Part shown: positions 1 through 64,000 of the stretch, piece by piece | Numbering within the stretch: position 1 is the first letter of the stretch | Layout of the letters: each line of letters opens with the position of its first letter | Origin: a virus | Length of the DNA: 64,000 nt | IMG/VR virus record: IMGVR_UViG_3300024350_000006 | Reading direction: 5' to 3' (one strand) | Program-made: the position numbers and the translations under genes | The notes under the pieces: model-generated | Databases searched by the model: none | What the model saw: the letters and a program-made list of their open reading frames with translations, nothing else | Told to the model about the DNA's origin: nothing

Positions 1-1119
1 ACAACGCAGGTAGCTAGCAAAATAACAGTTGGCACATCTGCTACATCAACCACAACTGGTGCATTACAAGTCACAGGTGGTGTGGGCGTAAGTGGTAACA
101 TCTATGCAGGCGGCACTGCCACCACAGGTGTTGGTGCATTGGTGGCTGGTGTTACAAACACATTGTTAGCTAATACCTCGGCTGGATTTACTGCCAATGT
201 AAACAGCTATGCACAAGTCACGTTCCAAAATAAAAATACCGGTGCTGATGCCACGGCTGATTTTATTCTTACAGCAGATAACGGTTCCGATTCAGTAAAC
301 TACGGTGACTTTGGTATAATTAACTCGGGTTACGATAATGCTACACCCACCAACAGTCTGGGTAACATTGTCTATGCCGCCGACACCTACTTGTATGCAC
401 AGGGCAATGTTTCCAATTCAAGTCAGAGTGGTGGTAACCTTGTAATTGGTACCACCACTCCAGATAAAACAGTCAAGATATTTGCGGGTGGTGCTAATGT
501 AAGTTCTCTAGTGGCCAATATCTCCAACGTGGGCGTTAGCATCACTGGCTCACTGACCACCACGGGAAATATCACCACAGCGAACATAACTGGTACTTCA
601 GCCAATGTAACTATTACAGCCAACAACTTTGTAAGTACTTTTGACACCACGGGCCTAGTCACACTGCCTGGTAACCTCACAGTGAACGGTAGTGGTGGTA
701 TCAAGATGCCCAACCTACCAGCGTTCCGTGTTTATGGTACTGTTAGTACTCAAATTACCGCGAACACTACAGTTAATTCAACACACGGTACCACAGTGGA
801 TTACAACCAAGGCAGTTATTACAATAACACCACGGGCATATTCACTGCCCCCATAGCAGGTTTATATCATTGTTATGCCACATTGCGTGTTGGTACCAAT
901 AATGGTTTGAACCAGGCTAGCATACAGAAAAATTCCAGCAGTTCTGGCGCTAATGTTGTAGCATTCTGGGAAACAGATACCAATACTGGAGTAGCCACAC
1001 ACTTCTCAATGACTGGTTACGCTAAATGCGCAGTGGGTGATACCTTGAGATTGCAAGTAATATCAGGTAATATTAATTTAGACAGCAATGATAACTGGGG
1101 CGTCACCTATATAGGTTAA
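1..1119 (+). CDS. Tail fibre/adhesin with C-terminal C1q-like domain (5' partial; frame open from base 1)
   Basis: G/T/N/S-rich beta repeats; C-terminal PAFRV...DYNQGSYYNNTTGIFTAPIAGLY is a C1q-type motif. Confidence 0.75.
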   Translation, partial: TTQVASKITVGTSATSTTTGALQVTGGVGVSGNIYAGGTATTGVGALVAGVTNTLLANTSAGFTANVNSYAQVTFQNKNTGADATADFILTADNGSDSVNYGDFGIINSGYDNATPTNSLGNIVYAADTYLYAQGNVSNSSQSGGNLVIGTTTPDKTVKIFAGGANVSSLVANISNVGVSITGSLTTTGNITTANITGTSANVTITANNFVSTFDTTGLVTLPGNLTVNGSGGIKMPNLPAFRVYGTVSTQITANTTVNSTHGTTVDYNQGSYYNNTTGIFTAPIAGLYHCYATLRVGTNNGLNQASIQKNSSSSGANVVAFWETDTNTGVATHFSMTGYAKCAVGDTLRLQVISGNINLDSNDNWGVTYIG

Positions 1120-1122
1120 ACA

Positions 1123-1656
1123 ATGACAATAAGAAAACTACATTCAAATAATATAACTGAAAATAGAGCAGATATCGCAACACAATATACCGAACTGTTT
1201 TTTGACGATGTGGCTAATTCTATATTATTGCCTGATCCCACGGGATTATTAGAGACAAAGATAGGTGCTACTAGTTCAGGAACTGGGCTTAAAGGCTTTG
1301 CATCGGGTTATGTAGACGCAGGCACGTTTATTACCCTAGACAATCTTAAGTTTAGTGTAACAACTGGCGGCAATAGAGGCCTGTGTTGTGCTACAGTAAC
1401 AGGTTCAGTGAATCTTATGATCTCTGGAACATTTGGCTACATTAACGGCGTCGGTGGTGGTTCAACTAACGGAGGAACAGCGTACACTTATACCACAACT
1501 CCAAGCGGATCGTGGTTTGGTTGGAGTTTTCCCAATGCAGGTGATGGTGCTGTATATCTAGTTAATGATACTACAAACCAGCGTTTCTATAGAGTCACTA
1601 TGATGATTGGTCCTAGCTATACAAAGAACTTTATCAGTATAGAACGATTAGGTTAA
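1123..1656 (+). CDS. Hypothetical virion/tail-associated protein
   Basis: 177-aa G/T/S-rich ORF inside the fibre cluster. Confidence 0.55.
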   Translation: MTIRKLHSNNITENRADIATQYTELFFDDVANSILLPDPTGLLETKIGATSSGTGLKGFASGYVDAGTFITLDNLKFSVTTGGNRGLCCATVTGSVNLMISGTFGYINGVGGGSTNGGTAYTYTTTPSGSWFGWSFPNAGDGAVYLVNDTTNQRFYRVTMMIGPSYTKNFISIERLG

Positions 1657-1674
1657 AATAAATCAGGTTAAACA

Positions 1675-2460
1675 ATGGATATTAGAGGAGTTAATTTATC
1701 AGGTGTTGCCATACGAGACACCACTGTCAAGGGCACACTGGCTAACCCTGGTGTGTCTGCGCAGGACATCTACAATTCCGGACAGACTAGTTCAGGTTGG
1801 TACTATATAAAAACCAGCACTATGGGTAGTGCACGTCAGGTCTACTGTAATATGACTGACGAGAGTGGCGGCTGGATGCTGATAGCCTACACTCCTGGAT
1901 TCACTGGCACTGGTGTGGCAGGCGTAACTGCTGGCCTGGGTTATCCTAACACCTGGGAGAATGGCGAAGGTACTTTAAACAAACTTCGTGCCAGCACAAT
2001 GGATCTCTGGTACCATAATAGCACGGCACAGTGTTCACAGGTATTAAAGATGGCCAGTACTACGGCGAGTCAAACTCCACTGCTGGCTAGTATGAGTATA
2101 GCCAATAAAGTTATATACACCAATGCCAGTAATTTATCATTAAGTGCGGTGAGTAATTATCCAGCATTTGTAAATAATACCCCAATGACAGGTACCTGGT
2201 ATCCAGTCAAAGGGCATACACAAATGAACACTAGCCTGAGTGTAAATGCACCAGGTGATTGGATATATCAGGCTAACTCCTGGTGGACAGTTTGTGGACC
2301 TAGTACAGAATTGCAAGCTCAGGGTCGTTCGGGTAATGCACAGGGTACTGGTTCCTGGACTAGCCCATCAGCAAACAATCTCTACGGTATGTCTGATGTA
2401 ACCGCTGTCACAAACAGTCTTCGTTCTGACATTAATAGCTACGCAGTCTACATAAAATAA
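1675..2460 (+). CDS. Fibrinogen-C-like domain virion protein
   Basis: SGWYYIK...QVYCNMTDESGGWMLIA fibrinogen-related motif. Confidence 0.7.
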   Translation: MDIRGVNLSGVAIRDTTVKGTLANPGVSAQDIYNSGQTSSGWYYIKTSTMGSARQVYCNMTDESGGWMLIAYTPGFTGTGVAGVTAGLGYPNTWENGEGTLNKLRASTMDLWYHNSTAQCSQVLKMASTTASQTPLLASMSIANKVIYTNASNLSLSAVSNYPAFVNNTPMTGTWYPVKGHTQMNTSLSVNAPGDWIYQANSWWTVCGPSTELQAQGRSGNAQGTGSWTSPSANNLYGMSDVTAVTNSLRSDINSYAVYIK

Positions 2461-2469
2461 TTCAGATAT

Positions 2470-3156
2470 ATGATAATTCAAGGTGTATCATTAACAGGAA
2501 CAAGAGTTGTTGATGCTTCTATTATAACATCTAATCTTGCGATTTGGCTGGACGCTGACAATTCAACCAGCTATCCCGGAACAGGTACCAGCGTCTTTGA
2601 TTTATCTGGTAACGGATATACACATACACTAAGTTCATCAGGAATCTATACCACACTCAGTGGTGTCAAATGTTTTGATTGTTCTAGCACGGGGGAGGTA
2701 TCCGCCGCTGTGACTGGACCAATACTACCCACCACGGGTTTTACCTACATTTGTTGGGGTAGATTGCTAAACAGTACATCGGGCTGGCGAACATTATGGA
2801 GGACCACACCAGATGACCATCCATTATTAATAGAACTAGGGAGTAATCGCCTGGGTATGTACGACAATAACGGTGGTTTGTTTCAGTATTCTGGTTACAC
2901 TGCCACTGGATTAGCAAATATTTGGGTGCAATATGCTGTGACGGGAACTAATACAGCACAAACATTTTACATTAATGGACAGCAGGTGGGAACCACTGCC
3001 TACGGTACTGGTGGAAATCGTCATAATGAATGGGGTAGCACTGGTGGCGGACAACCGTTTGGGTATGTTGCTAATATGTTTTTATATTCTAAGATTCTCA
3101 CACAAGAACAAATACAGCAAAACTATTATGGTTTAAAAGGAAGGTTTGGTGTATAA
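2470..3156 (+). CDS. LamG/concanavalin A-like lectin domain virion protein
   Basis: LAIWLDADNSTSYPGTG...FYINGQ...YSKILTQEQIQQNY. Confidence 0.8.
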   Translation: MIIQGVSLTGTRVVDASIITSNLAIWLDADNSTSYPGTGTSVFDLSGNGYTHTLSSSGIYTTLSGVKCFDCSSTGEVSAAVTGPILPTTGFTYICWGRLLNSTSGWRTLWRTTPDDHPLLIELGSNRLGMYDNNGGLFQYSGYTATGLANIWVQYAVTGTNTAQTFYINGQQVGTTAYGTGGNRHNEWGSTGGGQPFGYVANMFLYSKILTQEQIQQNYYGLKGRFGV

Positions 3157-3161
3157 CTAAT

Positions 3162-3914
3162 ATGATTATTCAAGGAGTAACACTTAACGGAGTAACAGTA
3201 ACTGACACTAGGTATGTGACTGCAAACTTGCAGTATTACCTGGATGCAGGTAAAACCACAAGCTACAGTGGTAGTGGCACTTCTATCAACAACATTGCTA
3301 ACACTGCTATATCTACCAGTACCTTGGCCAATGGCCCTGTGTTCACTTCAGCAGGTAGTAATAGTTATTTTACTTTTGATGGTAGCAATGACACACTTTA
3401 TACACCCAGTATGATAAGCCTATTTAACAGCCCAGTTAATAATAATCTCACCCTGGAGGCCTGGGTTTACACTAGCTCTGATAACGGTGTAGTCGTAACC
3501 GAACAAGGCGCTAGTCCCATTAATAGTGGTTGGCACGACAGCCAGATAGAGATAGTGTCAGGTAATCTAAGAGTTTCAGTATGGACTCCCAGTGGCATAA
3601 GTCCCCTTACCATTGGCGCGGTCACACGAAATCAATGGCAGCAATATGTTTTAACCTACGATTCCGCCACGTCTACTCTACGTGGTTATATAAATGGGTC
3701 AACAACCGCAAGCCTGACTGGAGTTTCAAGAGACAGTCCACAGGAAGGGTTTGCCTCAGAGTTGTACTACGCTTTGATGTGTGCAGACGGAACCAGTCTT
3801 GGTGATGGCAGCTCATTGGCAGGTCGTTGGAGTATATTCCGTGTATATAATCGAGCACTCTCCGCGGCTGAAGTTCTGCAGAACTACAATGCTGAGGTTG
3901 GTAGATATAGTTAG
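3162..3914 (+). CDS. LamG/concanavalin A-like lectin domain virion protein
   Basis: YLDAGKTTSYSGSG...TLEAWV...YING...FRVYNRALSAAEVLQNYNA. Confidence 0.8.
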   Translation: MIIQGVTLNGVTVTDTRYVTANLQYYLDAGKTTSYSGSGTSINNIANTAISTSTLANGPVFTSAGSNSYFTFDGSNDTLYTPSMISLFNSPVNNNLTLEAWVYTSSDNGVVVTEQGASPINSGWHDSQIEIVSGNLRVSVWTPSGISPLTIGAVTRNQWQQYVLTYDSATSTLRGYINGSTTASLTGVSRDSPQEGFASELYYALMCADGTSLGDGSSLAGRWSIFRVYNRALSAAEVLQNYNAEVGRYS

Positions 3915-3990
3915 TTTTGAGTTATAGCAGTACAGCTATATTACCACATATCAGTACCAAATAAATACTAGATAACTAACAAGAGATATA

Positions 3991-6819
3991 ATGGCATTAA
4001 CTCGCCCCACATTTGATCAGACACTGAGCACTAAAATTGAGATCACCGATCCCGTGGTGATGATCAATAAAGGTGGAAACACGGCCCGAGATCTGGGATT
4101 TTTAATTGATCGTAGCTATCTAGCTCAATCCAATGTCGCCATAATTTTTAAACACAGTGATCAAACACTGCACTTTGTAACTACCGACGGAGGTGGGGAC
4201 ACTAACGGTAGTTTTACTATTAATACTAAAGTGGACATCAGCACGGGAAATATTAGTGCAGGTAACCTTAACCTAACAGGAAATATAACCACAGGATCGG
4301 GCACCACTCAGTTTACAGGTAATCTTATTCCCAGTGCCAACATTACCTATGATCTAGGTTCAGCTACCAATCGCTGGCGCGATATCTTTTTAAGTGGCAA
4401 CACTATTAATCTAGGTGGCGCTAGTATTAAAACAGATGCTAGCAGTGGAGCTATTGCCCTTATACCTCCTAGCACTGCGTCTAATCCTAATCCCACAGGT
4501 GTAGTAATTAGTCCAGTAGGTAGTATTACAACGGTGGCCACCACGGGCGGAGAAATATCAGGAAATAATCTAGCTAATGCTGCAAATACAGCAGCCACCA
4601 ACCAGACAACAACGCTATCTAATTTAATCGTTGATGGTAATTTAACTTTTAACAAATACATTGTAGGAAATTTAATACCTAATGTCAATGTTAGTTATAG
4701 TCTAGGTAATAGCACTAATAGATTTAAAGACCTTTGGGTAGCTAATAGTTCAATATATCTAGGTAATATTGTTTTGAGTGCAACTGATACTGCTCTTAAA
4801 ATTAATAATGTAGAAGTTCAAAGTTTATACACACTTAGTAGCATAAACGCTGCAAACATAAGCGGACAGGTGGCAAATGCACTAGTAGCTGGTACAGTTT
4901 ACACCAATGCACAGCCTAATATTACTTCTTTGGGAACACTGGCAAGTCTATCAGTTACTGGTAATATTAGTGCAGGTAACATTAGTGCTACTGGTATAAG
5001 TGGTACACTATCTACTGCAAGTCAGACAAATATAACCGCAGTTGGCACACTGGACAGTTTATCAGTTACTGGTAATATTAGTGCAGGTAACATTAGTGCA
5101 ACTGGCATTTCAGGAACATTATCAACAGCAGCACAAACTAATATAACAAGTGTGGGTACACTCGGTAGTCTTGCTGTAACAGGAAATATTAGTGCAGGTA
5201 ATATTAGTGCAACTGGTATTTCAGGTACACTATCTACTGCAAGTCAAACTAATATAACCGCAGTTGGCACACTGGACAGTTTAATAGTTACCGGAAATAT
5301 AACAAGTAGCACAGGCAATTTTATTGGTAACGGCGCACTGCTTACTGGACTACCAGCTAGCTATGCAAATACCAATGTCGCAAGCTACCTTCCAACGTAC
5401 ACAGGAAATATATCCGCTGGTAATATTAGCGTAACCACAAACGTCAGTGTCACTGGAAATATTAGTGCTAGTTATCTACTAGGTAACGGAAGCCAGTTAA
5501 CTGGTTTATCATCATCATATTCTAACACCAATGTAGCTAGTTATCTACCTACATACTCAGGAAATCTAGGTGGTACATTGACCACGGCATCACAGCCCTA
5601 TATCACTGGGCTGGGTACACTCGGTAGTCTTGCTGTAACAGGAAATATTAGTGCAGGTAATATTAGTGCAACTGGTATTTCAGGTACTTTATCAACAGCA
5701 GCACAAACTAATATAACAAGTGTGGGTACACTAGGTAGTCTATCAGTTACTGGTAATATTAGTGCAGCTAATCTTACAACTACTGCCAATGTATTTGCAA
5801 GTACTTTATATACTACTGACGGTATACGATGGTCTGGCAATGGTAATTTGTTCTCCTCGGGGACTAGTTTAACATTTACGTCATCTACAGCGCCACCGGC
5901 GAGTGGCAACGTCAAAGGTGATAAATGGTATAATACCAGTGATGATACACTATACGAATACATAAACGATGGAACCACTAGTTACTGGGTGGATATACAG
6001 TCTGGACTAATAAATGGAAACGCCAGCGGCACTATTGGCCCAACCACTGTTGATGGCAATCTAACAGTACTAGGAAACCTTATTAGCGTTAATACTGTGG
6101 GTGATATAGTCTCTGTTACAGGTAACGTTACACTAACTTCGACAGCTTTTGGTAAAATACACGTATGCACTGGAACTACAGCAGATTATACTATAATATT
6201 ACCTGCTGCCTCAGGCAACACAGGTAAAATTATTACTTTTCAGATGAGTAACGCTCTAACTAAATTAGTGACACTAGACGGAAACGCCAGTGAAACTATT
6301 GACGGATCGTTAACAAGAATTATGTGGGCTAATGAAGCAGCTACATTATATTGTAATGGCACTAGCTGGACTAAGATTGCCGGGAAGTCTGTTCCTATGA
6401 ATGTTTTATTATATAAAACCGGAGGAAACCAATCAGTGGGCAGTGGTGTAGCTACAAAATTAACTCTAGAAACTTTAGGAGCTAATACTGCACCAGCTGC
6501 AATGTATGATACTTCTTTATCTAGGATAAAAATTGTAAGACCGGGGCTATATAACATAACACATTCAGGTAGAATTACAAACATAAGCACAAGTACTAAT
6601 TCTGAAACACTAGGGTATAAAAATGGATCAGAATATGCAATTACAAGTAGATATATGACAACAGGGGATTGGGGATCTTGTCAATTTTCTATGTTAGTCT
6701 CTGCGGTAGTAAATGACTATTTCGAAACATACGTAAGACAATACTCCGGTGGTAATCAAAATTTTCTAAGTGGGGACTTTATGAACTCTATCTATGCTTA
6801 CGAGACATCTGTATGGTAA
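3991..6819 (+). CDS. Long tail fibre protein
   Basis: 942 aa; DLGSATNRWRDIFLSG fibre motifs, about 37-aa internal repeats; TAAATA promoter at about 3962. Confidence 0.75.
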   Translation: MALTRPTFDQTLSTKIEITDPVVMINKGGNTARDLGFLIDRSYLAQSNVAIIFKHSDQTLHFVTTDGGGDTNGSFTINTKVDISTGNISAGNLNLTGNITTGSGTTQFTGNLIPSANITYDLGSATNRWRDIFLSGNTINLGGASIKTDASSGAIALIPPSTASNPNPTGVVISPVGSITTVATTGGEISGNNLANAANTAATNQTTTLSNLIVDGNLTFNKYIVGNLIPNVNVSYSLGNSTNRFKDLWVANSSIYLGNIVLSATDTALKINNVEVQSLYTLSSINAANISGQVANALVAGTVYTNAQPNITSLGTLASLSVTGNISAGNISATGISGTLSTASQTNITAVGTLDSLSVTGNISAGNISATGISGTLSTAAQTNITSVGTLGSLAVTGNISAGNISATGISGTLSTASQTNITAVGTLDSLIVTGNITSSTGNFIGNGALLTGLPASYANTNVASYLPTYTGNISAGNISVTTNVSVTGNISASYLLGNGSQLTGLSSSYSNTNVASYLPTYSGNLGGTLTTASQPYITGLGTLGSLAVTGNISAGNISATGISGTLSTAAQTNITSVGTLGSLSVTGNISAANLTTTANVFASTLYTTDGIRWSGNGNLFSSGTSLTFTSSTAPPASGNVKGDKWYNTSDDTLYEYINDGTTSYWVDIQSGLINGNASGTIGPTTVDGNLTVLGNLISVNTVGDIVSVTGNVTLTSTAFGKIHVCTGTTADYTIILPAASGNTGKIITFQMSNALTKLVTLDGNASETIDGSLTRIMWANEAATLYCNGTSWTKIAGKSVPMNVLLYKTGGNQSVGSGVATKLTLETLGANTAPAAMYDTSLSRIKIVRPGLYNITHSGRITNISTSTNSETLGYKNGSEYAITSRYMTTGDWGSCQFSMLVSAVVNDYFETYVRQYSGGNQNFLSGDFMNSIYAYETSVW
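4900..5770 (+). repeat. Intragenic ~111-bp (37-aa) repeats TAAQTNITSVGTLGSLAVTGNISAGNISATGISGTLS, plus two SYANTNVASYLPTY units
   Basis: Near-identical units visible in both DNA and protein. Confidence 0.85.
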
Positions 6820-6847
6820 ACTACACTAAAATATTTTAGGATAAAAA

Positions 6848-7276
6848 ATGGCATTTCCAACAGCACCAACTAATGGGCAAACTGCTACAGTTAATGGTAT
6901 ACTCTATGCCTATAATTCTACCACTAATTCCTGGAAGAGGCAGCTCTTATCTAATCTATCGGTAACTGGAATTTCGGGCACTAGTATAACAGTAACTGGC
7001 AATGCCACAGTGGCTAATTTAAATTTAACAGGAAATCTAGTTGACACTGGCGCACTATCAATAATTACAGGGGCCAGTGGCAACGTAACGCTAGCACCTA
7101 ATGGTACCAGCGTGTTGGTTACTACAACTACTGGTGCTAACGTAACAGGTACATTTAACGCAACTGGTAATATTACGGGAAACGTCTTTTTAGGTAATGG
7201 AAGTCAGTTAACAGGTATTGCAACAGGGGCTAGCAATGCTAGAGCTGTTGGTTTTAGTTTAGTCTTTGGAGGATAA
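6848..7276 (+). CDS. Tail-fibre-associated protein
   Basis: MAFPTAPTNGQ start, GNGSQLTG repeat, ends LVFGG. Confidence 0.6.
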   Translation: MAFPTAPTNGQTATVNGILYAYNSTTNSWKRQLLSNLSVTGISGTSITVTGNATVANLNLTGNLVDTGALSIITGASGNVTLAPNGTSVLVTTTTGANVTGTFNATGNITGNVFLGNGSQLTGIATGASNARAVGFSLVFGG

Positions 7277-7279
7277 AAA

Positions 7280-7651
7280 ATGGCAGCACCAAATTTAATC
7301 GGCGCAGCAACTATAAATGGAAAAACAACCGGTGCTAATCTTAGTACAACCGCAGCAACTTCAATATTGAGTAATGCTGCTAACTCAGGTAAGTGTTTAA
7401 AAATAAACACATTAAACGCAGCAAACTTTACTGCTACAGCAGCTAACATATCTATCAATTTTAATACAGCAGCAGCACTAGCTGGTACTAATTTACCAAT
7501 TGCTAACACACTTACAGTGCCAGCTTATAGTACTTTGTCCATCATTGATAAAAGTACCCAATATTACTTGGAGGAAAATCAAAGCATAGGGGCAACAGCA
7601 GGTACATCTAATGCTATCACAATAACAATAAGCTATGAGGATATAAGCTAA
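7280..7651 (+). CDS. Small virion structural protein
   Basis: MAAPNL...ISYEDIS; coupled in the fibre operon. Confidence 0.55.
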   Translation: MAAPNLIGAATINGKTTGANLSTTAATSILSNAANSGKCLKINTLNAANFTATAANISINFNTAAALAGTNLPIANTLTVPAYSTLSIIDKSTQYYLEENQSIGATAGTSNAITITISYEDIS

Positions 7652-8598
7652 TGGGGAAAAGGTATCGCGGCGGATTGATGTCAGCAACAGTAGTTGCGCC
7701 TTCATCTACCTCGGCGCCATATAAATGGAATCTAGCCGAGGCTGCTCAGCAAAAAACTTCTGGCGCTTGGCCTGGTGGTAGTATCACTGTAGAGTGGTTG
7801 ATAGTGGCTGGTGGTGGCGGTGGCGGGGTTTTTATTGGCGGTGGCGGTGGCGCAGGTGGTATGCGAACTGGTACTGATACCTTGGTAACTGGTACAGCCT
7901 ACACAGTCACAGTGGGTGCAGGGGCTGGGTCACAGGGCACAGGTAGTAACTCAGTGTTTGGTGCATATACTGCCAATGGTGGTGGTAACGGTGGTAGAGC
8001 AGATGCTGCACCAGGTGCTGGTGCGGGTGGTTCAGGCGGTGGTGGTGCAGGACCCAACAACACAGGTGGCGCGGCTGGTAATACACCTGCAACATCTCCT
8101 AGCCAGGGTGCCAGTGGTGGTAGTGGTGGTGGATCAGGTGGCGGCGGTCGAGCTGCTGGTGGTGGTGGAGGTGGTGGCGGAGCATCTGGAACCACAGGAT
8201 CAAATTGGGTAAATGGCACAACTGGTGGTACTGGTGGCGCCGGCACATTATCTTCTATTACGGGCGTAAGTACAAGATACGCAGGTGGTGGTAGTGGTGG
8301 CGCTGACGGTGGTGGCGGTACTGTGACTGGTGGTTCCGGTGGCGGCGGTGATGGTAAAGGCAGTGCGGCTGGTGGAAATGGAACTGCTAACCTAGGTGGC
8401 GGTGGTGGTGGTGCTGGCGCTCCAGCATCAAGTGGGGGAAGTGGGGGATCTGGTGTGGTAATCATAGCCTATCCTTCTTCAGGACCCAATCTATCCACGA
8501 TCGGTGCTGGACTAACTTGGACACTGGACAACGGTGTTACTAGATCAGGCTACAAAGTTTATAGATTTACAGCAGGAACAGGCACAATTACTTGGTGA
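7651..8598 (+). CDS. Glycine-rich virion protein
   Basis: EWLIVAGGGGGG...GGSGVVIIAYP...YKVYRFTAGTGTITW. Confidence 0.75.
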   Translation: MGKRYRGGLMSATVVAPSSTSAPYKWNLAEAAQQKTSGAWPGGSITVEWLIVAGGGGGGVFIGGGGGAGGMRTGTDTLVTGTAYTVTVGAGAGSQGTGSNSVFGAYTANGGGNGGRADAAPGAGAGGSGGGGAGPNNTGGAAGNTPATSPSQGASGGSGGGSGGGGRAAGGGGGGGGASGTTGSNWVNGTTGGTGGAGTLSSITGVSTRYAGGGSGGADGGGGTVTGGSGGGGDGKGSAAGGNGTANLGGGGGGAGAPASSGGSGGSGVVIIAYPSSGPNLSTIGAGLTWTLDNGVTRSGYKVYRFTAGTGTITW

Positions 8599-8604
8599 TA
8601 ATCA

Positions 8605-8976
8605 ATGGCACATTACGCATTTCTAGATGAAAATTATGTTGTAACAGAAGTTATAACAGGAAAAGACGAAGATGAAGGTCTTTATGACTGGGAAAAGTTT
8701 TATGCAAGTGAACGTGGTCAGATGTGTAAACGTACCAGTTATAATACCTGGGGCGGGCAGCACAAAGAAGGAGGCACTCCTTTTCGTAAAAATTATGCAA
8801 TTATAGGCGGTATCTATGACCCAGATCGTGATGCATTTATACCTCCACGTGATTTTCCAAGCTGGATTTTAAATGAAACAACCTGCCTCTGGGAAGCACC
8901 AGTTCCTTATCCCAATGATGGCCAGACTTATTTTTGGAACGAGCAAGATCAGATCTGGTCTATTAGGTTAGGTTAA
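8605..8976 (+). CDS. Hypothetical protein (paralog of 9000-9365; possible fibre accessory)
   Basis: MAHYA...TSYN...FRKNYA...RDAFIPP...WEAPVPYP. Confidence 0.7.
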   Translation: MAHYAFLDENYVVTEVITGKDEDEGLYDWEKFYASERGQMCKRTSYNTWGGQHKEGGTPFRKNYAIIGGIYDPDRDAFIPPRDFPSWILNETTCLWEAPVPYPNDGQTYFWNEQDQIWSIRLG

Positions 8977-8999
8977 CATATTAATAATAGGAAAATACA

Positions 9000-9365
9000 A
9001 TGGCACATTTTGCTAAAATTGGTATTGACAACATTGTGCTAGAAGTGCTGGTTGTCAATAATATAGATACAATGACTCCGCAGGGAGAAGAACGAGAAGA
9101 AATTGGTGTAGAGTTTTTACGAAAATTAACTGGACACGAATCCTGGAAGCAAACTTCTTATAATGGAAATTTTAGAAAAAACTATGCTGGAGTTGGTTAC
9201 ACTTATGACTCGGCCCGCAATGCATTTATTCCACCAAAAAATTTCCCAAGCTGGGTGTTAAATGAAGATACGTGTCGTTGGGAAGCACCAGTACCTTATC
9301 CTAATGATGGATCGCCCTATTACTGGAACGAGCAAGATCAGATCTGGTCACCTAGACTGGATTAA
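9000..9365 (+). CDS. Hypothetical protein (paralog of 8605-8976)
   Basis: MAHFA...QTSYN...FRKNYAG...NAFIPP...WEAPVPYP. Confidence 0.7.
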   Translation: MAHFAKIGIDNIVLEVLVVNNIDTMTPQGEEREEIGVEFLRKLTGHESWKQTSYNGNFRKNYAGVGYTYDSARNAFIPPKNFPSWVLNEDTCRWEAPVPYPNDGSPYYWNEQDQIWSPRLD

Positions 9366-9374
9366 CCGTTTGTC

Positions 9375-9438
9375 TTGACAGAAACTGGCTGAATAGCATA
9401 CTATATGCTTATTCTACCAGTTTTTTTACCTATAAATA
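9375..9438 (+). promoter_or_regulatory. Sigma70-like promoter (TTGACA...TACTAT) followed by T4-type late promoter TATAAATA
   Basis: ttgaca at 9375, tataaata at 9431. Confidence 0.6.
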
Positions 9439-9444
9439 ATTTCT

Positions 9445-11217
9445 ATGATATTTGCTGTTTTTACTTTAATAACGGCTTTAACCATTTCAGCCGTGGCTGC
9501 CTACTATAGTATAGTAGGCCTTACTGCTATTTTCTCTGCGGCAGTAATACCTATCATCATTATGGGTGCCAGTCTAGAAGTTGGTAAGGTTGTGGCAGCG
9601 GTCTGGTTAAAGTTAAACTGGCAACGTGCCAAATTGACCTATAAACTCTATCTGGTACCAGCTGTGGCTTTTTTGATGCTGTTAACCAGTATGGGTATTT
9701 TTGGTTTCCTAAGTAAAGCACACAGCGACCAAAGTTTAGTATCTGGTGATGCTATCAGCAAGGTCGCCATCTACGATGAAAAAATTAACACCGAAAAGGA
9801 AAATATCAATCAGGCCAAAAAAGCACTGGAGCAGATGAACGCTCAAGTAGATCAGATGTTAAGTAGAACTGACAGTGAGCGTGGTACTGAACGTGCAGTT
9901 GCAGTAAGAAAACAACAGGCCAAGGAACGTGCAGAACTACAGACCAACATTAATCGTAGCCAGAAAGAAATACAACGATTACAAGCAGAAAGGGCTCCCC
10001 TGGCTGCTGAATCTCGAAAAGTCGAGGCTGAAGTTGGGCCCATCAAATACATTGCTGCTCTACTCTATGGGGATAATCCTGACCAGAATATTCTGGAACG
10101 AGCAGTGCGCTGGGTAATTATAATTATTGTTCTAGTCTTTGATCCCTTGGCTCTAGTATTGATACTGGCAGCACAACAGAGCTTTAACTGGGCTAGAGAA
10201 GACAAGGCACGGCAGCAGGAAGAAGCTTTGAAAAAGTCCAATGAGGACGAAAAAACCGAACTGGGAGATAAATCGCAAGAGGAATCTCATACGGCGAAGG
10301 CAGGGGATGGAAACCTGACACCTCAAGAAGACACTGTTGCCAGTGAACAAGAATTTTTTGATCGTAGTAAACTAGTAGCTAGGGCTCTAGATCTAGAAGA
10401 TGAACAACAAAGAGCAGAACAAGCTAATCAGGCCTTGAGTGAAATACCAGCCGAGGAAGTTCTAGTTGATCTAGCCCCAGAACCGTCATCCACTGCTTAT
10501 CCGGCCGATGATGGTGTTCTTAGCGCAGCACAACTGGAACAGATCAAGCAGTCCGTGGATACAAATGAAGAAATGGCCAGTGATAAACTGGAACTTTCTA
10601 ACTTAAACACTGTTTTGGAGAAACAACAAGAACAGGAAAAAGAAGTTATTACGCCCAGTCTTACTCAGCAAGTAGAAATGGAATTCGAGCAGGATCAAGC
10701 CAAGGAGGAAGAAAAGTCTGTTGAAGTGGCACAAGTTATAGAGGACAAGCCACCACCTCCCCAGCCTGACACCAGTCCGGCAGAATCAGTTAAAATTAAA
10801 AAAATGGAAGGCGGTTACTGGGACGTAAACAGCAAGATAATGAGCACCGAGGTACTCAGTGTAACCAATCCTGAATTATATAAAAAGTATGTGCTTGAGG
10901 CAGACAATGTAGACGCTGAGGACATAACTAGTGGTTTTGGTACTAGTTTTCCACATCAACCACGTCGTGGAGATATGTTTCTAAGAGTGGACTACCAACC
11001 AAACAAATTATTTAAATTTAATGGCGTTAAATGGATAGAAATAAATAAAGACAGTACCAACGTTTACGCCTATGACGAACAGTATCTAAATTTCCTAATT
11101 GAAAAATTACGTTCGGGGGAATATGATCTAGATCAGCTTTCGGAAACAGAACGTGAACTTGTAGAAAATAAACTCAATAATATTGTACATCAAGAAAGTA
11201 AAAATGACAACACCTAA
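9445..11217 (+). CDS. Multi-pass membrane protein with coiled coil and acidic tail
   Basis: 3 N-terminal TM helices, coiled coil, TM helix, E-rich region. Confidence 0.7.
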   Translation: MIFAVFTLITALTISAVAAYYSIVGLTAIFSAAVIPIIIMGASLEVGKVVAAVWLKLNWQRAKLTYKLYLVPAVAFLMLLTSMGIFGFLSKAHSDQSLVSGDAISKVAIYDEKINTEKENINQAKKALEQMNAQVDQMLSRTDSERGTERAVAVRKQQAKERAELQTNINRSQKEIQRLQAERAPLAAESRKVEAEVGPIKYIAALLYGDNPDQNILERAVRWVIIIIVLVFDPLALVLILAAQQSFNWAREDKARQQEEALKKSNEDEKTELGDKSQEESHTAKAGDGNLTPQEDTVASEQEFFDRSKLVARALDLEDEQQRAEQANQALSEIPAEEVLVDLAPEPSSTAYPADDGVLSAAQLEQIKQSVDTNEEMASDKLELSNLNTVLEKQQEQEKEVITPSLTQQVEMEFEQDQAKEEEKSVEVAQVIEDKPPPPQPDTSPAESVKIKKMEGGYWDVNSKIMSTEVLSVTNPELYKKYVLEADNVDAEDITSGFGTSFPHQPRRGDMFLRVDYQPNKLFKFNGVKWIEINKDSTNVYAYDEQYLNFLIEKLRSGEYDLDQLSETERELVENKLNNIVHQESKNDNT

Positions 11218-11926
11218 AATATCTATCTTATTACCCACACGCAAAAGAACGCAGGCACTAGTTCGTAGTCTTAATAGTCTACTTGCAAGTGCAGATGACA
11301 CCAGTAGAATAGAAGTATTGATAGCATATGATGAGGATGATGAAGAAAGTAAAAGTTTTTTTGCTAACATCTGGCCTGGCTATCTAGATCAATGCAAGGC
11401 AACCTCCAGAATTTTTGAAACCGAAAGATTTGGTTATACTAGGTTAAACCGATACGTAAACTTGTTAGCAGAAAATGCTAGCGGCGAGTGGTTATTTTTC
11501 TGGAACGACGATGCACTTATGGAAACTGATGGCTGGGACACAGAGGTTATCAAACACACTGGATATCCTGGTCTACTAAGAATGCCCTGTAGTACAATGA
11601 ATCATCCCTTTGCTTTATTTCCCGTGGTTAACCGTCGCTGGCTAGACCTCTTTGGAGAGTTAAGTCCAGTGAGTCACAGTGATTGGTGGATTTATAATGT
11701 CACAGCACCATTGGGCCTAGTTAAAAATATACCCGTAACTGTCTACCACGATCGTGCAGATGTTACTGGTAATAATGCAGATGAAACCTATGCCGAACGT
11801 AGTTATAGTGCCGACGGCCAAAACCCCACAGATCCCTACGATTATTCGCATCCAGAACGTAGACAGGATTTAGTAAAATGGATAGAAAAGTTGCGTGAGC
11901 ACTGTAATGAATTAGTGGATGTCTAG
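11204..11926 (+). CDS. Glycosyltransferase family 2 (GT-A)
   Basis: KISILLPTRKR...WLFFWNDD. Confidence 0.75.
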   Translation: MTTPKISILLPTRKRTQALVRSLNSLLASADDTSRIEVLIAYDEDDEESKSFFANIWPGYLDQCKATSRIFETERFGYTRLNRYVNLLAENASGEWLFFWNDDALMETDGWDTEVIKHTGYPGLLRMPCSTMNHPFALFPVVNRRWLDLFGELSPVSHSDWWIYNVTAPLGLVKNIPVTVYHDRADVTGNNADETYAERSYSADGQNPTDPYDYSHPERRQDLVKWIEKLREHCNELVDV

Positions 11927-12161
11927 GAACTTTATGGAAAAAATGATATCAGGACTTAACGTATTTGTTAAAAACGACAACGTGGAACAGGCGCTTAGAC
12001 GTCTTAAAAAGAAAGTTGCTAATTCTGGTAAGTTACAGGAAATTAAAGATCGAGAACAGTACGAAAAACCCACCACCCGCCGCAAGCGGAAAAAAGCAGC
12101 AGCTAAAAATCGTTGGCAGAAAAAACTTGCCAGCGAGCGCCTACCACGTCAGCTCTATTAA
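11919..12161 (+). CDS. rpsU: Phage-encoded ribosomal protein bS21
   Basis: VFVKNDNVEQALRRLKKK...QEIKDREQYEKPTTRRKRKKAAAK; true start may be 11934 or 11943. Confidence 0.88.
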   Translation: MSRNFMEKMISGLNVFVKNDNVEQALRRLKKKVANSGKLQEIKDREQYEKPTTRRKRKKAAAKNRWQKKLASERLPRQLY

Positions 12162-12214
12162 GCAGTTCACCAAAAATATTGTATTTTCACCCTAGATAGT
12201 TTATAATAAATACA

Positions 12215-12271
12215 GTTGTAGATGCCCGGTTGGGGTCTACAACAATCTTGCTTATTTTTAAGGAGAAAACA
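12215..12271 (+). promoter_or_regulatory. ROSE-like RNA thermometer in the hsp20 5' UTR
   Basis: Hairpin gttgtaga/tctacaac, then UCUUGCUUA pairing with UAAGGAGA (SD) with a bulged G; UUGCU ROSE signature. Confidence 0.7.
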
Positions 12272-12715
12272 ATGAAGCAATATTCTATTCAAACTCTTGA
12301 CCTTCCTAGTTTTGTACGCAACAGCGTGGGCTTTGATCGCCTATTTGAAGATCTTGGTCGCACCTTTGCCAACAGTCGTAGCGGAGAAAACTATCCTCCC
12401 TACAACATTAGTAAACTAGACGACACCCATTGGGTGATCGAGGTTGCAGTGGCTGGTTTCGCCGAAGATGAGATTGACGTCGAACTTAAAGAGTCAACAC
12501 TCACTATCCGCGGCACTCGTGAAACCAATGACAAAGACATTGAGTACATTCACAAGGGTATCAGCTCACGCAGTTTTGAGCGCACCTACACTCTAGGTGC
12601 TCACGTAGAAGTTCGTGGTGCTACTGTAAAAAATGGTATTCTTAGCGTGGCTCTTGAACAGGTAATTCCTGAAGAAGAGCGTGCCAAGAAGATCCCCATT
12701 ACTTTTACTAAGTAA
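12272..12715 (+). CDS. hsp20: Small heat-shock protein Hsp20 (IbpA-like)
   Basis: GFDRLF...NYPPYNI...IEVAVAGF...YIHKGISSRSFER...NGILSV. Confidence 0.93.
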   Translation: MKQYSIQTLDLPSFVRNSVGFDRLFEDLGRTFANSRSGENYPPYNISKLDDTHWVIEVAVAGFAEDEIDVELKESTLTIRGTRETNDKDIEYIHKGISSRSFERTYTLGAHVEVRGATVKNGILSVALEQVIPEEERAKKIPITFTK

Positions 12716-12768
12716 ACACGCACAGGGGCCTGTCCCCTGTGTGTCCATATACCTATCAAGATAACATT

Positions 12769-13074
12769 ATGTCAGATACAGAAACAGTAGTAAAGATCAA
12801 GACTCGCGAAGATATCAAGGAACCACTTAGATATCACGTTATCTATCTTAATGATGAAGTAACCACACAGGAATTTGTAGTTGAAAGTCTTGTGGCAGTG
12901 TTTAATTATGATAGAATTACTGCTGAGGAACTTACAATGAAGATTCATCACGAAGGTAGTTCCATAGTGGCCACACTTCCTTATGAAATGGCCGAACAAA
13001 AAGGTGTGGAAGTAACTCTACTGGCTCGTAACAACGGCTATCCCCTTGTAGTTAAACTAGAACCCGAGGCCTAG
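12769..13074 (+). CDS. clpS: ATP-dependent Clp protease adaptor ClpS
   Basis: YHVIYLNDEVTTQEFVV...IHHEG...YEMAEQK...YPL. Confidence 0.88.
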   Translation: MSDTETVVKIKTREDIKEPLRYHVIYLNDEVTTQEFVVESLVAVFNYDRITAEELTMKIHHEGSSIVATLPYEMAEQKGVEVTLLARNNGYPLVVKLEPEA

Positions 13075-13611
13075 ATGACTCAGGCAGTTATGCTGGACAT
13101 TGAAACTCTGGGTATACGTCCCGAGAGTGTGATACTCACACTTGGCGCGGTAAAGTTTGATCCCTACATTCCTGGAAAAATATATGATGGACTCTATCTA
13201 CGTGTAGATGTAGACGAACAAATAGCACAGGGTAGATTGGTAGATCCCGAAACTGTAGACTGGTGGGGTAAACAAAGTGAACCAATTCGAGAAGAAGCTC
13301 TAGGAGATAAGGACCGAGTTAGTGTTACTGATTTAATGAAACAATTAAACAAATTTCTCGTAGCAGTTGATGAAATATGGTGTCAAGGTCCTAGTTTTGA
13401 TATTGTTATTCTAGAAAATATCTATAGGCAATATGAGACTCCACATAACTGGAAGTATTTTCAGATACGAGATAGTAGAACCTTATTTCAGGTACACGGA
13501 GATCCACGAGATAGAAATTCTGCAGGACTTCACAATGCGCTAGAAGATTGTATAAGTCAGGCACAGGGTGTACAAAAAATTTATAAAGATCTAGGCATAC
13601 AAAAGAGATGA
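13075..13611 (+). CDS. DEDDh 3'-5' exonuclease/exoribonuclease
   Basis: MLDIETL...WCQGPSFD...RDSRT...HNALED. Confidence 0.82.
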   Translation: MTQAVMLDIETLGIRPESVILTLGAVKFDPYIPGKIYDGLYLRVDVDEQIAQGRLVDPETVDWWGKQSEPIREEALGDKDRVSVTDLMKQLNKFLVAVDEIWCQGPSFDIVILENIYRQYETPHNWKYFQIRDSRTLFQVHGDPRDRNSAGLHNALEDCISQAQGVQKIYKDLGIQKR

Positions 13612-14099
13612 GAAAAATCAAGATTGTAAAATCCAAGGATGCGTTAGTATCAACTAGGAAATACTATCTTGCCTACGGTCTAAATACCAACTTACAAAGT
13701 ATGCTAGCAAGATGTCCCGACGCCAAGTTATTGGGCAATGTTTTAATTAAAGGCTATAAATTAGTTTTTAAAACGCATTGCGATATCGTCGCAGAAAAAA
13801 ATAGTGATCTAAATTGTGTACTCTGGAGCATTACTCAACAATGCGAAAAAAACCTTGATTTATTAGAAGGGTATCCAGAATACTATGTCAAAAAAAATCT
13901 GAACGTAAGTTTTCAGGGTAAAACAGTACAAGCGTTAATTTATTGTATGCGCGAAAAAAACAGTGAAATTTTGCCCAGTCAAAATTATCTTGATCTTGTG
14001 GTCGCGGGTTATCGTGAAAACAAACTAGATCTTGATCAAATAAAGCGAGCCCTGCTTAGTGCCCACAAACAAGAAACAAATAATAGTTATAAAGTATAG
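13608..14099 (+). CDS. Gamma-glutamylcyclotransferase-like protein
   Basis: YLAYGLNTN...RCPDA...LDLLEGYP. Confidence 0.75.
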   Translation: MRKIKIVKSKDALVSTRKYYLAYGLNTNLQSMLARCPDAKLLGNVLIKGYKLVFKTHCDIVAEKNSDLNCVLWSITQQCEKNLDLLEGYPEYYVKKNLNVSFQGKTVQALIYCMREKNSEILPSQNYLDLVVAGYRENKLDLDQIKRALLSAHKQETNNSYKV

Positions 14100-14182
14100 T
14101 ATTATGCCATATAATATATTTTAATGATTCCTTACAAGGTTGTAAATATTGTTAATTACCAAGATAAGGTAATACTAACAAT

Positions 14183-15064
14183 ATGAGATTTACAAAAAAA
14201 CTAAAAATTTATTTGGCCTTTGCGGGCCTATTTTTTTCAGCTGCACTTCCAGCACAAACCTACGATTCTAGTACTCTAGTAGATACTAATAGTACAAGTA
14301 CCAGCACCAGCACGGTGAACAGCACTAGTACCAGTACAGCTACAAACAATACAAACGTCAACAGTACTAGTACTAACACTAATACAAATATAAACAGTGG
14401 TGATCAGACTATAAGAAATGTCTATAGTGGAACTCAGACTATAAACAACAACACAAATTATAGTGGAAGTCAGACATTAAACAATAATATGAATTATAGT
14501 GGTGAACAAACCATCAACAATGTGCAGAGTGGTGGCACTACTAATACTAATAACAACAGTAACAGTTATAGCGGTGATCAAACCATACGTAATGTACAGA
14601 GTGGTGGCACTACAAATAAGAATATTAACGACGTTACACAGAAAGTTATACAACCTCCACCCACAGCCATTGCACCAGCAATGATGTCGGGAGGTAACAA
14701 TGATTTGTGTACCACAGGAACTTCAGGTGCAGTGCAAACACAAATATTAGGTGTGAGTACTGGTGGAACAGTTCGTGATATGAACTGCGAACGTTTAAAA
14801 TTAGCCAGTAGATTATACGATATGGGAATGAAGGTAGCCGCAGTTGCCACACTGTGTCAAGACCGTCGTGTGTTTGATGCTATGTGGAACGCTGGCACTC
14901 CTTGCCCCTATGAGGGCAAGATTGGAGATGCTGCACGTGAGCTATGGGAACAAAATCCTACCAAAATCCCAAGAGTAGAGGAACTCGCAAAAGATGATAC
15001 AGTTAAGAAAATGGGCATCGGCGCTTTGCTTGGCGCTGTTATCTATAAGTTATTCGCCTTCTAA
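14183..15064 (+). CDS. Secreted/membrane protein with N/T/S-rich repeats
   Basis: Signal peptide, NYSGxQTINN repeats, Cys-containing domain, C-terminal TM. Confidence 0.65.
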   Translation: MRFTKKLKIYLAFAGLFFSAALPAQTYDSSTLVDTNSTSTSTSTVNSTSTSTATNNTNVNSTSTNTNTNINSGDQTIRNVYSGTQTINNNTNYSGSQTLNNNMNYSGEQTINNVQSGGTTNTNNNSNSYSGDQTIRNVQSGGTTNKNINDVTQKVIQPPPTAIAPAMMSGGNNDLCTTGTSGAVQTQILGVSTGGTVRDMNCERLKLASRLYDMGMKVAAVATLCQDRRVFDAMWNAGTPCPYEGKIGDAARELWEQNPTKIPRVEELAKDDTVKKMGIGALLGAVIYKLFAF

Positions 15065-16466
15065 CGCCCAGACTTCAGTAACTGACAATCTAGTAGGTAA
15101 TACTGGAAACTCTTGGAGCGGCTGTTATTCTAATAGTGCAGGATCCTTCTGGGGAGGTATATTTGGCGGTCCTTGTCCAGGAGTTAGGGACGATGGCTAT
15201 ATGGTGTTTAGTTACGGACAATACACTCTTAGTCAAAGCATAGCCATTAATCAAGCACTAGCTAACGCTGGGTCTGGATTACAGGTCAGCGGTTATAACT
15301 ATTCCTGGAGTGTTAAAAATTCTAATATAAACGGATGGCAGCCAGGTAGTTATGATCCAATTGCCTATATAGACGTTAACCTTTACAGTAACACAGGCTC
15401 TTTATTGGTAAATGATAGATACAATTATGGTTATCATATTCCAAGTTGGACCACATTCTCTGGTACAAGAAATTATACAACACCATATGCTACCTCGGGT
15501 CTTGGCAATATTCAGTTGTCAGTAACAGCTAAAGATTCAGGATTTTGGGCAGGATATTACGGTCCTGAATTTATGAATTTTAATCTTAGTTTAAATTATA
15601 GTTTAGATCCCTGTGTAAACAATCCTTTGTATAGTACAACTTGTACGGGCTACGCTGCTGCCTATCTAGCTAGTTTATCTAAAACAAGTACTACCAGTGT
15701 TTCTCCCACAGCTACATCAACTGGTATTGTGCCTGATGCAACCAAAACAGATCCCACAGTTACCAATGTTGGGGGAGTAGAACTGAGCACCTCGGGAAAA
15801 GTAAGTGCGCCTGATAATATACCTCAGGTTGTCAAAGACAGTCAAGCGCCATCTCAGAATTCTGCCGTGAAGAAAGATAACTCAGCAGCGGTGGCAGCAG
15901 GGCTAAATGCCATTAAGAAAAATGCAGAAAGAGATCAGGCTATAGTAAATCAAACACTAAGCGCAGTAGAGGCTAACAATAATAGTGTACAATCGTCAGC
16001 GATAAACAATTCTTTAAGTACAGCAAGAGAAAGCAGTGAAAAAACTGGGGTAGGGACATTTAATGGTTTAAACGTAGCTATGAGAACTACAAATAATACT
16101 ATTAATAGTGCAGTTAATGAAATACAAAATAATAACCTTACTAACAGTCTTATTAATAACCTACTACAACCAAGTACAAGTTTAAGAATTGATCAAACAC
16201 CCCAAGAGCAGAGAGCATCCACAGTTAATCGCAACGCTCCTAATAACGAATTAGCAGGTGGAGTTAGTTTAGACAGTATGGCACGTACACCACAGGGATT
16301 TGAGGCCTATATGGCAGGCCTAGTAGATCGTCCTTTTTATGCACCTAGAGAAATCTATCGAGGACAACGAACAGTAGACAACGCAAGAGCCGAGCGTTTT
16401 TTAAATGGTGCTAGTGATGCTCTGCACCAACGTATGGTAGAACAACAATATAACTTAGGAAACTAA
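14994..16466 (+). CDS. Secreted hypothetical protein
   Basis: Signal peptide; beta-rich N-terminal domain ending GFWAGYYGPEF. Confidence 0.65.
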   Translation: MIQLRKWASALCLALLSISYSPSNAQTSVTDNLVGNTGNSWSGCYSNSAGSFWGGIFGGPCPGVRDDGYMVFSYGQYTLSQSIAINQALANAGSGLQVSGYNYSWSVKNSNINGWQPGSYDPIAYIDVNLYSNTGSLLVNDRYNYGYHIPSWTTFSGTRNYTTPYATSGLGNIQLSVTAKDSGFWAGYYGPEFMNFNLSLNYSLDPCVNNPLYSTTCTGYAAAYLASLSKTSTTSVSPTATSTGIVPDATKTDPTVTNVGGVELSTSGKVSAPDNIPQVVKDSQAPSQNSAVKKDNSAAVAAGLNAIKKNAERDQAIVNQTLSAVEANNNSVQSSAINNSLSTARESSEKTGVGTFNGLNVAMRTTNNTINSAVNEIQNNNLTNSLINNLLQPSTSLRIDQTPQEQRASTVNRNAPNNELAGGVSLDSMARTPQGFEAYMAGLVDRPFYAPREIYRGQRTVDNARAERFLNGASDALHQRMVEQQYNLGN

Positions 16467-16467
16467 A

Positions 16468-17340
16468 ATGGCAGAAGAAAATGAAAATAAAAATGAAGAA
16501 GAACTAGAAGACGATGAGTCTCAAGAAGATGAATCTGAAGAGCAAGAGGAAGAAGAAGAGTCAGATGATGACTCTAATCTTGATGAATTAGTTGCAGGTG
16601 CTGCCGCCGCTGGTCTTGCTGGTGCAGCAGCTAGTAGAGGCTCTGCTAAGTCCAAGAGTAAAAAGTCTGCTAAAGGTAAACCTGTCGTAAAAGGCAAAGC
16701 CAAACCAGCAAAGCCTGTGATGCCCGAAGGTACAGTAGACATCAATGCTAAAGTAGAAGATCTACAAAAGCTTACAGACAAAAATACTGTATGGACTGTA
16801 GCTGGTTATAGTTTCACTCCAGCAAAGTTGATGATACTGGGTACTATTTTAAGTACAGCTCTTGGTGGTCTTTATGGCGCATTTGAAGTCTATAAAGACT
16901 ATATGGATATGAAAGAGAAGATCGCAAAGTATGTGGCTCCTGACTTATCTGAAATCTATAAGAAAATGGAAGTGTTAGAGGCTACTACAAATAAGAGTGT
17001 AGAATATACACAGGACATCAAAAACGATCTTAAGAACGATATACGTCGTTTGGAAAGTGTTGTAGAGAGTGTAGAGCGTGACAGTAAAATAGCGCAGAGA
17101 GAAACTGATAAATCAGTTCAGGACGCACGTAGAGATGTACGTGAAACTAAGCAAGAAGTAGATCGTATTACTAGACAGTTAGAAAAGGACACTACACAGC
17201 AGAATAAGGAATTACAGCGACAAGTTGACGGGGCAGTAAGACAACTACAAAAGGAAAATGAACAAGAAATCAAGCAATTACGCCGGGAACTTGATGATAA
17301 AATCAAAAAAGCATTAGATAATCCTTTATCAGGAAAATAA
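16468..17340 (+). CDS. Single-pass membrane protein, acidic N-terminus and long coiled coil
   Basis: E/D-rich start, TM helix, heptad-rich C-terminus. Confidence 0.65.
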   Translation: MAEENENKNEEELEDDESQEDESEEQEEEEESDDDSNLDELVAGAAAAGLAGAAASRGSAKSKSKKSAKGKPVVKGKAKPAKPVMPEGTVDINAKVEDLQKLTDKNTVWTVAGYSFTPAKLMILGTILSTALGGLYGAFEVYKDYMDMKEKIAKYVAPDLSEIYKKMEVLEATTNKSVEYTQDIKNDLKNDIRRLESVVESVERDSKIAQRETDKSVQDARRDVRETKQEVDRITRQLEKDTTQQNKELQRQVDGAVRQLQKENEQEIKQLRRELDDKIKKALDNPLSGK

Positions 17341-17347
17341 ATACCAT

Positions 17348-17689
17348 ATGAAAACCACTCTAGCTGCCATCTTACTGGCCACTATAGCCTCGGCAGCTAG
17401 TGCCGAACCACATTCCCGACAAGTCCGTATGATGTGCGGTAGCCTTGAGGAAGTGGAAATGACAGTGGAAAAGTATGGGGAAAAATTGATAATTGCCACG
17501 CAAGCCCCCAACGAAGAAAGTCATAACCTATTGTATGTTAACTTTGAAACACAGACATCCAGCTGGTTTATACACGATCTAGGAACTAATGAATACTGTA
17601 TGGCGGGAGTAGGAAAAGCAATACATATTCCCGAGGACAGTCCTATAAAACAAGGCACAGGAATTGGAACAAGAATTAATTACAAATAA
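17348..17689 (+). CDS. Secreted hypothetical protein
   Basis: Signal peptide MKTTLAAILLATIASAASA. Confidence 0.6.
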   Translation: MKTTLAAILLATIASAASAEPHSRQVRMMCGSLEEVEMTVEKYGEKLIIATQAPNEESHNLLYVNFETQTSSWFIHDLGTNEYCMAGVGKAIHIPEDSPIKQGTGIGTRINYK

Positions 17690-17714
17690 AAACCTGGATT
17701 TTCCAGGTTTTTTT
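17688..17714 (+). terminator. Rho-independent terminator
   Basis: aaaacctgga-ttt-tccaggttttttt. Confidence 0.75.
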
Positions 17715-17731
17715 ATGACAAGGAGCAAGCT

Positions 17732-17812
17732 ATGAGCTGGTTCGGACACAGACCCCAAAGAAATCCACCCCCACCCCCACAACCCAGTAAATCCCCTAAT
17801 CGTATCGAATAA
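17732..17812 (+). CDS. 26-aa proline-rich peptide MSWFGHRPQRNPPPPPQPSKSPNRIE (not in ORF track)
   Basis: AAGGAG SD upstream, ATG at 17732, TAA at 17810. Confidence 0.5.
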   Translation: MSWFGHRPQRNPPPPPQPSKSPNRIE

Positions 17813-17873
17813 ATACCCAGTATTCAACTATATTTGATTCTCAAAATAATAACAATAAAGGAATCAACTAAGC

Positions 17874-18653
17874 GTGGATCCACTAACGCTGTTCGCGCTG
17901 GCCAATGGGGCCGTTAAACTTGTAAAGGAAGGCTGTAAACTCTACAAGGATATAAAAGGAGCTGCTGGGGACATAAAAGACGTCCTCCAGGATCTTGACG
18001 ACCAATTCCATCAGAAATACAAAGATCGTACACCAACTGTAGCAGAAAAAAACCAGTATATAGCTGAAAAAAATCGTATCATTGACTTAAACAAACAAAG
18101 CGGTGATACTACCAACATATACACACAAATTGGAGAACAGCTGGGCGTATATTTTGATAACCTGCATAAGTGTAATGCAGTATTTCAGGAAGAAGAACGT
18201 CGCAGCAAGACCGAAGTTTACCACGGAGAAGACAGTGTAGGAAAACGTGCCCTACAACGTGTTCTACTTAAAAAGCAACTAGATGCAATGGGCGCTGAAC
18301 TACGAGAAATTATGGTATATCAAAGTCCTCCAGAACTAGGAGCTCTGTGGACTGAAGTAGAAGCAATGATGAAGGTAGTAGGCAAAGAACAGGCTGGTGC
18401 TATCGCTCTAGAAATGCAGAGAGAGGCGGCTGCTAGAAAACGAAAACAAAAAAGAATTAAACAGATTAAAGAACGCATAGCCTGTTGGTCTGTAAGTTTA
18501 ATTGCAGTTTTGTATGCTTTATGGTTACTCTGGGCCATTGTGCAGATAAGAATAGAAGTAAAACCAGAACTGGGCCGTTGTCTACTACCCAAGGGAACTT
18601 TGTTTTATGAAAGCTATAACAACTTAAAATGGGTCGAGTGTGAAATCAAATAA
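17874..18653 (+). CDS. Hypothetical membrane-anchored coiled-coil protein
   Basis: GTG start, helical, C-terminal TM. Confidence 0.6.
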   Translation: MDPLTLFALANGAVKLVKEGCKLYKDIKGAAGDIKDVLQDLDDQFHQKYKDRTPTVAEKNQYIAEKNRIIDLNKQSGDTTNIYTQIGEQLGVYFDNLHKCNAVFQEEERRSKTEVYHGEDSVGKRALQRVLLKKQLDAMGAELREIMVYQSPPELGALWTEVEAMMKVVGKEQAGAIALEMQREAAARKRKQKRIKQIKERIACWSVSLIAVLYALWLLWAIVQIRIEVKPELGRCLLPKGTLFYESYNNLKWVECEIK

Positions 18654-18792
18654 CTATATGAATACCAGGAAACAAATATGACTATTTTTATGCGCTCGCT
18701 TTTTTTAATTTTTACTTTCCTTGCAATTCATTTTGGGGATATTTTTGGTATCTTGCTAGCAGTGTCAGGTTTTATAGTGATGGAAAAGTTTT

Positions 18793-18990
18793 GTGAAGAT
18801 CTCGAGAAATTCAATGGCAAAGATTAATCAACAATTAATTCTTAGAATGGTTGAGAACGGATATTCCGACGAAGCCATAGCCCAAAGATTACGTTACGAC
18901 GTTATTATAGTTAAAACTGTAAGAGAAAAGGCTCAGACTATTAATTCTAAATTAAAAATGGATGACGATAAAAACACCTTTAATCGTTAA
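18793..18990 (+). CDS. Small HTH-like protein
   Basis: ENGYSDEAIAQRLRYDVIIV. Confidence 0.35.
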   Translation: MKISRNSMAKINQQLILRMVENGYSDEAIAQRLRYDVIIVKTVREKAQTINSKLKMDDDKNTFNR

Positions 18991-19570
18991 TCTTTATCCC
19001 TAGTTTTTTTAATCTATCCTGTATTATTGTAACTGTTCTGGGACTCATTACTATTTCGTAATGATTAACATCTAGATCTACTAGATCCATCTTGTCCGCT
19101 AGCGAACGTTGGCTAGCCAGTGTAACTACTCCATCGTTAGGTTCCACTATAAAAGGACTTGCACCACGTGTACTAACTACATTTAACCAGGGCCAGGATA
19201 TTTCCATATCCTGTATATGACTCATAGGGTAACTCTTGGGCCCAATATCGCGCATCAATCTACTAAATGGCACAAAGTACTTTGCATAGTCTGCTGCTTT
19301 GCTACCACCATAAGGAGTGGACAATGTAATGGCTCCCTGTATTCTGTCAGCTAGTCGTTCAGCTAGATGCAGAGCGTAAATGCCTCCTAGACTGTGACAG
19401 ATAAAAAAGATTTTTTTATAGATTTTAAGTCTATCCTGCATAATAGCAAGATTGTTTTCGAACCCGTTATCGCTATTGTACTCTACACAAGTATCGATTC
19501 CACCTATATGCTCTCTAATATAGTTAAAGCTTTCCTGCGTGGCGCTTGCGCCGTGTATATAAACAATCAT
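18980..19570 (-). CDS. Alpha/beta hydrolase (lipase/esterase-like)
   Basis: YIHGA, CHSLGG nucleophile elbow, STPYGGS, NDGVV, NH. Confidence 0.82.
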   Translation of the reverse strand: MIVYIHGASATQESFNYIREHIGGIDTCVEYNSDNGFENNLAIMQDRLKIYKKIFFICHSLGGIYALHLAERLADRIQGAITLSTPYGGSKAADYAKYFVPFSRLMRDIGPKSYPMSHIQDMEISWPWLNVVSTRGASPFIVEPNDGVVTLASQRSLADKMDLVDLDVNHYEIVMSPRTVTIIQDRLKKLGIKIND

Positions 19571-19571
19571 T

Positions 19572-19844
19572 TTATTTTAAATTTGTACTAATTAATTTTC
19601 CGTCTACGCCCTGTACTAGAAATTTTTCTAGATCAGTAATCTTAATTAGCCTTTTTTGACCGTCAATTTCAACTAGTTTAAAATACTCACCCACTTCCCA
19701 GCCTAGTTTTTCTAATTCTATAGATCTATCTAGAGTAATTCCCTCGTTAGTTAAGTCCCAGGTGAAATCCATAAACACTACAATTCTTCCCTTGCTTTCT
19801 ATTATAGGAGGATATGTGTTAGTAGCCCAAATAATATGCCGCAT
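19572..19844 (-). CDS. Hypothetical protein (true start probably nearer 19780)
   Basis: DFTWDL...ITLD...LGWEVGEYFKL. Confidence 0.5.
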   Translation of the reverse strand: MRHIIWATNTYPPIIESKGRIVVFMDFTWDLTNEGITLDRSIELEKLGWEVGEYFKLVEIDGQKRLIKITDLEKFLVQGVDGKLISTNLK

Positions 19845-19929
19845 AACATTCCCCTAGTAAAAAAGCTCAAGTCTTGATCGTGGTCATCTAGATCGTTATT
19901 ATCAGTAGTAGGCTGAGTGGGGCAGGATT

Positions 19930-20079
19930 TCATCTACCCTGTCCACGATAGACTTTATGACTTCTACGATAGCTTTTATTCATTGAACTTGTTTTGGGAT
20001 TGAGACCACCGGAATTGGTACGTTTTTTTACGTGATCAATTGAGGGTTTATTGGAACTACCACCTTTAGCTTTTGCCAT
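19930..20079 (-). CDS. 49-aa basic protein MAKAKGG...KTSSMNKSYRRSHKVYRGQGR (not in ORF track)
   Basis: AAGGAGG SD upstream; K/R-rich. Confidence 0.65.
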   Translation of the reverse strand: MAKAKGGSSNKPSIDHVKKRTNSGGLNPKTSSMNKSYRRSHKVYRGQGR

Positions 20080-20231
20080 ACAGCCTCCTTGAAAGTTTCA
20101 ATTTTATTTATTCTTGTTTTAAAACTCACTAAATACCACTACTAAAGTTTATGTATCAAACCACTTAACTTATTACATTTAATACTGTAGACTACAGTTT
20201 ATTCAATTACATTTTTTTCAACGGAGATAAT

Positions 20232-21485
20232 ATGAACATCAAGAGGCAAAAACTGGGATTCATCGGCATCGGAAAACTGGGCTTGGACTGTGCTGAGGTT
20301 ATGGCCACCAAACACGACGTTTGGGGATACGATATCTATCCCAGAACCAGTGACACAGTAAACGTCTGTGGCATTCAAGAACTTGTAGAGAACAGCGACT
20401 GGATTTTCATAGCAGTTCCTACACCACACGCCCAGGGATATGACGGCAGTGTACCCAGCAGCCATATGGAACCCCGAGACTTTGGTCACGATGCAGTCTA
20501 TGATGCTATTGATAACATCAATAAGTATGCCAGCACTAGCAAGAAGGTGGTTCTAATAAGCACAGTATTACCAGGCACCACACGCAAAAACTTTATTACT
20601 AGACTAGATCCCAAACACCAATTCCTATATAACCCCTACCTTATTGCTATGGGTAGCGTAAAGTGGGATATGGTCAATCCAGAAATGATTATGATTGGCA
20701 CCGAGGATGGTAGTTTGACTGGTGTGGCTGGAGAACTTCGAGAACTCTACGATACAGTTATGGAAAATAATCCACGTTACGAGATTGGTACCTGGGACGA
20801 GTGTGAAGCAATTAAAATTTTCTATAATACCTTTATTAGTGCAAAAGTTGGTTTAGTCAATATGATTCAGGATTTCGCTCTACGCATTGGTAATATAAAT
20901 GTCGACGTAGTAACTAATGCCCTATCCAAATCCACTATGCGTATTATGGGACCTAAGTATATGACTGCGGGTATGGGGGATGCCGGAGCCTGTCACCCAC
21001 GTGATAACATTGCACTACGCTGGCTGGCAAAAGAATATGACATTGGCTACGATTTGTTTGACACTGTTATGCACGCCAGAGAAATTCAGGCTAAAAATCT
21101 TGCAAAATTTTTAGTAGATACAAGCAAACAAAATGGCGAATTACCCATTGTAATACACGGTAAAGCCTACAAGCCAGATGTAGAATATTGTATTGGTAGT
21201 TACAGTACGCTCGTGGGTTTTTATGTTAAAGAACTAGGATACAATGTAGTCTATGTTGATCCACTAGCAGACGATCCCAGTGAAGTGGTTAATAATGTAG
21301 ATCAGGCCAGCGTATTTCTCTGGGCACATAATAGGCGTATTACCTACGAATACACTGGTGAACAGGAAGATACGAAACCCTATTGTAACATACTGCCTGG
21401 AAGTATAATTGTTGATCCCTGGCGTAAGTTAACTAGCACTGATAGTGTAAGGGTTATACACTACGGTAACACTAGAAAAGTTTAA
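20232..21485 (+). CDS. ugd: UDP-glucose/GDP-mannose dehydrogenase family
   Basis: GIGKLG, IAVPTP, STVLPGTT, IKIFYNTF, GACHPRD, AYKPD. Confidence 0.85.
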   Translation: MNIKRQKLGFIGIGKLGLDCAEVMATKHDVWGYDIYPRTSDTVNVCGIQELVENSDWIFIAVPTPHAQGYDGSVPSSHMEPRDFGHDAVYDAIDNINKYASTSKKVVLISTVLPGTTRKNFITRLDPKHQFLYNPYLIAMGSVKWDMVNPEMIMIGTEDGSLTGVAGELRELYDTVMENNPRYEIGTWDECEAIKIFYNTFISAKVGLVNMIQDFALRIGNINVDVVTNALSKSTMRIMGPKYMTAGMGDAGACHPRDNIALRWLAKEYDIGYDLFDTVMHAREIQAKNLAKFLVDTSKQNGELPIVIHGKAYKPDVEYCIGSYSTLVGFYVKELGYNVVYVDPLADDPSEVVNNVDQASVFLWAHNRRITYEYTGEQEDTKPYCNILPGSIIVDPWRKLTSTDSVRVIHYGNTRKV

Positions 21486-21560
21486 TCTGTCAAATAAAAG
21501 TTATTTGTTTGCCTGCACCTTTTTGGTGCAGGCTCGCTAAATATCTAAAACAATTTAAAA

Positions 21561-22280
21561 ATGACAGAATTTTCTCAGTTTAACGATATTATACTTAAAG
21601 CTTTTTGTTTAAATCCCTACAAACAAGAAATAATAGATAGAAAAACAGAAATTATAACCAAAGTTGCTGAACACTGGAGACAGCCTGTAAAGTCTATTCT
21701 GTTTATAGGATTTAACCCTGCTATTTTAAGTAAAAAGTTCCCCAAAATACTAGTTAGTCACATTAGTACTGAAGTTGGTCAATGGCTTATAGAACAAGGT
21801 GTAAATTTTGAGCTAGTAGATATGAACAATATACGTCCCGTGGACCTAGCAGTGGCATTGGACGAATTTCTTACCTTTGCTGAAGACGATGCGGATCAGC
21901 AAAAACTTATAAGTCAGATTAGCAAGACCGCCAAGACTGTTATTACAACAGTTAAAGACTATAAAAATCAAGAATTCAAGGATCGCGAATATAGTCAGCC
22001 GGCTATAGTACGAAACGAAGAAGAGGTTACAGCTTTCACTGAAATTCATATCTGGGACAAAACAGATAAGAATAATTGGCAGACCCGTGTCTACGAATTA
22101 AATAAGATTGATGCTGTTCATCACGGTACTTTTAAGCGTAGAGCTTTGTTTTTTAAGCAACTAGCTAAGTTTACCAAGGACGCTGGCGCTAAAAACTTTT
22201 TAGTACATAAAAACCTAATGTATAAGAGTTTAATCAAAAAGAATTACGAACACGTAATTAGTATTCGATATGAGGAATAA
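21561..22280 (+). CDS. Hypothetical protein
   Basis: 239-aa ORF after a TAAATA promoter. Confidence 0.6.
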   Translation: MTEFSQFNDIILKAFCLNPYKQEIIDRKTEIITKVAEHWRQPVKSILFIGFNPAILSKKFPKILVSHISTEVGQWLIEQGVNFELVDMNNIRPVDLAVALDEFLTFAEDDADQQKLISQISKTAKTVITTVKDYKNQEFKDREYSQPAIVRNEEEVTAFTEIHIWDKTDKNNWQTRVYELNKIDAVHHGTFKRRALFFKQLAKFTKDAGAKNFLVHKNLMYKSLIKKNYEHVISIRYEE

Positions 22281-23519
22281 ATGGAAATTGCCAATCACCT
22301 AGAATCAATCGTCTCGGGATTGGTGCAGGATATCCAATCTAGAGTAAGCCAAGATCTAGAGTCTAAAATCAATGCCGACATTGAACAACAAATCGCAGCT
22401 AAAATAGAACAATACTTTTTAACGTTTGATCTAAAGGCTGCCCTTACCAGCGTAACTGGAGATGCTATAAGCCAGAGAGTTAGTAAGTATCCCATAGATA
22501 CAAAACAAATAGAAGAACAAATTAAAAATAGTGTAAGCAATAGCGTTGAGCTAATCAAACAAGATATTGTCAACAGAATTCACGACATAATTAGTGTAGA
22601 GTTACAGAAATATAATATTTCAGAACTAGTTGAAACAAATGTTAAAGAATATGTTCGTAGAGCAAACTTTCCTGCAGGCAGTATTCCTGCCACCAGTATA
22701 GATTTTACTGAATTTAGAATAAGTGGTGACGCCATAGCGGGTGGAATCATATCTAACTTTAGCAGTCTAGGCATAGATGATAGAGCCACGGCTTGTCAAC
22801 TTACTATTTTAGATAATGCAGTTGTAGTAGAACAAAAAATAGTAACAACAGGACTAGATGTGCGTGGCGGTATCAAGACAGAATCACTAACTGTAAATGA
22901 TTTAAAAATCTCGGGAAATATTGATCAAGATAGCCCAGCACTAGCTAAAATAATAGAACAGGCCAAGTCTGATACTATCAATACTATAGCTAACAAAGGA
23001 CTGGAAACACCGCAGATAGTTTTTGATAACAAGATATTACTTAACGAACAATCTCTTGGTCCAAGTGTGCTAACCAGTCATCTTAGAAAAACAGGTACCT
23101 TGGAAAGTCTGCAAACCAAGGGTGAAACCCTACTAGACAATACTCTTTATGTACGTAACCGTCGTGTGGGAGTAAACACTCTTGAACCTGCCTATGCTTT
23201 AACTGTCTGGGATGATGAAACAGAAACTGTCATTATGAAGCAGAGTAAGAATAGATCTTTTATTGGTAGCCAGAGACAACATACTGTGACATTAGGTGCA
23301 GGTGGTCAGGAAAATATAAGTCTTGATCCAGACGGCAGCGTAACCATTAATGATCTACGTCTAGGCGCCCTACCACTGGGCACAGCCAGCACCAGCCCAA
23401 ACTGGGCAGGAAGAACTGGAGAAATAGTTTTCAATGACAGCCCTCAAATTGGCCAGCCTATAGGCTGGGTCTGCCTGCAAGGACATCGCTGGGCTCAATT
23501 TGGCACTATAACTGATTGA
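22281..23519 (+). CDS. Hypothetical, probably structural protein
   Basis: Helical N-terminus; fibre-like C-terminus (RVGVNTLEP, GEIVFN..P..GQPIGWVC). Confidence 0.6.
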   Translation: MEIANHLESIVSGLVQDIQSRVSQDLESKINADIEQQIAAKIEQYFLTFDLKAALTSVTGDAISQRVSKYPIDTKQIEEQIKNSVSNSVELIKQDIVNRIHDIISVELQKYNISELVETNVKEYVRRANFPAGSIPATSIDFTEFRISGDAIAGGIISNFSSLGIDDRATACQLTILDNAVVVEQKIVTTGLDVRGGIKTESLTVNDLKISGNIDQDSPALAKIIEQAKSDTINTIANKGLETPQIVFDNKILLNEQSLGPSVLTSHLRKTGTLESLQTKGETLLDNTLYVRNRRVGVNTLEPAYALTVWDDETETVIMKQSKNRSFIGSQRQHTVTLGAGGQENISLDPDGSVTINDLRLGALPLGTASTSPNWAGRTGEIVFNDSPQIGQPIGWVCLQGHRWAQFGTITD

Positions 23520-23549
23520 TTTTAATCTAGTCTACTGCTAGAATGCAGT

Positions 23550-23813
23550 ATGACCTTAATTCTAAGCCACAGACAATGGAATAAAATCTACCCAATCCTA
23601 ATCAAGGAATTAGGACCCTCGGGAGTTCTAAGTTGGAATCTCAAAAAAAATTTTGGATATACTGTTAGATATCATCGCGGCAAGGACATTCTATTGAACA
23701 AGTGGGTAGACGATATAAGATTAGATTTTTTCTCTGAATCGGCTATATCTATGTTCAGATTAAAATTTCTAGACATACTAAATGCCAATGAAAATTCTCG
23801 GGAGGTTATATGA
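23550..23813 (+). CDS. Hypothetical protein
   Basis: ORF after a sigma70-like promoter. Confidence 0.55.
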   Translation: MTLILSHRQWNKIYPILIKELGPSGVLSWNLKKNFGYTVRYHRGKDILLNKWVDDIRLDFFSESAISMFRLKFLDILNANENSREVI

Positions 23814-24145
23814 TTGAAATGCGCTGGTTAAAACGTAATACTGGTAGGGTTATCTACAACCAGTATGGTCTTGAAACATTAGAAACAACAACTGTACTTC
23901 AATATCGTGTGTATATTGATCACGCCACCTACGCCTTGCCTGCAGGCGTTCCAAGACCCAAAGGCCACGAGGATATGCGTTGGTCTCAATGGCAGGATGT
24001 TCCCACTGTGGATGAAACCAGTGCAAGAGCAACTGCATTAAACTCCTGTAGCAAATGCAATCTAGATTTCACACACAGTTACAATATGGGTTTTGTGTGT
24101 TCTAATAATCCCTGTCCCTCGGGACTGGGCTCTAGTGCCAGTTAA
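23810..24145 (+). CDS. Hypothetical protein with C-terminal Cys motif
   Basis: ATGA-coupled; CSKC...CSNNPC. Confidence 0.55.
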   Translation: MIEMRWLKRNTGRVIYNQYGLETLETTTVLQYRVYIDHATYALPAGVPRPKGHEDMRWSQWQDVPTVDETSARATALNSCSKCNLDFTHSYNMGFVCSNNPCPSGLGSSAS

Positions 24146-24215
24146 AATAGCGGTGACTACAATCGAGGCATTATGGACTGTTACGATAATATTAAAGAGC
24201 ATTTTGGAGATTTAA

Positions 24216-24449
24216 ATGAACGAACGATTTAAAGAACTTGCTGTACAATCTGATTTGTGGCGAATGCTAGAAGAATATTCTTGGGAATTCGGTAGTTGCG
24301 ATCCTGAAAAAGATTGTGGTCGTATTGAAAAATTCGCCGAGTTGATTGTGCGGGAATGTATTGAACAAGTTATTACTGGACCCAACGGACCTGCTCATTA
24401 TGCTGTGGAAGCGGCTTTACGATTAAAGAAACATTTCGGAGTAGAATGA
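24216..24449 (+). CDS. NER-FAELIVREC-HFGVE family protein, copy 1
   Basis: MNERFKELA...EKFAELIVREC...KKHFGVE. Confidence 0.75.
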   Translation: MNERFKELAVQSDLWRMLEEYSWEFGSCDPEKDCGRIEKFAELIVRECIEQVITGPNGPAHYAVEAALRLKKHFGVE

Positions 24450-24619
24450 TGAACGAAGAACTCAATGAAATACTCAACCAAGAAATAGTTAGAGAAACAC
24501 TATTAGAAGTCAATCCCAACACCGATGATGCTCTAGTGGAAAAGATATGGAGTCATTGTAATGGTAATCCTTGGAACGCTGTCCCTCTCTACAACATCCT
24601 AAAGGCTTTGGAAAAATGA
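24446..24619 (+). CDS. Array cargo micro-protein (57 aa)
   Basis: ATGA-coupled at both ends; MMNEELNEIL...ILKALEK. Confidence 0.6.
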   Translation: MMNEELNEILNQEIVRETLLEVNPNTDDALVEKIWSHCNGNPWNAVPLYNILKALEK

Positions 24620-24849
24620 ACGAACGATTTCGGGAACTTGCTAAAGAGGCTGGCGGAAACCCAAACTATAAGGCTTTTGGTGGACATTTTCTTCCCCCGC
24701 CGCCAGACTATATTGATCCTGCTACTGTGGACTTAGCAAAGTTCGCCGAGTTGATTGTGAGAGAATGTTGTGATGTTTTGTATGACAATGAACTGGGTGG
24801 GTATCAAGTAAACTATGTACTAAAAGAACATTTTGGAGTTGAAAAATGA
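24616..24849 (+). CDS. NER-FAELIVREC-HFGVE family protein, copy 2
   Basis: MNERFRELA...KFAELIVREC...KEHFGVEK. Confidence 0.75.
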   Translation: MNERFRELAKEAGGNPNYKAFGGHFLPPPPDYIDPATVDLAKFAELIVRECCDVLYDNELGGYQVNYVLKEHFGVEK

Positions 24850-25085
24850 AAGAAACTACTAGATACTTTCGCTCTACATTTGACAAAATGCGACAGCGTG
24901 GATGGACTGTTATTCCTTGGGAGCCGGGGCAATCCAATCAAGCACAAGTCTTAGACTGGCTACGATCAAACGGTGATGGTGAATTTTATTATTCAGCAGA
25001 AGCAAACAAATTTAACTTTAGTATCGTAATCAAAGATGCCAACGATGCTGATAGATTCAAACAACATTTTGGAGTTGAAGAATGA
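24846..25085 (+). CDS. Array cargo protein with the HFGVEE tail only
   Basis: Unrelated body ending KQHFGVEE. Confidence 0.65.
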   Translation: MKETTRYFRSTFDKMRQRGWTVIPWEPGQSNQAQVLDWLRSNGDGEFYYSAEANKFNFSIVIKDANDADRFKQHFGVEE

Positions 25086-25252
25086 GACTAATTGAAAAAC
25101 AAGTAAAGGCAAACCCCGATACCTTTGCACCTGAATTGGTGGTGACTGTTGCGCTCCCGGTCCAACTAGAAGATAAACCCAACGACATTAAAACCTATGA
25201 ACAATGGGGCAAAGAGTTTTTAGATTTAATTGGAGCAAAGGCCAAAGAATGA
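25082..25252 (+). CDS. Array cargo micro-protein (56 aa)
   Basis: ATGA-coupled; MRLIEKQ...GAKAKE. Confidence 0.6.
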   Translation: MRLIEKQVKANPDTFAPELVVTVALPVQLEDKPNDIKTYEQWGKEFLDLIGAKAKE

Positions 25253-25479
25253 ACGAACGAATTCAAGAACTTTGGAATAAGGCTGCTGACTCTACGGCCG
25301 CTTTCCCCAGTGGACAAAATAACTCTTGGGAAATTCAGGTTAATTTTATGGAAAAATTCGCCGAGTTAATTATATCCGAATGTATTGACATTATCGGTCC
25401 CTATGCTGTCAGGATGGACGACTTTGATGGCGGGCATCCTATTGCAGATTTAAAGAAACATTTTGGAGTAACCCAATGA
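25249..25479 (+). CDS. NER-FAELIVREC-HFGVE family protein, copy 3
   Basis: MNERIQEL...EKFAELIISEC...KKHFGVTQ. Confidence 0.75.
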   Translation: MNERIQELWNKAADSTAAFPSGQNNSWEIQVNFMEKFAELIISECIDIIGPYAVRMDDFDGGHPIADLKKHFGVTQ

Positions 25480-25655
25480 CACCAGAATTCATTGACCGAG
25501 TAAAACGAGACTATGATAACGAAGTAACCAAACCAGATTGGGAATCTTATCTTGCTGGATATTGGGCTGCGGTTAAACGCTTTGGTAATGCCCGTGATAG
25601 AAAAGAAACTAAATCAAAACTTGGATATTCACGAATTGGATTGAGGAATGTATGA
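25476..25655 (+). CDS. Array cargo micro-protein (59 aa)
   Basis: ATGA-coupled; MTPEFIDRV...GLRNV. Confidence 0.6.
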   Translation: MTPEFIDRVKRDYDNEVTKPDWESYLAGYWAAVKRFGNARDRKETKSKLGYSRIGLRNV

Positions 25656-25912
25656 ACAATGAACGACTTATAGTGCTTGCTAATGAGTGTACTTCATACA
25701 AAGAAGGGTTTATTGAAGGAAAACACGACATTGAGATTTTTGACAAAGAAAAGTTCGCCGAGTTGATTGTGAGAGAATGTATCGATGCTATTGATGCTGC
25801 CCGACCATATCATACAAACGATCATCTGGTAAATGATTATATGAATGGTGTTGAACACGGGCATAAGTTTGCTATTACTATGATTAGAAAACATTTCGGA
25901 GTTGAAGAATGA
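25652..25912 (+). CDS. NER-FAELIVREC-HFGVE family protein, copy 4
   Basis: MNNERL...EKFAELIVREC...RKHFGVEE. Confidence 0.75.
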   Translation: MNNERLIVLANECTSYKEGFIEGKHDIEIFDKEKFAELIVRECIDAIDAARPYHTNDHLVNDYMNGVEHGHKFAITMIRKHFGVEE

Positions 25913-26046
25913 GTAATTTATGGATCAACTGGAGATTTGGAACAAGACATTTACAGATCAGTCGTGACTTTCCCTATGTAAGTTTTAGAGTCAATCCATA
26001 TTGGGTTGAGCATAAACCCGCTAAATGGTTTGAGGTCTATAGATGA
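25909..26046 (+). CDS. Array cargo micro-protein (45 aa, aromatic-rich)
   Basis: ATGA-coupled; MSNLWINWRFG...WFEVYR. Confidence 0.6.
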   Translation: MSNLWINWRFGTRHLQISRDFPYVSFRVNPYWVEHKPAKWFEVYR

Positions 26047-26151
26047 ACAAACCAATTCAAGAGGCAGTCTACAAGTATTTTGGAATCATTTGACCCAAAG
26101 TATTGGTTGTGTTAGACTACATTATTATATAATTAAATCATAATCAAATAT

Positions 26152-27183
26152 ATGCCTGGACGAATAGGTTTTGCCTGTAAGTGGATTGATCATCCTCATC
26201 AAGTGGATGGTATCAAACCCAAGGACGAATGCAAAGAATATAATACAATGACTACCACTGTGGCCTGGCTTAATCGTCAGCGTCGTGAAGTGGCTGAACA
26301 AAAACTCTGGGACCTTATGGTCTACAATATTGAAGCTAATCGTAAACTAGTGGAAAGGGTGGGTGCTCTAGATGATCATCTCAAAATGGTACGTATTGGC
26401 AGCGACATTCTGCCCTGTTATACTGAGCCTAATTGGAGTTATTATTGGCGCCAAGGCGATGTTGTTCGTTACGCCGAGGATGCGTTTCGAAAGGTTGGTG
26501 ATCTTGCTAGGCATCACGGCGTTCGTCTTAGTATGCATCCAGGCCAGTTTACTGTGCTTGCAAGTGATAGACCAGATGTAGTAGAAAGGGCTATAGATGA
26601 ATTTGAATACCACAGCACAATGGCCGCTTGGATGGGCTATGGACAAAAATTCCAAGACTTTAAAATTAACATCCACATCAGTGGAAAGAAAGGCCCCCAG
26701 GGAATACGTGACGTCTACCCCAGACTATCGCCCGAGGCTAGGAATACAATTACCGTTGAAAATGAAGAAATAAGCTATGGACTTGATGACTGTCTTACTC
26801 TTTCTGATCTCGTGCCTACTGTTCTGGATCTTCATCACCATTGGATCAAAAGCGGTGGAGAATACATATCGCCCACCGATGCTAGGATACAGATGGTGGT
26901 GGACAGCTGGCGAGGTGTTAGGCCTGCTCTGCATTATAGTGTTAGCCGTGAAGATCTTCTCGTGGACTTTGACACAAATACTAAGCCTGATTTAAAGTTA
27001 CTTCTTGAACAAGGTCACAAACGACAAAAACTTAGAGCCCACAGTGACTTTATGTGGAATCAGGAAGTAAATGATTGGGCGTTGGGTCATCTTGTCTGGG
27101 CTGACTTTATGGTAGAAGCCAAAGCCAAAAATTTGGCCAGCTTTGAACTGGCCAAACGAGCTCAAACACTGGGTTTGGTCTAA
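26152..27183 (+). CDS. uvsE: UV-damage endonuclease UvsE/UVDE
   Basis: RIGFAC, RLSMHPGQFTVL, INIH, VENEE, VLDLHHH, HYS, AHSD, MVEAKAK. Confidence 0.9.
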   Translation: MPGRIGFACKWIDHPHQVDGIKPKDECKEYNTMTTTVAWLNRQRREVAEQKLWDLMVYNIEANRKLVERVGALDDHLKMVRIGSDILPCYTEPNWSYYWRQGDVVRYAEDAFRKVGDLARHHGVRLSMHPGQFTVLASDRPDVVERAIDEFEYHSTMAAWMGYGQKFQDFKINIHISGKKGPQGIRDVYPRLSPEARNTITVENEEISYGLDDCLTLSDLVPTVLDLHHHWIKSGGEYISPTDARIQMVVDSWRGVRPALHYSVSREDLLVDFDTNTKPDLKLLLEQGHKRQKLRAHSDFMWNQEVNDWALGHLVWADFMVEAKAKNLASFELAKRAQTLGLV

Positions 27184-27507
27184 TTACTTCTTGGGAGCCT
27201 TTTTAGGCTTGGCTTGAGTATTGGTTGGTTTGGTAGTTTTAGCTGGAGCCTTTTTAGGCTGCGCTGGCTTCTTAGGCTTCTTAGGCTTCTTAGCAGGTTC
27301 TTGTACTGTAGCAGCGACCTCAACAGTCTCGTGACCAATACCATCTACCTTGGTAGTAAGAACGGGTGGCTCTACTTTGTAGGGTACTTCATTTTGTTTA
27401 GTTGCGCCGTCAAGCGGATGATCACCAGATTCTTCATATTTACGATCGCGCCAGAGAAAATATCCCAATACTGCAACCACTACTGCTATTAAAATAATTA
27501 ATTCCAT
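27184..27507 (-). CDS. Small membrane-anchored protein with K/P-rich tail
   Basis: N-terminal TM; PAKKPKKPKK. Confidence 0.65.
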   Translation of the reverse strand: MELIILIAVVVAVLGYFLWRDRKYEESGDHPLDGATKQNEVPYKVEPPVLTTKVDGIGHETVEVAATVQEPAKKPKKPKKPAQPKKAPAKTTKPTNTQAKPKKAPKK

Positions 27508-27583
27508 TACTATCTCCTTGATTTTAGAATATATAATAGTATTTAACTTTTTTCCTAAGAGTAGAAAATTTTACCAAAAACAC

Positions 27584-27684
27584 TTGATTTTTGTTGCAAT
27601 GCACAATATAATGCTAAATAAAAGTAGCAGTGCCCGGGTGGGGCTGCAAAATTTAACTATCGCTTAACACTAAAGGATAAAGAT
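27584..27684 (+). promoter_or_regulatory. Sigma70 promoter with TGC-N3-GCA operator in the spacer and a ROSE-like 5' UTR
   Basis: TTGATT-N17-TATAAT enclosing TTGTTGCAATGCACAA; hairpin gcag-tgcccgggtgggg-ctgc; UAUCGCUU pairing with AAGGAUA. Confidence 0.6.
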
Positions 27685-27987
27685 ATGTTTAGTCTAGAAA
27701 ACGTAATTGATAATATTCAAACAACTAAAAAAACCATCGCTAAGACAGTGATTAACAATGAAGAAATGGCCAAGCTTGTAGACAGCTACATTGACAGCCA
27801 GACAGAATTTGCCAAAAGTTCTGCTAAGTTTGCTAACAGTCTAGGTCAGTTTGTGACACAGGAAAGTGTTAAACTAGCACAGGATGCTGCTAAGTTTGAC
27901 TACCTAGGTTACGCAGATCGTGTTCTAAGAACTCTTAATCAACCCTGGACCACAAACGCCACTACATCTACTGCCAAGAGCAAGTAA
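27685..27987 (+). CDS. Amphipathic helical protein, possibly phasin-like
   Basis: 100 aa, all-helical, A/K/Q-rich; PhaR-like operator upstream. Confidence 0.45.
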   Translation: MFSLENVIDNIQTTKKTIAKTVINNEEMAKLVDSYIDSQTEFAKSSAKFANSLGQFVTQESVKLAQDAAKFDYLGYADRVLRTLNQPWTTNATTSTAKSK

Positions 27988-28004
27988 TTTAGTTTGAAGT
28001 AACC

Positions 28005-28032
28005 AAGGCCCGAATAATTGTTCGGGCCTTTT
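28005..28032 (+). terminator. Rho-independent terminator
   Basis: aaggcccgaa...ttcgggcctttt. Confidence 0.75.
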
Positions 28033-28052
28033 CTTTCACTATAAATATTTTT

Positions 28053-29363
28053 ATGCAAGATAAATTTGATAGTCAACCCGGGGAATACTATTGCGTGATG
28101 CCCTGGCACGGTGCATTCTATACTAGTAACGGAATGGGGGCCTGTTGTAGCTGGGGTGATTTAGAAAAAACTACTCCAATGAAATTTCTTCAAGGTGAAA
28201 ACCTAAAAAGAGTAAAAACACAGATGCTTAATGGACAAGTTCCTAAAGAATGTAACTACTGCCACGAGCAAGAGCAAAACGGATTTTACAGTACAAGAAA
28301 TCTTTATCGCGATCACGTCAAGTCCAAGAGATGGTTCGAACCTAGTCGTAGTCTAGAATTTAAAACTCCTGAAGTCCTAGAAGTTAGATTCAGCAATCTA
28401 TGTAATATGCAATGTCGTATTTGTAGTCCAGACTGGAGTCACTTAATAGGTAGAGAAGTTCAAGAATCAGACAATAACGTTCTTAAAAGATTTTATGCAG
28501 TATCTAGTAAAAAAGTAAATGAAGATCCACTGCAAGAGATACCTGATGAAAGTGTTAGTGAAATAATAGAACTAGCCAAGAAAGCCAACCACGTTTTTAT
28601 AACAGGTGGTGAACCCACCATACATAAACAAACTATACAATTAATTGATACACTAATAGAAACTGGCTGTGCTAAAAAACAAACGCTACATATAAACACA
28701 AACTGTAGTGCTATCAATCCCCGACTACTACAAAAATTTAAAGAGTTTGATAACATAATTCTCAGCATTAGTATTGATGGCACTGGGGATGTGGCAAATT
28801 ATCAAAGATACGGCACTAAATGGGAAGTAGTAGACGCAAACGTTCGTAGTCTGGGGGATCTTAAAAACAACAGTCCTGTGATTTATGGGGATGATGTCAC
28901 GCATAGTATTATCCACACTGTGAGCCTGGGAGTTAACCTTGCAGTAAGTGCCTACACAGTACTAGACATTGACACTACAATAAAATACCTTATCGACGTC
29001 TGGGACTATTGCAAATTAAGTATAGGCGTTAGTGTGGTACATTATCCTTTTAATCCTCTGACACTTCGTGGTGAATGTAGAAAACTAGCAGTACGAAAAC
29101 TAGGGGCGGCAATAGAACTGATACAGGACAAGATCGCTATAGAACCTAGGTTTGCCTTGTATATAAAAAACAGTGCCAACAGCCTAGAAGAGTTGCAAAA
29201 ATTGCAACAAGCCTTGGGTCAACCCGAAGATTCCAGTCTGGAAGCAGTAAGATATTACAATAACTTTATCTACAAGCCCACTTTGGCACTAGACCAAGTA
29301 AGAAACCAGAGTTTCGAACAACTCTTTGGTCTCCCCCTAGATCCACCAATCTTACCAGAATGA
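28053..29363 (+). CDS. Radical SAM protein with N-terminal Cys-rich (SPASM/twitch-like) region
   Basis: CNMQCRIC, ITGGEP, SISIDG; N-terminal CVMPW..CC..ECNYC. Confidence 0.85.
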   Translation: MQDKFDSQPGEYYCVMPWHGAFYTSNGMGACCSWGDLEKTTPMKFLQGENLKRVKTQMLNGQVPKECNYCHEQEQNGFYSTRNLYRDHVKSKRWFEPSRSLEFKTPEVLEVRFSNLCNMQCRICSPDWSHLIGREVQESDNNVLKRFYAVSSKKVNEDPLQEIPDESVSEIIELAKKANHVFITGGEPTIHKQTIQLIDTLIETGCAKKQTLHINTNCSAINPRLLQKFKEFDNIILSISIDGTGDVANYQRYGTKWEVVDANVRSLGDLKNNSPVIYGDDVTHSIIHTVSLGVNLAVSAYTVLDIDTTIKYLIDVWDYCKLSIGVSVVHYPFNPLTLRGECRKLAVRKLGAAIELIQDKIAIEPRFALYIKNSANSLEELQKLQQALGQPEDSSLEAVRYYNNFIYKPTLALDQVRNQSFEQLFGLPLDPPILPE

Positions 29364-29434
29364 TCTAGACCATTTGACTTTAATCTGGGCCACGCATATA
29401 ATGGTGGTCCGATTAACTAATTGAGTTCACTCTT

Positions 29435-29872
29435 ATGGGACTTGATCAATATGCCTACGTAGCAGCCCGCGCCAATCAGCGCGATGATTTTTACAATTCC
29501 GGCGAATGGGATTCAGACCTTAAACAATATACTAATCCTAAAGTAGAAAGCCCCCGAGAAATAGCCTACTGGCGCAAACACCCTAATCTTCAAGGCTGGA
29601 TGGAACAACTTTGGAGGAAAAAAGGTTGCCTGAATGGTGACAAAAATAATTCCGATGACTGGACCTTCAATGGTATTGAACTGGAACTAACCTGGGAAGA
29701 TCTTGATGCTTTGGAACAGGATATATTGAACGGTCAATTGCCCTACACAGAAGGTTTCTTTTTTGGTTCTCCTGCTGACGAATATTATCGAAGACAGGAT
29801 CTAGAATTTATTAAAAAAGCTCGCGCAGAACTTTTTGTTGGTCTTAAAGTGTTTTACAATTCAAGCTGGTAA
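29435..29872 (+). CDS. Conserved-type phage hypothetical protein
   Basis: MGLDQYAY...EIAYWRKHPNLQGWME...YNSSW; early promoter upstream. Confidence 0.7.
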   Translation: MGLDQYAYVAARANQRDDFYNSGEWDSDLKQYTNPKVESPREIAYWRKHPNLQGWMEQLWRKKGCLNGDKNNSDDWTFNGIELELTWEDLDALEQDILNGQLPYTEGFFFGSPADEYYRRQDLEFIKKARAELFVGLKVFYNSSW

Positions 29873-29897
29873 TTTAATTTTAATCAAGGAGATAATT

Positions 29898-30062
29898 ATG
29901 ACCAAGGTACAACGCTATGCAGATGAAGCAGTATTTCAATTACAACTACCTACTTCAGCAGCAGTGAAATATGTAGTCCACAATTCCGGCGCAACTCAGG
30001 AACTTGCACGTCAAGCTCTTAAAGATACAATGACCGGTTACAAGAATAAAAAGGTCAAGTAA
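29898..30062 (+). CDS. Hypothetical protein
   Basis: AGGAG SD, ATG at 29898. Confidence 0.5.
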   Translation: MTKVQRYADEAVFQLQLPTSAAVKYVVHNSGATQELARQALKDTMTGYKNKKVK

Positions 30063-30826
30063 TGTGGCCCACTGTGGCTCTAACAGTTATCGCTCTAGCC
30101 TTTGGTGAGACACCCGAGCAACGTCTAGAAATAGAGAATGCTCAGTGGGCCAACAAGACTGGTTACAAGAGTACTCTCAGTGCCCTGGCTCCCTATAGAA
30201 CACACGATCAGTATAATCATACTGATGGTGCTATACTAGAACGAGCTAGAGAAAAAGTAATCAAGATCAAAGTTATTAATGATGATCTTAAACCTGTTAT
30301 GAGTTGCACTGATATGAAGTATGTGGTAAAGTTTCTGGAATCCGAGATAAGCGATCAGAGTTTTGATCCTGACAAACTCAAGCGTGAGGCACGTAGGCTT
30401 AACAGTGCGACACGCAGCAAGATCTGGCATACTCGTATGGTTTGTGGAGGACTTGAAGGTGCAAACAACAGCGACCTTCCTGACGTCAACAAGTCAGTTT
30501 CAGGCCAGAGTGTCAATCTGGATTCTAGCAGCAGGTGTTTCTTCGAATCTGGTAAAGTTCAGCAGGGAAGCCAGGTCAAAGAATATAAGACTGAGCACTG
30601 TGTGGACGAACCTGGTGTTAGTGTACGTCGTGTTAAGCTAGGGGAAATCGTACGGGAAGGCACAGTGGCCGAACACTCAGTGATACCAGGATACTTTAAT
30701 TATAAAGACCAGAAATGCCGTTGGTTCCAGGAAAATAATGTTCATTCTGGTGATGCTGTAACCTATCAGGGTGTAATTTGTGAAACTTCTACCAAATCGG
30801 CCTGGCAGGTCATTGACAAATTCTAA
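30062..30826 (+). CDS. Secreted hypothetical protein
   Basis: Hydrophobic N-terminus, several Cys. Confidence 0.55.
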   Translation: MWPTVALTVIALAFGETPEQRLEIENAQWANKTGYKSTLSALAPYRTHDQYNHTDGAILERAREKVIKIKVINDDLKPVMSCTDMKYVVKFLESEISDQSFDPDKLKREARRLNSATRSKIWHTRMVCGGLEGANNSDLPDVNKSVSGQSVNLDSSSRCFFESGKVQQGSQVKEYKTEHCVDEPGVSVRRVKLGEIVREGTVAEHSVIPGYFNYKDQKCRWFQENNVHSGDAVTYQGVICETSTKSAWQVIDKF

Positions 30827-30850
30827 TGATCACATTATAATGGAGGTATT

Positions 30851-30982
30851 ATGAAATTAGCTCTAAATATTTTAATTTTGGTTTTGTTGTCCACTATAGT
30901 GGGCTGCGGGACTGTAGGTGGTGCAGTAAGTGGTGCCGGCTCAGATTTACAAAAAGCCGGCGAATGGATTAAAACTCGTTAA
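30851..30982 (+). CDS. Entericidin EcnA/B-like lipoprotein (not in ORF track)
   Basis: GGAGG SD; lipobox IVGC, then GTVGGAVSGAGSDLQKAGE. Confidence 0.65.
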   Translation: MKLALNILILVLLSTIVGCGTVGGAVSGAGSDLQKAGEWIKTR

Positions 30983-30992
30983 GGAGTACTAG

Positions 30993-31574
30993 ATGAAACT
31001 CAATAAAATTGTATTTGTTACTGCCCTGGCCAGCGTACTAGCTGCTTGTGGTACCACTGATCCCTACGAAAAACGTGCCGAGCAGGAACGTGAGCGTCAG
31101 GAAAAGTATGTGGAACGTAGCCTTAGTAAATCGCCGGACTGGATGACAAAATTGCCCAAGAGTAACAGTGCAGTCTATGCCAATGGCACAGGTGTAAGCC
31201 AGGATATGAATATGGCTGATGAAAAAGCTACCTTGATGGCCTACAGCAAGATATGTATGGCAGCCGGCGGTGAAGTGGACAAGAATAGCAAGATGTTTCT
31301 AAGCGACAGCGAACGAACTACTAGCGAACGTAGCGAACTAGCCATACGTGCAATGTGTAAAAACACTGACATAAGTGGTGTAGAGATTGTGGAAGTAAAA
31401 CGTGTCAATGAAGGAACTAGATATCGTACCTTTATGTTGGTGAGCTTGCCACTGGACGACGCTAATCCCTTGGCTGAACGAAATGATCGTAAACGTCGTG
31501 AGTCCAAGACTGATCAACGTAGCCGTGAAGCTTTTGATGAACTAGATAATATCACACGCGGTAAGAAACAATAA
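30993..31574 (+). CDS. Lipoprotein (LPP20-like)
   Basis: Lipobox LAAC; PDWM...YANGTG. Confidence 0.65.
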   Translation: MKLNKIVFVTALASVLAACGTTDPYEKRAEQERERQEKYVERSLSKSPDWMTKLPKSNSAVYANGTGVSQDMNMADEKATLMAYSKICMAAGGEVDKNSKMFLSDSERTTSERSELAIRAMCKNTDISGVEIVEVKRVNEGTRYRTFMLVSLPLDDANPLAERNDRKRRESKTDQRSREAFDELDNITRGKKQ

Positions 31575-31618
31575 TTTCTAATTTTACCGGGCAGTTCAGC
31601 TGCCCGTTTTTCTTTGAG

Positions 31619-31801
31619 GTGATTATGAGTGGGCGTGGATTTATAGCTGAAGAACCCTTGACAGTCTGTGAGTTTTGCGGCAAAATAGATGAATGTCGGC
31701 CCTACGGTCCAAATGATGAACAAATATGTTTTGAATGTGGAATGCAGGACGAAGAAACAACAAGAAAAAAGATGATAAAGTATATATTTGGAGAAGAATA
31801 A
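31619..31801 (+). CDS. Small Zn-finger protein
   Basis: CEFC...CRPYGP...CFEC. Confidence 0.6.
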
Positions 31802-31803
31802 AG

Positions 31804-32397
31804 ATGCCGCATTTTGTACCAACAGTATTAGAAAAAACTTCCAACGGCGAACGTGCCTACGACATTTATAGTCGTCTGCTAAAGGAACGCATTGTGATGC
31901 TGGACACTGATGTTAACGAACATTCAGCCAGCCTTATAGTAGCCCAATTACTTTTTCTAGAAAGCGAAGATAGTGAGAAAGATATTTACTTCTATATTAA
32001 CAGTCCCGGTGGTGTTGTTACTGCTGGTATGGCAATCTATGATACTATGCAGTTTATTCGTCCTGATGTTAGCACCATCGTGCTGGGCCAGGCCTGTAGT
32101 ATGGGCTCGCTCCTTGCACAGGCAGGCGCTCCTGGTAAACGTAAGATGCTCCCGAATGCTAGACATATGATTCATCAGCCCAGTGGCGGTGCTGGTGGTC
32201 AAGCCACAGATATGGAAATTCAGGTACGTGAGATTCTTAAAATGAAACGTAACCTGACTGAGATCTACGTAAAGCATAATAGTAGGGGCAAGACCTACGA
32301 TGAATTAGCTGCTGATATGGAGCGTGACTTCTTTATGAGCGCACAGGAGGCTGTGGCCTACGGTTTAGTTGACGAGGTAATAGTCGACCGTAAATAA
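31804..32397 (+). CDS. clpP: ATP-dependent Clp protease proteolytic subunit
   Basis: [25 protein letters not shown] (Ser), MIHQP (His), MERD (Asp). Confidence 0.95.
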
Positions 32398-32400
32398 AGG

Positions 32401-33681
32401 ATGCCGCTTAAAAATAATTTTTGCTCTAGCCCGTGGTTCCATATGAAGGTAGGGAACGACGGGTCTTTTCATTTCTGTCGCTGGGGAGAAAATAACAAGA
32501 GCACTAGTAATATTAAAAATACTCATCCAGTAACGTGGTTCCAGAATAGCACTGAACAAAAAATCCTAAGACAGGGAATGATTAATGGTGTTCAAAATCT
32601 AGACTGTCACGGTTGTTATACTATGGAGTCTCACGGTAAGATAAGCGGCAGACAACGACAACTTTTAAAGACTGGCATACAACTGGATCAGTTTGACAAA
32701 ACTATGTTATCTAGCCCCTGGTTGTCTGTGTTTAAAAGATCTGAGAATGGAGACACTGATCAAGTCCCACTGGACTGGCAAATAGATCTAGGAAATTTTT
32801 GTAACAGTGCCTGTGTGTTCTGTGTACCTGAGTCCAGCAGTAGACTGGCTAGCGAACTACATAAACTTAAAATAATAGATAGTTTGCCTGAGGAAAACTG
32901 GAGTAAAAATACCAACCAGCTAGAAAAATTACTGGATGCGCTGGAAAAAGCAAATAACACAAATAGCCTACGTTATCTGCATTTTATTGGTGGTGAAACT
33001 TTAATTATACCAGCCTTTAAGTCTATACTGCAAAAAATAACCACCCCCACAACTCTTGGTTTTACTACCAATCTCACTGTCTGGGACGAGGAGATAATAG
33101 ATCTCCTTTCTCCACATAATGTACATCTGGGAGTGAGCCTAGAAACAGTCAGTCCCCTAAATGATTACATAAGGTGGGGTAGTAGACTAGAACAAGTATT
33201 GGAAAATTTATCTAGATGGCAAACTGTGGCACAACAACGCAACTGGATAATGAGTCTACGCATAACCCCCACAGCGTTAAGTATAGGGGAACTAGACTCA
33301 GTCTACGAATATGCCTGGCAGAATAATCTTCTAGTAGAGAGTTGTAACTTTATACACGAGCCTGCATTTCTAAGACCCAGCGTTCTACCCCTGAGTCTAA
33401 GATTACAGGCTAGACACAGACTCACCAGCTGGATTAAAAACAAGGACACCGAGCAGGATCACACTGTCATTAACACTAGGGACACAAACAAGACCAAGCA
33501 GGTGTTATTACAGGATGCTAGAAGCTACATAAGTTATCTAAATACAGCACGTGATGAAACCTCACTACTGCCTAGACTTGTAGACTACATTAATAAACTA
33601 GAAACTAGCCGCAACAATTGTATACTAGACTATCTACCACAATATGCAGACACTTTCCGATCTCACGGCTACTCTAAATGA
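32401..33681 (+). CDS. Radical SAM protein (paralog of 28053-29363)
   Basis: CNSACVFC, FIGGET; N-terminal CSSPW..CRW..CHGC. Confidence 0.85.
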   Translation: MPLKNNFCSSPWFHMKVGNDGSFHFCRWGENNKSTSNIKNTHPVTWFQNSTEQKILRQGMINGVQNLDCHGCYTMESHGKISGRQRQLLKTGIQLDQFDKTMLSSPWLSVFKRSENGDTDQVPLDWQIDLGNFCNSACVFCVPESSSRLASELHKLKIIDSLPEENWSKNTNQLEKLLDALEKANNTNSLRYLHFIGGETLIIPAFKSILQKITTPTTLGFTTNLTVWDEEIIDLLSPHNVHLGVSLETVSPLNDYIRWGSRLEQVLENLSRWQTVAQQRNWIMSLRITPTALSIGELDSVYEYAWQNNLLVESCNFIHEPAFLRPSVLPLSLRLQARHRLTSWIKNKDTEQDHTVINTRDTNKTKQVLLQDARSYISYLNTARDETSLLPRLVDYINKLETSRNNCILDYLPQYADTFRSHGYSK

Positions 33682-34093
33682 AAACTATGTGCGTGTGGCA
33701 CTGGATCTAAGATTAATAGGTCAGCCACGCTATAAAGTTAAAATAAACAACGTAGTTTATGAACATCTAGCGGTAAATAATCTAGGACAAACCAGTCTAA
33801 TAGCTAATTGTCACTTGTTAGAGCCCATAAGAATTACTATAACATTATACGGCAAGGATTACCTGGAAGATAGTACTAGAGCTCTAGTGATAGAAAGCCT
33901 TCGTCTGGACGAGTTTGATATAGTTCCCAATTGGACTCAGCTGGCCATCTACGATAATGACAAAAATTGCAATCAACCCACAAATCATCTAGGCTTCAAC
34001 GGACACTGGACTCTGGACATAGACCAACCCTTTTACCTCTGGAAACATAGTATAACCGGGCAGGGCTGGTTATTTCAACCAAAACTATCATAA
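33644..34093 (+). CDS. Hypothetical protein
   Basis: Coupled to the radical SAM gene. Confidence 0.55.
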   Translation: MQTLSDLTATLNENYVRVALDLRLIGQPRYKVKINNVVYEHLAVNNLGQTSLIANCHLLEPIRITITLYGKDYLEDSTRALVIESLRLDEFDIVPNWTQLAIYDNDKNCNQPTNHLGFNGHWTLDIDQPFYLWKHSITGQGWLFQPKLS

Positions 34094-34208
34094 ATACTGT
34101 GTAATGTCTAGCACCCTGATGTTAAACTGTTGCACCTGCTAGCGCAGTCGCGGAAACAAAAAAGCAACAATAATTCAAACTTTTAAACGCAGCTCTGCTG
34201 CGTTTTTT
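34091..34208 (+). ncRNA. Candidate short late transcript with H-type pseudoknot
   Basis: TAAATA at 34091; ctagca/tgctag and tgttgc/gcaaca pairings; terminator 34186-34208. Confidence 0.3.
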
Positions 34209-34292
34209 CTATCTTGCTTACAAACTAAAACTACTAAATACTAAGATAATGCAGTAAAAATGCACAAGATCTGAACATTTTAAGGTAAAGTT

Positions 34293-35444
34293 ATGCGACT
34301 CAGTGAATTTAAAAAAGCCAAAAAACGTATGCTAGGGGGATTTGAAGTGACGCCTGTTAATATTGAACAGGATAAAGTTCGAGAAGCTATTAAGCTTAAT
34401 GCTCCCAGTAAAAAAATAGATCGCGATGAACTACAGTCCTATGCTGATAGAATCAAGACCGATACTAAAACCAAACAGGATAAATTCAAGCCTATTATTC
34501 ACGGCAGCAACATCAAAGCAATAGTCAAGGACGATGGGGAGACTGAATGGGATCTAGATGATCTAGCCAGTCAGATTACTACAAGGCCCACTAAGTTGCT
34601 AGACACGAATGCTAAAATGAAGAAAAGTCAGGCCGAGGGAGAAATTCTCTACGACCTAACTTTACCTGCACTGGCTGGTATTGTGGTAGATGAAGAAACT
34701 GGAGAATTTGTAGAGATAGAAACCTGTCCGGGTGCTGGAGAATGTCAGTTGTTCTGTTATGCTCGCAAGGGTGGTTATGTTATGTTTCCAGCTAGTTCAA
34801 TGAGCGCAGCACAGGCTTTAAACTTCTTGGTAAATGACCCTGAAGGTTATATGGCACTAGCCAATAAAGAAATAACTGCCATTAAGGCTAAGGCAGCTAA
34901 AAACAAAATTCGTCTAGCAGTACGCTGGCACGATGCCGGAGACTTCTTTAGTAAAGAATATCTAGAACTTGCTTTTAACGTTGCACGCCAACATCCTGAC
35001 GTTAAATTTTATGCCTACACTAAAATGGGAGATGTAGTAGCCAGCGCCAACAAACCCAGTAACTTTATTATTAATTTTAGTTCAGGTGCTAAAAGCCGAG
35101 AAGTTAAAAAAGTAGAACTACATAGACAGGCAGGCAATGTCATCAAGCAGGGTGTCACAGTGCCCAAGAAAATGTTCTTTGATCTAATTGCTCGTGATGG
35201 AAATAAACTAATTAAAGATGAAAAAGGTCGAACACAATTTAAGGATCAGGAAGCATTAGACACATTTAAACTACGTCTGGCTCAGGAATATAACGTAGAT
35301 CCTGCTAGCATTATTACCTACGATCAAATGTTAAGTATTCCCGAAGGGCCACAACCTAAATGGAATGTTATTGTGCAACCAGGTGCAGGTGATCGTGCAG
35401 CGAATAGACTGGATGTAATTGATAGTTATTTAATGTTCCACTAA
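34293..35444 (+). CDS. Gp88-like (radical-SAM-related) protein with capsid-targeting-like leader
   Basis: TCPGAGECQLFCYARKG, VRWHDAGDFFS, FYAYTK; starts MRLSEF. Confidence 0.7.
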   Translation: MRLSEFKKAKKRMLGGFEVTPVNIEQDKVREAIKLNAPSKKIDRDELQSYADRIKTDTKTKQDKFKPIIHGSNIKAIVKDDGETEWDLDDLASQITTRPTKLLDTNAKMKKSQAEGEILYDLTLPALAGIVVDEETGEFVEIETCPGAGECQLFCYARKGGYVMFPASSMSAAQALNFLVNDPEGYMALANKEITAIKAKAAKNKIRLAVRWHDAGDFFSKEYLELAFNVARQHPDVKFYAYTKMGDVVASANKPSNFIINFSSGAKSREVKKVELHRQAGNVIKQGVTVPKKMFFDLIARDGNKLIKDEKGRTQFKDQEALDTFKLRLAQEYNVDPASIITYDQMLSIPEGPQPKWNVIVQPGAGDRAANRLDVIDSYLMFH

Positions 35445-35445
35445 A

Positions 35446-36771
35446 ATGAAAGCAACTGAATTAATTACCGAACAACCTTTTGTACCAGTAAATCGTGGAT
35501 TTACCTACAAGGGCTATCCCTGTACTAAAGATTGTAGTGGGCATATGGCTGGTGATGCCTGGGCGGAGAAAAAAGGTATACAAACAGCCAACCAATGTCC
35601 CCCAGGCTGGAGTAACAGTTTCTGGGAAGGTTGTAAGAGTAACAGTGAATATACAGCTGAAGATCTAGAAGAAGGCCTGCGTGTAGACGTGCCTAATGAG
35701 GAATGGCTACAGCGTAAAATAGAATATGCAAAGTCACGAGGAAGAGATAGTTGGGGTGTGCCCTATCGGGGCACCAGCACCGCCTACATTGATGGAGTGA
35801 TGCTACCAGTAAGCCTACTAAAAAATCTTCCTGGTATGCGAGCTGAGCAACAGAATGTACGTCAGGAAGATCTAGAGGCTATAACGAAAATAATGCGGGA
35901 CACTGGTAAACTTCCTCTGGGCCGCAGCGGAGAAGAATATCTTCCTTTTATTAATGTAGCCTATAACGGTGAAGCCTGGGTAAATGAGGGTAATCATCGT
36001 ATTATGGCAGCAGCCCGACTAGGCTGGGATAGAATGCCAGTTGAGTTAAGATACTTTGATGGTGGAGAAAGAATTAAGTCAGGTCCCCTCTATCCTAAAA
36101 AGATAGGACTGGGTGAGCAAGCTATAGATGAGATGGCTGGTGATGTTCACGTGGGTGTTGGTCAAGAACTAGCTAGACAGGGTTATGAATACCTAGGTAG
36201 TGGAATTGATAAACAGGCCTACCTAGAACCTGAAACAGGAAAGGTGTTAATAGTATTTGGCTATCGCAAGGGTTTTAAAGATTTTAGTCCGGACCAACGT
36301 ATGTTTATTAGCTGGATCGATTATTGCAATAAAAATCAAGACAATCCTCATCTACCTAGATTCAGTGGTTTCGTAAGTTTTAAATTTCAAGGCAAGAATT
36401 ATATACAGGCTAGGATGGAAGCATTACAGGAATTACCTGAATCAGTTGCCTATCTAGTTGGCAATATTGCTGATGCAGTTAAGAAAACTGGTGCTAAAAA
36501 TTATAAGGAAGCATTCCATAACCTAGCAATGTGGAGCTCCTACGACAGTTGGGAAGGTGATAATCCTGAACAGTATGATATTAAGAGTGTAATTAAGTAT
36601 CTAGGCGGAGAAAATAAAGCTATAGGTTTATTAAAAACAGTTCATAAAGTATCAAAGTTTGCAAAAAAACACGGATATAATATTGATCTTCACCGCGGCA
36701 ATTATATGCAAAGACCCAATGGTACTATTGTAGTAAATGATCCATTTGTTTTATGGATTAAGGGAAGATAA
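35446..36771 (+). CDS. Multidomain internal-head protein: Cys-rich domain, ParB/Srx-like domain, protein-kinase-like domain
   Basis: CTKDCSGH; EGNHRIMAA...GW..MPV; LGSG...NPHLPRF...DLHRGNYM...NDP; starts MKATELITE. Confidence 0.65.
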   Translation: MKATELITEQPFVPVNRGFTYKGYPCTKDCSGHMAGDAWAEKKGIQTANQCPPGWSNSFWEGCKSNSEYTAEDLEEGLRVDVPNEEWLQRKIEYAKSRGRDSWGVPYRGTSTAYIDGVMLPVSLLKNLPGMRAEQQNVRQEDLEAITKIMRDTGKLPLGRSGEEYLPFINVAYNGEAWVNEGNHRIMAAARLGWDRMPVELRYFDGGERIKSGPLYPKKIGLGEQAIDEMAGDVHVGVGQELARQGYEYLGSGIDKQAYLEPETGKVLIVFGYRKGFKDFSPDQRMFISWIDYCNKNQDNPHLPRFSGFVSFKFQGKNYIQARMEALQELPESVAYLVGNIADAVKKTGAKNYKEAFHNLAMWSSYDSWEGDNPEQYDIKSVIKYLGGENKAIGLLKTVHKVSKFAKKHGYNIDLHRGNYMQRPNGTIVVNDPFVLWIKGR

Positions 36772-36774
36772 AAG

Positions 36775-37575
36775 ATGAGAGCTAGTGAGTTTTTAAGATT
36801 TTTAAGAGAGTTTGCTCCCGACGGTTATCAACAATATACACTCTATGTTGGTAGCCCCCGACGACATAAAATTGGTACGTTTGCCAGTGTAGACGATGCT
36901 GTAGAAGAAGCGCATTTTTTGTGGAACGTTGATCCAAGAGCAGGAACGGACTATTGGACCGTAACAGACTTAAATGATACTGTGGTGTGGTCACACGACC
37001 CAGGAGAAGTATATGATCAAATGCGCAGCGGTAGCAAAATAAAATATCGTAAACCTGATGATCTGAAAGAAACTGATGAACAAGATTTAACTGCTCTTAA
37101 AGAGGCTTGTGAGAATTGGATGGAAATGTATTTTGATGCCAACGATATCAATACTATTCTTACGCATCCTTATAGTCAAAAGTTTAAGACTCCCGGCACT
37201 GATATAGAAAATCTCTATCGTGGATTAATAGTCAAAGGTAATAAGTTCAAGGCAGTTCCGAAAAAAAGTAACAGAAAATTTGTGGCTTACGCTACAGATT
37301 CTTACGGTGCTGAAGCATTTTTAGCTAGTCTTGATATTGGTGGTCGACAAGTTATCATTGAAAAAGAGTATCATCCCGAAAATTTTATTTTAGATTTTAC
37401 AGGTCTCTACGAAAGTTTATTTCCCGATTTGGGGTATCATAATCGTTACCAGTCAGAATATGAAGTCTGGATGCAGGCTACTCCCTATTATACTTCAGTT
37501 GACGAAACAGAAATAATATCAGATACTGCCTGGGATGATACTGACGATGGCGAACCTGGAAGAGGAAATTTATAA
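36775..37575 (+). CDS. Internal-head protein with ADP-ribosyltransferase-like C-terminal domain
   Basis: LYRGL...AYATD...SEYEV pattern; starts MRASEFL. Confidence 0.5.
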   Translation: MRASEFLRFLREFAPDGYQQYTLYVGSPRRHKIGTFASVDDAVEEAHFLWNVDPRAGTDYWTVTDLNDTVVWSHDPGEVYDQMRSGSKIKYRKPDDLKETDEQDLTALKEACENWMEMYFDANDINTILTHPYSQKFKTPGTDIENLYRGLIVKGNKFKAVPKKSNRKFVAYATDSYGAEAFLASLDIGGRQVIIEKEYHPENFILDFTGLYESLFPDLGYHNRYQSEYEVWMQATPYYTSVDETEIISDTAWDDTDDGEPGRGNL

Positions 37576-37580
37576 AACCT

Positions 37581-39308
37581 ATGCGATACAGTGAACTAAA
37601 AGAATTATTTGAGCCTAAACCAGACGTCACAATAAACTGGAGCAAAGCCTTCAGTGATGAAAGTAATGCTTCTATAGCGACTCCCTCGGGACAAGCTTTA
37701 GAAGTAAATTTTTGGGAGATAAGTCCTGGTGTTGTATCTATTGATTTTACTGTAAATGAATCACACGAACTCACCAATCACAAGGAAGAGATTGCAGTAT
37801 TCAACGGTGTTATAAACAGTATACGAGAATACATCAGTAAACATCCTGTTAAAGATGTTTTGTTTCAGGTTAAAAAAACAGAAGAAGGAAAACGTTTAAG
37901 TGCCTACGTCAAAATGGCAGCCCGCCTAGCCTCCAGTCTGGGCTTCCGTCAGGGTAGCATAGAAGAACTAGAAAGTGTTGACCCTAAACTCTACAGTCGT
38001 TTTGACAATCGCTACAGTAAATTGCTCTGGTACACCAGAAGTGGTGCGCCTAAATTAGATATGCAGGAAGATCGTCATCCCAACGAACGTCCCTACGGGC
38101 CAGAATCTAGACCCACAATGCCAGCGGGAACAGTAAGAGTGGATGTCAGTGATGTCTATGATTGGTATAAACTAGGTCAACATATAAGTGATCTAGAAGG
38201 TCTAGGTCATCACGATTTTGGCAAAGGCCCTCCCAGTACTATTTTAAGTTTTGGTAGTGAAGAGGAAGAACACAAATATATTGGTAATCTAGAAAAAATA
38301 GGACTAACAACTACAGACATAGATCCAGTTGATCCCAAACAACCAAAAGGTATGAAGCGCCAGAAGACTGACCCAACCTATAATGTAAATGAAGGAAAAG
38401 TTATTGGTGCCAATCAGCTGGTTAATGTCTACATCCGAGGTAAGCACAAGGGAGAAAGCTATAGTAAATTAATTGCACAAGATTTTCCCAACAAACACAT
38501 TGATCAGCTTATACAAAAATTAGTGGATAAACATAATGTCAATCCCAATGCCATAGTCTATGGGATTCCTGGCCAGGATCTAGAAGAGGACTGGAAAAGT
38601 GCTATTGCCAAGGGTGCTCTAGCAGGTGCAGTGGCACTTGGTGGCGCAGCACAGGCCAAGGCGCCAGCCAATCCCTATCAGAGTTACACTAATGATCCCA
38701 TAGCACAGATTATACAAAAACGTCAGGACGAATTAAGTGCCAAGGATAAAAAAACTATTCAACAGGTCACACAACACGTGGCCCAGGCTAAAAAATCTCC
38801 CGAGGTAAAAAAGACAAAAGAAACTCCCTACCAACCTATCACAGGTAGTAAACTAGAAACTAGTCTATATAATTTTGCAAAAAAACTTGGCCTTAAAGGC
38901 ACTGAGCTGGCAGCATTTATGGCGCAGACTGCTCACGAGACTGATTATTTTAAAACACTGAGTGAATACAGCAGTGGTGAACAATATGAAGGAAGAAAAG
39001 ATCTTGGTAACATCTATAAAGGCGATGGTGTTAAGTATAAGGGAAGAGGTTTTATACAGATTACTGGTCGCTATAATTACACGCAGGCAGCCAAAGATCT
39101 AGGTATTGATCTAGTTAAGCATCCTGAACTAGCGGAACGCCCAGACGTTGCTGCCAAAGTAACCTGGTGGTACTGGAAAAATCGTGTACGTCCTAATGTA
39201 GCAAGTTTTGCTGATGTTAAACAAGTAACCAAACAGATTAATCCTGCTCTGCGTGGGCTGGAAAAACGCCGACAGTTTACTAAAGATTTTAAGATAGCAC
39301 AAAAATAA
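37581..39308 (+). CDS. Multidomain internal-head protein with C-terminal GH19 (chitinase/lysozyme-like) domain
   Basis: LAAFMAQTAHET...YEGRKDLGN...YKGRGFIQITGRYNY; starts MRYSELKELFE. Confidence 0.78.
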   Translation: MRYSELKELFEPKPDVTINWSKAFSDESNASIATPSGQALEVNFWEISPGVVSIDFTVNESHELTNHKEEIAVFNGVINSIREYISKHPVKDVLFQVKKTEEGKRLSAYVKMAARLASSLGFRQGSIEELESVDPKLYSRFDNRYSKLLWYTRSGAPKLDMQEDRHPNERPYGPESRPTMPAGTVRVDVSDVYDWYKLGQHISDLEGLGHHDFGKGPPSTILSFGSEEEEHKYIGNLEKIGLTTTDIDPVDPKQPKGMKRQKTDPTYNVNEGKVIGANQLVNVYIRGKHKGESYSKLIAQDFPNKHIDQLIQKLVDKHNVNPNAIVYGIPGQDLEEDWKSAIAKGALAGAVALGGAAQAKAPANPYQSYTNDPIAQIIQKRQDELSAKDKKTIQQVTQHVAQAKKSPEVKKTKETPYQPITGSKLETSLYNFAKKLGLKGTELAAFMAQTAHETDYFKTLSEYSSGEQYEGRKDLGNIYKGDGVKYKGRGFIQITGRYNYTQAAKDLGIDLVKHPELAERPDVAAKVTWWYWKNRVRPNVASFADVKQVTKQINPALRGLEKRRQFTKDFKIAQK

Positions 39309-39311
39309 GAT

Positions 39312-40340
39312 ATGCGAGCAAACGAATTTTTAACTGAATTATTCGATCTCCAAACAGCATTCGAACTGGAATGGGACGATAGTTTTGCTCCTGAGGAATA
39401 CCACGCCCTGGCCTACGACCGCCAGGGCAGAACTATTAACATAAGTTTTGTGCCTATTGGTGCCGATGCAGTGGACATTGAATTTACTCGTGGAGGCAGT
39501 CACGATGTCACAGGACGTGGTGATGCTGAACGAGTGTTTGCCACTGTAATAAAAGCAATAGCAACTTACCTAGAAGAATATCGCCAACCTTCCTATGTAC
39601 TTTTTAGTGGTAAAGAAACAAGTAGAAATAAATTGTATCAGAGTTTGGTCGTTAGATATGCAGCTGGTTTTGGATATGAGGTAACTTCTCAAGAAAAGTT
39701 GCCGGAAGAATTACGCAGTATGTCACTACCTAAAGATGTTTTTATATTATCTAAAAAAGCAATAACAGAAGTAATCAACACTAAACAAATCGAACCTGAC
39801 TTTCATCTAGAGAAAGAGATTGACCTTGACGGCGTAGGTACATTAAAATTAGTGGCTGACAATCTTAAAGAGTGGCCCAGTGTTCCACAGTTTACAGTTA
39901 AAGTATTTTTACCCACAGGAGAAAATATTGGCTATTTTAGATTTGTGGTGATGGACTACGAGCCTGAACCAAGGTTCAAGATGTTTGCTAAAAAAACTGA
40001 TCCCTACGTTATAGGCGGTAATGTTAATGTCTGGAGTGAGTACCGACGTCGCGGTATAGCCAGTGCTGTCTATAAATGGGTCAAGAGCTGGGGGAACGAT
40101 ATTAGACCTAGTACTACACAGACTGATGCTGGTAGAGCAATGTGGCGCGGTCTAGAGCGCAACCTAGCGGAAAACTTCAAGGACGGAAAAAATCCCGGAC
40201 GTAAAGGATTAGCCAAACGCAGTGGTGTTAATTGTAAAGCCAGTGTGAGTACTCTCCGCCGCGTGGCAAAAAATAGTAGCGGCGAAAAACAACGTATGGC
40301 TCACTGGTGTGCAAATATGAAAGCAGGACGTAAAAAATGA
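39312..40340 (+). CDS. Multidomain internal-head protein with GNAT acetyltransferase domain
   Basis: VWSEYRRRGIASAVY...QTDAGRAMW; starts MRANEFLTELFD. Confidence 0.65.
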   Translation: MRANEFLTELFDLQTAFELEWDDSFAPEEYHALAYDRQGRTINISFVPIGADAVDIEFTRGGSHDVTGRGDAERVFATVIKAIATYLEEYRQPSYVLFSGKETSRNKLYQSLVVRYAAGFGYEVTSQEKLPEELRSMSLPKDVFILSKKAITEVINTKQIEPDFHLEKEIDLDGVGTLKLVADNLKEWPSVPQFTVKVFLPTGENIGYFRFVVMDYEPEPRFKMFAKKTDPYVIGGNVNVWSEYRRRGIASAVYKWVKSWGNDIRPSTTQTDAGRAMWRGLERNLAENFKDGKNPGRKGLAKRSGVNCKASVSTLRRVAKNSSGEKQRMAHWCANMKAGRKK

Positions 40341-40999
40341 AAGCCTCCGAGTTTATATCCGAGGGTAGAAATACACCAGTAATTGTGGTAGACGTTCAGC
40401 CCGAATATTCTGGAATACTTGACGGTGATGAAAATCCAGTGTTTGGTGAGATAATTAAGTTTGTAAACAATCAAACAGGACCTGTGTTAATGTTTGTTAA
40501 TGCAGAACGAGATGGACTTACAGGGGACACTATTAATGATGTGTTATCCTACTGGGAAGAAACTATAGCAGAAGAAGATCCCAATTGGTATGATGACAAT
40601 CCCTTCGCTCCTAGAAGTCCCATAAACTGGAATCGTTTTCACATTGTAGACAAAGGGTATGGTTGGTTTAGACCCTGGATGGATCAAGGTGTACAACCTA
40701 AATTTATCATACAATTAATTCGTTATATGTATCAACATAAACTTAACGATATACGCGATGATATAGAAGGCGTCTATGAATATATGACTCACAATCCCAT
40801 TGGCGGACAAATAATTGACTGGCAAGACTGGATGGAAGATGAATCTTTCGTAATTAACTGGACCAGTGTAGCACAACTAAAAAAATTTAGTGGTTCCTAC
40901 ATCGTGGGTGGTGGCAGGCAAGAATGTCTTCGTGAAGTTGAACTACTAATGAACGCATTTAATATTAAATACAAACGTATAGACAGTTTGGTCTACTAA
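40337..40999 (+). CDS. Isochorismatase/cysteine-hydrolase-like protein with capsid-targeting-like leader
   Basis: VIVVDVQPEY...VDKGYG...GGGRQECL; starts MKASEFISE. Confidence 0.55.
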   Translation: MKASEFISEGRNTPVIVVDVQPEYSGILDGDENPVFGEIIKFVNNQTGPVLMFVNAERDGLTGDTINDVLSYWEETIAEEDPNWYDDNPFAPRSPINWNRFHIVDKGYGWFRPWMDQGVQPKFIIQLIRYMYQHKLNDIRDDIEGVYEYMTHNPIGGQIIDWQDWMEDESFVINWTSVAQLKKFSGSYIVGGGRQECLREVELLMNAFNIKYKRIDSLVY

Positions 41000-41009
41000 G
41001 AGAACAATA

Positions 41010-41609
41010 ATGAAATCCAGTGAATTTACCCGTAAACCTCGTAAGCTAGTCATTTTTGACATAGATGACACCCTAGTACATACTCAGACCAAGGTTAAAG
41101 TTATACGTGACGGTGAGGTAGTTAGAGAACTTAATAGTCATCAGTTTACACATTACAAACTAGCACCAGGTGAGAGTTTTGATTTTGGTGCTTTTAGAAG
41201 TGCTAGAGAATTCTTTCATCATAGTCAGCCCATAGTACCTATGATCAAACAGCTTCGCGACGACATCGCCACAGGCAATCGTGTGGCAATGGTCACAGCA
41301 CGTGAAGATTTCGACGATAAAGAAATATTTTTAAAAACATTTGAAAAGTGGAACGTGGATATGAATCGTGTCCACGTTCATCGTGCTGGAAATCTAAAAG
41401 GCCCCGAGGGCATACACGACAAAAAGAAGATTATTATACGTAAGTTACTGGACAGCGAAGATTTTACTAAAGCTATTATGTACGACGACAGTGTACCAAA
41501 TTTAAAATCCTTTCTGGAACTCAAACAGGAGTACCCGGATACAAGTTTTTATGCCTGGCACGTGGACCAAAGTGGTAGCACACACGAACTAGCCCGCGCC
41601 AAAGAATAA
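41010..41609 (+). CDS. HAD-superfamily phosphatase
   Basis: VIFDIDDTL, VTAR, K, MYDD; starts MKSSEF. Confidence 0.8.
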   Translation: MKSSEFTRKPRKLVIFDIDDTLVHTQTKVKVIRDGEVVRELNSHQFTHYKLAPGESFDFGAFRSAREFFHHSQPIVPMIKQLRDDIATGNRVAMVTAREDFDDKEIFLKTFEKWNVDMNRVHVHRAGNLKGPEGIHDKKKIIIRKLLDSEDFTKAIMYDDSVPNLKSFLELKQEYPDTSFYAWHVDQSGSTHELARAKE

Positions 41610-41668
41610 ACCAGCTTGACATTTATAACATCTGGTGCTAGACTGGGCTTTTCAGTCAAGGCGGCACT

Positions 41669-42040
41669 ATGTTAACGAAATCACAACTAGCCCTACTAAC
41701 CATTCTGGTCTGCAATCTTGCAGCGGCGCAGGAACAGGCCTGTCGCTGGGAAGAAGTAACTGTGATATTACCACCAAAAGTCTATCACGCCAGTCCGGCG
41801 GCAGGCACCACACAACAAGGTCTTAGAGAAGAAGCCTATTGTGAAACTCTGCCCAAGGATCAGTTAAACTGGCGTGCCTATCAAAAATGTGTAAGTGAAG
41901 CCTACGTGCGCGATGCTGAGCGTCGTACTGCCACACAGGGGCGACCTGTTTCTGAAGTTATTAGAACTAGACGCTGTGTGCCTATACAATCTGGTGATGT
42001 TAATGCCAAGACAGAAAATCTAGACCGGCTGAGTGAATAA
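41669..42040 (+). CDS. Secreted hypothetical protein
   Basis: Signal peptide, 4 Cys in the mature part. Confidence 0.55.
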   Translation: MLTKSQLALLTILVCNLAAAQEQACRWEEVTVILPPKVYHASPAAGTTQQGLREEAYCETLPKDQLNWRAYQKCVSEAYVRDAERRTATQGRPVSEVIRTRRCVPIQSGDVNAKTENLDRLSE

Positions 42041-42446
42041 AATGCAGATCATTGATCACGATTCTAGAAATCGTTTAGTAAATTCCGGCATTAGTTTTAT
42101 GCAAACCATAACAGACATCTATGGTGCCGAGAAAGGAATGCAGCTTTGGGAAGTAATTGCAGACACTGTTAGTCCAGATCTTAAAGGTGACATCTTTATG
42201 GCCTTGCTCACAGGTAATTACCATCAGGATAGAATTCACGTTAGACAACCTTTTCAAGGACCAATGGCTAGCAAAGTAAGTCTTATCAAGTGTATTAGAA
42301 ATTACGATAAAAGAAGACTGGGACTTAAAGAAGCCAAAGACATTGCTGACAGCCTGGAAACTGGAGCTATACAGGTATTAGAAGTACAGCCCGAGATACG
42401 ATCCACCTTTGTTGTTGAACTACGTAAACTGGGTATGGTTATTTAA
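42033..42446 (+). CDS. Protein with ribosomal bL12 C-terminal-like domain
   Basis: KVSLIKCIR...LGLKEAKDIAD resembles the L7/L12 CTD KIAVIKAVR...LGLKEAKDLVE. Confidence 0.6.
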   Translation: MNKMQIIDHDSRNRLVNSGISFMQTITDIYGAEKGMQLWEVIADTVSPDLKGDIFMALLTGNYHQDRIHVRQPFQGPMASKVSLIKCIRNYDKRRLGLKEAKDIADSLETGAIQVLEVQPEIRSTFVVELRKLGMVI

Positions 42447-42480
42447 TTAACAACTTTGTTGCTTTTTAGCAACAAAAAAA

Positions 42481-42539
42481 TCTGGTTGACAATAACTACC
42501 AAAATGGCTATAATAGCGGTATAGTAATTAACAAGGAGC
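42481..42539 (+). promoter_or_regulatory. Repeated early promoter/SD cassette, copy 1
   Basis: TCTGGTTGACA-N17-TATAATAGCGGTATAGTAATTAACAAGGAGC. Confidence 0.85.
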
Positions 42540-42543
42540 AGAA

Positions 42544-42783
42544 ATGATACTAGCTGACCAAGTTAACAAATTAGTAACACTTAGCCGCCACGATCTTAGC
42601 CAGATTCTTGCCCGTACAGGTTATACAGGCGTAAGTTTTAAATCTGTTAAGTTTTTGGGTATTACCAACAGCGGTGACTTTTGCTATTCTGCAACTTATT
42701 TTGACGAAGCGGGCACTGGCGAAGAAACTTGCAAGGTTTATGTTAGCAAAGATGCAACAGGTGACCTCACCGCGGAATTCTAA
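42544..42783 (+). CDS. Early hypothetical protein
   Basis: Follows cassette SD. Confidence 0.65.
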   Translation: MILADQVNKLVTLSRHDLSQILARTGYTGVSFKSVKFLGITNSGDFCYSATYFDEAGTGEETCKVYVSKDATGDLTAEF

Positions 42784-42784
42784 A

Positions 42785-42843
42785 TCTGGTTGACTTTAAT
42801 TACCAATTCGGCTATAATAGCGGTATAGTAATTAATAAGGAGC
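42785..42843 (+). promoter_or_regulatory. Repeated early promoter/SD cassette, copy 2
   Basis: TCTGGTTGACT-N17-TATAATAGCGGTATAGTAATTAATAAGGAGC. Confidence 0.85.
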
Positions 42844-42850
42844 GTAACAA

Positions 42851-43150
42851 ATGAGCAAGCTTACTGCCTACACTGTTGTAGTTTACAAAGCAGACCGTCG
42901 TATTAAAAAAGACGAACGGTATGGTCGCAATAAAAAAGGTCTGCGTTTTGTTTCAGAGCGTGACTTTGCACCTAGTACCAAGGACTATATCAATACGGTG
43001 GCAAATGCGGACCGCAGAGCAGGCTATATTGTGGAAGTTTTTGAGACTTATGTAACTCGTAAGAATCTTTTGTCAGGTAATGAGTATCAGGAGCGTTATG
43101 ATACTCCTAGTTTTTGTTCCCCTAGTTCTGAATCTTTTTGGAGTATGTAA
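42851..43150 (+). CDS. Early hypothetical protein
   Basis: Follows cassette SD; ends DTPSFCSPSSESFWSM. Confidence 0.65.
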   Translation: MSKLTAYTVVVYKADRRIKKDERYGRNKKGLRFVSERDFAPSTKDYINTVANADRRAGYIVEVFETYVTRKNLLSGNEYQERYDTPSFCSPSSESFWSM

Positions 43151-43151
43151 T

Positions 43152-43379
43152 ATGAGAGTAGCACACGATTTTGGTAAGGTACGTATTGTCCATCTAGGCG
43201 ACCCAATGGATTTTGCCAGCGACATACTAGTAGAAATTCAGGAGGCAGATGGTACCTGGCGTCGTTATGCAGGCTTTAACAGTTTAAGTGATGACTGGGC
43301 GCATACCAATGCTAGAGAGGCCGCGGGTCGTGCTATAGCAATGCTGGCCAAACAGGCAGCAGAATCATTTTCGGAGTAA
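43152..43379 (+). CDS. Early hypothetical protein
   Basis: ATG at 43152 (MRVAHDFG). Confidence 0.55.
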   Translation: MRVAHDFGKVRIVHLGDPMDFASDILVEIQEADGTWRRYAGFNSLSDDWAHTNAREAAGRAIAMLAKQAAESFSE

Positions 43380-43667
43380 ACAATTATGACCAAATGGATC
43401 TTTATAGGCTTGATCGTGATCTATGTGGTCAGCCCACGTACTGCTCAAAAGTTGGTTGATAGTACAGCCACAGCCGTGGTGGGAACCGTCAAAATGATTG
43501 CTCATAGCACAGTAAGTGCAGCACAGAATTAAAATATTTGCAATCTTTTTGGTAAACAGAATCAAAATAGTGGTTGACTTTATATGCAGTTCCAGCTACT
43601 ATGCTGATACGTTGGCTAGTACCAACACATTTTTATTTCAACAACCTTAATACAAGGAGTATCAAAG

Positions 43668-44045
43668 ATGAGTAATGACCGTATGTTTACAGTGGCAGGC
43701 GTTGCTGTTCGTAAAGGTGAGTACAAGACCCGTTTCGGCACTGATATGGTTGTCAAGACCAAGGCACTACACAAGGCAGGTATCGAAGATATCAATCTTA
43801 TTGAGCTGCCTAAGCCTATGAGCCGTGGTGAGGCTGCACGTTTCCTCAAGGGCACTGAGCTCTATAAAAATCCGGTCTACGCCGCTGCCATCGACGCAGC
43901 CGACGAGAAGTACCAGGGTGCTGGCACTATGGTTAACCGCGCTAATGCTGTCAAGGTTAGCAAACCTGGCAAGGCCAAGGCTGAAAAGCCCAGCCTGGAC
44001 AGTATCAAGGCCAAGGCTGGTAAAAAGCAAGCCGAAACAGTCTAA
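43668..44045 (+). CDS. Basic, A/K-rich hypothetical protein
   Basis: AGGAG SD, own promoter, terminator 44065-44088. Confidence 0.65.
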   Translation: MSNDRMFTVAGVAVRKGEYKTRFGTDMVVKTKALHKAGIEDINLIELPKPMSRGEAARFLKGTELYKNPVYAAAIDAADEKYQGAGTMVNRANAVKVSKPGKAKAEKPSLDSIKAKAGKKQAETV

Positions 44046-44101
44046 GCAGACTGTAAGCCAAGACAAGCGGGCCTAGTGCCCGCTTTTTCTATAAATATGG
44101 T

Positions 44102-44242
44102 ATGGGAACCGAGCAGTTATATTTTATTATTGGATTTTTGCTAGGCACAATGCTGACTGGTTGCGTACTAGCTATTGGCGTTATTCTCTGGTACGAGTGG
44201 TATATCAAACCATCTAGACCAGAAGATCCGGACACACCTTAG
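44102..44242 (+). CDS. 46-aa single-TM protein (not in ORF track)
   Basis: After TATAAATA at 44090; ends in TAG inside a hairpin. Confidence 0.5.
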   Translation: MGTEQLYFIIGFLLGTMLTGCVLAIGVILWYEWYIKPSRPEDPDTP

Positions 44243-44304
44243 GACCGTGTGTGGGCGGCTGCTGCCCTACCCAGAGGAGTCGTGCCCCGAGGGTAAGAGT
44301 GAGC
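44233..44304 (+). ncRNA. Candidate compact GC-rich structured RNA element
   Basis: Three consecutive stems cacac/gtgtg, gggc/gccc, taccc/gggta. Confidence 0.4.
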
Positions 44305-44308
44305 TAAA

Positions 44309-44500
44309 ATGAAAGTAGTCTGGGTTTTAGTAGTATTAGTCTTTGCAGATGGTGAATGGCGTGAATGGAACAGTTATTCACGTCGCGAAGAGTGTGAGGA
44401 AATAATACCGGTACTAACACATCATCGAGAAAATCAACTACAGGCTATATGCCAACCAAGGCAAGTAGACAAACAATATGAAATTAAAAGAGATAATTGA
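44309..44500 (+). CDS. Small secreted two-Cys protein
   Basis: Hydrophobic N-terminus, CEE...IC. Confidence 0.55.
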   Translation: MKVVWVLVVLVFADGEWREWNSYSRREECEEIIPVLTHHRENQLQAICQPRQVDKQYEIKRDN

Positions 44501-44855
44501 ATCTGCAGATGGAATTTTTAACAAGATTCTAACTCACGAGACCACCCCTGAGGCTGCACGCCAAATCCGGGCTAGGGGTTTTGCACAACCTAGATTTGGA
44601 CAGGGTATTTTCTTTAATGCCCAGGGTCTAAGCTACAGTGGTGGCGGTTACGGCGGCGCCGAGGTACAGGCTCAGATAATCGGACCCAGCAAGGGAATTT
44701 TAAACCTAGAAGACGATGATAATTTACCACTAGATCTTGATGAGTATGCCGACGGCGAAGAAATAGCCCGTTATGCTCGTAAAAAAGGTTACTGGGCCTG
44801 GACAGATGGTATGCAGTTTGTGGTATTGCACAGTAGATACATCAAGGTGTTATAA
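44478..44855 (+). CDS. ADP-ribosyltransferase-like protein with capsid-targeting-like leader
   Basis: MKLKEIIES; LTHETT..AA.QI...GF...GQGIFF...YG. Confidence 0.5.
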   Translation: MKLKEIIESADGIFNKILTHETTPEAARQIRARGFAQPRFGQGIFFNAQGLSYSGGGYGGAEVQAQIIGPSKGILNLEDDDNLPLDLDEYADGEEIARYARKKGYWAWTDGMQFVVLHSRYIKVL

Positions 44856-45046
44856 TGTGGGCACTTTTTGTAGTAGTTTTTTATCTCCAAACCCCAGATA
44901 GTGTGGGCAAGGTAGCGGGTAGTTTTGAGTTAAGAATGAGATCGCAGGAAAGTTGCATTAAATCCAAAGAACAAATGGAAAAGAACTGGAATTACGAAAA
45001 ACATAGGATCAATGCTAGTTGTACTTACAAAGGTTATCTACAATAA
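44855..45046 (+). CDS. Small secreted two-Cys protein
   Basis: MWALFVVVF...SQESC...SC. Confidence 0.55.
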   Translation: MWALFVVVFYLQTPDSVGKVAGSFELRMRSQESCIKSKEQMEKNWNYEKHRINASCTYKGYLQ

Positions 45047-45132
45047 ATGTACCACAAAACTCTATTGACATTAGCTATATGAGCTGCTACAATTATAGCC
45101 TAGATAGGTTATTTTTTATATAGGTAACTGAT

Positions 45133-45282
45133 TTGATAATTTGTATTTGTCGTAACATAAAAGAATCTGATTTTGAAACAAAAGAGGAAATGATCCAACG
45201 CATAATGCAGCTGGATCACAACTGCGGACAGTGCCAAGAGTATGTCCAAAAGTTAAAAGAATTGTTGTATGAAGTTGAATGA
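45133..45282 (+). CDS. Bfd-like [2Fe-2S] ferredoxin (49 aa, TTG start; not in ORF track)
   Basis: MIICICRNI...NCGQC (CxC...CGxC); TTGACA...TACAAT promoter at about 45066. Confidence 0.6.
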   Translation: MIICICRNIKESDFETKEEMIQRIMQLDHNCGQCQEYVQKLKELLYEVE

Positions 45283-45558
45283 AAGGTGTTCTGGACCCCG
45301 GTTCGACCCCGGGCAGGTCCACCAGAAGCATTCTCCTCAAGTATCTGATGACAATCGTTCAGGGGACGAGAAAGAGTTTAGAGTGCTTCTGATGGGCCTG
45401 AATTTGGTTTCGACAGGGCACGGAGTAAGGATATGGACAACACGGTAGGCGATCTCCGTAAAAGAAGCAAATCTATAACTGCAAACGCAGCTAATGACGA
45501 GGTCTTTGCTCTAGCAGCATAACCTCTGGGGCAACTATGCCTTATTACCCAAAATAGT
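45262..45558 (+). ncRNA. ssrA: Circularly permuted (two-piece) tmRNA; tag ANAANDEVFALAA
   Basis: T-arm and acceptor CAGGTCCACCA end at 45324, before the 5' end GGGCCTG at 45394; G3.U70 Ala pair; tag ORF 45481-45522; outer ends approximate. Confidence 0.88.
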
Positions 45559-45584
45559 ATAGGGACTTCGGTCCCTATTTTTTT
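45559..45584 (+). terminator. Rho-independent terminator of tmRNA
   Basis: atagggac-ttcg-gtccctat-tttttt. Confidence 0.85.
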
Positions 45585-45616
45585 GAATAAATACTGTAAC
45601 AAATGCCCAGACCTAA

Positions 45617-46261
45617 ATGAAAAAAACAGTAGCATTATTTGTACATCAACCACGATGCTGTATAGAGAGTGTGAATGGTATCCTAAGTGCTCTGGGTAAC
45701 GATTATAAGTTCAAAATTTTCACACGCCACGAAGTAGACGATGATTTTTTTGACGACGTAGATCTTTTCTGTGTGCCCGGAGGTGTTGGTGACAGTGATA
45801 GCTGGGACTGGTTAATGGACTACCATATTGATCTCATACAAAGCTATTTAAATCGCAAGGGTAAGTATTTGGGAATATGTATGGGGGCCTACTGGGCTGA
45901 TAGTTACTATTTTAATATCCTCAAGGACATAGAAGTGCATCAATATATAAAACGCCCGAATGCAGATACTCGTAGGCCACACGCCAAGGCTCAACCAGTT
46001 CGCTGGCGTGGCGAAAATCTAAAAATGTATTTTTACGATGGCTGCGCCTTCTCTGGACCAGGTGTTGTAAACAGTGAAATTTGGGCTACCTACCCCAATG
46101 GTGACCCAATGGCACTTATACAGGGTAATGTAGGTGTAATAGGATGTCATCCCGAGAGTGAGCAAAGTTGGTATGATGACTATAGCTGGCTACCCAGACA
46201 CTGGCACAACAAATATCATCATAAACTTTTATTGGCCTTTGTAAATAGGCTAATTAAATGA
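45617..46261 (+). CDS. Class I glutamine amidotransferase-like (BPL_N-type) protein
   Basis: VPGG, YLGICMGAY, HPE. Confidence 0.75.
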   Translation: MKKTVALFVHQPRCCIESVNGILSALGNDYKFKIFTRHEVDDDFFDDVDLFCVPGGVGDSDSWDWLMDYHIDLIQSYLNRKGKYLGICMGAYWADSYYFNILKDIEVHQYIKRPNADTRRPHAKAQPVRWRGENLKMYFYDGCAFSGPGVVNSEIWATYPNGDPMALIQGNVGVIGCHPESEQSWYDDYSWLPRHWHNKYHHKLLLAFVNRLIK

Positions 46262-46914
46262 GTCACTATGAAGTAAATTGGACCTATCGACACACTTTAG
46301 TTGATAAGGAAAAGCTACCAATTATCTATCGTGAGTTAAGGTACCTCTGGGACTTTTTAAGAGAGGATACCGCTGTTTTAAAATCTCGTTTTTATTTTGC
46401 ACCTTTTGACGATATTTTTCAACGTATTTGTAAAACTTTGTGTGTTGAACTTAGACGTTTACGTCTCTATGAATTTTGTACTGGTACTGGATATTTTGCT
46501 GTTCCTCCGGGAAAAATGACTCCCATACATATTGACCAGGGGTATAATTATGTACTTAATTTTCCTGTGATAAATTGTAGTAATTCCTACACCGTCTGGT
46601 ATAATGATGTAGAACAGATAACCTGCACCTCCGTTAATTCCTACGTAGAAGAAGATACAATTTTGTATAAAGGTCACAGAACAAATGCCACAACAGAAAG
46701 ATTAAAAGCAGCAGCAAATATTCCCTATTTTAAACTTGATCGTAAAAAGGAAATAGATAGAGTAGACAGTAATCAACCACTCTGGATAAATGGATCTATA
46801 CCACATAGACCCGAGGTGCAACATCTAGAGTTTAGATTAATGGCCACCTTGAGATTTACTCCTTTACCTAGAGAAATATTTTTTAAAAACACAGGTATAG
46901 ATCTGGGGGATTAA
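46258..46914 (+). CDS. 2OG-Fe(II) oxygenase/cupin-like protein
   Basis: PIHID...LNFPV...IPHR...R...LRF. Confidence 0.6.
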   Translation: MSHYEVNWTYRHTLVDKEKLPIIYRELRYLWDFLREDTAVLKSRFYFAPFDDIFQRICKTLCVELRRLRLYEFCTGTGYFAVPPGKMTPIHIDQGYNYVLNFPVINCSNSYTVWYNDVEQITCTSVNSYVEEDTILYKGHRTNATTERLKAAANIPYFKLDRKKEIDRVDSNQPLWINGSIPHRPEVQHLEFRLMATLRFTPLPREIFFKNTGIDLGD

Positions 46915-46917
46915 TAT

Positions 46918-47549
46918 ATGCCATACAAAGATTATAGCTGGACTTATTTGGGCTGCGCTGTTGAAAACAACGTAAAAAATAAGATTCAAAAAGAATTAAA
47001 AAATGTTTGGATAAATTTGTGTTAAATTTAAATATTACAACTTGTAGATTTTTTTATAATGCTTATGACAATTATATTAGGGAAAGATGTCCCACATTAT
47101 GTTTATTTTTAAAAGATAAAGAAATAGATAAAATAACAACTGGGATAGGTTTTATGGCAGTTCCACCAGGTAGTTATACTCCTTTGCATATCGATCTAGG
47201 TGCTTGCCCTATAGTGCTAGGTCTCCCTGTTATAAATTGTGAAAAAAGTTATACAGTTTGGTATAAAGATCCGCCACCACTTAAATTACCTAAAGTTCTA
47301 GATTGCCTACAATCAGACAGTATGCTTGGTAATCCAGAAGATGGGGAATGGCACTATCTTAATACTAGCGTTACAACTAGCAGTGTTCCCTATTTTGAAA
47401 TTATACCCGAATTAGAAATGGCTAGAGTCGAAAGTACTAATTTTAGCTGGCAGAATTCTGGTATTCCACATAGGGCTGAGGTTAACTGCAATAAATTAAG
47501 GGTTTTCGCAACTCTAAGATTTGATAGATACCCTCCATCTTTGTCTTAA
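46918..47549 (+). pseudogene. Paralogous 2OG-Fe(II) oxygenase-like gene split by a -1 frameshift near 47000-47010
   Basis: Upstream frame MPYKDYSWTY...QKELKNVW aligns to the paralog N-terminus; homology continues in the 47007 frame (PLHID, IPHR). Confidence 0.6.
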
Positions 47550-47630
47550 TTAGACCTAACCTTTTCAAATTATTTGACAGTGGGGATATTTTAAGTTATA
47601 CTAGGCTATCAACTAATTTACAAATAACCA

Positions 47631-48698
47631 ATGAGCTATTTTCTAAAATCTGGTAATACCTTTAGAGTGTCTAGTCGTGAAGCACTGGATCTGCACGAGA
47701 GTCTACCCACCGCGACCTACGTGGTCAAGTATGACGACCTACGCAATATGTTCTATCTTGAGTCTATAGATAATTTTGAACTTGCGGCACGTAGCTACGG
47801 CGATAACAATCGTAATGCAGAACGCATTCTAGACACCTTCCTTAAAAGACCCAACACCACTGGTGTGTTGTTAACTGGCGAAAAAGGCAGCGGAAAAACC
47901 CTACTAGCCAAGACAGTTTGTGTACGTGCTGCTGAAGCAGATGTGCCCACTATTGTGGTTAACACTGACTTTGCTGGTGATGGGTTTAATAGTTTCATCC
48001 AAAGTATTGAGCAGCCCTGTGTTATCCTGTTTGACGAATTTGAGAAAGTCTATGACAGCGACAAGCAGCAACATATTCTCACTCTACTAGATGGTGTGTT
48101 CCATACCAAGAAGCTGTTTATCCTTACCTGTAATGATAAGTGGCGTATTGATCATCATATGCGCAATCGTCCAGGACGCATCTACTATATGCTGGACTTC
48201 CGTGGATTAGAAACAGAATTTATTCGAGAGTACTGCCAGGACAACCTGAAAGATAAATCACATATAGAAAACATCTGTGACATTGCTAGTTTATTCAACG
48301 AATTTAATTTTGATATGCTCAAGGCTTTAGTAGAAGAAGTTAACCGTTATGGTGAAGATCCTCAGACTGCCCTGCGTATGCTCAACATTAAACCTGAATT
48401 TGACAGTGGTAATAATTACAGTGTCAAACTACAGGTAGCTGGTGAAGAGATTGACGCTGAAAAACTAGAATCAACCACCTGGCACGGCAACCCTCTGCAG
48501 AACAATATACAACTAGACTACAAGGTTGTGGATATGGAAAATGACGAATGGGACTGGGAACGTGTTCGATTTAGTCATACTAATCTACTTAAAATTGATC
48601 CCAATCAGGGTCGATTTGTGTTTACTGACGAAAAGGGCAGTGTACTAACGCTTACCAAAGTCAAAGAGAAAAAATACAACTACTACGCGGCATTTTAA
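47631..48698 (+). CDS. AAA+ ATPase
   Basis: GEKGSGKT, ILFDEFEK, NRPGRI. Confidence 0.85.
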   Translation: MSYFLKSGNTFRVSSREALDLHESLPTATYVVKYDDLRNMFYLESIDNFELAARSYGDNNRNAERILDTFLKRPNTTGVLLTGEKGSGKTLLAKTVCVRAAEADVPTIVVNTDFAGDGFNSFIQSIEQPCVILFDEFEKVYDSDKQQHILTLLDGVFHTKKLFILTCNDKWRIDHHMRNRPGRIYYMLDFRGLETEFIREYCQDNLKDKSHIENICDIASLFNEFNFDMLKALVEEVNRYGEDPQTALRMLNIKPEFDSGNNYSVKLQVAGEEIDAEKLESTTWHGNPLQNNIQLDYKVVDMENDEWDWERVRFSHTNLLKIDPNQGRFVFTDEKGSVLTLTKVKEKKYNYYAAF

Positions 48699-48699
48699 T

Positions 48700-48902
48700 G
48701 AGTTCTCAGTGATGTCGCTACACTTAATCAAGAGCGAACGGTGACCACTTATGTGAAATGTGGTTCGGATTGGTTGTCTGAGGTTGGGTGCATAAATCCT
48801 TTGACTCGAAGAAGGTGGCACGGCGAAAGAAATTTCGCACCGAATGCAAAAACCCGGCAGGTGGAGTCGTTAGGCTGTGAGGAAGTGATGGGAACAACAC
48901 AG
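48700..48902. ncRNA. Candidate ~200-nt structured RNA
   Basis: GC-rich gap between convergent genes with several stems, including gcgaaa-GAAA-tttcgc. Confidence 0.3.
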
Positions 48903-49916
48903 TTATACATCTTTTCCGCAGTATTTGTCGCAGATCATCATTCTACCTTGCGCATAGGTAGGTTGAGACCAAGATTCTTGAACTTTATGGAACCATTTAA
49001 CAGTGTGTTCCGTGGGATAGACTGTTGCATCGTTTTCCGTGGCTAGTGCCGCTATCTGTTTGTTAATTTTTTCGTGCCAGAGATTTTTACCAAACGTTTT
49101 AGGGAAGCTGCCAGTATAACAACAGGGATAGACTTCGCCATTGGCTGCTATGAAGATACCACTATGTTGTACAGTATCACATACTATTTTGTCCCTGGGT
49201 TTAACATATAATTCGGCATCTCTTACAGGTATGTTGTTTTTAACATTATACTTAAAATTTTCTAGTGTATTGGTATGATCTTCATTATTGAAATTGTCAA
49301 CCACGTGTAATAGTTTACCTTCTTTATCGTAGGTAGGCATATTTGAACCGTAGCTGGGACGAGTAATAAATTTAAAGCCGTGTTGATGAGCGAGTTGTTC
49401 ACATTGATCTATTTGATGTTTGTTATGTGAAAAGACAGTAAGTTTCCAAACTGCTGTGCCACCACTGGCTCTAAATATGTCAGCATTTTTTATAATCTGA
49501 CGCCAGCTGGTGTTTTGGCGATAGAGATGATGTGTATCTTCCAGTCCATCGAGACAGAATTCTACAGTAATTTTAAGTCGTCCCAGACGCTGCCAGAATT
49601 CTCTATCGCGACCACTGCCGTTGGTGCTACACACAATATAGAGTCTGGGATTGATGCTTAAAAAATATTCCACTATTTCTGGTGTTTCGGGATTCATTAT
49701 CATATCACCAAAGTTACCGCTTATTTGGATATGGTTCAATTGATTAAGAAACAGTGGAGTAAAAATTTTTTTGGTTTGCTCTAGTGTGAGATTGGTTTCA
49801 GGATAACCGCCATTGTAGGGATATCCACCAAAATTTCTAGGACAACCAGGACAACGTGCATTGCAAAAACTAGAAAGTTCTAGATGAACACTTGTTATAT
49901 TACTAAATTCTATCAT
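48903..49916 (-). CDS. Radical SAM protein with C-terminal twitch/SPASM domain
   Basis: CNARCPGC; GEVYPCC...CDKYC; TATAAATA on minus strand at 49922-49929. Confidence 0.85.
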   Translation of the reverse strand: MIEFSNITSVHLELSSFCNARCPGCPRNFGGYPYNGGYPETNLTLEQTKKIFTPLFLNQLNHIQISGNFGDMIMNPETPEIVEYFLSINPRLYIVCSTNGSGRDREFWQRLGRLKITVEFCLDGLEDTHHLYRQNTSWRQIIKNADIFRASGGTAVWKLTVFSHNKHQIDQCEQLAHQHGFKFITRPSYGSNMPTYDKEGKLLHVVDNFNNEDHTNTLENFKYNVKNNIPVRDAELYVKPRDKIVCDTVQHSGIFIAANGEVYPCCYTGSFPKTFGKNLWHEKINKQIAALATENDATVYPTEHTVKWFHKVQESWSQPTYAQGRMMICDKYCGKDV

Positions 49917-49942
49917 AGAGATATTTATAGGCGTAGTTTTTA

Positions 49943-49990
49943 ATAAAAAGATTCTATAAAGTCCATTAAAAAATAAAATGGAAAACCTAT
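49943..49990 (+). promoter_or_regulatory. OxyR-like binding site upstream of ahpC
   Basis: ATAA-N7-CTAT-N7-ATTA-N7-AAAT-N7-CTAT, 11-bp periodicity. Confidence 0.45.
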
Positions 49991-50064
49991 TGAAAATGCT
50001 TGATTTATAGGTTAAATAAAAGTATAATATTTTATCGATTAATTTTTACATAAGGAGAAACTTA

Positions 50065-50598
50065 ATGAAAACCGTAGGACATAAAATTGAGAAGTTTGCA
50101 GTAACTGGCGTTAATCCCGGTCGAGATGATTTCTTTACCATCACTGATGAATCATTTGCCGGCAAGTGGAAAGTAATTGTTTACTATCCAAAAGATTTTA
50201 CTTTCGTATGCCCAACTGAAATCGTAGCATACGATAAACTATTCCAGGACTTTGCTGACCGTGACGCAGTATTGCTAACAGGTAGTACAGACAATGAGTT
50301 CTGTAAACTAGCCTGGCAAGCAGCACAAGAAGATCTAAAAAAGATCAAACACATTCAGTTTGCTGACACACAGCGTGGTGAGTTAAGCCTAATCGAGCAA
50401 CTAGGTGTATTCTATGCACCAGCAGGTGCAGCTCTACGTGCCACATTTATTGTTGATCCCGACAACGTTATCCAGCACGTTACTGTCAATAACTTGAACG
50501 TGGGCCGTAGCCCAGAAGAAACACTTCGTGTTCTTGATGCACTACAGACCGGCGAACTATGTGCCTGCAATCGCACAGTTGGCGGCGAAACACTGTAA
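50065..50598 (+). CDS. ahpC: Peroxiredoxin AhpC
   Basis: YPKDFTFVCPTE, RATFIVDP, VGRSPEETLRVLDALQ, ELCAC. Confidence 0.95.
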   Translation: MKTVGHKIEKFAVTGVNPGRDDFFTITDESFAGKWKVIVYYPKDFTFVCPTEIVAYDKLFQDFADRDAVLLTGSTDNEFCKLAWQAAQEDLKKIKHIQFADTQRGELSLIEQLGVFYAPAGAALRATFIVDPDNVIQHVTVNNLNVGRSPEETLRVLDALQTGELCACNRTVGGETL

Positions 50599-50775
50599 GG
50601 TAAACTATGAAGCCAGTATTAATACAAACTTTAATAAAGAAAATGCGTGGACGCATCAGTAACCTACCAATGCCCAATGCTGTGGAAATTCCCACCAGAC
50701 GGGATAGATCGGGTACATTTATAATAGTTTTTTTAGTACTGGCATTAATTGCTACTATTTTAATTTGAGGTTGTT

Positions 50776-51171
50776 ATGTTAGAATGTCTTATTCTAGGAG
50801 ACAGCATTGCCAAGGGTATAAGTGATGTAAGAAGGGAATGTGCTGCCTTTGTGCAAAGTGGTATCAACAGCAGTGACTGGAACGACAAGTATGTTAAGAA
50901 AATCGTACCTGCCCGTAGTACAATTATAAGTCTAGGCAGTAACGACTACCGCAACCTTAACACTGAAATTGAATTAGTAGCATTAAGAACGCACGTAAAT
51001 TCCGATCACGTTTACTGGATAGTACCTGCAATTAAACCAGAAAAACAAGAACTAGTTAGAAAAATTGCTAGACACTTTGGGGATACTTTTGTCAATATTC
51101 CTGAACTTTCCCCTGATAAGGTACACCCCACCTATCGTGGTTATAGACAACTAGGAGTACTTACTAAATGA
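50776..51171 (+). CDS. SGNH/GDSL hydrolase-like protein
   Basis: GDSIA, LGSND, DKVHP. Confidence 0.72.
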   Translation: MLECLILGDSIAKGISDVRRECAAFVQSGINSSDWNDKYVKKIVPARSTIISLGSNDYRNLNTEIELVALRTHVNSDHVYWIVPAIKPEKQELVRKIARHFGDTFVNIPELSPDKVHPTYRGYRQLGVLTK

Positions 51172-51362
51172 GTTATAGAGAATATTTTGACTATTTAAAA
51201 AATTATCATTGCCCCAGTTGTAGGAGTAACAAACAATGAGCAAGGGAAGTAAACCTAGACCCTACAGTGTGGATCAGAAAACTTTTGATCAACGATGGGA
51301 CGCAATTTTTAAAAAACAAGATACTGATACAGATCTAAAACAAAAAGAAAAGGAAAAGAAAA

Positions 51363-51875
51363 ATGAGTTGGATAAATCAAATTAAAGAAAGTTTGCCTGA
51401 GTATGCCAAAGATACAAAACTTAATATCGATGCTGTTATTACTCGTAGCAGTCTTGATATTACCGAAGCTAATGGATGCGCTCTTGCAGCCGCAATGGCG
51501 ACCGGTAATGGAAAACTCGTTACGTTTATACAGTCAAATATGGAAGATGCCCTTGAACGAGACGCCGCACTGACAGCAGCGGCAATTATGGCACAGAACA
51601 ATGTCTGGTATCCCTATGTTGAAATGGCTGAAGATGAAAATTTAAAAGGTCTACCAGCGCAACTACGTATGAATGCAATTGCCAGTCACGGTGGCACTAC
51701 CAAGGCAAGATTTGAAGCCTATAGCCTCGCTGCAAGTATTGTGGGCAAGTGTCATTTCTGTGTTAAGGCACACTACGACACACTCAAGAAGGAAGGCTAC
51801 ACAGTAGAACAACTTCGTGACATTGGACGTATTGCCGCAGTAATCAACTCAGTTGCCAAGGTTTTAAATAGTTAA
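51363..51875 (+). CDS. ahpD: Alkyl hydroperoxide reductase AhpD
   Basis: LPEYAKDTKLN, MAQNNVWY, LRMN, GKCHFCVKAH. Confidence 0.9.
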   Translation: MSWINQIKESLPEYAKDTKLNIDAVITRSSLDITEANGCALAAAMATGNGKLVTFIQSNMEDALERDAALTAAAIMAQNNVWYPYVEMAEDENLKGLPAQLRMNAIASHGGTTKARFEAYSLAASIVGKCHFCVKAHYDTLKKEGYTVEQLRDIGRIAAVINSVAKVLNS

Positions 51876-51925
51876 ATATCACCATAATTCTTGATTTACA
51901 CTCATTGTTATGTATAATAAACAAT

Positions 51926-52165
51926 ATGAAAAAACAAACATATAATTTTGAAATAGCAATGAGTGCCCTACTCAGTCCTGAGGTTGTAAAAGAAATGGTT
52001 ATTAAAGAAGCAGAAGCCCACACTGGAAAAAAAGTAATTGAAATAGCTGCTCTTTATAAGTCCGGTGAATTCGATGGCTACCAAGTTTTCTTTGAATCTA
52101 GCACTACTCCTAAAAAGCCAGTATCCAGCAAGGAATTTATCAAGATGAAATGGGACGGGGAATAA
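51926..52165 (+). CDS. Hypothetical protein
   Basis: ORF after a sigma70-like promoter. Confidence 0.5.
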   Translation: MKKQTYNFEIAMSALLSPEVVKEMVIKEAEAHTGKKVIEIAALYKSGEFDGYQVFFESSTTPKKPVSSKEFIKMKWDGE

Positions 52166-52193
52166 ATACCCAGTAGTTAAAGGAGTAACTATT

Positions 52194-52370
52194 ATGCGTT
52201 ATGTTATAATGGTTTTCGCCCTGGCTGGCTGTGCAGACAAATATGCAGATTGCATCGAGCAACAAAAACAAGAATATCGTGATCGTAATCCCAAAGCTAG
52301 TTATAGTCAGGTGCAAAACAAACAGTTTGAATTTGAGCTAATGTGCTCTAAATTTAAAAAAGGAATGTAG
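52194..52370 (+). CDS. Small lipoprotein (not in ORF track)
   Basis: AAGGAG SD; MRYVIMVFALAGC lipobox. Confidence 0.55.
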   Translation: MRYVIMVFALAGCADKYADCIEQQKQEYRDRNPKASYSQVQNKQFEFELMCSKFKKGM

Positions 52371-52691
52371 TTGGAGTACCACGCACATATTTATTGGAGA
52401 AATGATCAAGAAAGAGCTCGTGCTATTTCTTTTAGAAATTATCTCGAAGAATCAGGATGTGTGATGGGTAGAGTTTGGGATTGGCCTATTGGGCCGCATC
52501 CATTGCCAATGTATCAAATTGTATATAATAGTAGTAATAAAGAATTAGTTGAACAGTTTCTTAGAAACCATAGGACGACTAATACCGTATTGTTGCACGA
52601 AAGTATTAATGACGATTTACGTGATCATACTGAGGGCGCAAGATGGTTAGGCGAAGCATTAGAATTAAAGTTAGACATTTTTAAAGAATAG
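52371..52691 (+). CDS. DOPA 4,5-dioxygenase family protein
   Basis: YHAHIY, PIGPHPLPMYQ, VLLH, DHT..A.WLG..L. Confidence 0.78.
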   Translation: MEYHAHIYWRNDQERARAISFRNYLEESGCVMGRVWDWPIGPHPLPMYQIVYNSSNKELVEQFLRNHRTTNTVLLHESINDDLRDHTEGARWLGEALELKLDIFKE

Positions 52692-52701
52692 GAGAATAAC
52701 A

Positions 52702-53262
52702 ATGGCCTAGATAGCTTACCAATGTAAAGATATAGTATTTCACTTCAACAAACGACACCTAGAGGACGACACCATCCCTATGTGGGTAGTTAAAAGTCAC
52801 GGTGTAACCTTTTACGTTAATCACGTAACCGCAGAAGTTCCCTGGAGTACCAAGGAAACTCCAGATAATTCCCATACCAAAGGTAGTTTAAAGTTTAAAA
52901 ATTGTAAGTTAATCATCGACGATGATAACTGTGCTACGATTACAAAACTTGGGCTATTAGATAAAAAATTACCTCACCCAAGATTAATCTTTAGGATTCT
53001 TTTCTATAATAACGGTGAAGTTCATAAAGCATTAAAAGACAATGAGTTTGAGCATACTGAATTTAAGTTTGTATCTGGTGGTTGTGGTACGTCCTGGACT
53101 ATCTGTGATATCCTGCACGAACACGATCAGACTATGTTAGGTTTAAAGTATGCAACCAAATTTAGAATTCTTAGTCCTAATGAAGGCTACTATAAAGCCT
53201 ATGACGAAAAAGGTCAGTGGATACAAGAAGATGAAGATTACGAAGACGAACTAGATGACTGA
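52702..53262 (+). CDS. Hypothetical protein with in-frame TAG at codon 3 (track ORF starts 52780)
   Basis: GGAG SD, ATG GCC TAG, then an open frame continuous with the 52780 ORF. Confidence 0.55.
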
Positions 53263-53546
53263 CGTAGTTCATCATATGTTTGAACAATGGCAATTTTACT
53301 AGGATCAGATTTACTGTCGCTAGGTACTGGTAAGGTTTGCCATTCTTCTTCGCTGACGTCACAGACTATAACTAGTTCGTATTCGTGTCCATCTGAACTG
53401 TAGCATCGGACGGTTTCTAGTCCCGCTAGACCCTGGGCGGCATCTTCTAGATGTCTAGCCAGGGATCTTAGTGCGGATCGTTCTGCTACAATATAACCTC
53501 GTGTACCTGGTCCTTGGTGTGAATGTAAGTGTATTCTTGATTTCAT
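53238..53546 (-). CDS. Hypothetical protein coupled to dnaE
   Basis: ATGA overlap with the dnaE stop. Confidence 0.6.
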   Translation of the reverse strand: MKSRIHLHSHQGPGTRGYIVAERSALRSLARHLEDAAQGLAGLETVRCYSSDGHEYELVIVCDVSEEEWQTLPVPSDSKSDPSKIAIVQTYDELRQSSSSSS

Positions 53547-55216
53547 TGTATGTGTGCTATGTCGATTAATTTTAATTTTTTAGATTTAAACACTGTAACA
53601 TATTCTGTGTTGTTTTTGTAGCCAAGTTTACCGAATCCCCACAAAACTGGATGATCTTGAAAACTTGCCGCGTGTGGTAGCACAACATCTAGGTAACGGC
53701 CATTACCAGTACCCAGTGTGACAAAGGTTATATAATCTTTCGCTCCTGATTTAAACACACGATAGTTAGCCACTAGACCACAAAACTCCACCTGGCCGGG
53801 CTTGCGTATTTCCTGACAGGCTGGTATAAATCTTGAAGAACGCCAACGTCCCTGTTCAATGAGATCACTTACCTCGCCACCTTCTCCCAATGAGGGAACT
53901 GCGCCAGCTAATTTGGCTTCCTGCCAGTAGACCCAGTGTGCGTAACTACCCTGGCAGTGTTTGAGTGCAGCTTGCCAAAACTTTTCTGGGTTATGAGCTT
54001 TTTGGTAGGCCAAGGCCCAGATAAGTCTGCCTAGATTTATGGCGTGTGCTCGGCAAAGTCCGAAGTGACTGAGTTCTCGTAGTGCTAGTAGTACATCATC
54101 TCGTCTTGGATGATCACCCACTAACTGCATAAACTCAAACATTTTTTCTTCATTCTTTTTTGCAAATGCACGACGCCACATATCAGCTTCATACTGATCA
54201 CAACCTAGTATCTGTCCTATTAGTTCAATGGCATCATCTTCAAAGACAATAGTTTCTGATAGGTTATCTTTTGTCCAGTCCTGGAAGGCACTGGCTCGGC
54301 GGCGGCCTTGTGTGGCCACTGGTCTTATTAGTGCTGTGGCCAATACGCAGTCGGCACGACTAGTGGGACGTATGGCTCTAAATAATCTTTTCATAGCAGG
54401 ACTTTCTGCCTGCGTAACACCCAGTATGTCTCCACGACTTAATAGAGCTGAGGTTTTGTCATCTGTTTCAGGATAATCCAAGAGGTCACGTTGCTCTATT
54501 TCCCAGAGCTGACTAAGTCCACGGTTGGATAATATGTCTATTTTAAAATGCTCAAGATCTTCTATCTCATATTTGTCTAGTAGTATCTGATTCTCACCGT
54601 TGATTAAACTTTTAGGTACACTACGATCAAATATCAGTATGCCGCCACAGTGTTTAGAGATACATCGTTTTTTGCCTAGTAGTTTATCTGCTAGACGTTC
54701 TGCTTCATCAACGTATTCTTCTGCCACAACGTCTGATAGTTTAAAATTACGTTTGAGTTTACCCTTGGCGCCGTAGCGTTTGGCAGCTTCGCGTCTTGCT
54801 GATTTTTCTTTGTAGGTGACATAGTTACTTACACGGGCACTCTGACCGGGCCAGCGGCGGAAGATTCTGTTCATTACAGTTTCTTGTTGATAATGCGGAA
54901 AGTCAAGATCAATGTCGGGTAGATCGTCCCTCTTGGGATTCATAAAACGTGAAAGGGGTATACGTTCTTTTATGGGATCTACATCACTGATGCCCATCAC
55001 GTAACAGATTAAACTGCTGCCTGCTGAGCCACGAGTTATATGTGGTATGTCTTGTGTTAGGTCTAGTATTTCTCTTACACGTAAAAAATGTTTGGCAAAT
55101 CCCAGTTTAGCTATTATCTCTAGTTCTTCTTCAAGTCTTTTAGTATATTCTTCAGTGTCGGGTATTGATCTAGTAAATTTTTTAATTAGTTTTTCGAGTT
55201 CGTCATATCGGTTCAT
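53543..55216 (-). CDS. dnaE: Minimal DNA polymerase III alpha-like (C-family), no PHP domain
   Basis: RGSAGSSL, DLPDIDLDF, KHCGG, KIDIL, ALIRP, RAHA; 557 aa. Confidence 0.85.
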   Translation of the reverse strand: MNRYDELEKLIKKFTRSIPDTEEYTKRLEEELEIIAKLGFAKHFLRVREILDLTQDIPHITRGSAGSSLICYVMGISDVDPIKERIPLSRFMNPKRDDLPDIDLDFPHYQQETVMNRIFRRWPGQSARVSNYVTYKEKSARREAAKRYGAKGKLKRNFKLSDVVAEEYVDEAERLADKLLGKKRCISKHCGGILIFDRSVPKSLINGENQILLDKYEIEDLEHFKIDILSNRGLSQLWEIEQRDLLDYPETDDKTSALLSRGDILGVTQAESPAMKRLFRAIRPTSRADCVLATALIRPVATQGRRRASAFQDWTKDNLSETIVFEDDAIELIGQILGCDQYEADMWRRAFAKKNEEKMFEFMQLVGDHPRRDDVLLALRELSHFGLCRAHAINLGRLIWALAYQKAHNPEKFWQAALKHCQGSYAHWVYWQEAKLAGAVPSLGEGGEVSDLIEQGRWRSSRFIPACQEIRKPGQVEFCGLVANYRVFKSGAKDYITFVTLGTGNGRYLDVVLPHAASFQDHPVLWGFGKLGYKNNTEYVTVFKSKKLKLIDIAHIQ

Positions 55217-55408
55217 TGATCACCTATGTTAGATTCTAGGTAGAAATATTTATAGTTCTAAAACTAGTGTTAAGAACTTTTGGATCATATGCTAATGAAA
55301 TCACTTAGTATAAAATAATGATTCACTGGATATGAATCTTGGGAATTTTTAGTTATAATTGGGATACATACAGAGACAGTATGTCAATTTTTATCAAGGA
55401 GAATGAAA

Positions 55409-55483
55409 ATGGCTTGGACAACACCAGCAGCACAAGATATGCGTTTTGGTTTCGAAATCACAATGTACATCGCAAATCGTTAA
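55409..55483 (+). CDS. pqqA: PQQ precursor peptide PqqA, MAWTTPAAQDMRFGFEITMYIANR (not in ORF track)
   Basis: 24 aa with W-x-x-P and GF-E-I-T-M-Y (ExxxY) motifs; AAGGAG SD; own TATAAT and terminator. Confidence 0.93.
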   Translation: MAWTTPAAQDMRFGFEITMYIANR

Positions 55484-55492
55484 TAAAAAATT

Positions 55493-55513
55493 AAGCCCCG
55501 CAAGGGGCTTTTT
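55493..55513. terminator. Bidirectional terminator between pqqA and the glycosyltransferase gene
   Basis: aagcccc-gcaa-ggggcttttt. Confidence 0.8.
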
Positions 55514-55556
55514 GCTGGTTACGAGTTCCAGCGGCGCTCTATCAACACACCCGATT

Positions 55557-56264
55557 TCAACTCCAATATTTAGAATTATTGTTATCCCAATACTTTGTGT
55601 TATTACGATTTATAAAATTTTTAATCAAATACCAAGCCATACCTAGGTATCCCATCTTTTTAAACCTACGGGAATCCTGTCCAAAATAATGATCAACAAT
55701 TTTAAACTTCTTAGGATGATACATTCTTGACAAGAAGAAATCTTCTGAAGTGGCAAATTTCTCAGGGAACCCTCCATATTCTTCAAACTTGTCTCTACGG
55801 GTCAACATAAATGCACCCACAGCAAAAGGACTAAAATATTTTAAAACGTCATTAATACCATTAAAAATCATAAATCCAATAGCTGCTCTTACATCATCGT
55901 CATAACATCTAATTTTTAATCCAACTAAATCTAAATTATTATTTTCTAGTTGTTCTACTGCGTCACGAATAGCATAATTATCGAAAAATCTCACATCCGA
56001 GTCAATAAATAATATATAGGGTGTGTTTACTAGTCTTGCTCCATTATTTCTTGCTACAGAAACAGGCCCACCATCAATAATTTCAATGTTTAAAAAGAAA
56101 CTGTTATTTTGTATAATCTGTCTTGTATTATCAGTAGAGTAATCAGCAATAATAATTCTAGTTGAACCTATTTCCTGTTTTCTAAGATCGTTAAGTAGAT
56201 GCCCGATATACTTTTCCTCGTTATAACAGGGAATCACAATTGTAATTTTATCTTTTAATCTCAT
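55557..56264 (-). CDS. Glycosyltransferase family 2
   Basis: IVIPCYNEE, STDNT, ARNNGA, LFIDSD, GAFML, EDF. Confidence 0.85.
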   Translation of the reverse strand: MRLKDKITIVIPCYNEEKYIGHLLNDLRKQEIGSTRIIIADYSTDNTRQIIQNNSFFLNIEIIDGGPVSVARNNGARLVNTPYILFIDSDVRFFDNYAIRDAVEQLENNNLDLVGLKIRCYDDDVRAAIGFMIFNGINDVLKYFSPFAVGAFMLTRRDKFEEYGGFPEKFATSEDFFLSRMYHPKKFKIVDHYFGQDSRRFKKMGYLGMAWYLIKNFINRNNTKYWDNNNSKYWS

Positions 56265-56433
56265 TTTTAAAACACTTTCCGTCAATTTTAAATGATTCAA
56301 ACTTTACCCAATAACTCATTGATTTTAAACTTTGTTCGCACGTTGTCTGATCAGGAAATTCCAGAGTTAGTTTTGCGGGAACGTCCTTTGGATCGTTTAC
56401 GTGTACCGCTATCAATATCATCAACCACATCAT
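56248..56433 (-). CDS. Small secreted two-Cys protein
   Basis: MMWLMILIAV...FPDQTTCEQ...GKC. Confidence 0.5.
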   Translation of the reverse strand: MMWLMILIAVHVNDPKDVPAKLTLEFPDQTTCEQSLKSMSYWVKFESFKIDGKCFKNEIKR

Positions 56434-57181
56434 CTTGCTCCTGTGTCCAAGTTACTATTTCCCAAGTGCCATTGTGATGTTCTACTAGAGCAGTCATTGA
56501 TTCCACCCAGTCACCGTCATTCATATACACAACACCGTCTATGTTCTTGATCTCTGCGTGATGTATGTGCCCACATATAACACCATCAAATCCACGTTTT
56601 TTACAGTATGCGGCTAGATTCTTTTCAAATTGAAATATAAAGTCTACCGCTTTCTTAACTCTTCCTTTAAGATATAGACTAAGACTCCAATAACCAAAAC
56701 CAAGGCGATGACGTATCCAGTTGAATCGTGAATTAAGTCCCAATACAAAATCATATGCACGATCTCCCAATAAAGTTAACCAGGGGGCTAGTCTAGTAAT
56801 ACCATCAAATAGGTCGCCGTGTGTAACTAGATAATGCTTCCCATCAACACCAATATGTTCAAATTGATTATGTAATTCCACCATTCCAAAATTTAAATTA
56901 TACTGCAAAAAGGGTCTTAAAAATTCATCGTGGTTACCAATTATATACACAACTCTTGTGTCACGCTTTGCGTGACCTAAAATACGTCGAACAACGTTGG
57001 TGTGGCTTTGTTTCCAACGCCATTTGTTTTGCTTGATTTTCCAAGCATCTATAATGTCACCTACTAGATAAAGAGTTTCACAGGTGTTATGTTTCAAAAA
57101 ATTATTGAGTGCTTCAGCTTTACAATCTTTAGTACCTAGGTGAACATCACTAATAAAAATACTACGATAAGTTTTGTTCAT
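56351..57181 (-). CDS. plcP: PlcP-type metallophosphoesterase (phospholipase C; LpxH2-like family)
   Basis: RSIFISDVHLG, LVGDIIDAW, GNHDEFLR, HGDLFD, YWSLS..LK..VK.AV, DGVICGHIHHA, NDGDWVES. Confidence 0.78.
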   Translation of the reverse strand: MNKTYRSIFISDVHLGTKDCKAEALNNFLKHNTCETLYLVGDIIDAWKIKQNKWRWKQSHTNVVRRILGHAKRDTRVVYIIGNHDEFLRPFLQYNLNFGMVELHNQFEHIGVDGKHYLVTHGDLFDGITRLAPWLTLLGDRAYDFVLGLNSRFNWIRHRLGFGYWSLSLYLKGRVKKAVDFIFQFEKNLAAYCKKRGFDGVICGHIHHAEIKNIDGVVYMNDGDWVESMTALVEHHNGTWEIVTWTQEQDDVVDDIDSGTRKRSKGRSRKTNSGIS

Positions 57182-57186
57182 ACAAA

Positions 57187-57221
57187 TATTTAAGGTTTAC
57201 CAAATTACAAATCCATTACAT
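57187..57221 (-). promoter_or_regulatory. Pho-box-like promoter of plcP
   Basis: Minus strand atGTAATggat-ttGTAAT-N11-TAAATA. Confidence 0.65.
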
Positions 57222-57256
57222 AGTCAATAAAAAAGCCCCTTTCGGAGCTTTTTTAA

Positions 57257-58681
57257 TTAGAAGTTCAATTGACTTCTAAACATTATGGCTCGATCACCAG
57301 TTACTCGACCACCTGCAGAGCCTACAAGTTGATCAAACTGCGTGTCAACATAGTTAAGCATAAATCTCATATTATCAGTAGCGAACCAAGTTAGACCGTA
57401 GGTAATAGCTGTAGCACGATTTGATTTACCTGTAGCTACGGTGATGTCGCTAGCATCAAACTCGCTTAAACGTACACCTATTTGCCAGGCACCGCGACCA
57501 CCTTTGTCTAGAGGATTGTTGGGTTTAACTGCACCGAACACTCCATCCTTGTAGTTATAACCTTCGCCTGTCAGGTTGTACACAGCCAATACATAGTAAC
57601 CTTTAATTTCCTTATCTGCACCTGTTGTAGGATCATATTTAAAATTAAATTGTTCTGCTTGTACTTTGAATGCGTTATAGGCAAATGCAGCTTCTAGACC
57701 TTGACGTGTTCTTGTAGTGATGCCACCGAGTGCTGGACCAGTAAACCAGGCATTTTGTGAGCGTGATTCTGTCCTAGCACTAGCAGGTGTTACACCACCT
57801 TTTATCTCACCTGTACTGTAAGCAGCACCCAAATGAGCAACATACGTCTTACTGCCAGTAAGATCAGCAATGTTAGTAGTAACACGACCAATATAGTCTA
57901 GACCATCTGATACAGCATCTTTGTTGCCACGACCACGACTTACTGCTAGAGCGTAAGTTAATCCAGTTTTTGGTACACCGTGTAGCATAAATCCAGTTTC
58001 TTTTGCGGGAATTAGTTCGCCTTCCGCTTGACCAACTAGGCTGCGTTCCATCATATCAATGTTGTTAGAACTTTGTAGTTGTTCAAGACTGAATGGCATC
58101 TTGAACAAACCAAATTGGTATTGTAGTTCTGGATTAGCAGCATAGTTGACCCAGGCTACGTCCATATTAGTTGACGAACTAGCTGCACCTACATCGTTAC
58201 CAAAGTTACCAACTAGTTCGTATTTGAAGTCTTTGGCAAATTGTCCACGCACTCCAAAACGTGCGCGGCGCATTTCTGCTAGGTCCTGATACGAATCCGT
58301 GGTTTGACCTGCACCGTAAGTCGGGGAGTATTGACGATAGTCCATATGTAGTCGACCTGTAAGCTGAATGGTATTGTTGCCATCTTTGCTTTTGAGACCG
58401 ATTCCGTTTTCTGTGACTGCGCCGTCGTTGACTCTTGCGATTCTATATTTGTTTGATTCGCTGACATCCTTGTCTATTCTTTGTTCTATGAACTTACGGT
58501 TTTCTGCTCGTTCTTCGTGAGCTTGTACTTTACTGTCATATTCACTCTGCGTCAATATACCTTTGTCCTTTAAAATTTTTAAAGTATCAAGGTAATCGTC
58601 TGCATAGGCTGGTACACAAAATGCAAGACTAAAGGCCAGAGCTAGTGTTGTTAATTTTTTCATTTTTTTCCTTATTTCCAA
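57257..58681 (-). CDS. Phosphate-selective porin (OprO/OprP family)
   Basis: Signal peptide, GRLHMDY, RRARFGVRG, GLFKMPFSLEQLQSS, C-terminal QLNF. Confidence 0.82.
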   Translation of the reverse strand: MEIRKKMKKLTTLALAFSLAFCVPAYADDYLDTLKILKDKGILTQSEYDSKVQAHEERAENRKFIEQRIDKDVSESNKYRIARVNDGAVTENGIGLKSKDGNNTIQLTGRLHMDYRQYSPTYGAGQTTDSYQDLAEMRRARFGVRGQFAKDFKYELVGNFGNDVGAASSSTNMDVAWVNYAANPELQYQFGLFKMPFSLEQLQSSNNIDMMERSLVGQAEGELIPAKETGFMLHGVPKTGLTYALAVSRGRGNKDAVSDGLDYIGRVTTNIADLTGSKTYVAHLGAAYSTGEIKGGVTPASARTESRSQNAWFTGPALGGITTRTRQGLEAAFAYNAFKVQAEQFNFKYDPTTGADKEIKGYYVLAVYNLTGEGYNYKDGVFGAVKPNNPLDKGGRGAWQIGVRLSEFDASDITVATGKSNRATAITYGLTWFATDNMRFMLNYVDTQFDQLVGSAGGRVTGDRAIMFRSQLNF

Positions 58682-59697
58682 ATTGTTGTATTGTCTGGAC
58701 CTTTAAGATCCTTTTTCCAGTTATCCTGTACTAACTTGATAACTGACTGTGGCAAGTGAACATACTCTAGCTCTTCACTCATCTTAGCACCGTTCTTATA
58801 ACTCCAGTCAAAGAATTTAAGAATTGCACGACCTGTTAGTGCATCAGTTTGTTGCTTGTGCATTAAAATAAAACTTGCACCTGTAGCTGGCCAAGCATCC
58901 TTACCTTTTTGATCTGTTAGCAACAAATACATTCCTGGAGCATTAGCCCAGTCTGCATTAGCTGCTGCCGCTTTAAATGTACTATCATCTGGTTGTACAA
59001 AATTACCATCACGATTTTTTAATTGTGCATAGGCAATTTTATTTTTTTTAGCAAAGGCATATTCAACATAACCAAACGAACCTTTAACACGTTGAACGTT
59101 AGCTGCCACGCCTTCGTTACCTTTGCCGCCTACGCCCACTGGCCATTTAACTGCGGTGCCCTCACCAATGGCCTTTTGAAATTCGGCATTAACTTTACTT
59201 AGATAGTTTGTCCAAATAAATGTTGTGCCCGATCCATCTGCACGATGAATAACTGTAATATTGATTGCAGGTAGATTAACACCAGGATTCAAATCAGCAA
59301 TTGCTTTGTCATTCCATTTTGTAATCTTACCTAGATGTATATTAGCAATGACATCGCTGGTTAGTTTAAGTTGTCCAGGTTGTACTCCATCTAGATTAAA
59401 CACAGGCACTACGCCTCCTATGATGGCAGGGAACTGTACAAGTCCTTCTTTATCTAATTCCTCAGGCTTTAGTGGCATATCACTGGCACCAAAATCAACT
59501 GTCTTGGCTTTGATTTGACGAATACCGCCACCTGAACCAATTGATTGATAATTTAATCCAATACCAGTTGAAGCTTTATAAGCCTCGGCCCATTTAGAAT
59601 ATATTGGATAGGGAAAGGTAGCACCTGCTCCAGTTAGGTCTGCTGCCTCAGCGGATATAGCTAGTGAGGAAAACAATACCAATAAAAACTTTTTCAT
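58672..59697 (-). CDS. pstS: Phosphate ABC transporter substrate-binding protein PstS
   Basis: GAGATFPYP, QSIGSGGG, DFGASD, HRADGSGTT, GKGNEGV, GYVE. Confidence 0.95.
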   Translation of the reverse strand: MKKFLLVLFSSLAISAEAADLTGAGATFPYPIYSKWAEAYKASTGIGLNYQSIGSGGGIRQIKAKTVDFGASDMPLKPEELDKEGLVQFPAIIGGVVPVFNLDGVQPGQLKLTSDVIANIHLGKITKWNDKAIADLNPGVNLPAINITVIHRADGSGTTFIWTNYLSKVNAEFQKAIGEGTAVKWPVGVGGKGNEGVAANVQRVKGSFGYVEYAFAKKNKIAYAQLKNRDGNFVQPDDSTFKAAAANADWANAPGMYLLLTDQKGKDAWPATGASFILMHKQQTDALTGRAILKFFDWSYKNGAKMSEELEYVHLPQSVIKLVQDNWKKDLKGPDNTTIWK

Positions 59698-59713
59698 ATA
59701 TAATCTCCATTTA

Positions 59714-59766
59714 ATGTGCATTGCACAAAAATATTTAAACACAGGCATATTACCGTTTAATTACAA
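59714..59766 (-). promoter_or_regulatory. Pho-box-like promoter of pstS plus TGTGCA-A-TGCACA palindrome
   Basis: Minus strand ttGTAATtaaa-cgGTAAT-N11-TAAATA, then TTGTGCAATGCACAT. Confidence 0.65.
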
Positions 59767-59856
59767 ATCTGCAATTTAGGCAGTAAACTGGTAATATTAC
59801 TTGACTTTTTCTACCAAAAACTGTAGACTACTGGTATTAAATTAGAAAAAGGTTAT

Positions 59857-60090
59857 ATGAAAAACAACATAGTATTTTATCTTAAATGGTTTGCAACATT
59901 TATTACTATTGTGGGCGCAGTATGTACGGCACTGAATATCTACCCCGCCAGTCCCATTTTGCTTAGTATAGGCAGCGTGGCCTGGCTGGCTGTAAGTATT
60001 ATCTGGCGTGAATGGAGTTTAATTGTAATTAATGCAACTCTGTTAGCAATTTATACAGTATTACCTCTAGTAAAATACTTCTTGCTATAG
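59857..60090 (+). CDS. Small 3-TM membrane protein
   Basis: LKWFAT...NIYP...W.EWSLIVIN. Confidence 0.6.
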   Translation: MKNNIVFYLKWFATFITIVGAVCTALNIYPASPILLSIGSVAWLAVSIIWREWSLIVINATLLAIYTVLPLVKYFLL

Positions 60091-60232
60091 GAGCAACAAA
60101 TGATCTGGATATTTGTTATATTTTTGTTAATAGTTATCTGGGGTTACTTTGCCCATAAAGACGGCTCAGGACATAGTTGACAAAATGGTGCCTTTTTGCT
60201 AGACTGTAATTACAGTGAAGAAGGAGCCTAAA

Positions 60233-60688
60233 ATGAAACGAGGCGAATTGTTAGATAAAGCACTACTAATTGCCACTAATGCCCATCACGGACATTTTGA
60301 TAAAGGTGGCGCACCATACATTCTGCATCCGCTTAAAGTTATGCACTATCTAAAAAGCGATGACGAAGAATTAATGGCAATGGCACTTATGCACGATGTA
60401 GTGGAAGACACCAGCACCACCTACACAGACCTTCGTGAAGCTGGTATGACAGAAAGAGTCATTGCTGGTGTAAGGGCACTTACCAAAGTTCCTGGGGAAA
60501 CTCTAGATGAGTACAAGGAAAGAATATTCGCAAACAAAGATGCTATGCGTGTCAAATCAGCAGACCTTAGACACAACAGCGATATCCGCCGCCTCAAGGG
60601 CGTAACAGAAAAAGACATTGCCCGTATCGCCAAGTACCATACTTTTTATCTGGAAATTAAAGAACGCCTGGCAGCTATTAAAGAGTAA
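60233..60688 (+). CDS. HD-domain protein (RelA/SpoT hydrolase/Mesh1-like)
   Basis: AHHGHFDKGGAPYILHP, MHDVVEDT, LTK, VKSADLRHN. Confidence 0.8.
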   Translation: MKRGELLDKALLIATNAHHGHFDKGGAPYILHPLKVMHYLKSDDEELMAMALMHDVVEDTSTTYTDLREAGMTERVIAGVRALTKVPGETLDEYKERIFANKDAMRVKSADLRHNSDIRRLKGVTEKDIARIAKYHTFYLEIKERLAAIKE

Positions 60689-60728
60689 AATTTAAACACT
60701 TTTAAAAATAAATTAAACAGGAGTATAT

Positions 60729-61121
60729 ATGAAATTTGATCGCCGGGTAAATTTTATAACAAAAACAGATGGTAAAGGTTATTGGTCCGAGACAAAAAAA
60801 ACTGTAAAAATCAACCGTGTGGTATTAGCTAGTATTAGCGATGATAGTAGCTACGGTGAACTTCGTGCCTACTTTGATCCTAAAGATTGGAACGTTGATC
60901 GCGATGGCTTAATTTATTCTGATATTTTTTGGAAACACACATTCCTGACCTGTATGGAAAAAACTTTTGGTTTCAGTCCTGATGCCATACTGGATGTTTC
61001 CTACACAGAGCAAGGTATGCAGGGTGTGGATTATGTGAGTCTAGATGTTGGCGAACAGTTTATTACTGAATGTGATGCACTTTATCGCTTTGCAATTAAA
61101 AAGGAATCAGTTAACAATTAA
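60729..61121 (+). CDS. Hypothetical protein
   Basis: AGGAG SD; GELRAYFD...W...GLIYSD...YTEQGMQG. Confidence 0.65.
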   Translation: MKFDRRVNFITKTDGKGYWSETKKTVKINRVVLASISDDSSYGELRAYFDPKDWNVDRDGLIYSDIFWKHTFLTCMEKTFGFSPDAILDVSYTEQGMQGVDYVSLDVGEQFITECDALYRFAIKKESVNN

Positions 61122-61152
61122 GCAACTTAGTTGTTAGCCTAGCAATAAAGAA

Positions 61153-61211
61153 TCTGGTTGACATTAACCTCCAAATTGGTTATAATAGCGGTATAGTAAC
61201 TAATAAGGAGC
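61153..61211 (+). promoter_or_regulatory. Repeated early promoter/SD cassette, copy 3
   Basis: TCTGGTTGACA-N17-TATAATAGCGGTATAGTAACTAATAAGGAGC. Confidence 0.85.
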
Positions 61212-61216
61212 GCAAA

Positions 61217-61399
61217 ATGTCAGAGCGTATAATTAAAGCAATACCCGACGTGGGCTATGTCAGCGTGGACAGAGAAGCAAGCCCTGGGAACGGTCCTTTT
61301 TGTGTTGTATATTTTGCAACAGATTACGACGCTTGCGGCTTTGACACCTTTGAAGAAGCCTGGGCTGAGCTTGAACTTTTGGTTGACATTAATTCCTAA
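61217..61399 (+). CDS. Early hypothetical protein
   Basis: Follows cassette SD; 3' end overlaps the next cassette. Confidence 0.6.
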   Translation: MSERIIKAIPDVGYVSVDREASPGNGPFCVVYFATDYDACGFDTFEEAWAELELLVDINS

Positions 61400-61436
61400 T
61401 TCCACTATAATAGCGGTATAGTAATTAACAAGGAGC
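61380..61436 (+). promoter_or_regulatory. Repeated early promoter/SD cassette, copy 4
   Basis: TGGTTGACA-N17-TATAATAGCGGTATAGTAATTAACAAGGAGC. Confidence 0.85.
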
Positions 61437-61442
61437 TAAAAA

Positions 61443-61709
61443 ATGAGAACAGCATTCCAAGGCCTTACTACCCAAGAAATCCGCGAAGTTTCGATGTACG
61501 GTTGCACTGAAGCGCAGATGCGCGAAGCAGTGGAGTCTAGTATTACTTTTCGACTTTCTGGTCCTGAGATGGTTGTTGCTGGTATGATGAGCGACGCACA
61601 GGAGATGATGGCTTTTGAACAGCCTGACTTTAATATAATTGAGGATCAGCGTCAACTTCTTAATCGTGCAAAATTTGTGTTATTTACCTACATTATGGAT
61701 CGTAAATAA
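61443..61709 (+). CDS. Early hypothetical protein
   Basis: Follows cassette SD. Confidence 0.65.
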   Translation: MRTAFQGLTTQEIREVSMYGCTEAQMREAVESSITFRLSGPEMVVAGMMSDAQEMMAFEQPDFNIIEDQRQLLNRAKFVLFTYIMDRK

Positions 61710-61710
61710 T

Positions 61711-61857
61711 ATGAATAAAACTTTACTGGATTGTCTCTACGAAGAACTTGTTATGCTGGATGAGCAGGCTGGTTGCTTTGATGAAGAAACTAACGCTCGT
61801 ATTGATGAACAGCGTAACAAACTCTATAATCAAATTAAAGAACTGGAAGTAAATTAA
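61711..61857 (+). CDS. Small hypothetical protein
   Basis: ATG at 61711; coupled to rIIA. Confidence 0.5.
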   Translation: MNKTLLDCLYEELVMLDEQAGCFDEETNARIDEQRNKLYNQIKELEVN

Positions 61858-64000
61858 TGATTATCAATAATGCACCCCAAGAACAGGCAGTGGTAAGCAA
61901 TGTTAACGAGATAGGGGAATTCCGTATCCGTAACAGTGCAAAAGCTTTTAACATTCTTTCGTCAGGTCTTTATGCCAACAAAATTCGTGCAATTATACGA
62001 GAGCTATCGTGCAATGCTGTGGACAGCCACGTGGCTGCTCAGCGTGGTGATCTACCTTTTGACGTCCATCTTCCTAATGCGCTAGAACCCTGGTTCAGCA
62101 TTCGTGACTACGGCACAGGCCTTAGCCACGAGCAGGTCACCAACATCTACACCACCTACTTTGAAAGCACCAAGACCGAAAGTAATGATTTTATTGGTGC
62201 TCTTGGTCTGGGTAGCAAGAGTCCCTTTAGCTACACTGACAACTTCACTGTGACCGCGGTGCAGAATGGTCAGCGTGGCATCTATACTGCCTTTATCAAT
62301 GATCAAGGTGTGCCCAGTATTGCCCTGATGATGCAGGATGCCAGTGACGAGCCCAACGGTGTTGAGGTTAAGTTTAGCGTAAACGATCGTTCGGACTTTG
62401 ATCGTTTTCGTCAGGAGGCTATCTTTGTCTATCGTTACTTTAAACTACGTCCCATAATTTCAGGTTGTGAAGGTTTTACATTTAGCGAACCAGAATACCT
62501 TGATCAGGATATCATTCCCGGTGTGCATACTTCCTCCAAGTCGCGGCACGGCGACAGTGTGGCTATTATGGGTAACATTGAGTATCCAATCTCTGTACCT
62601 AATGCAGACAAAGGACTTGGTGATCTAGCTAAACTTCTAGAATGCGGTCTTGTTATGGAGTTTGACATTGGCGAACTGGATTTTCAGGCCAGCCGTGAAG
62701 GTCTTAGCTATGTTCCGCAGACTATTCTGGCTATCAAGAGCAAGTTAGAAAAACTCAAGGCTCAGCTCACTGTCAAGGTGGCAGAAGAAGCTGACAAAAT
62801 TGACAACCTCTGGAAACGTAGCTACTACCTTATTGAACGTAGCCATCACCTGCTCTGGCGTCCCGCAGTGCAACAATACATAGCTGACAGTGGTTTTAAA
62901 TTAATTAATGCCCAACAATCTAGTTATGTCAGTGTCCATCGTTTTCGCCCCTACGTTGATGATCTTGCTGCTAATTTTAATATTGTTATTAAAAGTTTTA
63001 GCAGATCACGTGGTATGGACACCTGTCAGAGTCGCAAGCCCCATAAAGAATATAAACCCAACACACCAGACCAACTGATGTTCTGGGAAATCCTTGCCAG
63101 CACAGTTACTCATTTTGTAGTAAACAAATCCAAACTGGGTGGATTGGAGCGTACTAAACATCATTATCGTAGACATAGTATAATCCCCCAGGGCGAACAT
63201 AATGTAGTGGTCTATGTCATTGAAGCCAAGGATCATAGCCAGCCAATGAAACTAGATGAGTTCTGGCAGTATCTAGAAAATCCTCCTGCCGAGCAAATGT
63301 TTGACATTGACGATCTAGACAAAAAACCACGTGCTAGCACGGGCCTAGGTCAAAACGTTACTCTGCTCAGTCTGGAAGAGCGTAGTGTACGTGGAGGATA
63401 CAGTCATCAGAAAAAATATGTCTGGGCTGATGCTGGTAAACTTACCAGCTACGACAAGTCACAGCCCTTTTACTATGTGCCTCTAGTTGGTTACCAGGCA
63501 CAGGGTGTATTTGATGATGCCAAGGATCTTAAAGATTATTTGGTAAAGGCTGACATCTTCACAGGTCAGATTTTTGGAGTAAGAAAGGCTGATCTTAAGA
63601 CTGTGGAAAGTCAAAAAAATTGGATAAACATAGACCAATTTGTTCGGGAAAAATTGTCCGAAGTGAACAAGGACACTGTGATGGGTATGGTTAAGTCGGC
63701 CATTGACTTTAAAGAAGTTTTCAAGCATAATGATGCTATTGCGCTGATTGATGCTCGTAGTCCCTATGTACAATTTTTTAATATTTTTCGGGATGTACGT
63801 GCCGTTAACAGTCGTGTAGAAAGTGCTCAGCAGTATCTATTTAAGCGGTATGGTATAAATTCCCAGGTGGGAGACCCCAGTCAGTTAATTACTAAGTATC
63901 GCAAGGAAATTGAAGAGATAACTAAAAGATATCCTCTGTTATTGAATATCAGTTCCTACAGCACCACTAACGAAGCACTAGCAGAATATATTAACGCAAT
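61857..64000 (+). CDS. rIIA: rIIA-like protein (3' partial; missing from ORF track)
   Basis: KAFNILSSGLYANKIRAIIRELSCNAVDSH, IRDYGTGL, GALGLGSKSPFSYT (GHKL ATPase), FDIGELDFQASREGLSY. Confidence 0.88.
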   Translation, partial: MIINNAPQEQAVVSNVNEIGEFRIRNSAKAFNILSSGLYANKIRAIIRELSCNAVDSHVAAQRGDLPFDVHLPNALEPWFSIRDYGTGLSHEQVTNIYTTYFESTKTESNDFIGALGLGSKSPFSYTDNFTVTAVQNGQRGIYTAFINDQGVPSIALMMQDASDEPNGVEVKFSVNDRSDFDRFRQEAIFVYRYFKLRPIISGCEGFTFSEPEYLDQDIIPGVHTSSKSRHGDSVAIMGNIEYPISVPNADKGLGDLAKLLECGLVMEFDIGELDFQASREGLSYVPQTILAIKSKLEKLKAQLTVKVAEEADKIDNLWKRSYYLIERSHHLLWRPAVQQYIADSGFKLINAQQSSYVSVHRFRPYVDDLAANFNIVIKSFSRSRGMDTCQSRKPHKEYKPNTPDQLMFWEILASTVTHFVVNKSKLGGLERTKHHYRRHSIIPQGEHNVVVYVIEAKDHSQPMKLDEFWQYLENPPAEQMFDIDDLDKKPRASTGLGQNVTLLSLEERSVRGGYSHQKKYVWADAGKLTSYDKSQPFYYVPLVGYQAQGVFDDAKDLKDYLVKADIFTGQIFGVRKADLKTVESQKNWINIDQFVREKLSEVNKDTVMGMVKSAIDFKEVFKHNDAIALIDARSPYVQFFNIFRDVRAVNSRVESAQQYLFKRYGINSQVGDPSQLITKYRKEIEEITKRYPLLLNISSYSTTNEALAEYINA

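Follow-up and report, generated by a model that had tools for sequence, protein, structure and literature searches.

A freshwater phage array of small genes with three short conserved coding blocks, and comparative evidence for shuffling at those blocks

The array, its genes and their family

The locus described here lies within a 64,000-nucleotide (64-kb) stretch of DNA from a freshwater phage, referred to below as the window. Positions 24216-25912 hold four paralogous genes, termed A, B, C and D (76-86 aa), each of which can be read as a head block, a variable segment (V1), a mid block, a second variable segment (V2) and a tail block. The paralogs are interleaved with five small ORFs (c1-c5), with all genes on the + strand and an ATGA overlap at nine consecutive junctions of the array, and the chain of overlapped genes is already under way upstream, at 23550/23810. 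An earlier account made from the letters alone (the sequence-only reading) had reported four paralogs with three fixed blocks, alternating with five small ORFs across ATGA junctions. This observation is confirmed: the five ORFs and their junctions are all present on reading of the sequence, as are the four paralogs, with the reservations that the tail of C is a variant (HFGVTQ) and that D starts MNNER.

Upstream of A is a remnant, a 19-aa mini-ORF read from the sequence (MDCYDNIKEHFGDLNERTI, 24173-24232, + strand), in which a degenerate tail block (~24194-24219) gives the start of A its GGAG and 6-nt spacer. Paralog A (77 aa, 24216-24449; head 24216-24230, mid 24327-24364, tail 24432-24452) matches the family profile-HMM with an E-value of 1.6e-29. 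It is followed by c1 (57 aa, 24446-24619), which has a head-like start, ATGATGAACGAA, and no homologue among 80 related loci, and then by paralog B (77 aa, 24616-24849; mid 24735-24768, tail 24829-24849), whose V1 is of the type GGNPNYKAF..PPPPDYIDPATVDL, found elsewhere in partnership with 53 different V2 clusters. The body of c2 (79 aa, 24846-25085) is unrelated to the paralog family, and the presence of the tail 21-mer at 25065-25085 bears out the proposal that this ORF carries the HFGVEE tail only. The c3 gene (56 aa, 25082-25252) is an ORF call with no relative among the related loci. Paralog C (76 aa, 25249-25479) has its mid core at 25354-25373 and its variant tail at 25459-25479, and its V1 type recurs in loci L085, L013 (twice) and L023, where the V2 segments differ. 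The C-terminal end of c4 (59 aa, 25476-25655), KSKLGYSRIGLRNV, corresponds to a second shared C-terminal block, KSKLGYSRIGL(R/G)NV, and is followed by the ATGA junction into the head of paralog D (86 aa, 25652-25912; mid 25748-25785, tail 25892-25912). Finally c5 (45 aa, 25909-26046), also an ORF call, has a homologue in L032 and is still present in the deletion variant L081 discussed below; beyond it a 16-aa mini-ORF (MNKPIQEAVYKYFGII, 26043-26093) fuses a head-like start to a tail-like end. The interposed ORFs had been called unrelated cargo, a description that fits the body of c2 but needs amending, given that c2 belongs to its own small family of 20 clusters, every one ending FKQHFGVE, that c4 bears the second shared block and that c1 has a head-like start. 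Both of the remnants said to flank the array exist, the 5' one being the mini-ORF with the degenerate tail rather than a headless fragment.

The array is best explained as tandem genes of a family of small phage proteins that is very large and has no name. In metagenomes the paralog family comprises at least 7,979 clusters at 90% identity and at least 7,077 at 50% identity (E<=1e-3), and across 80 viral contigs there are 1 to 11 copies per locus, with loci of up to 12 kb. Searches of Pfam, PHROGs and NCBIfam produced no match that passed its cut-off (a GvpO match scored 21.6 bits against a cut-off of 25), no member was found in the cultured phages of INPHARED by tblastn with D and P0115 as queries, and literature searches with the family motif strings and by concept returned no relevant paper and no description of the family. 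The 45-nt tail/head junction, tried with blastn, retrieved only unrelated ORFs ending ..GGEE or ..GIEE, from Rheinheimera Barba and Edwardsiella PEi20 phages. A typical member is predicted to be an acidic four-helix protein of ~77 aa; the AlphaFold2 model of paralog A has four helices with a pLDDT of 80. Foldseek gave no match in the PDB at E<=0.001, BFVD returned only relatives from uncultured phages, the ESM Atlas only viral hypothetical clusters, and VIA-align scores (Z <=5.5) were generic for helical bundles.

Breakpoints and array variants

At the nucleotide level the blocks are ATGAACGAACGAATT.. (head), AAGTTCGCCGAGTTGATTGT..GAATGT (mid) and CATTTCGGAGTTGAAGAATGA (tail). The mid-block 20-mer occurs four times in the 64-kb window, compared with 0.03 copies expected by chance, the tail 21-mer also four times (in A, B, c2 and D, compared with 0.02 expected) and ATGAACGAACGA three times (compared with 0.17), and TTCGCCGAG is found solely at the four mid-block sites. 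A Chi-like or otherwise genome-wide signal was considered and ruled out, since TTCGCCGAG and the head 12-mer are confined to the array within the window. Between blocks of one genome, exact identity has a median length of 14-15 nt and reaches 20 nt or more in about a quarter of pairs.

Across the related loci the two variable segments combine freely. Each of the 18 multi-member V1 clusters occurs with at least two V2 clusters, the largest (61 members) with 53 V2 types, and 29 of the 36 multi-member V2 clusters are joined to at least two V1 clusters. When endpoints were taken from between-locus matches at >=88% identity, 110 of 191 fell within 10 nt of a block, compared with a null mean of 9.05 and a null maximum of 17. 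They lie at the block edges (HMM columns 1-2, 9-14, 40-42, 51-53, 74-77 and 80-83), with none inside V1.

Close relatives, strain variants of the same phage with flanks >99.9% identical to the window, provide individual cases. Locus L081 equals A up to TTCGCCGAGTTGATTGTG and D thereafter, the N-terminal half of A being joined to the C-terminal half of D, which corresponds to a 1.4-kb deletion with a crossover within the 18-nt identical mid block. This hybrid is known from a single contig, which begins exactly 141 nt before the first D-specific base, as expected of a real assembly-graph branch at k=141. Up to and including the mid block of A, loci L089 and L093 show no difference from the window; V2 then differs among all three, and L089 and L093 rejoin one another at the tail block, giving a V2 swap with the mid block at one edge and the tail block at the other. 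In the more distant L090 only the segment corresponding to 24194-24361 of the window is shared at 98.8% identity, compared with ~76% elsewhere in the genome. Three further loci, from a second lineage (L085, L086 and L088), are collinear and yielded no breakpoints, and the same array arrangement was found in 21 of the 24 near-identical contigs read; exchange is therefore occasional and not programmed.

Comparison between loci shows the blocks to be sites where recombination joins different sequences. The sequence-only reading had cast the blocks as recombination anchors that swap variable segments, and it would have been refuted by array content that is stable among relatives, by breakpoints not enriched at the blocks or by synonymous sites varying freely within them. 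None of these three results was obtained, and the endpoint counts, the hybrid deletion, the V2 replacement, the free V1 and V2 combinations and the codon fixation described below support that interpretation, apart from its suggestion of an anti-defence or host-takeover role. For its further idea that cargo genes are captured, the only evidence is the tail-only chimeras together with endpoints at the tail end and at the head start.

Codon fixation and competing explanations

Codon use was tallied for each column of the family profile-HMM over 228 copies. A single codon is dominant only at columns 2-8, 42-47 and 78-83, and the variable columns resemble background. One codon accounts for 60-94% of occurrences at the synonymous sites of the blocks, compared with 13-59% in the background, as with AAC (84% against 40%), AAG (86 against 36), TTC (74 against 32), GCC (79 against 20), GAG (86 against 26), TTG (84 against 24), ATT (94 against 49), GTT (88 against 35), CGA and GGA, and the bias holds in the 70 copies matching neither of the patterns used for locus retrieval. 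The free synonymous variation that would have refuted the sequence-only reading was not found, and on the evidence of this tally the blocks are conserved at the level of the nucleotides, beyond that of the protein. Some caution is needed with regard to cause: in V1 type C, for which there are few copies, synonymous variation occurs at 7 of 15 invariant-residue columns, compared with 3 of 13 in the blocks, and this type is likewise low in synonymous changes between phages, so recent spread may explain part of the codon fixation.

We consider that these features probably reflect a shuffling family whose blocks serve as recombination joints, an intragenic, coding analogue of the motif-mediated modular shuffling described for PeSL cassettes and gp38 adhesins, and we would put the probability of this at about 0.75. 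A different account, which we think unlikely as the whole explanation, is that the blocks are cis-acting expression signals, the tail being a Shine-Dalgarno (SD) sequence with a coupled start, the head a region optimised for initiation, and the mid block an RNA or protein operator, with recombination passive. It is favoured by the tail, which reads directly as GGAG, a 7-nt spacer (TTGAAGA) and ATGA; this supports the claim that the end block gives the next gene an SD and a coupled start, the coupling itself being deduced from sequence. An ATGA overlap preceded by GGAG and 7 nt is present at 193 of 226 family ends (85%), the next gene opening with a family head in 48 cases and being some other gene in 107, and whatever lands 3' of such a tail would keep a ribosome-binding site and translational coupling. 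Unrelated phage ORFs with an SD in their last codons also end ..GGEE or ..GIEE, and the head is unpaired more often than the transcript average (0.54 compared with 0.44). Against this account, CATTTC, which lies 5' of the SD, is fixed as well, L089 and L093 keep the tail despite an SD belonging to the next gene 38 nt downstream, and the mid block is in the middle of the gene with no start codon used after it. Partition-function folding of 80 family transcripts predicted no consistent pairing among head, mid and tail (median pair mass ~0, the same as controls). Translation signals explain in part the conservation of the tail, and perhaps of the head, leaving the mid block without an independent explanation; signals of this kind are compatible with the blocks being recombination joints and do not exclude it.

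In a further, and in our view improbable, account the genes are merely tandem paralogs of an ordinary kind, the blocks being the helical core of the protein with no significance at the nucleotide level and exchange being incidental. The blocks do fall on helices of the model (H3-11, H30-54 and H61-74), K-F-A-E-L-I-V-x-E-C and H-F-G-V show strong conservation at the amino-acid level, and arrays are stable in most near-identical contigs. Constraint on the protein does not account for fixed third codon positions, however, and the otherwise rare codons CGA (13% of background) and GGA (23%) reach 93% and 94% in the blocks. An internal control is available in the other shared C-terminal block, KLGYSRIGLGNV, which is conserved only as protein in the same arrays and varies freely at synonymous sites, with four Ser, four Arg and three Leu codons.

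Still less probable is a dedicated enzyme, whether a site-specific recombinase or a homing-type nuclease, that recognises the blocks and drives exchange. The one candidate is a small ORF with GIY-YIG-like motifs, present within 6 kb of the family in ~21 loci, but it has no Pfam domain, the 64-kb window contains no homologue of it and about three-quarters of the loci lack it. The system had been proposed to be integrase-free, in keeping with which the precomputed Pfam lists record no integrase or recombinase domain for genes within ~5 kb of the array (the rest of the ~173-kb genome is not covered) nor is any such cluster frequent in the DNA flanking the 80 loci; crossovers, moreover, lie anywhere within identical runs, as in homologous exchange. 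An origin of the mosaics as chimeras, produced at the repeated blocks by assembly or in the library, can practically be discounted: the A/D hybrid (P0004) is indeed known from one contig that ends at the gene, but its 18-nt shared run is far under k=141 and shorter even than the smallest usual k of MEGAHIT (21), P0019 is on six contigs (samples from ENA and JGI, the listed sources also including NCBI and Logan), 30 collection blocks list P0010 (24 contigs read), and the mosaics sit within long contigs bearing different downstream genes.

In the comparisons, exchange at the mid block creates new V1/V2 pairings, exchange at the mid and tail together replaces only V2, exchange that joins the mid blocks of two members of the array deletes the intervening DNA, and exchange at the tail/head junction appears to move whole small genes. 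We infer that such exchanges may proceed by general short-homology recombination, during replication or co-infection, without a dedicated recombinase, and that block identity may be upheld through repeated exchange or selection, alone or together. The outcome would be a combinatorial library of small binding proteins, probably directed against host or defence targets, binding and function both being inferred. Selection for recombination itself cannot be demonstrated from sequence, and homogenisation or translation-signal constraint remain as alternatives. It is only a tentative suggestion that the frozen blocks have been selected as in-frame joints, making the family, across freshwater phages, a general recombinase-free 'exon-shuffling' device that supplies a library of small acidic binders against defences or for takeover; were this true, co-infecting phages could trade half-genes and mini-genes with reading frame, fold and translation signals preserved. 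Among the unnamed small-protein families of uncultured freshwater phages this is one of the larger, and it is flagged here as a diversifying module. It is for that reason a candidate for a role in host interaction or anti-defence, although function is inferred.

Relation to known systems

Whether short conserved 'linker' sequences guide phage mosaicism has been debated since Botstein's modular theory. To our knowledge clear cases are few, the main ones being PeSLs and tail-fibre motifs.

Promoter-early stem-loop (PeSL) cassettes are short repeats among the small ORFs of a plastic region in T4-type phages (Arbiol et al. 2010, PMC2839356; Comeau et al. 2014, PMC4122927), and their 3' end holds the SD and start of the downstream gene (PMC2839356). 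As in PeSLs, the repeats of the array mark breakpoints of indels and replacements between close relatives, carry at their 3' end the SD and start codon for the gene that follows, and have no dedicated recombinase seen with them. PeSLs differ in being intergenic promoter/terminator modules of ~100 bp, and the formation of mini-circles by exchange between neighbouring repeats is a PeSL feature. The blocks of the array, in contrast, are 15-25 nt long and lie within coding sequence, with every junction a 4-nt overlap, and neither an early sigma-70 promoter nor a stem-loop terminator was found in the array: no terminator-like site is present on either strand within 23615-26671, and promoter-like matches there (12) did not exceed the 14.2 expected from shuffled sequence. 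With three blocks per 230-bp gene, half-genes are also shuffled in frame.

In the gp38 adhesins of T-even phages conserved glycine-rich motifs separate hypervariable segments (Trojet et al. 2011, PMC3157838), and shuffling at the tail-fibre locus is, on the citation given there, mediated by conserved motifs (Tetart 1998, cited in PMC3157838). In both systems conserved motifs form the structural core between shuffled hypervariable segments. Gp38 is, however, a single-copy virion adhesin of known role, whereas the array family is multi-copy, ~77 aa and helical; there is no relation in sequence or fold, the array protein model being all-helical and the family having no Pfam or PHROG match, and the frozen synonymous sites are shown for the array family.

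Integrons resemble the array in being one-orientation arrays of small promoterless genes with interchangeable content. The array differs in having no IntI-type integrase on record nearby (within ~5 kb), in its coding junctions and in exchange within identical runs rather than at attC sites, attC-like structures not having been specifically sought. The pilE/pilS system of Neisseria has variable minicassettes split by short conserved segments that guide gene conversion, with silent partial copies donating to one expression locus. Each copy in the array is instead a complete, translationally coupled gene. Diversity-generating retroelements differ in that no reverse transcriptase domain is on record near the array and in that its variable segments are unrelated in sequence and length, not point-mutated.

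In the 'linker' model of Botstein, as summarised in a later paper, short homology at module borders promotes the exchange of non-homologous modules (Botstein 1980, cited in PMC3157838). The borders in that summary are those between functional gene modules, whereas the joints of the array are found within mini-genes as well as between them, and thousands of copies are available for counting. The paralog family offers thousands of natural replicates of intragenic joints of 15-25 nt, with frozen synonymous sites and breakpoints resolved to the codon, so that the linker hypothesis can be examined by counting in metagenomes and tested at the bench with native and synonymously recoded blocks side by side.

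The micro-gene array and its family

Ten consecutive open reading frames (ORFs) lie on the + strand at 24216-26093, as found by ORF listing and direct reading, and an ATGA overlap joins each of them to the next. Four are paralogs, A (24216-24449), B (24616-24849), C (25249-25479) and D (25652-25912), laid out as a conserved head block, a variable segment (V1), a mid block, a second variable segment (V2) and a tail block. They alternate with small ORFs, c1 (24446-24619), c2 (24846-25085), c3 (25082-25252), c4 (25476-25655) and c5 (25909-26046), all on the same strand, and are followed by a 16-aa + strand ORF (26043-26093) that was read as a head-like start joined to a tail-like end. Reading also revealed a 19-aa mini-ORF remnant (24173-24232), the degenerate tail of which gives A its GGAG. 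In alignment the paralogs share 38-43% pairwise identity, nearly all within the three blocks. The mid 20-mer and the tail 21-mer (in A, B, c2 and D) each occur four times in the 64-kb window, against 0.03 and 0.02 expected, and the head 12-mer three times, against 0.17; no block motif was found in the window outside the array, and c2 has the tail block only. ORF listing, reading and block counts thereby confirm the sequence-only reading of this region as a micro-gene array with shared blocks, ATGA junctions, a tail-only c2 and flanking remnants. The ATGA-overlapped chain itself begins further upstream, with ORFs of 87 aa and 111 aa at 23550 and 23810, respectively (chain 23550-26093), and is preceded by a sigma-70-like match at 23516-23549 (TTGATT, 17 nt, TG-n-TAGAAT), although such matches are not above chance here.

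The family of A-D is very large, yet undescribed: at least 7,979 clusters at 90% identity match the four-paralog profile among the matches listed, and 7,077 of 1.84 billion representatives clustered at 50% identity were family matches at E<=1e-3 in exhaustive HMMER searching, while Pfam, PHROGs and NCBIfam held no match above cut-off and no description was found in the literature searched. All of its neighbours in the ESM Atlas are viral, and in BFVD it matches proteins labelled 'uncultured Caudovirales phage'. Only 18 family loci were found in a scan of 185,579 prokaryote species (one genome each), all on contigs of metagenome-assembled genomes, most of which represent freshwater-lake taxa or sites, and 50,697 records of cultured phages yielded no member. 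The 80 IMG/VR contigs with the family differ greatly in gene content and hold 1-11 copies per <=12 kb by HMM, several at most loci; the largest non-family gene cluster nearby is present in no more than about 21 loci.

Family members, whose median length is 77 aa, are acidic (pI 4.9, net charge -6), and paralog A is modelled as a small four-helix protein (AlphaFold2; pLDDT 80, pTM 0.70) for which fold searches gave no informative structural neighbour. The weak matches of this model (24216-24446) are to generic helical bundles; FrmR, CsoR and CstR (Z 4.7-5.3) and InrS (in the Foldseek list), all of the CsoR/RcnR family, are among them, which is a lead only. One Cys (..REC) is nearly invariant in the family, and there is one His (HFG). 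Four metagenomic proteins (P0241, P0151, P0128 and P0130) are aberrant products: in one, two copies are fused in tandem, another has the mid block twice, a third consists of a 107-aa N-terminal part followed by a copy lacking its head, and the last reads through into the following ORF, whose own end is GVEE.

The window belongs to a large novel phage and carries genes for UvdE, radical-SAM proteins, DNA polymerase, endolysin, PstS and a phosphate porin; of the contigs with these array proteins, the longest is 173 kb. The PstS-like phosphate-binding protein and phosphate-selective porin O/P are adjacent, and a UDP-glucose dehydrogenase, the UvdE UV endonuclease and several radical-SAM proteins are also encoded (56351-59748 on the - strand, 20232-21485 and 26152-27183). 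In another lineage (contig L085; 2335-2856, 6749-7321 and 7644-8453) genes for proteins with Tad3 (PF25185) and DruA (PF14236) domains also lie in the small-gene region with the family; Tad3 is an anti-Thoeris protein and DruA a Druantia defence protein. This co-location bears only circumstantially on the earlier guess of an anti-defence or host-takeover role, itself untested.

Exchange of segments at block edges

The segments between the blocks recombine freely, with breakpoints at the block edges. Clustering of segments from 231 distinct proteins gave 115 V1 and 173 V2 clusters; every multi-member V1 cluster (18/18) is joined to at least two V2 clusters, and 29 of 36 multi-member V2 clusters to at least two V1 clusters. 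The V1 type of B, with 61 members, is found with 53 V2 types, and the alignment contains the reciprocal N-half/C-half combinations A/D, B/C, C/B and B/A. Breakpoints had been predicted to map to the blocks, and they are strongly enriched there: among inter-locus matches at >=88% identity, 110 of 191 unique internal endpoints lie <=10 nt from a block, whereas random placement puts 9 there on average and never more than 17. In a second run (>=90% identity, >=100 nt) 84 of 159 endpoints fell in family ORFs (6% of the DNA), stacking at HMM columns 1-2, 9-14, 40-42, 51-53, 74-77 and 80-83, with none inside V1 and two inside V2.

Recent deletion and cassette replacement are seen in natural strains of this phage, bearing out the expectation that array content changes between relatives. 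One contig (L081), which matches the window at 99.98% identity downstream of the array, has a single gene with 100% identity to A up to TTCGCCGAGTTGATTGTG and to D beyond, a 1.4-kb deletion with its crossover inside an 18-nt identical run. An 18-nt repeat cannot create an assembly chimera at k=141; the contig starts exactly 141 nt (the k-mer length used) before the first D-specific base, as expected of a real variant path leaving the shared path. Two further contigs, L089 (99.98% identical over ~5 kb upstream) and L093 (same gene order over ~5 kb upstream), are letter-identical to the window through the head, V1 and mid block of A, past which each of the three has a V2 unrelated to the others; from the tail block on, L089 and L093 agree again and have their downstream genes in common. 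The V2 of L089 recurs in another protein (P0107) joined to V1 type C. In a more distant relative (L090, ~76% identical elsewhere) only 24194-24361, from tail remnant to mid block, matches at 98.8%. Such exchange takes place only occasionally: of the 24 near-identical contigs that were read, 21 retain the array in full, and arrays of a second lineage are collinear.

We infer that exchange would proceed by general short-homology recombination. Block pairs within one genome share exact runs of median 14-15 nt, ~26% of them >=20 nt; the domains recorded within ~5 kb of the array include neither an integrase nor a recombinase, and no dedicated enzyme is evident. The blocks are not predicted to pair with one another as RNA. 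The sole recurrent neighbour is a ~110-aa ORF with GIY-YIG-like motifs (..VYxI..YIG[IV]T..R..E..LN), <=6 kb from family copies in roughly one in four related loci (L038 3063-3587 and ~20 further loci, e.g. L028, L015, L017 and L085 9488-9905), without a Pfam match or a homologue in the window.

Nucleotide-level conservation and the tail block

Conservation at the nucleotide level is confined to the three blocks. Codons were read at every match column in 228 full-length copies aligned to the family HMM, with the same loci as background, and one codon dominates in columns 2-8, 42-47 and 78-83: AAC (84% in the block against 40% in the background), CGA (93%, 13%), ATT in the head (86%, 49%), CTT (73%, 18%), AAG (86%, 36%), TTC (74%, 32%), GCC (79%, 20%), GAG (86%, 26%), TTG (84%, 24%), ATT in the mid block (94%, 49%), CAT (91%, 59%), GGA (94%, 23%) and GTT (88%, 35%). 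At variable columns codon use tracks the background, and the valine directly after the mid block is free in its codon. The bias persists in 70 copies matching neither peptide pattern used for locus retrieval and is therefore not a product of how loci were found. The consensus sequences are ATGAACGAACGAATT.A.AACT (head), AAAAGTTCGCCGAGTTGATTGT...GAATGT (mid) and AACATTTCGGAGTTGAAGAA(TGA) (tail).

A C-terminal peptide, KSKLGYSRIGLGNV, is common to c4 (25476-25655) and, across nine further loci, to no fewer than four unrelated ORF bodies (L008 5749-6004; L030 and L054 5692-6004; L036 6563-6749; L046 1742-2054; L051 6628-6859; L059 4195-4507; L061 6558-6870; L018 6778-7006). It uses four codons for Ser, four for Arg and three for Leu and, unlike the family blocks, varies freely at synonymous sites; this is the picture of purely protein-level constraint and an internal control for the blocks. 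Two of these bodies also carry the family mid block, and a family head usually follows by ATGA overlap. Like the blocks, V1 type C, with few copies, shows little synonymous difference. Block identity may reflect selection for exchange, homogenisation through exchange or recent spread. The proposed conservation of synonymous sites holds and, with the breakpoints and strain variants, supports the central idea of the first reading, in which the blocks serve as recombination anchors.

The tail, CAT TTC GGA GTT GAA GAA TGA, contains GGAG, a 7-nt spacer (TTGAAGA) and an ATG overlapping the stop, so a recombinant at the tail junction would stay translatable. That it offers the following gene a ribosome-binding motif (SD) and coupling, as first read from sequence, agrees with ATGA overlaps at 193 of 226 family ends and at 155 of 169 ORF ends with strict tail motifs, where the next gene has a family head in 48 cases and is another in 107. 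The strict motif also closes a few unrelated ORFs, among them c2, whose own small family always retains it. In cultured phages, unrelated small ORFs (L094 2279-2524, Rheinheimera phage Barba1A; L095 2323-2526, Edwardsiella phage PEi20) end ..LGGEE/..LGIEE, and an SD-like stretch of the GGAG/GGAA type precedes their ATGA overlap; G-x-E-E at a C-terminus can thus stem merely from an SD within the final codons of a gene that overlaps the next one.

Comparison with known systems

An integron was rejected as no integrase is on record near the array, and a diversity-generating retroelement as no reverse transcriptase is on record there and the variable segments, instead of differing by point mutations, are unrelated to each other. 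Closest are the promoter-early stem-loop (PeSL) cassettes of T4-type phages, which hold both the SD and the start of the gene that follows (PMC2839356, PMC4122927), and the T-even adhesins gp38, in which conserved motifs alternate with hypervariable segments (PMC3157838). The blocks resemble PeSLs in that they lie at the breakpoints between close relatives, bear the SD and start of the next gene and need no recombinase, but they are coding, much shorter and three per gene, with half-genes shuffled in frame, and no promoter or stem-loop was found in the array. Three intergenic repeats in the small-gene region of L085 (52-94 nt, 82-87% identity) may be PeSL-like. With gp38 the family shares a conserved core alternating with variable segments, but no homology links the two, and the family consists of mini-proteins, present in multiple copies, whose role is unknown. 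We class the system as modular shuffling mediated by conserved motifs, which is of a known kind, now found with coding blocks and exchanged half-genes in a very large family not described before.

Follow-up and report, generated by a model that had tools for sequence, protein, structure and literature searches.

A stand-alone pqqA gene in an uncultured T4-like freshwater phage, probably an auxiliary metabolic gene for PQQ synthesis by the host

Viral PqqA has been described as an auxiliary metabolic gene (AMG) in T4-like phages from Lake Baikal whose predicted hosts are Methylophilaceae (Coutinho et al. 2020, Microbiome 8:163, PMC7678222), and viral pqqA is listed in a 2026 paper among P-cycling AMGs, as phosphate-solubilising (PMC13188868). 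The DNA analysed here, a 64-kb stretch of an IMG/VR virus record (hereafter the window), contains a gene of the same kind, and the novelty implied by its preliminary description is therefore not upheld. Like the Lake Baikal phages, the source of the window is a large T4-like freshwater phage with a stand-alone PqqA, taken to be an AMG in support of PQQ-dependent dehydrogenases. Unlike the window, the Lake Baikal contigs also encode a viral methanol dehydrogenase, and their predicted hosts are Methylophilaceae, whereas the window is without methanol dehydrogenase, its PqqA is of the EITMYIANR type, and its PstS suggests a host clade resembling Oxalobacteraceae.

Two further groups of genes invite comparison. 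The cultured Methylophilales phages Melnitz, Venkman, MEP301, MEP401/402 and P19250A possess orphan pqqA genes of 23-24 codons with peptides 64-73% identical to that of the window, but belong to other phage lineages and infect OM43 and LD28; pqqA is not mentioned in the Melnitz paper. Methylophilaceae chromosomes carry 3-12 orphan pqqA copies versus one pqqBCDE, surplus copies of this sort being usual in bacteria with heavy PQQ use (PMC4109929); these copies resemble the phage gene in being extra precursor genes away from the enzyme operon, and differ from it in being chromosomal and in encoding a different peptide subtype.

Identity and expression signals of the phage gene

The pqqA gene of the window extends from an ATG at 55409 to a TAA at 55481-55483 and encodes 24 aa (window:55409-55480:+). 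The product scores 38.5 bits against Pfam PF08042 (cut-off 21.1) and 38.7 bits against the NCBIfam equivalog TIGR02107 (cut-off 20), the latter over the full length of the model (1-21 of 21). Its Glu16 and Tyr20 form the E-x3-Y pair, numbered as are the cross-linked residues of the M. extorquens PqqA, in which Glu and Tyr are joined by PqqE and the leader is bound by PqqD (PMC10906245). The N-terminal part contains a W-x-x-P motif, a putative PqqD-recognised leader, and a basic residue precedes the core. With both curated cut-offs passed and both of these residues present, the earlier identification of the peptide as PqqA holds.

A degenerate DNA pattern for the PqqA core, F-G-F-E-[IV]-T-M-Y, was run over IMG/VR, where by our estimate about one chance match is expected; it matched at least 120 contigs, all of those listed having a PqqA ORF of 23-24 codons. 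Across 111 distinct viral nucleotide versions, the frame, length and stop of pqqA are kept; the Trp, the Pro, the Arg and the position of the stop are invariant, though outside the search pattern; and all six codons are used for the invariant Arg before the core. The pN/pS of these 111 versions is 0.19 overall and 0.32 without the eight codons fixed by the search pattern. The pqqA ORF is real and under purifying selection, beyond chance.

Table 1. Features of the window, with positions counted from its first nucleotide.
Feature	Position	Strand	Evidence or remark
pqqA CDS (24 codons + stop)	55409..55483	+	PF08042 and TIGR02107 over cut-off; purifying selection
Shine-Dalgarno AAGGAG	55396..55401	+	sequence; 7 nt before ATG 55409; conserved in relatives
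-10 hexamer TATAAT	55354..55359	+	sequence; TAnAAT-like hexamer at the same place in most aligned relatives
Upstream box, ~30-50 nt before the transcription start	55317..55345	+	partly conserved in an alignment of 14 viral cassettes
5'-UTR inverted repeat ACATAC ... GTATGT, 6-7 bp stem	55364..55384	+	directly after the -10
G+C-rich hairpin with T runs on both strands	55493..55515	.	terminator shared by pqqA (+) and the GT2/phosphate operon (-)
Pol III alpha-like gene	53543-55216	-	flank; divergent neighbour of pqqA
GT2 gene	55557-56300	-	flank; convergent neighbour of pqqA
Operon of PstS-like binding protein, phosphate-selective porin O/P, LpxH/PlcP-like metallophosphoesterase and GT2	55557-59748	-	
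Redox-flavoured genes: radical SAM/SPASM (-), AhpC, unassigned 131-aa protein, AhpD, DOPA 4,5-dioxygenase-family protein	48903-53262		
Radical SAM/SPASM gene	48903-49916	-	5.4 kb from pqqA
Twitch-domain radical SAM gene, first paralogue	28053-29363	+	NF033640, 238 bits
Twitch-domain radical SAM gene, second paralogue	32401-33681	+	NF033640, 225 bits
ClpP protease gene	31735-32397	+	directly upstream of the second twitch-domain gene
tmRNA, circularly permuted, two-piece	45222-45613	+	Rfam beta_tmRNA 127.7 bits; tmRNA_permuted 131.6 bits
Hsp20 homologue	12230-12715	+	far from pqqA

The ORF had been credited with its own TATAAT, AAGGAG Shine-Dalgarno sequence and terminator and with an orientation against its neighbours; all of these are located in the sequence (Table 1), pqqA being opposite in strand to both flanking genes. 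A second in-frame ATG, at 55403, stands only 1 nt past the Shine-Dalgarno sequence, so that 55409 is the likely start. Fourteen viral cassettes can be aligned outside the CDS, and the aligned elements are the upstream box, a TAnAAT -10, an inverted repeat, a Shine-Dalgarno sequence and a terminator hairpin. A canonical -35 is absent upstream of pqqA, and the promoter scan, finding no sigma-70 -35/-10 pair, made no call there; the upstream box is possibly the site of an activator or other regulator. Reading the upstream region as a sigma-70 -35 or as a T4 late promoter was rejected for poor spacing or conservation.

The inverted repeat of the 5' UTR occurs once in the window. In 12 relatives a hairpin occupies the equivalent position, and four different stem sequences are represented among them; taken singly the hairpins are weak, 46 of 200 shuffles of the window copy folding equally well. 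Such an element may stabilise the small mRNA or act as an operator. Downstream of the gene, the stem of the terminator hairpin (55493-55510) is followed by a run of T on the + strand and by one of A/T on the - strand. The terminator-scan tool called it on the - strand only; the T runs on both strands and its location between the convergent pqqA and GT2 genes fit a bidirectional terminator, and a hairpin lies 3' of pqqA in nearly all aligned relatives. The divergent neighbour encodes a pol III alpha-like protein of 557 aa with NTPase and finger domains only, which is widely conserved (80 IMG/VR loci, 57-91% identity).

Phage origin, distribution and orphan status

The window derives from an uncultured T4-like freshwater phage with rIIA and rIIB, probably with a genome of ~370 kb, as implied by CheckV estimates, which put related IMG/VR contigs of 107-167 kb at 29-45% completeness. 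Its genes include those of a tail-fibre-like protein, virion proteins, a GH19-type endolysin domain, GP88, UvdE and RIIA, which scores 425.8 bits against its PHROG; rIIB lies just beyond. RIIA, virion-protein and endolysin genes flank pqqA on both sides, and pqqA is not at a host junction. A 19-kb megablast query had no match in the phage collection. The identical pol protein occurs in 100 recorded blocks of public assemblies, and 23 contigs with the identical pol gene were read; the longest public contigs of the phage are ena:ERZ27251499:k141_196869 and jgi:3300027467 Ga0255154_1000007. All six independent ENA/JGI contigs that were fetched, derived from different ENA and JGI samples and assemblers and up to 149 kb long, have the identical pqqA cassette beside the identical pol gene; gene callers missed pqqA on these six.

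It is scarcely conceivable that the ORF arose by chance, or that it is a piece of host DNA brought in by chimerism or misbinning of the contig. Such errors exist, as illustrated by the 'Acinetobacter phage' records of the collection that are bacterial and contain pqqABCDE, and a host chimera had been named at the outset as an outcome that would overturn the viral interpretation. That outcome is contradicted by the equal arrangement on at least six independent contigs from different samples and assemblers, which indicates that the pqqA segment is not chimeric, and by the phage genes on its flanks. The promoter, UTR and terminator are unlike those of the host gene and common to other viral contigs, and the HMM scores are far above the cut-offs.

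A viral-database search for PqqA had been proposed, and it proved productive: in addition to the IMG/VR contigs noted above, cultured phages were recovered. Searching 50,697 phage records with the phage peptide by tblastn gave 12 matches: nine in cultured Methylophilales phages, namely Melnitz (4 records), Venkman, MEP301, MEP401, MEP402 and P19250A; one in an uncultured spring phage; and two in records labelled 'Acinetobacter phage MD-2021a' (CAKLQF020000010.1 and CAKLQH020000055.1). The former of these two (L010) is really a bacterial chromosome contig with pqqBCDE, ppk, fur and mod genes; the latter has a 13-kb match and is apparently a bacterial contig of the same kind. In 11 more distant viral contigs (L121, L129, L133, L134, L157, L164, L167, L179, L182, L186 and L201), an Hsp20 gene is situated within ~1.5 kb of pqqA.

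Annotation has largely passed these genes over. In the six phage records whose annotation was inspected, pqqA is unannotated or an antisense ORF is annotated in its stead, which is explained by the frame antisense to pqqA being open in 93 of the 111 viral versions. Examples are Melnitz (MZ577097.1, 76134-76205) and MW202481.1 (2122-2187), both of which list the antisense ORF as a hypothetical protein and omit pqqA. PqqA has no match among the PHROG families.

The enzymes that act on PqqA were sought at several scales. The preliminary description found no pqqBCDE in the window, and this is borne out: Acinetobacter PqqB, C, D and E had no tblastn match there at E<=1, and TIGR02109 is matched by none of its three radical SAM proteins (one SPASM, two paralogous twitch-domain proteins). 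Four related contigs of 107-167 kb (G001-G004) gave no match to models of PqqE or PqqC, the positive control for the PqqC search scoring 424 bits on a bacterial contig. An IMG/VR phage of 356 kb (G010), 96% complete and with ~25 proteins in common with the window, possesses pqqA; PqqB-D were not found in it, and its similarity to PqqE is only that of generic radical SAM proteins. Neither PqqE nor PqqC was found in five complete cultured methylophage genomes with pqqA, each named phage being represented by a single record, and the fetched flanks of the 120 or more IMG/VR contigs contain none of pqqB-E. A profile of 14 bacterial PqqC proteins matched one IMG/VR contig, a 10.7-kb fragment of a giant-virus MAG (IMGVR_UViG_GVMAG-S-1026894-104_000001) encoding a PqqC relative with 52% identity, which could be contamination.

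Adjacency to pqqBCDE, one of the marks by which PqqA is recognised, is thus lacking in the window and its relatives. It is not an absolute criterion, since the pqqA of the likely host is itself unlinked and orphan copies are common (PMC4109929). The gene is dispensable in this phage lineage, as only two of nine related partial contigs carry it. The 3-kb flanks of the pol gene at 80 related IMG/VR loci include pqqA in one contig (L014) only, a count that understates its presence, as another of these contigs (L012) has pqqA just outside the flank.

Affinities of the likely host

The phage PqqA, with its ...EITMYIANR ending, is of a type seen in various Burkholderiales and differs from the dominant type among viral copies, the Methylophilaceae ...EVTMYV(M/C)N(K/R). 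The closest cellular PqqA had been expected to indicate the host. Of the matches listed for the sampled genomes, the best at the nucleotide level is to pqqA from Oxalobacteraceae bacterium MsE-6, 90% identical over the CDS; a closer cellular PqqA may lie beyond this sample, and the host assignment that follows from this check is moderately supported.

Other genes point the same way, PstS being the best of the clues to the host. The PstS of the phage is 80% identical to that of MsE-6 and 72-80% identical to those of ~20 relatives, versus at most 70% for the best PstS among 300 genomes sampled across the order. The phosphate porin of the phage is 50-56% identical to the MsE-6-clade porin, and in the MsE-6 genome the porin gene and pstS are ~7 kb apart. 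The tmRNA of the phage is of the betaproteobacterial type. ARAGORN predicts for it a 13-residue tag ending in ...FALAA, and a DNA search for the tmRNA in the candidate host clade, run without a positive control, gave no match. Judging by the similarity of one 24-aa peptide and of two or three genes of probable host origin, the host is probably a non-methylotroph of the Burkholderiales clade around Oxalobacteraceae bacterium MsE-6, an assignment with moderate support.

The five MsE-6-clade genomes that were searched have one pqqA each, and all five have PqqC. Their pqqA is identical to that of the phage at 21-22 of 24 residues and at 55-62 of 69 core nucleotides (80-90%). It is likewise monocistronic, with a terminator of its own, and unlinked to pqqC where both genes are on long contigs (MsE-6 itself and G028). 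The promoter, 5' UTR and terminator of the clade gene are unrelated to those of the phage cassette, which indicates that the phage placed the pqqA CDS under signals of its own. PQQ alcohol dehydrogenases of the methanol/ethanol family score over cut-off in 13 of 23 genomes of the clade, and a membrane-bound PQQ dehydrogenase of the glucose/quinate type in none of the 23.

Proposed function and alternatives

Viral AMGs are host-derived metabolic genes kept by selection inside bona fide viral genomes, and this is what was found here. The orphan pqqA is probably an AMG by which the phage supplies precursor to the PqqBCDE of its host. The preliminary description of a RiPP-precursor AMG that provides substrate only agrees with the data in that the DNA is phage DNA, the peptide is a true PqqA, the gene is an orphan, and the host clade possesses PqqC and PQQ dehydrogenases; the conversion of the phage peptide by the host is the step that we infer.

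One PqqA peptide is consumed for each PQQ made. A phage that shuts down host transcription would need to replace only this consumable, because the peptide is destroyed one per PQQ while the enzymes turn over. During infection, the phage would transcribe a monocistronic cassette comprising the -10, the 5' hairpin, the Shine-Dalgarno sequence, 24 codons and the terminator, and the product would be a peptide nearly identical to the host's own PqqA. The W-x-x-P leader would be bound by host PqqD, the Glu16-Tyr20 cross-link would be made by host PqqE, and a host protease, PqqB and PqqC would complete PQQ. The phage copy would thereby replace or multiply the single pqqA of the host during infection, existing host enzymes continuing to work, and the PQQ would allow periplasmic alcohol dehydrogenases of the methanol/ethanol family to keep feeding the respiratory chain. 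This model predicts that the gene is expressed in infected cells, that host enzymes process the peptide and that the phage benefits. Conversion of added PqqA to PQQ by cell extracts is among the findings cited in PMC9851590.

A boost of PQQ might instead serve another purpose, either phosphate solubilisation via a PQQ-dependent glucose dehydrogenase or antioxidant protection. The surroundings of pqqA lend this some colour: in the window it adjoins genes for PstS, a phosphate porin, a PlcP-like phosphoesterase and GT2; in relatives it adjoins the AhpC/AhpD/131-aa cluster or the PlcP-like gene; and viral pqqA has been filed under phosphate-solubilising AMGs (PMC13188868). The neighbourhood, however, is a shuffled AMG island in which neighbours vary between relatives, the position of pqqA shifting among AhpC, AhpD, the 131-aa protein, the PlcP-like enzyme, GT2, PstS and the porin. 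The glucose/quinate-type membrane enzyme, moreover, is the one that none of the 23 genomes of the likely host clade encodes over cut-off, whereas the methanol/ethanol type is common, and a purpose of this kind is accordingly improbable. In relatives, pqqA directly adjoins either the 131-aa gene or the AhpD gene.

Less probable still is that the peptide is no substrate supply at all, acting as a decoy that ties up host PqqD/PqqE or controls PQQ synthesis in the host, or serving the phage's radical SAM/SPASM protein as substrate for a different cross-linked product; a milder variant, in which the upstream box and the 5' palindrome let the cassette act as a regulated switch under a host signal, shares in the same slight probability. 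The window has three radical SAM genes, and the SPASM protein is weakly similar to peptide maturases, yet it has no TIGR02109 match, its best score is 36.9 bits against PapB (cut-off 340), and it matches neither Acinetobacter PqqE by tblastn nor any PDB sequence. Nor does it travel with pqqA: among related contigs, G002 has a SPASM homologue without pqqA, G001 has the two 43 kb apart, and G007 has pqqA, with no SPASM homologue found. The small cultured phages with pqqA gave no match to a PqqE-like radical SAM protein. The phage PqqA, furthermore, retains all the residues expected of a competent substrate.

Supply of precursor to the host enzymes thus being the favoured function, the value of the locus is for annotation and ecology rather than as a new concept, the idea having already been published. 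It is another instance of a pqqA missed by gene callers and by phage family catalogues, with no PHROG and an antisense ORF annotated. The pattern, known from phages that infect methylotrophic Methylophilaceae, here reaches a giant freshwater phage, the likely host of which is a heterotroph resembling Oxalobacteraceae that has a single pqqA and several PQQ alcohol dehydrogenases. The locus would also be a clean case of a divided cofactor pathway, in which the phage brings just the RiPP precursor that is consumed and the enzymes are left to its host.

Follow-up and report, generated by a model that had tools for sequence, protein, structure and literature searches.

A predicted phosphate-stress cassette of a T4-like freshwater myophage combines phosphate uptake genes with a PlcP-type esterase and a phage-specific glycosyltransferase

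Why would a phage carry genes for phosphate uptake in one row with an esterase and a glycosyltransferase? In a 64-kb stretch of viral DNA, which we call the window, four co-oriented minus-strand genes follow one another and encode the periplasmic phosphate-binding protein PstS, an OprO/P porin, a PlcP-like metallophosphoesterase and a small GT2 glycosyltransferase. The window also carries rIIA and other phage families, a two-piece tmRNA of the beta type, and late promoters reading TATAAATA at positions 9431, 28040, 49929 and 55254. The locus is probably a phosphate-stress cassette of a large, uncultured, T4-like and Melnitz-like freshwater myophage. The best explanation of the locus as a whole, to which we give a probability of roughly 60%, is that it forms two transcription units, pstS with the porin and plcP with GT2, each behind a host-type Pho box, and that PhoB would trigger phosphate capture by the one and membrane remodelling by the other. 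Every sequence-level claim of the original prediction held: the gene identities agree with family and domain scores and with homologues, the phage context with rIIA, the tmRNA and the late promoters, and the calls of PlcP over LpxH and of Pho-box-like promoters with the evidence given below. Longer open reading frames are possible for three of the four genes, and the shorter starts were adopted here, on the basis of a GGAG site and a signal peptide for pstS, a signal peptide for the porin and the alignment of homologues for GT2.

The first unit is the more familiar. The pstS gene (58672-59697, minus strand) encodes a protein of 341 aa that scores 434 bits against NF008171 (cut-off 339) and 393 bits against TIGR00975, is 60–76% identical to PstS of Burkholderiales genomes, and carries a signal-like sequence at the N-terminus of its translation, as expected of a signal peptide. 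Only 8 nt past its stop codon begins the gene for the porin (57257-58663, minus strand), a protein of 468 aa with a signal peptide that matches PF07396 at 157 bits (1e-45) over model positions 1–345 of 370. Membership of this Porin_O_P family predicts anion or phosphate selectivity. The porin recurs at 65–82% identity in 12 of 80 sister loci and at 32–34% in two further ones, and no match to it was found among isolated phages.

The second unit has its closest parallel in bacteria, where PlcP and a glycosyltransferase make up a Pho-regulated route of lipid renovation (PMC4796936, PMC8528852). PlcP-Agt operons are represented by S. meliloti SMc00171, Phaeobacter MED193_17359, SAR11 PB7211_983/960, P. 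aeruginosa PA3219-PA3218 and B. cenocepacia (PMC4796936, PMC8528852, PMC13691135). The window resembles them in having an esterase of this family, a glycosyltransferase directly downstream and a Pho box layout upstream, and its sister phages include some with an Agt-like GT4 itself. It differs in that its genes lie on a lytic-type myophage, that the partner of the esterase is a small phage-specific GT2 of the GT-A fold rather than a GT4 Agt, and that pstS and a phosphate porin accompany the pair.

The esterase gene, plcP (56351-57181, minus strand), encodes 276 aa of the calcineurin type (PF00149/PF12850) and can be assigned to the PlcP, or LpxH2-type, metallophosphoesterases. Its motif set is complete (DxH, GD, GNHD/E, HGD and GHxH), and D12, H14, G41, D42, G82, N83, H84, D85, H121, G122, H205 and H207 are invariant in the 45 members compared, the window PlcP included. 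The protein shares with LpxH the metallophosphoesterase fold, an inserted cap region and alignable N-terminal motifs, but it is separated from LpxH by score, by tree and by the presence of a true LpxH in bacterial genomes that also hold its paralogue. Thus NF003743, the LpxH model, gives it 43.9 bits where the cut-off is 134, and each of five bacterial genomes encodes both a true LpxH (227–332 bits) and a paralogue (36–56 bits) that is 50–55% identical to the window PlcP. Overall, identity to bacterial PlcP paralogues is 48–59%; validated PlcPs share 46–47% among themselves (PMC8528852). Downstream of the bacterial paralogues examined lies an agt-like GT4 gene in five cases and a diacylglycerol-kinase fusion in two. 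In the phylogeny against PlcP and LpxH that the original prediction had proposed, the esterase falls within PlcP and LpxH is set apart on a long branch (support 100); 35 phage sequences form a single clade inside PlcP (support 99), sister to a group of Pelagibacter phage Mosig and one metagenome-assembled genome (support 97). Membership is judged from named relatives in Burkholderia, Paraburkholderia and Pseudomonas species and from their agt neighbours. The phylogeny, the scores on family models and the genes that surround its bacterial relatives all mark the esterase as a true relative of bacterial PlcP and not LpxH. Accordingly named, it is a predicted phospholipase C, which would strip phosphate head groups from phospholipids and release diacylglycerol.

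The neighbourhood of plcP also points to phosphorus-free lipids: it is followed by GT2 in the window and, among sister loci, by GT2 in 38 and by an Agt-like GT4 in 30. The GT2 gene (55557-56264, minus strand) encodes 235 aa with no membrane-spanning helix, a candidate diacylglycerol glycosyltransferase. Weighed as a GT21-type processive diacylglycerol glycosyltransferase (Pgt), it does match the GT21 model PF13506 (33.8 bits, cut-off 21.7), yet the general GT2 model PF00535 scores higher (81.6 bits). Its structure model (pLDDT 87) has a GT-A fold. We considered whether it could be Agt and rejected this, as Agt is a GT-B protein of about 340 aa built of Glyco_transf_4 and Glycos_transf_1 domains. 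A fold search with the model returned generic GT-A neighbours acting on teichoic acid or glycans and so did not settle the acceptor. Bacteria offered no close counterpart: there was no GT2 homologue within 5 kb of 80 bacterial plcP genes, and a profile search of 300 Gammaproteobacteria genomes found distant GT2s only, the best at 25–30% identity and none beside plcP. The GT4 form is seen in sister phages and not in the window. Its bearing on the window is clearest in locus L001, a close relative by plcP, which reads pstS-porin-plcP-GT4-element where the window reads pstS-porin-plcP-GT2-element (the element is the two-hairpin structure described below), and whose GT4 shares 40% identity, from end to end, with an agt-like gene of Burkholderia. 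In addition, plcP adjoins GT2 in all 25 readable viral loci at identities of 25–89%, divergent ones at 25–46% included, and in two gene orders, one of them pstS-GT2-plcP. Because of this strict adjacency, and because an Agt homologue can occupy the same slot, diacylglycerol is the likely acceptor of GT2; the step from GT2 to glycolipid, which we infer, is strengthened by the same two observations.

The most probable of the alternatives, though in our view an unlikely one, is that PlcP is a phospholipase C while GT2 acts on something else, such as a host-made glycolipid to which it would add a second sugar, lipopolysaccharide or another envelope glycan whose glycosylation would mask a receptor, or the released head group. 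The lack of a GT2 next to the bacterial plcP genes searched and the teichoic acid and oligosaccharide substrates of the nearest solved folds are in keeping with it. So is phage locus L325, where GT2 and GT4 both lie beside plcP, as for successive or different steps, so that equivalence of the two cannot be taken for granted. Against it stand the unbroken adjacency to plcP over so wide a range of identity and in both gene orders, the exchange of GT2 for the Agt-like GT4 in otherwise syntenic cassettes, and the matches to GT21, the model for ceramide and diacylglycerol glucosyltransferases, that 32 of 32 aligned members show.

We next turn to what would switch these genes on. A Pho box consists of two 7-bp direct repeats set 11 bp apart, which replace the -35 element and end some 10 nt before the -10. 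The pstS promoter (59732-59766, minus strand) reads TTGTAAT-N4-CGGTAAT, 11 nt and TAAATA, with a second half-site one base off TGTAAT, and is followed by a leader of 34 nt containing GGAG. The plcP promoter (57187-57221, minus strand) reads ATGTAAT-N4-TTGTAAT, 11 nt and TAAATA, and the ATG follows 5 nt past TAAATA, giving an almost leaderless message. In silico, both fit the Pho box layout in repeat, spacing and distance to the -10. A -35 hexamer was sought at both and not found; PhoB-activated promoters likewise have none. The identical geometry claimed for the two promoters was confirmed by a scan that permitted up to one mismatch: GTAAT-N6-GTAAT-N11-TAAATA has exactly two matches in the window, both exact and on the minus strand (57187-57219 and 59732-59764), against a mean of 0.00 in 100 dinucleotide-preserving shuffles.

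The same arrangement is found beyond the window. Burkholderiales pstS promoters carry tandems of TGTCAT or of TGTAAT/TGTAAC at the same 10–11 nt from the -10 element, and 12 of them have a geometry like the window's, with TGTAAT or TGTAAC half-sites in some; this identity of half-sites and spacing upholds the view of the window promoters as Pho-box-like. Among sister phages, the direct repeat followed by TAAATA is present in 30 of the 66 distinct regions upstream of plcP and in 13 of the 20 upstream of pstS, and some of these phages have classical TGTCAT or TGTCAC half-sites in place of the window's. In 20 of the 66 loci plcP lacks a separate Pho box and is preceded by the two-hairpin element instead. 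A strict Pho-box pattern matched upstream of 2 of 80 bacterial plcP genes, a count that is uninformative because these genomes are GC-rich and their gene starts uncertain.

These promoters might instead be the phage's own, of a late or middle type and independent of PhoB, in which case the cassette would be on in every infection. We regard this as improbable. What speaks for it is TAAATA, which is invariant, coincides with the final six bases of TATAAATA, the late promoter, is a poor sigma-70 -10 element, and lies at the same short distance from the ATG, which at plcP is the late-promoter distance. It leaves unexplained, however, that the tandem half-sites occur nowhere else in the 64 kb than at the two phosphate units, that both their sequence and their spacing agree with the Pho boxes of bacterial pstS, and that some sister phages have the classical half-sites. 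As TAAATA is the end of a phage late promoter, control need not be by PhoB alone, and a dual promoter answering to both PhoB and the phage is possible. Finally, the reading of the esterase as an LpxH that with GT2 alters the synthesis of lipid A or lipopolysaccharide can be set aside as highly improbable: JGI names the homologues LpxH, virome surveys enter lpxH under lipopolysaccharide genes (PMC10653327, PMC9611531), and a Protein Data Bank search with the window PlcP returned no PlcP structure and LpxH structures as the sole solved relatives, but these match only weakly (E about 1e-3), the LpxH model score is far under the cut-off and like that of the non-LpxH paralogues in genomes with a true LpxH, the branch between the families is long and fully supported, and the gene keeps company with pstS, with Pho boxes and with genes like agt.

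The ends of the units carry further structure. Directly after the GT2 stop codon lies a conserved two-hairpin element (55509-55561, minus strand), the sole match in the window to covariance model R1 (55.8 bits, E = 3.8e-11). In its alignment 98.6% of cells are paired, with compensatory changes in 6 of 10 pairs, and Rfam gave no match, whether the gathering threshold or an E-value threshold was applied. The element is not specific to phosphate genes, since other phages have copies between regA and hsp20 and also after another porin. An intrinsic terminator (55493-55510), recognised by a terminator scan and in the sequence, ends the plcP-GT2 unit and is shared with the convergent plus-strand pqqA. 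Reading of the sequence shows that the porin gene is separated from the plcP promoter by a terminator-like hairpin, AGCTCC-GAAA-GGGGCT with a T run (57226-57252, minus strand), which is absent from the consensus list of the terminator scan.

Conservation and linkage of these genes extend over hundreds of phage contigs: plcP is present on more than 593 viral contigs, with thousands of related metagenome proteins, and a literature search for phage PlcP found no paper describing it. Cyanophages provide a precedent for the control of such genes: Zeng and Chisholm in 2012 reportedly found that the host's PhoBR system governs their auxiliary phosphate-stress genes, pstS and phoA. The window pstS similarly stands behind a host-type Pho box, and the logic would be the same, more phosphate when infecting starved hosts. 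The window differs in its host type, presumably a freshwater betaproteobacterium, and in the addition of the porin and the lipid-remodelling pair, so that an internal phosphorus store would be tapped besides uptake. Pelagibacter phage Mosig EXVC030M has a similar esterase, Mosig_00120 (MT647606.1), which is 50% identical, divergently paired with a phage pstS, and annotated in the LpxH sense, as a 'putative UDP-2,3-diacylglucosamine hydrolase', rather than discussed as PlcP; unlike the window, Mosig is a marine SAR11 phage, and its gene has no glycosyltransferase or porin beside it. Freshwater amoC-phages resemble the window in carrying oprP, a phosphate-selective porin, on large phages; there the gene is host-like and serves host assignment, and the text of the preprint mentions no pstS, PlcP, phospholipid or glycosyltransferase (bioRxiv 10.64898/2026.06.18.733297).

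Under our preferred reading, in a host short of phosphate, phosphorylated PhoB would turn on both units. PstS and the porin would allow more phosphate to be captured by way of PstCAB, the transporter of the host itself, and PlcP and GT2 would remodel the membrane. PlcP would remove the phosphate-bearing head groups of phospholipids, leaving diacylglycerol behind; host phosphatases would release phosphate from the freed head groups for phage DNA synthesis, and GT2 would most likely glycosylate the diacylglycerol to a phosphorus-free glycolipid that substitutes for the lost bilayer lipid until lysis. The phage thus probably mines the host membrane for phosphorus, to its own presumed benefit. A wider proposal, which taken jointly is tentative and somewhat short of even odds, is that freshwater and marine myophages of a large, widespread group turn host phospholipids into glycolipids and so free phosphorus for DNA, that GT2 is a new kind of diacylglycerol glycosyltransferase, that viral 'lpxH' is this phospholipase, and that an undescribed structured RNA processes or controls the message.

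The membrane lipids of small aquatic cells amount to a considerable reserve of phosphorus. To our knowledge, the phage phosphate-stress genes known so far (pstS, phoA) act on uptake, and a phage-borne pair of PlcP and glycosyltransferase would bring in another strategy, the mining of the host's own membrane, with the phage-specific GT2 as a candidate new lipid glycosyltransferase. Since virome surveys enter plcP as lpxH, among the lipopolysaccharide genes, their functional profiles of aquatic viromes would have to be revised. Remodelled membranes alter phage attachment and grazing (PMC9938194, PMC9457565), and the cassette may therefore also have effects on superinfection.

The four genes of the cassette are co-oriented, as the original prediction had claimed, and are all encoded on the minus strand between 55.5 and 59.8 kb of the window. 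pstS (58672–59697) scores 434 bits against NF008171 (cut-off 339), and the OprO/P porin gene (57257–58663; PF07396, 157 bits) starts 8 nt past its stop codon. A GNRA-loop hairpin followed by a run of T residues separates the porin from the calcineurin-type phosphoesterase (plcP, 56351–57181), so that the cassette is divided into two units, pstS-porin and plcP with a 235 aa glycosyltransferase (GT2, 55557–56264). The DNA around the cassette is that of a phage: it encodes rIIA, endolysin and other phage families together with a beta-type two-piece tmRNA, and the window carries T4-type late promoters (TATAAATA) and shows a distant DNA match to Methylophilales phage Melnitz. Convergent with the GT2 unit, and sharing a bidirectional terminator with it, is pqqA, of 24 codons (55320–55513, plus strand). 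Divergent from pstS, the region 59857–60688 (plus strand) encodes a small DUF6552 protein and a protein with an HD_4 (RelA/SpoT-type HD hydrolase) domain, which may be another gene manipulating the host stress response.

Relatives of the window esterase are named LpxH in databases. The window protein reaches no more than 43.9 bits with the LpxH equivalog model (cut-off 134), and matches solved LpxH structures with an E-value of approximately 1e-3. Among 1.8 billion cluster representatives searched, a large family stood at 40–55% identity to it, and a genome scan gave named bacterial carriers at 48–59% identity, including Burkholderia, Paraburkholderia, Limnohabitans, Acidovorax, Pseudomonas, Azospirillum and many others. 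Five such genomes each encode one true LpxH (227–332 bits) and one paralogue (36–56 bits), and it is these low-scoring paralogues that share 50–55% identity with the phage protein. The gene directly behind the paralogue in Burkholderia, Paraburkholderia, Limnohabitans and Amantichitinum encodes a GT4 glycosyltransferase of the size and architecture of Agt, the order already described in the literature for PlcP and Agt (PMC4796936, PMC8528852). Maximum-likelihood analysis of 121 sequences gave a tree that split LpxH from all others by a long branch (support 100) and grouped all 35 phage sequences as one clade (support 99); this clade, with Pelagibacter phage Mosig and one metagenome-assembled genome as its sister (support 97), was nested within bacterial PlcP. 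The metal-binding motifs of the window esterase are all intact. Since the LpxH score falls below the cut-off, and given the paralogue and agt neighbourhoods, the tree and the metal-binding motifs, we assign the esterase by sequence to the PlcP family, as had been proposed, and infer that it has phospholipase activity. In two other bacteria, both Burkholderiales metagenome-assembled genomes (L084:6117–7292 and L105:5788–7308), the gene after plcP encodes a long fusion protein with a C-terminal prokaryotic diacylglycerol-kinase domain; unusually, an enzyme that would produce diacylglycerol is here paired with one that would consume it.

PlcP at 77–89% identity is encoded by more than 593 viral contigs, and thousands of related proteins are present in metagenomes. 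Only a few isolated phages have a homologue, which where annotated is named as an LpxH-type enzyme; that of Pelagibacter phage Mosig (50% identity) is divergently paired with pstS, and that of Synechococcus phage S-SRM01 is 37% identical. Two further matches were a record without annotation from human faecal samples (43% identity) and an uncultured 595-kb phage record (28%). Virome papers have placed lpxH among lipopolysaccharide genes (PMC10653327, PMC9611531), and phage oprP, without PlcP, appears in a 2026 preprint. We found no published description of a phage PlcP in the part of the literature covered, and an earlier one is possible.

The predicted promoter motif, GTAAT-N6-GTAAT-N11-TAAATA, has two exact matches in the 64-kb window, one before each unit, against a mean of 0.00 in shuffled sequence. 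Neither the pstS nor the plcP promoter showed a -35 hexamer. The regions upstream of plcP at 80 sister phage loci (66 distinct sequences) fall into three groups: 30 have yTGTAAy-N4-yTGTAAy, 10–11 nt and TAAATA, 20 have a structured two-hairpin element in place of the repeat, and the remaining 16 fit neither pattern, many of them having a single good half-site. Upstream of pstS the tandem repeat is present in 13 of 20 sister sequences. The half-sites of some phages are the classical TGTCAT or TGTCAC. When the promoters of 12 Burkholderiales PstS genes (64–76% identity to phage PstS) were compared, all 12 had tandem half-sites, then 10 nt, then a -10 hexamer, and in several the half-sites were TGTAAT or TGTAAC rather than TGTCAT. 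Because half-sites and spacing are shared with these promoters, the phage motif is, by sequence and geometry, a host-type Pho box. Elsewhere, upstream of pstS at L005, L012, L014 and L025 and of plcP at L032 (all sister phage loci), the Pho box is replaced by a conserved near-palindrome, AAAAAAAATTC-N4-TTGTGAC-GGTTCC-GTTACA; where this site is present, plcP is preceded by the two-hairpin element and not by a promoter.

The invariant TAAATA (57187–57192 and 59732–59737, minus strand) is a weak sigma-70 -10 element, and is identical to the last six bases of the late promoter TATAAATA, which occurs in the window at 9431 and 28040 (plus strand) and at 49929 and 55254 (minus strand). Its distance to the ATG of plcP is 5 nt, matching the true late promoters of the window. 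These two features suggest that the plcP message is almost leaderless, and control is possibly dual, early by PhoB and late; that the plcP and pstS promoters are purely phage-driven is likewise possible.

The two-hairpin element of the window spans 53 nt (55509–55561, minus strand) directly after the GT2 stop codon, and its conserved segments are AATCGG, GATA and CCGTAACC. Across 28 distinct copies pairing is maintained in 98.6% of cells, six of ten pairs show compensatory changes, and the covariation score was reached by none of 500 shuffles; no Rfam match was found. The element was noted in the window and among the loci L001–L080 and L185–L263; a covariance model gave at most one copy per locus, in every case on the same strand as plcP. 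Copies take one of two positions: immediately past the stop codon of porin, pstS, GT2 or GT4, where a terminator usually comes next, or 7–8 nt ahead of the ATG of plcP. Other phages carry the element between regA and hsp20 and behind another (general) porin, which shows that it is not confined to phosphate genes. It may act as a signal for processing or stability, or mark the junctions between modules.

GT2 itself is not Agt. No homologue was found within 5 kb of bacterial plcP (0/80 loci), the protein atlas clusters that hold it are all viral, and the closest GT2s in 300 Gammaproteobacteria genomes are only 25–30% identical, none near plcP. Among isolated phages we found no homologue. In sister loci the next gene downstream of plcP is GT2 in 38 and GT4 (331–337 aa) in 30, and in L001 this GT4 shares 40% identity, across its full length, with a Burkholderia agt-like gene. 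L001, among the nearest loci by plcP, has the order pstS-porin-plcP-GT4-element, and the window pstS-porin-plcP-GT2-element; one locus has both glycosyltransferases. A GT2 search gave 27 viral loci; the flank could be read in 25 of them, and plcP adjoins GT2 in every one, including pairs at 42–46% GT2 identity; a group at 25–29% has the order pstS-GT2-plcP. The exchange of GT2 with GT4 and the constant adjacency tie GT2 to PlcP. The predicted structure (pLDDT 87) has a GT-A fold with a Trp/Tyr/Lys-rich tail and no membrane-spanning helix; its structural neighbours are generic, and all 32 aligned GT2 members pass the GT21 model. That GT2 acts on an acceptor other than diacylglycerol is a real rival, and diacylglycerol, at roughly even odds, is the best reading. 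In bacterial PlcP-Agt systems UDP-glucuronate is the donor for glucuronosyl-diacylglycerol. The window also encodes, 35 kb from the cassette, a UDP-glucose/GDP-mannose dehydrogenase homologue (20232–21485, plus strand; phrog_9148; PF00984, PF03721), which could be a candidate source of UDP-glucuronate.
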